Positions 1 to 12,662 of a stretch of 12,662 nucleotides of DNA are shown one piece after another. The DNA comes from Fidelibacterota bacterium. Lineage in GTDB: Bacteria; Fidelibacterota; Marinisomatia; Marinisomatales; TCS55. Location of the stretch: assembly GCA_046861385.1 (NCBI GenBank), contig JBHHTW010000047.1:1-12662 (forward strand). Direction: 5' to 3'. The position numbers and the translations under genes were made by a program. The stretch's first letter is position 1. Each line of letters begins with the position of its first letter. The notes beneath the pieces were generated by a model that saw nothing but the letters and a program-made list of their open reading frames with translations, searched no databases and was not told the origin of the DNA.

Positions 1-1
1 A

Positions 2-57
2 GTAGTGATTGGTAGCTAGTGATTGGTAACTGGTGATTGGTAACTGGTGATTGGTCA
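2..57. repeat. Tandem array of 14-bp units (CTGGTGATTGGTAA consensus, two heptamers), at least 4 copies, probably cut by the window edge
   Basis: Units: 2-15 gtagtgattggtag, 16-29 ctagtgattggtaa, 30-43 ctggtgattggtaa, 44-57 ctggtgattggtca. Degenerate heptamers continue (ttcgtaa 58-64, atggtaa 65-71). Confidence 0.95.
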
Positions 58-102
58 TTCGTAAATGGTAAGCAATAACAAGTGGCTGGTTTGTTTTCAT
101 GG

Positions 103-537
103 TTATGAATTTTTTAATTGATTTCTTTGTTTATTGAGATAAGAAATGTAGCCATTAATTTTTTTTACTAATTCATAACCAGATTCTTTGAGATGTTTAC
201 ATTGATCAGTATTATAATAATTTTCATCGATACAGATATTAAGATCATCAATAATTTCTTCTATTGAACCTCGAGCGATACGACAAAACTGGATTGACTC
301 TTTATAGTGCCAACGACCATGAGCTTCTGCAATATTGTTAGTAATAGATATAACCGCGTCTCTCATTTGGCTTGTTAATTGATATTTTTCTTTTTCAGGT
401 AATTGGTTAACGATTACGTATACTTTTTTTCTGAATTCTCTTGCATTTTGATACACTTGAAAATCATCCAGCATATATCGATCAGGCTCGCTGATAAAAT
501 CAATTTCAGATATTTCAATATCTTGATAATCAGCCAT
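103..537 (-). CDS. Four helix bundle protein (23S rRNA-IVP family, TIGR02436/PF05635-like, Avd-like fold)
   Basis: 144 aa with family motifs DFQVYQNA, LPEKEKYQLTSQMRDAVISITNNIAEAHGR and ARGSIEE. SD-like TAAGGT lies just upstream of the ATG. Confidence 0.92.
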   Translation of the reverse strand: MADYQDIEISEIDFISEPDRYMLDDFQVYQNAREFRKKVYVIVNQLPEKEKYQLTSQMRDAVISITNNIAEAHGRWHYKESIQFCRIARGSIEEIIDDLNICIDENYYNTDQCKHLKESGYELVKKINGYISYLNKQRNQLKNS

Positions 538-712
538 TTACAACCTTATCAGTTACCACTCTACCAGCTACCGCTCCACCAGCTACCACTCTACCAGCTA
601 CCGCTCTACCAGTTACCACTCCACCAGTTACCGCTCCACCAGCTACCGCTCTACCAGTCACCACTCTACCAGCTACCGCTCTACCAGTTACCACTCTACC
701 AATCACCATCAT
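530..712 (-). CDS. Putative 60-aa repeat-encoded linker peptide (G[RG][VA]V[TA] pentapeptides)
   Basis: Starts in an ATGA overlap with the EF-G stop and ends in an ATGGCTGA overlap with the four-helix-bundle start. It is the only open minus-strand frame through the array. Translation is unproven. Confidence 0.35.
   Translation of the reverse strand: MMVIGRVVTGRAVAGRVVTGRAVAGGAVTGGVVTGRAVAGRVVAGGAVAGRVVTDKVVNG
547..711. repeat. Tandem array of 11 x 15-bp units (YACCAGYTACCRCTC, 7+8 substructure)
   Basis: Units start at 547, 562, 577, 592, 607, 622, 637, 652, 667, 682 and 697. The last unit (taccaatcaccatca) is degenerate and overlaps the EF-G stop. There are no spacers. Confidence 0.97.
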
Positions 713-2787
713 TCCTCTTCTTTTTTCGAAGCAGCTACCACTTTCTTTTCCATATCTTTTGGCATTTGTTCATAATGACTGAATTCTTCTGAATGTAATG
801 CTCTACCTCCGGTTAAGGATCGTAACGTTGTAGAGTAATTGTAAAGATTTCCCTGGGGAACTTGAGCTTTGATTATTTGCATGGATCCTTCAGACTCCAT
901 TCCCATAATTTTTCCTCTGCGTCCGGAGATATCTCCCATGACGTCTCCCATATGATCTTCAGGGACTTTCACTTCAATATTAATAATTGGCTCAAGAATT
1001 CCCGGTTGTGCTTGTAAAAAAGCTTCACGAAATGCGTGTTTACCTGCGATTTGGAACGCAATATCTTTTGAGTCCACAGGGTGTTGTTTTCCATCATAAA
1101 AATTCACCTTCAAGTCTACGACGCGATATCCGGCAAGCACCCCTTCGGTGCATGCTGCATTTACACCTTTTTCAACGGATGGAACGAAAACACGATCTAC
1201 GTTCTGCCCAACGAGCGAATTGGAAAACTCCACACCTTCTCCTCTCTTTTTGGGTTCAACTCGCATCCATACTTCTGCGAATTGTCCGGCACCACCACTT
1301 TGTTTTTTATGACGGTATTTTGATTCGCCTTTTCCGAAAATAGTTTCACGATACGGAATCTTGGGTTCTTTTAGAGTTATATCAACCCCAAAACGTCTTT
1401 TCAATCTATCATGAAGTACTTGCAGATGTAATTCTCCCTGTCCAGAAATAACCGTTTGCTTTAATTCTGAATCAACTTTGTAAATGAATGTTGGGTCTTC
1501 TTCGTGAAGCGTAGAGAGTCCGACAGCTACCTTTTCCTCATCTCCTTTGGAGTGAATTTCAATGGCAGCATGAATATTGGGATTAGGATAAACAACATTT
1601 TTCAATTTAACTCTAATCCCATTTCCGCAAAGTGTATTGCCGCTATGTGTATCCTTTAATTTGACCACAGCTCCAAGATCTCCCGTTGCCAATTCACCGA
1701 TATTAGAGCGCTCTTTCCCATTCATTAGAAATAATTGACCGAATCTTTCATTTTGGTCACGGTCCGTATTGTACATGTCCTCCCCCGTACGAACACGTCC
1801 GGAATAGACTCTGAAAAATGAAAGTTCACCTACATGACCTTCAGCGATCGTTTTGTAAACAAAAAGTATGGGATCTTTGCCGGAGAGATCTATTATTTGT
1901 TCCTCATCGTTGTTGGCATTTAATGCAGAGATCTGTGCTCGATCAACAGGAGATGCTCCATATTTAGATATAAAATCCATAAGCCGAGCCACACCGATAT
2001 TGGTTGTAGATGCTGTGCAAAATAAAGGAATAAAAGTTTGATTTTGGACGGCGGCATGAATACCGTGGCGCATTTCTTCTTCTGATAGATTGCCTTGATC
2101 AAAAAACTTTTCAAGTAATGAATCGTCCGATTCAGCAACATGTTCGATTAAACTTTGATGGAGTTCATTTACTTGGGCTTGAAGATCATCCGGTAATTTC
2201 GATTCGGTGTAATTTCCTGATCCATTCAGTTCATATTCAATAAGTTCGCTGCGTAAAACATCAATTACTTTATGAAATCCCGGACCGGTAGTCACAGGCA
2301 TTTGCATTGGAAAAACATTTTGACCAAACCGTTCTTTACATTGTTTCAAGATATTATTAAAATTGACATGTTCCCGATCCAAACCGTTAACGATGATTAT
2401 TTTAGGTATTTCATTTTTGGAGGCGTGTTGCCAAATTTGTTCAGTACCAACTTCAACACCATTTACTGCGCTAATCACTACTGCGGCCATATCAACGACC
2501 GCCAAGGAGCTCAGTGCTTCTCCAATAAAATCTGCATACCCCGGAGTATCAATTATATTAAATTTTACATTATCCCATTCGGCAACTAAGGGTGTAGCGT
2601 GAATAGAAATTTGTCTGGTCTGTTCACCAGGATGATAATCGGAAACGGTGTTTCCATCTTCGATTGTACCCATACGATTAATTTGTTTGCTGTTATAGAG
2701 CATTGCTTCACTTAGACACGTTTTACCACTGGCTCCATGGCCAACCAATGCAAAGTTTCTTATATCAGCAGTTGCATATTGTTTCAT
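709..2787 (-). CDS. fusA: Elongation factor G paralogue (EF-G2 / EF-G II type)
   Basis: 692 aa. G1 GHGASGKT, G2 RQISI, G3 DTPGY, G4 NGLD; EEDPT, GQGELHL, PYRETI, KKQSGGAGQFA, HPVDS, LRSLTGGR. Not next to rpsL/rpsG/tuf. Confidence 0.96.
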   Translation of the reverse strand: MKQYATADIRNFALVGHGASGKTCLSEAMLYNSKQINRMGTIEDGNTVSDYHPGEQTRQISIHATPLVAEWDNVKFNIIDTPGYADFIGEALSSLAVVDMAAVVISAVNGVEVGTEQIWQHASKNEIPKIIIVNGLDREHVNFNNILKQCKERFGQNVFPMQMPVTTGPGFHKVIDVLRSELIEYELNGSGNYTESKLPDDLQAQVNELHQSLIEHVAESDDSLLEKFFDQGNLSEEEMRHGIHAAVQNQTFIPLFCTASTTNIGVARLMDFISKYGASPVDRAQISALNANNDEEQIIDLSGKDPILFVYKTIAEGHVGELSFFRVYSGRVRTGEDMYNTDRDQNERFGQLFLMNGKERSNIGELATGDLGAVVKLKDTHSGNTLCGNGIRVKLKNVVYPNPNIHAAIEIHSKGDEEKVAVGLSTLHEEDPTFIYKVDSELKQTVISGQGELHLQVLHDRLKRRFGVDITLKEPKIPYRETIFGKGESKYRHKKQSGGAGQFAEVWMRVEPKKRGEGVEFSNSLVGQNVDRVFVPSVEKGVNAACTEGVLAGYRVVDLKVNFYDGKQHPVDSKDIAFQIAGKHAFREAFLQAQPGILEPIINIEVKVPEDHMGDVMGDISGRRGKIMGMESEGSMQIIKAQVPQGNLYNYSTTLRSLTGGRALHSEEFSHYEQMPKDMEKKVVAASKKEEE

Positions 2788-2792
2788 GATTT

Positions 2793-2798
2793 CACCTC
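2793..2798 (-). promoter_or_regulatory. Shine-Dalgarno site for the EF-G paralogue
   Basis: GAGGTG 5 nt upstream of the ATG at 2787. Confidence 0.8.
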
Positions 2799-2903
2799 AA
2801 ATAATTATGTAATGATTAATAATAAGATTTTATATGGTATGCACCAATAATATGTATTTTAGTTTCGGAGACTGATCTGATTTCAGCAAATCAAGATTTC
2901 TAA

Positions 2904-3170
2904 TCAATTATATCTGACATTCACCTCATCGATATATGATCGTAAAGCAGGAACCAAATATTTACCAGATAAATCTTTGACATGGAAAGAAGTCGCCAGC
3001 ACTTTTAGGCGTTGTTCAATAGGCTTTGATCTATTAATTACGATATATTCCTGATCTTTGAACACACATGATCCACCTTCAAAACTTCCTTTTGAATGCA
3101 CCAATTTAATATTCAGTTTAACCGCCAATTCTTCAAACATAGTCAATAATATTTCAGGTTTTATGTTCAT
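2904..3170 (-). CDS. Small hypothetical protein (resembles ImmA/IrrE N-terminal fold lacking HEXXH)
   Basis: 88 aa, 4-nt overlap with the upstream gene's stop. Pattern GGSC...IVIN...RLKVLA. Confidence 0.8.
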   Translation of the reverse strand: MNIKPEILLTMFEELAVKLNIKLVHSKGSFEGGSCVFKDQEYIVINRSKPIEQRLKVLATSFHVKDLSGKYLVPALRSYIDEVNVRYN

Positions 3171-4225
3171 AATAAATTTGATCGGTCTTTTTCACGCAAA
3201 TAATTTACAACTTTGCGGACATCTTCCACATTCTCTTTATTCACTACGAGCGTTGCATCTGGGGTAGTAATCACCATCACGTTTTCCAAGCCAATAATTG
3301 CAGTAAAATGATTTTCGTTTTGAATAAAATTATTTCTTCCATCTATTACTATACCGTCACCTTTGATCAAATTGCCTTTTGGTCTTTTAGGCATTTCATC
3401 GTATACAGCACTCCATGATCCAAGATCATTCCATTTAAATTCTGTCTGAACGACAAATATATTATCTGCCTTTTCCATTAAACCGTAATCAATAGATTCA
3501 GGTGCTAAAGAACTCCAGATATCTTGAAATGATTTTTTAGATTTGATCCGTTTTTCAATTTTTATCAATTGACTGCATAACTCTGGCATGTGTATCGCCA
3601 GTTGATCCATAAAAACACTTACTTTCCAAACAAACATACCGGCATTCCATAAAAAATCACCGCTATCTATGAATCTTTTTGCAGCATTATAATGAGGTTT
3701 TTCTGCAAAGGTTCGAACGGGATATGCATCCATTTTATCCACTTTTGAATCAGCATCAAATTGGATATAACCATAGGCAGACGAAGGATAGGTCGGTTGA
3801 ATACCAATGGTAACCAATGCTTCCTTTTCAATCGCGATTCTGGCTGCTTGGTTCAGAGCTTTTTCAAAAGCTCGATGACCCACCACCAAATGATCTGCAG
3901 GGAAAACTCCCATCACAGCTTCACCGTCAACACTTGCTATCTTCAACGCGGATAAACCGATACAAGGTGCTGTATTTTTACCACTGGGTTCTGGAATAAT
4001 ATTCCTGGGGAGTACTCCAACGATATTTTTTTTAATTGGATTTACTAGATCTGCCCGGGTTGAAATATAGACTACTTCTGTCTTTTTGCATTTAATTAAA
4101 CGATCCACCGTCATCTGCAGCATGGTATTATTGCCAATTATTTTTAGCATTTGTTTTGGTTTACTTACCCGGCTGTAAGGCCAAAAACGTGTTCCGCTGC
4201 CACCAGCCATAACGACACAATGCAT
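3167..4225 (-). CDS. manC: Mannose-1-phosphate guanylyltransferase (monofunctional, no isomerase cupin domain)
   Basis: MAGGSGTRFWPYSR..PKQ, EPSGKNTAP, PADH, YGYI, FAEKP, WNAGMF, SIDYGLME, WNDLGSW; 352 aa. Confidence 0.95.
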   Translation of the reverse strand: MHCVVMAGGSGTRFWPYSRVSKPKQMLKIIGNNTMLQMTVDRLIKCKKTEVVYISTRADLVNPIKKNIVGVLPRNIIPEPSGKNTAPCIGLSALKIASVDGEAVMGVFPADHLVVGHRAFEKALNQAARIAIEKEALVTIGIQPTYPSSAYGYIQFDADSKVDKMDAYPVRTFAEKPHYNAAKRFIDSGDFLWNAGMFVWKVSVFMDQLAIHMPELCSQLIKIEKRIKSKKSFQDIWSSLAPESIDYGLMEKADNIFVVQTEFKWNDLGSWSAVYDEMPKRPKGNLIKGDGIVIDGRNNFIQNENHFTAIIGLENVMVITTPDATLVVNKENVEDVRKVVNYLREKDRSNLL

Positions 4226-4228
4226 TAG

Positions 4229-5854
4229 TTATTTCTCCAAATAAATTGGGGATAATTCAATATCCCAGTTAGCACGAATTTCAATAGTATCATTTGATAC
4301 ATAAAACCATTCACTGGGTTGAAATGGAAATGCTTTCCCGTGGGAATACGCAAAATTGTTATCTTTGTCTTCAAATAATGAAATAGTATATTTTCCTTCA
4401 GGAACATCAATAAATTCAAAATAACCGGCGGAATTTACAACGCTCTTAAATTCCCAGCCGACATTTTCAGTATGATTTATTTCTGCAATAATATTTCCAT
4501 TAACACCATTAATAATTCCAGAAAGTCCTCCATATCCCTGCTCTTGATTTGTTGAGATTTTAATCGTAGTAATTGAATCTTTTAGCATATATTTTATATT
4601 TCCGCTATCCAAATTATTGATGTGAAAAGTATAGGAAGATTTAGGCTTCCAACCTTCCTTCGGAACGATCATCATACTCATTGGCGTTGTTATATTCCTT
4701 TCAAATAATACATCTATTGAATCATTGAATAATAGAGCTGCATCATATTTATTAAGAATATTATTCCCAACAGGTCTTGAAAAAATAAACTCTAAGGGCG
4801 GTCCGGTTTTATCGGGAGTAACTGAAACTTCAGGATCTGGTTTGATCAATGAAAAAGAATTTGTATCAATCATAGATGGAATGGATACATTCACACTTGA
4901 TGAATCCAATATTACTAAATTATTTAATCGGATCCCTGAAAAAGAAATAGATTCTTTTGGTCTGTTCAATGAATCATTTGTAGTAACTACAACTGCTTTA
5001 AGATCGTCAGGGCTTATAAACCAATCCAATTCCTTTGATCCAATTTTAAGGTTTGAAAAAGATATTTCCTGGGAAAGTTCCTTATTAAAATAAATCTTAC
5101 CCCAATCCCAATCATTCCATTCACCTCGTAATAAGCGTAATGGTTTTTCCTCCAGATGAAGCTTCAAGTGAATACCTGTCTGCAGAGAATCCAGAATGAT
5201 TCTTGCCGTTGATGAAACACCGTGAGCCATCCGGAAAGGATCTAATTTCGCACCTGCAACACCTCTGTCAATGGCAAGTATCTGATAGGAACCGGGAGCT
5301 AAATAATTAAATGCAAAAGAACCATTATCCGCTGCTTCAGAAATATAATCCGGCGATGATAACAATATCGTATCACTGCCGTCATCATGGAATAAATAAA
5401 GGGCAGCTGACTGATCCGCATACACGTTTCCAGTGATACTTCCATTATCAATATTCTCACCGAAACTGTATGCCAATTGAAAGGATTTGGATAGTTCAAC
5501 GCCATGTTCATCCTTTATTTCCCTACTCAACGTTAATACAACTGTTATATCAGTATTTATATCTTCCGGGAGTGTGATGATAATTTTTTTGCCTTTAAAG
5601 TTTAATCCAAGCTCTCCTATTAAAACAGGTGCGATTCTAATTCCTTTTTCAAAACTTTTTTCATCCATATATTCAGAAAATGACAGTACAATCTCATGGG
5701 AAGAAAGTCCAACGGTTCCACTGGGCGGATCGGCAGACAGCAACTCCGGCGGCGTAGAGTCCTTCGCTCCACCACCGGGTAGGCCGAGAGCTGCGCATTG
5801 CCATGCGATTAAGGCTGATAAATAATATATTACTAAGAAAAATTTAAGCTTCAT
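4229..5854 (-). CDS. Ig-like domain (Big_5-type) putative lipoprotein
   Basis: Hydrophobic signal followed by CAALGLPGGGAKDSTPP, then FSEYMD and IKDEHG. Two carboxypeptidase-regulatory-like segments (LAPGSYQILA; VPEGKYTISLFEDKDNN). Confidence 0.85.
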   Translation of the reverse strand: MKLKFFLVIYYLSALIAWQCAALGLPGGGAKDSTPPELLSADPPSGTVGLSSHEIVLSFSEYMDEKSFEKGIRIAPVLIGELGLNFKGKKIIITLPEDINTDITVVLTLSREIKDEHGVELSKSFQLAYSFGENIDNGSITGNVYADQSAALYLFHDDGSDTILLSSPDYISEAADNGSFAFNYLAPGSYQILAIDRGVAGAKLDPFRMAHGVSSTARIILDSLQTGIHLKLHLEEKPLRLLRGEWNDWDWGKIYFNKELSQEISFSNLKIGSKELDWFISPDDLKAVVVTTNDSLNRPKESISFSGIRLNNLVILDSSSVNVSIPSMIDTNSFSLIKPDPEVSVTPDKTGPPLEFIFSRPVGNNILNKYDAALLFNDSIDVLFERNITTPMSMMIVPKEGWKPKSSYTFHINNLDSGNIKYMLKDSITTIKISTNQEQGYGGLSGIINGVNGNIIAEINHTENVGWEFKSVVNSAGYFEFIDVPEGKYTISLFEDKDNNFAYSHGKAFPFQPSEWFYVSNDTIEIRANWDIELSPIYLEK

Positions 5855-6551
5855 CGGAAGGATTTAAATTTACGGGAATTTCACCATAATAGGTCATTTC
5901 CTTTAAAGAAATATTGGTTTTTATACAATGAATTTGGACGCCGTGCTCATGGGCAGTTTTTAATGCTCTGGCAAATTCAGGATCACGATTCCACATGGGT
6001 CGAAATTCATCTGCATCCGCTCGCTGGCACACAAATAGGATTCTTGATTTTATACCCTGGCCGGATAATTTTGTTAATAGTTCGGCATGTTTTTTACCCC
6101 GGAGTGTCACCGCATCGGGAAATTTTGCAATTCCATTTTTTACAAATGTAACAGATTTTATTTCAGTGTACACGGTATTATGATGAGAATCGGAAAAAAT
6201 AAAATCAATTCGATGGTTCTCAATTTTAAACTCTGATCTAATAAGAGTCCAATGATTGAACAATGGAATTGAAGTATAATCTTGTTTTACAAAATGATTG
6301 GGCAAAGTGCTGTCTAATGAAACCAATACACCATTGTTTTCAACCATCACCGTAGAAAATTTTGTTTTTCGCTCAGAATTGTCAGGCGCAGGGCGTACAT
6401 AAACAACGGCTCCCGGGAAAAGTAATTCCTGAAGCCTTCCGGGATCAGGCAAATGGCATTTAATGATCTTCCCCTCCAATGCGACCATCGTAATAAATCG
6501 ATTCGGACGTTCGATAAATTTACCTTTTATTAGTGAGCCGGGTATTTTCAT
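5844..6551 (-). CDS. sfsA: DNA/RNA nuclease SfsA (sugar fermentation stimulation protein)
   Basis: RPNRF, HLPDPGRLQELL, RIDF, EIKSVT, FPDAVTLRGKKH, DPEFA. Start placed at ATG 6551 from typical family length; 6572 and 6587 are alternatives. Confidence 0.93.
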   Translation of the reverse strand: MKIPGSLIKGKFIERPNRFITMVALEGKIIKCHLPDPGRLQELLFPGAVVYVRPAPDNSERKTKFSTVMVENNGVLVSLDSTLPNHFVKQDYTSIPLFNHWTLIRSEFKIENHRIDFIFSDSHHNTVYTEIKSVTFVKNGIAKFPDAVTLRGKKHAELLTKLSGQGIKSRILFVCQRADADEFRPMWNRDPEFARALKTAHEHGVQIHCIKTNISLKEMTYYGEIPVNLNPSDEA

Positions 6552-6718
6552 GGGTCGGAGTTTAGACCTCATTATTCGTAAATTCAATTTATGCGTTTAG
6601 TTTCAACCCATTTAAATCATATTTCAAATGAATCTAAATCTTTTTATTTTAGTCAATTCAAATCCACCTACGTTGGAGATCTGAAACAGAACTCCCCACT
6701 ATTCCAGCAGGAGAAAAA

Positions 6719-7339
6719 GTGATTATTGATCCCAAAATTCAATCTATTAAGGACAATTATAAATTAATGATCGGAGCCATCGTACCTCGCCCCATCGCCT
6801 TCGTTTCTACAAAATCAAGTAACGGAATTGATAATCTAGCGCCGTTCTCATTTTTTACCGGAGTCTGTTCTAATCCGGCCACCATTGCATTTTGTCCGGC
6901 TCGCCGCGGAAAGAATGGAGAAATGAAGGATACCCTGATCAATATTAGGGATACGGGTGTTTTTGCACTCAATATTGTTAGCGAATCATTTGCCCAGGCG
7001 ATGGTGACTACAGCCAATGAATTTCCACCTGAAATAAGTGAGTTTGATGAATCCGGACTCACTCCGGTTCAATGTGAAAAAATAGACGTAATGCGTGTGA
7101 AGGAATCAAAGATTTCCTTTGAGTGCAAATTGAACCAAATTATTGAAGTGGGCAATGGGGACCCCGGAAGTGGCGCATTAGTCCTTGGAAGCATTATTCT
7201 TTTTCATGTCGCTGATGAAATTTATCAGGACGGTCGTATTGATTTGGAGAAACTTCAACCCATTGGACGTCTTGCGGGGAATATGTACATACGTTCAACG
7301 GTTCCATTTGAAATTATTCGTAAAAAGAATCCTGAATAA
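6719..7339 (+). CDS. Flavin reductase family protein (DIM6/NTAB, FMN-binding split barrel)
   Basis: IVPRPIAFVST, NLAPFSFF, KDTLINI, FECKL, PIGRLAG. AGGAG at 6709-6713 precedes the GTG start. Confidence 0.93.
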   Translation: MIIDPKIQSIKDNYKLMIGAIVPRPIAFVSTKSSNGIDNLAPFSFFTGVCSNPATIAFCPARRGKNGEMKDTLINIRDTGVFALNIVSESFAQAMVTTANEFPPEISEFDESGLTPVQCEKIDVMRVKESKISFECKLNQIIEVGNGDPGSGALVLGSIILFHVADEIYQDGRIDLEKLQPIGRLAGNMYIRSTVPFEIIRKKNPE

Positions 7340-7341
7340 AA

Positions 7342-8259
7342 TTGAAGAAATCTCTGCCAGAACGCATCTACAAAGCTCAATGTTTTGGGAATGTAGAACC
7401 CATCGAATACATGACTCCCTACCCAAGCCTTGCCGCTCTGGTGGAAGGTCAAAATATCAAACACCATGGAAAAATGCTCTATGCAGACTTGGACATTACC
7501 AACTTGGATTTTTATAAATATGTCCAACAAATTGCAAACTGGCTGACCGAAAAGGGTCTCAAATCCAAACAGCGTGTCCAGGTTTTTCCACAGGAATATC
7601 CCCTGACCGAAATGCTGGTGTTTGGTATCTGGACTGTTGGCGCATCAGTGATACTGTCAGAAAATAATGAAGATACAATTTATGATTTTCTCCAACCAGA
7701 TATGATTATAGATAATCATATTTCCATGGACTATTTTATGGATCAGAAAAATACCTATGATCCGGTTTATAAACCATTTTTAGGCGATGAAGCAATGGTG
7801 TTCGTAAAAGACGGAAAAGGAATTCGACTATCTCATTATAATCTTTTAGTTAATGCTAATGATGTGCAACGGAAACTGAATTTATACGATGACGGTAAAT
7901 TTTACGTTCAGTTAGAACCGAATAGCACTGCCTGGGTTGTTTTGCAGGCTATTTTTCCATTATATACAGGAGCTCCATTGACAAAAAATAATCCGGATCT
8001 GACTATCGGTCTTAATGATGCCGACTACATCGTTGATTTCAACTGGAAAGAAATAAAAAATTCAAATCACATTTACATTTTACCTGAAAATACGGCAGTT
8101 CTTTCTATCGGGAACAGAAGTCTGCAGATGACCAACTATCTATTAGATAATCATAAATTATCTTTGAACGGCCACTCGGTTATGATGGGTTATACAGATG
8201 ATAAAATAAACGAAGAAGTCTTTATGGGAGAATCTCTCATTCTGCATTTGAATCAATAA
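7342..8259 (+). CDS. Degenerate/truncated AMP-binding (adenylate-forming) fold protein
   Basis: KGIRLSHYNL (A3 remnant), GHSVMMGY (A6-like) and an acyl-CoA-synthetase-like N-terminus. TTG start 2 nt after the upstream stop; only 305 aa. Confidence 0.75.
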   Translation: MKKSLPERIYKAQCFGNVEPIEYMTPYPSLAALVEGQNIKHHGKMLYADLDITNLDFYKYVQQIANWLTEKGLKSKQRVQVFPQEYPLTEMLVFGIWTVGASVILSENNEDTIYDFLQPDMIIDNHISMDYFMDQKNTYDPVYKPFLGDEAMVFVKDGKGIRLSHYNLLVNANDVQRKLNLYDDGKFYVQLEPNSTAWVVLQAIFPLYTGAPLTKNNPDLTIGLNDADYIVDFNWKEIKNSNHIYILPENTAVLSIGNRSLQMTNYLLDNHKLSLNGHSVMMGYTDDKINEEVFMGESLILHLNQ

Positions 8260-8309
8260 CTATATCAGAAATTATATTCTCCGCCAGAAATGTTAACTGA
8301 TGGCTTTAT

Positions 8310-8354
8310 AAAAAAGAAAATGACCGTCCCGGAATCTTGACCTTCCGGGACGGT
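8310..8354 (-). terminator. Rho-independent terminator (possibly also acting on the + strand gene)
   Basis: Perfect 12-bp stem ACCGTCCCGGAA (8323-8334) / TTCCGGGACGGT (8343-8354), 8-nt loop, followed on the minus strand by CATTTTCTTTTTT. Confidence 0.85.
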
Positions 8355-8445
8355 ACAATCCATTATTGCTTAAAAACGCTTTTATTCCAATATTTATTCC
8401 GTAAGCCTTAGTTGGTTCCTGACTCAATCTGAGCAGAAACAATGG
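8310..8445 (-). ncRNA. Candidate small RNA or structured 3' UTR
   Basis: TATAAT (minus 8456-8451), then a hairpin at 8440-8415, an AU-rich middle and the terminator. No known family recognised. Confidence 0.3.
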
Positions 8446-8522
8446 AACTAATTATAATTAATAATAAGCATTTTCACTTTTATTTTTTCTCTTATGTTTT
8501 TTCTTTTTTAGATTTATTTCAA

Positions 8523-9683
8523 TCAAAATTTGTAATAAAATGCGATAAAGGGTCTTTGAAAATGTATACCAATTCTGAATTTCTCATTATAAGCATAGAT
8601 AAATCCAAAATCAAAATCAATGTCTGTTACTTCTTCGTCTTCAAAGTATTCCAGAGTTGACATCCAATAAGGATCCCAGAATACTTCAAAAATGAGTTTT
8701 AAATTTCGCCGAGCATCTGCATTAAAAGCATAATACGCCCTGGGCAGTAGGTCATAACCCCTGTAAGAAGTTAAAGATAGACCAATGGTATGATTAATCC
8801 GCCCATGCCCTGATTCCCTTATACTTGAAATCGTGTAAGCTCCAAAAATTTCCCACCAAATATGGCTTCCTATAAAACCTGATTCATAATAAGCGTTTTC
8901 AATTACGCCATCGCCATCCAAATCTTCTTCTATAAATTCTGATCCAATTCTTACATATTGTGTTTCGAATCTCTTTCCAATTGAATCAACTCCATTTTCA
9001 TTATAATACACTTCTGGCGCATCCCACGTCTTGAGTTCATATTTATTGGGAAGACCACGCATATGAAAATGGCCTCCGATTGAAAATGCCTTCTCAGACT
9101 TAAGATTACCTTTTTTATATATCATAAACTTGGGGCGAAAATTTAAATCTCCGATAAAATATCCTCCCCAATTAGATGTGATGTGTAATTGATCTGTGAG
9201 TCCATAACCCCAGGAAAGGCCGCTCAAATATAGGACATTGTTTTCTAAGGGATAACCGGTAGGATCAAAAAATATATCAATCAAGCGTTCTTCACCATAA
9301 TACCAACGGCCTGCTTCTCCTTGTCCGGGGCGGGAAAATTCATTCCTTTTTTTTCCTTGTGGACGAAAGTCTAATCGCTCAATTTTTTCATGGTCAATAA
9401 AAACTTCTCCAAATTGTGCTTTTACGGTAATACCCTCTTCATTTTCAGATAAAATGATTCCCCGAAGTTGATCACCGGATTTTAGGAAAATATAAACTTC
9501 TTCAGGTTTAACGTCCGTCCTTTTTATGGTGATTTCACCAAATGAAGTTCCGACAGTAAAGGTAGAATCTGATTGGGATATAACGGTACCGGTCACTTTA
9601 TCACCGGATTTCATATAAAAGGTTTTCTCCTGTGGAAAACCACTTCCAACCATAAGAATAATTATTAATAATAATTTATTCAT
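8523..9683 (-). CDS. Secreted, probable outer-membrane protein with two N-terminal small beta-domain repeats
   Basis: Signal peptide MNKLLLIIILMVGSG; two ~43-aa repeats (KSGD..G.[VI]IS...FGE); amphipathic aromatic strands; C-terminal YYKF. GGGAG SD-like site upstream. Confidence 0.8.
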   Translation of the reverse strand: MNKLLLIIILMVGSGFPQEKTFYMKSGDKVTGTVISQSDSTFTVGTSFGEITIKRTDVKPEEVYIFLKSGDQLRGIILSENEEGITVKAQFGEVFIDHEKIERLDFRPQGKKRNEFSRPGQGEAGRWYYGEERLIDIFFDPTGYPLENNVLYLSGLSWGYGLTDQLHITSNWGGYFIGDLNFRPKFMIYKKGNLKSEKAFSIGGHFHMRGLPNKYELKTWDAPEVYYNENGVDSIGKRFETQYVRIGSEFIEEDLDGDGVIENAYYESGFIGSHIWWEIFGAYTISSIRESGHGRINHTIGLSLTSYRGYDLLPRAYYAFNADARRNLKLIFEVFWDPYWMSTLEYFEDEEVTDIDFDFGFIYAYNEKFRIGIHFQRPFIAFYYKF

Positions 9684-9749
9684 GGTGATGATTGTCTCTC
9701 CCTGGGATGAGACAAAGACCGTAATATTTGGTTTTCATTGGAATTATAC

Positions 9750-9804
9750 TTCTGTAATTCATATTACTTGAATAATATTACAGAATATATTAATTTTATT
9801 CAAG
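9750..9804. promoter_or_regulatory. Putative overlapping divergent promoters and operator inverted repeats
   Basis: Plus: TTGAAT(9768-73)-17-TAATTT(9791-96). Minus: TTGAAT(9803-9798)-17-TAATAT(9780-75). Inverted repeats TTCTGTAAT/ATTACAGAA and CTTGAATAA/TTATTCAAG. Confidence 0.45.
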
Positions 9805-9812
9805 AATAATTT

Positions 9813-10529
9813 ATGAATACGACTACAGTACAAAAAATAATATCAGATGTAATGGCGGATCATGGTTTTCGTCATAAGTATCAGGTGGCGAAATATTTTG
9901 GCGTAACCCCTCAGGCAGTAAGCACTTGGCTTACCAATGGGAATATGCCATCCAAGCATATTTTAAAGTATCAATCTGAGTTAGCCAACAATAATCCTTT
10001 ACCGACCCCTGCAGCCATTTCCGGTGAAAAATCTATAAGCCAATTAAAATCTGTTATTGATTATCTCATCACGGAGAACATAACGCTCAAAAATCAAATC
10101 GCTCGTTTAAATCAAGATTTGGAAAACCTTCGGTCATCAAAGGGGAAAGGCGATCTGATCGAAAAAATAAATGCAGAAACTTTATACATTTCAGGACGCA
10201 TATCAGATGGTGTTATTACTGATATTCAAGGCAACTGGCCACAGCTCATGGGATATAATGAAAAGGATTTGATGGGACATAAATACGATCGGGAGGATTT
10301 GATTCACCCCGATGAATTTGAGCGAACTAAAAGACACCAGCGAATATTAAGGAAATCTGAAGGGATAAAAGAGACCCGATTCAGTACCATTCAGCGCTGG
10401 AAACATGGAAAAACCGGCCAATACATCATGCTCAGCATGGTTTGGTATGCGAATATCGAAAATGATCTGATAGATATTGTTGCCAAACCAATTGATTCAG
10501 TTATGGACTCTAATTATATCTCAGTTTAA
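9813..10529 (+). CDS. HTH (CI/Cro-like) - coiled coil - PAS domain putative transcriptional regulator
   Basis: QVAKYFGVTPQAVSTWLTNGNMP (HTH), LITENITLKNQIARLNQDLENL (heptad repeat), LMGYNEKDLMG...LIHPDE (PAS signature). Confidence 0.82.
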   Translation: MNTTTVQKIISDVMADHGFRHKYQVAKYFGVTPQAVSTWLTNGNMPSKHILKYQSELANNNPLPTPAAISGEKSISQLKSVIDYLITENITLKNQIARLNQDLENLRSSKGKGDLIEKINAETLYISGRISDGVITDIQGNWPQLMGYNEKDLMGHKYDREDLIHPDEFERTKRHQRILRKSEGIKETRFSTIQRWKHGKTGQYIMLSMVWYANIENDLIDIVAKPIDSVMDSNYISV

Positions 10530-12526
10530 TTTTTGTTGTGATATAACATATACTTTGCTGTTTCGTAAATACCATCTGACATTTTTTTAAACAGCATGGT
10601 TTCTTCAGGATAATCATTCTTCACATCTATTCCCGGCTCGTCTTTCTTCAGGTTATGAAATTCCATTCCGGAACCATTGCGAAAAATTCTCAGGTAATAA
10701 TCTTTGTTTAGCACCCCATAACTACTTGGGGATATTTTTTTATTGACAATAAATGCAAAATCTTTTTCACTCTTTAGAATGTCCCTACCCAATGTTTTAT
10801 TGGTGAAGTCAATACCGCTTAGGCCTGCGACAGTTGGCATCAGGTCAGCCAGTCCGCTGATAATTTGAATCCTTTGCGCCTGAATGTCTAATCCAGGAGA
10901 ATAAATTATTAGGGGGACATTATATGATCTTAATCTTAGAGCATAATCATCCGGTGACATGTGCTCAGCTTTTGGATCTGCATTGCCGTGATCACCAAAT
11001 AATACAAAAATCGTATTTTCGTAATAATCAGACTTTTCAGCCATGTTGAAAAATTGACCTATTGAATGATCCAGAAAACGCATGGCATTGAATTGATCTA
11101 AAGAACTGAATCCTGCTTTTCTTAATAACTTTTCTTCCGCCTCCTTCATTTCAAAACCATCATTGTCTTCCGGAATAGAATATGGTCTGTGATTTCCGGC
11201 AGTTTGTACAATAGCAAAGAATGGTTTTTCATCTTCTCGATTCGAAAATAAATCGTGAGCCTCTCGAAATAAGTCCAGATCGGAAATTCCCCAAACATCC
11301 AATCTCGGTCTGTCAAAATCTCCTAATTCAGAAATTTTCATATCTTTTAAATTATTGGTTATTAAACTGCGGATATTGGCCCAGCTCGCGCTGCCTCCCA
11401 TGAGGAAATATTTATTATGATTTTCAAATTGTGATATGATACTGTACTGATCACGAATGAGTGGATTTCTAGAGGATGTTTTAGTCCGGGCTACGTCCGG
11501 TATGCCCGTAAACATTGTAAATAACGATCGGGAAGTACTCACCCATGGAACATAAAATTTGTCAAAAAATAATCCCTGACCGGCTATTCGATCTAAATTG
11601 GGTGTCGGATTGAATGGATTTCCCATCATCCCCATTCGATTTAGTCCCACAGATTCCATGAAAATAATTACCACATTCGGAGTAGGGTTATCGGTTTTAT
11701 CTGATTTGACATGTCTGGTAAAATTCAAACTTTCAATATCCGGTTTGTCAACTCCCAGCCAATCAGAAATCAATGGATAATATTCGCGCACTTTTTCCTC
11801 ATCATAATCTGCTTCACTAAACGAAGCAGTGTCATAAAAGTACAGAACAGGATTTAGGGCCAATGCAGAGACAAATGGATCCGGATTAAAAAATGCATCA
11901 CTCCAAAACAAAGCGTATTGGGAAAATGTTCCCCACATGCTGAAGAAATAAATCAATCCACCCAAAATTATTCCAGTCGTTTTTGAAGAAGCATCAAAAT
12001 ATTTTGGCTGTTTAGTTACGGTCTTTCTAACTATGATATTGTGCAATTTTATCCAGCTTATCCAAAGTATCCCCAAAATAAAAACAATCAAAACAACCGG
12101 GTAGCTTTCCCAAACCACCTGGAATGATATGGCTGGATTTTCCATCAAACTTAATGCAGTTATATCCACCCGTTGCTGGAGATATGAATAATGCCCAAAG
12201 TCTGCTGTGTAGAAAATAACAGCGACTGCAATCAATATAGCATAAATCCATTTTCCAACTATTCGTATTCGTGATGAACGACCCATATTTACGGTCGGAA
12301 TTATGGACAGGATCAATAAAGGTAATGAAATCAATATGGATAAGCGGAGGTCAAAACGAGCACCCATCCATAAAGCGCGTGAAATGTCATCGGTAGTGAC
12401 ATCAGCAGCTGTATTTGAGAATGTATAATAGAATCCGATCCGAAATAAAACAAACAGGACCCACGACAGCCCAACCACTCCTAACAAATAGCGCAATCGT
12501 CGGGAGCGGAGAAAGAGGAAATTCAT
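10526..12526 (-). CDS. LTA synthase / phosphoglycerol transferase family membrane protein (alkaline phosphatase-sulfatase superfamily)
   Basis: About five N-terminal TM helices; PNVVIIFMES, TPNLD, candidate catalytic Thr in VSTSRS, NHRPY, FGDHG, DLMPT. GAGGA SD at 12541-12537. Confidence 0.9.
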   Translation of the reverse strand: MNFLFLRSRRLRYLLGVVGLSWVLFVLFRIGFYYTFSNTAADVTTDDISRALWMGARFDLRLSILISLPLLILSIIPTVNMGRSSRIRIVGKWIYAILIAVAVIFYTADFGHYSYLQQRVDITALSLMENPAISFQVVWESYPVVLIVFILGILWISWIKLHNIIVRKTVTKQPKYFDASSKTTGIILGGLIYFFSMWGTFSQYALFWSDAFFNPDPFVSALALNPVLYFYDTASFSEADYDEEKVREYYPLISDWLGVDKPDIESLNFTRHVKSDKTDNPTPNVVIIFMESVGLNRMGMMGNPFNPTPNLDRIAGQGLFFDKFYVPWVSTSRSLFTMFTGIPDVARTKTSSRNPLIRDQYSIISQFENHNKYFLMGGSASWANIRSLITNNLKDMKISELGDFDRPRLDVWGISDLDLFREAHDLFSNREDEKPFFAIVQTAGNHRPYSIPEDNDGFEMKEAEEKLLRKAGFSSLDQFNAMRFLDHSIGQFFNMAEKSDYYENTIFVLFGDHGNADPKAEHMSPDDYALRLRSYNVPLIIYSPGLDIQAQRIQIISGLADLMPTVAGLSGIDFTNKTLGRDILKSEKDFAFIVNKKISPSSYGVLNKDYYLRIFRNGSGMEFHNLKKDEPGIDVKNDYPEETMLFKKMSDGIYETAKYMLYHNKN

Positions 12527-12603
12527 TATACTTCTATCCTCATTAATTCACCAGCTTTGCAATAGTACGGATTCGATTGAAAAGAAGTTTTAGAGTAGTA
12601 TTG

Positions 12604-12661
12604 AACATAAAACGTAAATATGTAAAACGTAAATCGCGCTTCTTTACATAATTACGTTTTA
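12604..12661. repeat. Short 7/8-mer array forming a 19-bp inverted repeat
   Basis: 12608-12626 TAAAACGTAAATATGTAAA vs 12643-12661 (reverse complement TAAAACGTAATTATGTAAA): 1 mismatch, 16-nt spacer. TAAAACGTAAAT is repeated at 12608 and 12623. Confidence 0.75.
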
Positions 12662-12662
12662 A

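What the first reader, a model, noticed from the sequence alone, without database searches (positions are those of the whole stretch)
2..711. Four-helix-bundle (Avd-like) gene bracketed by mutually inverted heptamer-based arrays: candidate self-pairing insertion cassette
Seen: the two flanking arrays have different periods (15 and 14 bp) but are reverse complements at the core. 697-708 TACCAATCACCA pairs exactly with 31-42, 608-618 ACCAGTTACCA with 24-34, and 622-632 with 25-35. In the minus-strand mRNA the arrays could pair in many registers and loop out the ORF. The cassette begins right at the EF-G stop, and the ORF is AT-rich (hand count about 30% GC over 121-540). Known: this family was first found in excised 23S rRNA intervening sequences and shares its fold with the nucleic-acid-binding Avd of diversity-generating retroelements. 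Inference: an mRNA-level intervening-sequence-like unit or a transposase-less mobile cassette, whose protein may recognise its own repeats.
Basis: partly seen in the sequence, partly recalled or inferred. Interest (0 to 1): 0.85.

Follow-up and report, generated by a model that had tools for sequence, protein, structure and literature searches.

The report
Swappable hairpin-armed four-helix gene cassette
A small gene of unknown function, wrapped in mirror-image runs of 7-8-base repeats, sits as an optional insert between two housekeeping genes of a marine bacterium, and comparison with relatives indicates that such gene-plus-repeat units are lost, swapped and passed between distant lineages although they encode no recognisable enzyme for moving.

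Summary
Observation confirmed: the three pairings are exact and GC is 29.8%. Contig C99 extends the window and completes the unit: fusA2 stop, 171-nt arm, PF05635 gene, 156-nt inverted arm, hit. The predicted hairpin runs from the first base after the stop to 11 nt before hit.
In 107 genomes of the order this junction holds this cassette (9), an unrelated PF05635 cassette with another heptamer (13), remnants or other spacers (26), at most 40 nt (56), or is cut (3). Five genera hold both types. Across families the gene shares far more synonymous codons than its flanks (88/114 against 78/198). A paralogous cassette is 93% identical, arm to arm, at unrelated sites in two families, with empty sites in congeners. 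Inverted arms are family-wide and follow the gene, not the site.
Verdict: a mobile, IVS-like cassette with no transposase family match. Against the RNA-level reading: no G.U excess. Most other shared sites look vertically inherited. Processing and binding are untested. This scan noted the design before in 112 findings on other DNA; not found in ten literature searches.

The parts
709..2787 (-). fusA2 (EF-G-like paralog), upstream host gene; not part of the cassette
538..708 (-). 5' arm, 171 nt: G-rich tandem array of alternating 7- and 8-mers with a GGT core, period 15; begins at the first base after the fusA2 stop; ends in a TAAGG Shine-Dalgarno-like motif at 548-544
103..537 (-). four-helix-bundle gene (PF05635 / TIGR02436), 144 aa, about 30% GC, under purifying selection (dN/dS 0.12-0.19 in this genome's unsaturated pairs)
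1..102 (-). 3' arm (inner part): C-rich heptamer array, reverse complement of the 5' arm core. It continues for 54 nt on contig C99 (3124-3071), where the outermost units are of the other (B) cassette type, then the hit gene starts (C99 3070)
530..712 (-). 60-codon open frame through the 5' arm, overlapping the fusA2 stop and the cassette gene start; probably a by-product of the 15-nt period
   Evidence: not enriched across loci, 16 of 71 against 11.7 expected

Best explanation
A mobile gene-plus-arms cassette of the same build as the ORF-bearing 23S rRNA intervening sequences, but lodged in an mRNA operon junction. SHOWN: the unit is arm-gene-inverted arm, fills the gap between a stop codon and the next start codon, and is co-oriented with the operon. 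It is optional, decays by internal deletion to gene-less arms, is exchanged between families at this junction, and a paralog has moved to a new junction with arm-bounded ends. The protein is under purifying selection and has the Xcc0516/Avd fold. INFERRED: the cassette is transcribed from the host operon and folds back so that the insert is looped out, which keeps its cost low; RNase III may cut the stem. It most likely travels as DNA. An incoming copy recombines by short homology inside the arms or remnants already at a junction, so the new gene lands innermost and the old arms stay outside; more rarely it seeds a new junction. The Avd-like oligomer probably binds the folded arms (ssDNA or RNA) and assists this with host or in-trans enzymes, since the cassette itself has no known catalytic domain.
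For: Junction survey, 107 genomes: A 9, B 13, at most 40 nt 56, 41-450 nt without a full gene 26, cut 3; A and B both occur in genera g1, g4, g9, g16 and g25. Cross-family synonymous identity, composition-corrected: G000-G053 cassette 88/114 (60 expected) against flanks 78/198 (78 expected); G000-G040 83/108 (59) against 65/204 (72); G034-G055 type B 76/108 (52) against 58/132 (46). Control pairs with G056, G049 and G216 are near saturation in both. G040 and G055 cassette GC3 is 0.16 and 0.20 against 0.43-0.50 in their flanks. Identity does not rise into the ends of the flanking genes. G000:C78 and G053:C188 paralog: 424/457 nt, with no blastn match in the flanks; empty sites in G038, G001, G004 and G005. 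Foreign-type repeat units lie outermost in G000, G004, G003, G038 and G053. Of 97 non-redundant loci, 60 exceed the control 95th percentile for inverted 7-mers, and the own 3' arm is the best partner in 35. Unrelated proteins at one site have unrelated motifs (mean cosine 0.01, 49 pairs). Arms change in concert: own beats cross pairing in 36 of 52 loci, 12 against, 4 tied. Array counts track gene counts over 61 genomes (rho 0.75 per Mb; 0.69 over 30 genera); 0 of 23 genomes without a gene match have 5 or more array matches, against 16 of 17 with 5 or more genes. Fold: 2GSC TM 0.90, Avd 4DWL TM 0.89, normalised by target.
Against: Topology tests on 8 taxa were inconclusive (p-AU 0.48 and 0.45), so transfer rests on distances and composition. 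Only 16 of 99 cross-family same-site pairs show a cassette younger than its flanks (3 the reverse), and all 16 are at this junction; other shared sites look old and vertical. Only 4 of 86 cross-family different-site pairs show any recent signal, 1 of them strong. No clear target-site duplication: one 11-12 nt imperfect AT-rich candidate in G053, none at G000:C78, where the spacer is replaced. 37 of 97 loci do not pass the control threshold, and 1 of 5 loci from other phyla has direct, not inverted, arrays. No excised or joined form in the source DNA contigs X1 and X2 (contigs drop rare variants). No mobilising enzyme identified. This protein is net -5 (family median +3), unlike the positively charged Avd barrel. 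All genomes are draft assemblies that often break in these arrays; kin are not independent.
Confidence: 0.55

Rival explanations
1. RNA-centred element: RNase III excises the hairpin from the polycistronic mRNA as in the rRNA IVS, and the Avd-like protein binds the excised RNA and recruits a reverse transcriptase in trans, so the unit spreads through an RNA copy.
For: The stem spans the intercistronic gap almost exactly, with about 109 expected arm-arm pairs; sense -248 against antisense -222 kcal/mol here. An RNase III gene is present. The Coxiella IVS has heptamer repeats, a 28-bp stem and is cut by RNase III in vitro (PMC4990558 passages). Avd binds a structured RNA. Neighbours are almost always co-oriented: upstream 63 to 1, downstream 53 to 4, against about 6 to 1 in controls.
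Against: G.U 199 against A.C 241 in 84 aligned arm pairs; the sense duplex is better in only 58 of 97 loci, p 0.07. No PF00078 reverse transcriptase found in G000 (97.9% complete). The longest uninterrupted helices here are 12 bp.
Confidence: 0.2
2. Host-retained accessory gene (regulator, defence or addiction module). The arms form a regulatory hairpin on its own and the downstream mRNA, and movement is passive, by ordinary recombination of foreign DNA.
For: dN/dS 0.04-0.22 in unsaturated pairs, apart from one pair with no synonymous change. Long vertical residence at several sites. Invariant-like residues Q57, S64, E71 and E94. In several filled sites hit is preceded by C-rich repeats with no Shine-Dalgarno motif.
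Against: Up to 24 divergent copies per genome and none found in 23 of 61 genomes. At least 4 of 10 copies in G000 are broken. Hosts are unrelated operons, and unrelated paralogs are interchangeable at one junction. Flanks about 65-70% identical give poor substrate for homologous recombination and show no co-conversion.
Confidence: 0.2
3. Chance repeats from slippage, or an assembly artefact.
For: Assemblies break in the arrays; a 7-mer background of about 2 matches exists in controls.
Against: Score 55 against a control 99th percentile of 9; the same unit in 9 genomes of 5 families; two separately assembled f3 genomes agree; an unbroken 589-nt contig covers 26-614 in runs X1 and X2, which may be the source sample.
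Confidence: 0.03

Closest known systems
ORF-bearing 23S rRNA intervening sequences (Coxiella burnetii, Leptospira; S23p / PF05635), PMC4990558
   Same: Same protein family, inverted termini forming a stem, heptamer repeats upstream of the ORF, low GC, sporadic and horizontally acquired, prone to decay.
   Different: Lies in an mRNA operon junction between poorly conserved flanks, not in rRNA; about 10 divergent copies per genome, each with its own motif; arms of 150-170 nt; swapped between paralogs; RNase III cleavage not shown.
Avd of diversity-generating retroelements (PDB 4DWL; 10.1101/2023.10.23.563531; PMC10053308)
   Same: Same fold (TM 0.89, rmsd 1.6 A); weak profile match (NF033474 26.9 bits).
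   Different: 10% identity, far below the Avd cut-off of 80 bits; no RT beside it or found in the genome; net charge negative.
Xcc0516 (2GSC) and BT_0352 (2RLD), solved family members of unknown function
   Same: Sequence (E 7e-10) and structure (rmsd 1.1-1.2 A for 2GSC). The supplement of PMC4692102 lists a GGGAATC array 6 nt after the bccP gene, overlapping the XCC0516 start.
   Different: No mobility or flank context was drawn in the passages read.
MITEs, REP elements with RAYT transposases, insertion sequences (general knowledge)
   Same: Inverted ends, intergenic position, gene-less hairpin derivatives, spread between sites.
   Different: Ends are tandem arrays whose motif differs per clade; the cargo matches no transposase family; target duplication is not evident.
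Unexplained bacterial heptamer repeats (PMC4692102 Xanthomonas and Nostoc; PMC4679880 Beggiatoaceae TAACTGA)
   Same: Intergenic 7-mer arrays near stop and start codons; inverted pairs in Xanthomonas; the TAACTG core recurs in this window's arms.
   Different: Those papers do not link the repeats to a four-helix-bundle gene (term searches).

Membership tests
PF05635 / TIGR02436 four-helix-bundle protein | Profile match above the curated cut-off | tested here: met
   102.6 bits against 33.8; 101.3 against 24
PF05635 / TIGR02436 four-helix-bundle protein | Four long helices, 2GSC-like fold | tested here: met
   pLDDT 91.5, four helices; Foldseek top hits 2GSC and 2RLD
PF05635 / TIGR02436 four-helix-bundle protein | Homopentamer | not tested
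   inferred from 2GSC and Avd; no complex job was run
rRNA intervening sequence | Located inside a 16S or 23S rRNA gene | tested here: not met
   flanked by fusA2 and hit; Rfam finds only a tRNA on C99
rRNA intervening sequence | Complementary termini forming a stem around the insert | tested here: met
   predicted only
rRNA intervening sequence | Excised by RNase III without re-ligation | not testable with these tools
rRNA intervening sequence | Sporadic distribution and horizontal transfer | tested here: met
   tree topology test inconclusive
Diversity-generating retroelement | Reverse transcriptase beside the Avd gene | tested here: not met
   neighbours are fusA2 and hit; PF00078 not found in G000
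Diversity-generating retroelement | Avd equivalog score | tested here: not met
   26.9 bits against 80
Insertion sequence | Encodes a transposase | tested here: not met
   only PF05635-type and Avd-like matches in Pfam and NCBIfam
Insertion sequence / MITE | Target-site duplication | tested here: inconclusive
   one imperfect 11-12 nt AT-rich candidate (G053 against G038), none at G000:C78; fusA2-hit empty sites are too diverged to tell
MITE | Non-coding, fixed terminal inverted repeats shared by the copies | tested here: not met
   carries a conserved ORF; arm motifs differ by clade

The most novel reading that the evidence does not exclude
PF05635 genes with inverted short-period arms are an unrecognised class of bacterial mobile element with neither transposase nor reverse transcriptase. 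An Avd-like oligomer recognises its own fold-back arms and drives insertion at stop/start junctions and replacement of resident cassettes from the inside. The rRNA intervening sequences and DGR Avd would be offshoots of it, and the widespread unexplained heptamer arrays its footprints.
Probability: 0.35. Interest if true: 0.9.

Novelty: new variant of a known kind. Interest (0 to 1): 0.72.

Why it matters
It gives a very large family of unknown function a testable role, and offers an origin for the over-represented, unexplained heptamer repeats of bacterial genomes. It also ties rRNA intervening sequences and the DGR cofactor Avd to one element. This junction is a useful natural test case: empty, A-filled, B-filled, layered and decayed states all exist, some within single genera, so boundaries, replacement and host cost can be tested with defined sequences.

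Tried and rejected
RNA data: no RNA holder listed, so expression and processing were not examined.
Reads (contigs only, 4 of 23 listed runs laid): no joint removing the cassette in X1 or X2. Run X6 of another study holds a 473-nt contig over 36-508 with 7 differences while several fusA2 bins have no cover; a hole proves nothing, so this is not used as evidence of transfer. One X6 contig joins 55 to 600 with 19 other letters; with a 25-nt side it is probably another organism's gene-less hairpin.
Tree topology tests were inconclusive. The G.U test gave no RNA-strand signal.
Translational coupling through the arms: 16 of 71 against 11.7 expected (5') and 22 of 60 against 14.2 (3'), kin not independent; not adopted.
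G-rich 5' / C-rich 3' polarity (91 and 74 of 97; controls 56% and 42%) is real but reads the same on both strands of an inverted repeat, so it says nothing about the transcribed strand.
Promoter-like sites were at chance level (5 against 3.4) and no terminator was found. No Rfam family in the window.
Vehicle: no match in 50,697 phage records; the scan of viral contigs with the alignment did not run, so carriage by uncultured viruses is open; 22 plasmid records match.
The built-in control of the pattern search is void because that pattern reads the same backwards.
No complex prediction was run, since a pass would follow from likeness to solved pentamers.
Literature: searches gave 0 papers; searches gave none whose listing describes this cassette class. 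Most subscription papers are outside the library, and bioRxiv supplements were closed.

Full report
1. Observation. The arrays have periods 15 (550-701) and 14 (3-55). The ORF at 103-537 (minus) is a PF05635 / TIGR02436 protein, and the upstream gene is an EF-G paralog ending at 709. The window is the whole contig C96 of G000. The last 55 nt of contig C99 equal window 1-55; C99 carries 54 more nt of arm and then a gene I read as HIT family (name recalled from its sequence, not scanned). The join is supported by synteny: a hit match follows fusA2 in 104 of 107 genomes, the other 3 being cut. Folded in a script, the joined region makes one long stem from the first base after the fusA2 stop to 11 nt before the hit start, about 109 expected arm-arm pairs, in helices of up to 12 bp. 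Record titles of the closest relatives name Ca. Neomarinimicrobiota.

2. The same build across the family. G000 has 10 PF05635 matches. By eye 9 of 10 have mutually inverted flanking repeats, most with a motif of their own, and at least 4 are broken by a stop, frameshift or deletion. From 61 genomes (150 matches listed, 34 not) I fetched the tool's loci plus 60 regions, mostly the best-scoring, so the sample leans to intact genes. 125 loci covered at least 70% of the profile, 115 had full N-free flanks, and 97 remained below 90% identity. Inverted shared 7-mers had median 9, against 2 for direct orientation, mismatched arm pairs and 1419 control ORFs. 60 of 97 pass the control 95th percentile and 43 the 99th; the window's cassette, scored apart, gives 55 inverted and 0 direct. 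Autocorrelation peaks at lags 7 and 14. Among 59 loci with clear arms the motif follows the protein clade; unrelated proteins at one site have unrelated motifs. Among related loci the own arm pairs better than a relative's in 36 of 52, 12 against, 4 tied. Of 5 plasmid loci from Cyanobacteriota, Bacteroidota and Gemmatimonadota, 4 show inverted arrays and 1 direct arrays. Over 61 genomes array counts track gene counts (rho 0.75 per Mb; 0.69 over 30 genera; kin not independent).

3. This junction. I classified 107 genomes, of 161 with a fusA2 match. The gap is at most 40 nt in 56 (one, G042, has an extended fusA2 frame and is unclear), holds type A (this gene, GGT arms) in 9, type B (a distant paralog, ATGG arms) in 13, is 41-450 nt without a full gene in 26, and is cut in 3. 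A occurs in 5 families and B in 8. Genera g1, g4, g9, g16 and g25 contain both, and four of these also contain empty sites; in G224 and G270 fusA2 and hit overlap by 8 nt. Remnants with both arms and a deleted gene occur (G008, G058 type A; G030, G247, G269 type B). Arms are layered: G000 and G004 keep B units outside the A 3' arm, G038 and G053 have B units outside A on both sides, and G003 has A units outside its B 5' arm. This fits replacement from the inside (inference); a tandem A-B ancestor explains G000 and G003 but not G038 and G053.

4. Movement. At this junction the gene is much younger than its flanks in several cross-family pairs: G000-G053 88/114 identical synonymous codons (60 expected from composition) against 78/198 (78 expected); G000-G040 83/108 (59) against 65/204 (72); G053-G040 92/114 (59) against 83/205 (75). 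Pairs with G056, G049 and G216 are near saturation in both, so AT bias does not explain it. G040 and G055 carry cassettes with GC3 0.16 and 0.20 in flanks of 0.43-0.50. Identity does not rise into the flank ends. Topology tests were inconclusive. A second G000 cassette (C78) is 424/457 nt identical to one in G053 (another family), from arm to arm, between unrelated genes; congeners are empty at both sites. Against over-reading: only 16 of 99 cross-family same-site pairs show the young-cassette signal, all at fusA2-hit, and 3 show the reverse; other shared sites look vertically inherited. A target duplication is at best hinted in one case.

5. Protein. dN/dS is 0.04-0.22 in unsaturated pairs, apart from G053-G038 with no synonymous change. 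The model (pLDDT 91.5) matches 2GSC, 2RLD and, more weakly, Avd 4DWL. Q57, S64, E71 and E94 are at least 90% conserved in 79 sequences. No RT was found in G000; RNase III is present.

6. RNA or DNA. The stem's fit to the intercistronic gap, co-orientation with neighbours and the Coxiella precedent favour a role in the transcript. But G.U oppositions are not in excess (199 against 241 A.C in 84 alignments; alignments in tandem arrays depend on register), and sense beats antisense in only 58 of 97 loci. I therefore rank DNA-level exchange through the arms first (0.55), an RNA/RT route second (0.2), a host-retained gene equal second (0.2) and artefact last (0.03). The unit, its turnover and its transfer are shown by comparison; pairing in vivo, cleavage, binding and the chemistry of movement are inferred.

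7. Literature, and what I saw of it. PMC4990558: abstract and passages: heptamer repeats, 28-bp stem, RNase III cleavage in vitro, horizontal origin, protein apparently not made in vivo. PMC4692102: passages and one supplement row: inverted heptamer pairs in Xanthomonas, and an array beside XCC0516. PMC4679880: abstract, outline and term search: TAACTGA repeats, no mechanism, no mention of this family. PMC10053308: passages: PF05635 resembles Avd. 10.1101/2023.10.23.563531: passages: Avd pentamer binds RNA; its supplements were closed. Ten searches listed no paper describing the cassette class; curators' family notes and subscription papers were not searchable. This scan has 112 earlier findings of the same design in other genomes; they are leads, not support. 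A word search for transfer at a junction returned none.

8. Verdict. Real and not an artefact. The protein is a member of PF05635. The element is not a member of rRNA IVS, DGR, IS or MITE by their defining features, but is built like an IVS. New variant of a known kind; interest 0.72.

Noticed in passing
G000:C82 (minus strand) and C73:37820-38384, C72 (plus, about 151376-151751): Other single small genes also have inverted flanks: a GxxExxY-like gene with CACAGAG-type arrays, a RAYT-like transposase and a DUF559-like nuclease with REP-like flanks (names recalled from sequence, not scanned). The arm design may carry other cargo, and such enzymes are candidates for mobilisation in trans.
   Followed up: partly
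L076 (G018), L019 (G008), L075 (G040), hit start: The type A 3' arm has replaced the first codons of hit, so repeat-derived codons form its N-terminus.
   Followed up: partly
window 100-1 into C99 3124-3063: An ATG 2 nt after the cassette stop opens a 53-codon frame through the 3' arm that ends overlapping the hit start (hand reading); hit has no Shine-Dalgarno motif here. Similar bridging in 7 other type A loci, not independent.
   Followed up: partly
G000:C25:28723-28837; C48:13-97; C36:59386-59452; C72:44283-44398: Gene-less inverted array pairs and solo arrays directly after stop codons or beside tRNA-like genes; many contigs end in these arrays.
   Followed up: partly
L264 and L268 (cyanobacterial plasmids): Family members sit inside CRISPR-Cas operons (cas10-cmr3; cas6-cas4); the second has direct, not inverted, arrays.
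   Followed up: no
L073 (G053), L077 (G003): Short GC-rich palindromic inserts lie inside the arms.
   Followed up: no
L033 (G042): The fusA2 frame runs 749 codons into the hit region, suggesting a lost stop or a frameshift.
   Followed up: no
window 9813-10529 (+) and 2904-3170 (-): A 238-aa protein with only a weak PAS_3 match and an unassigned N-terminal part; an 88-aa ORF upstream of fusA2 with no Pfam or NCBIfam match.
   Followed up: no
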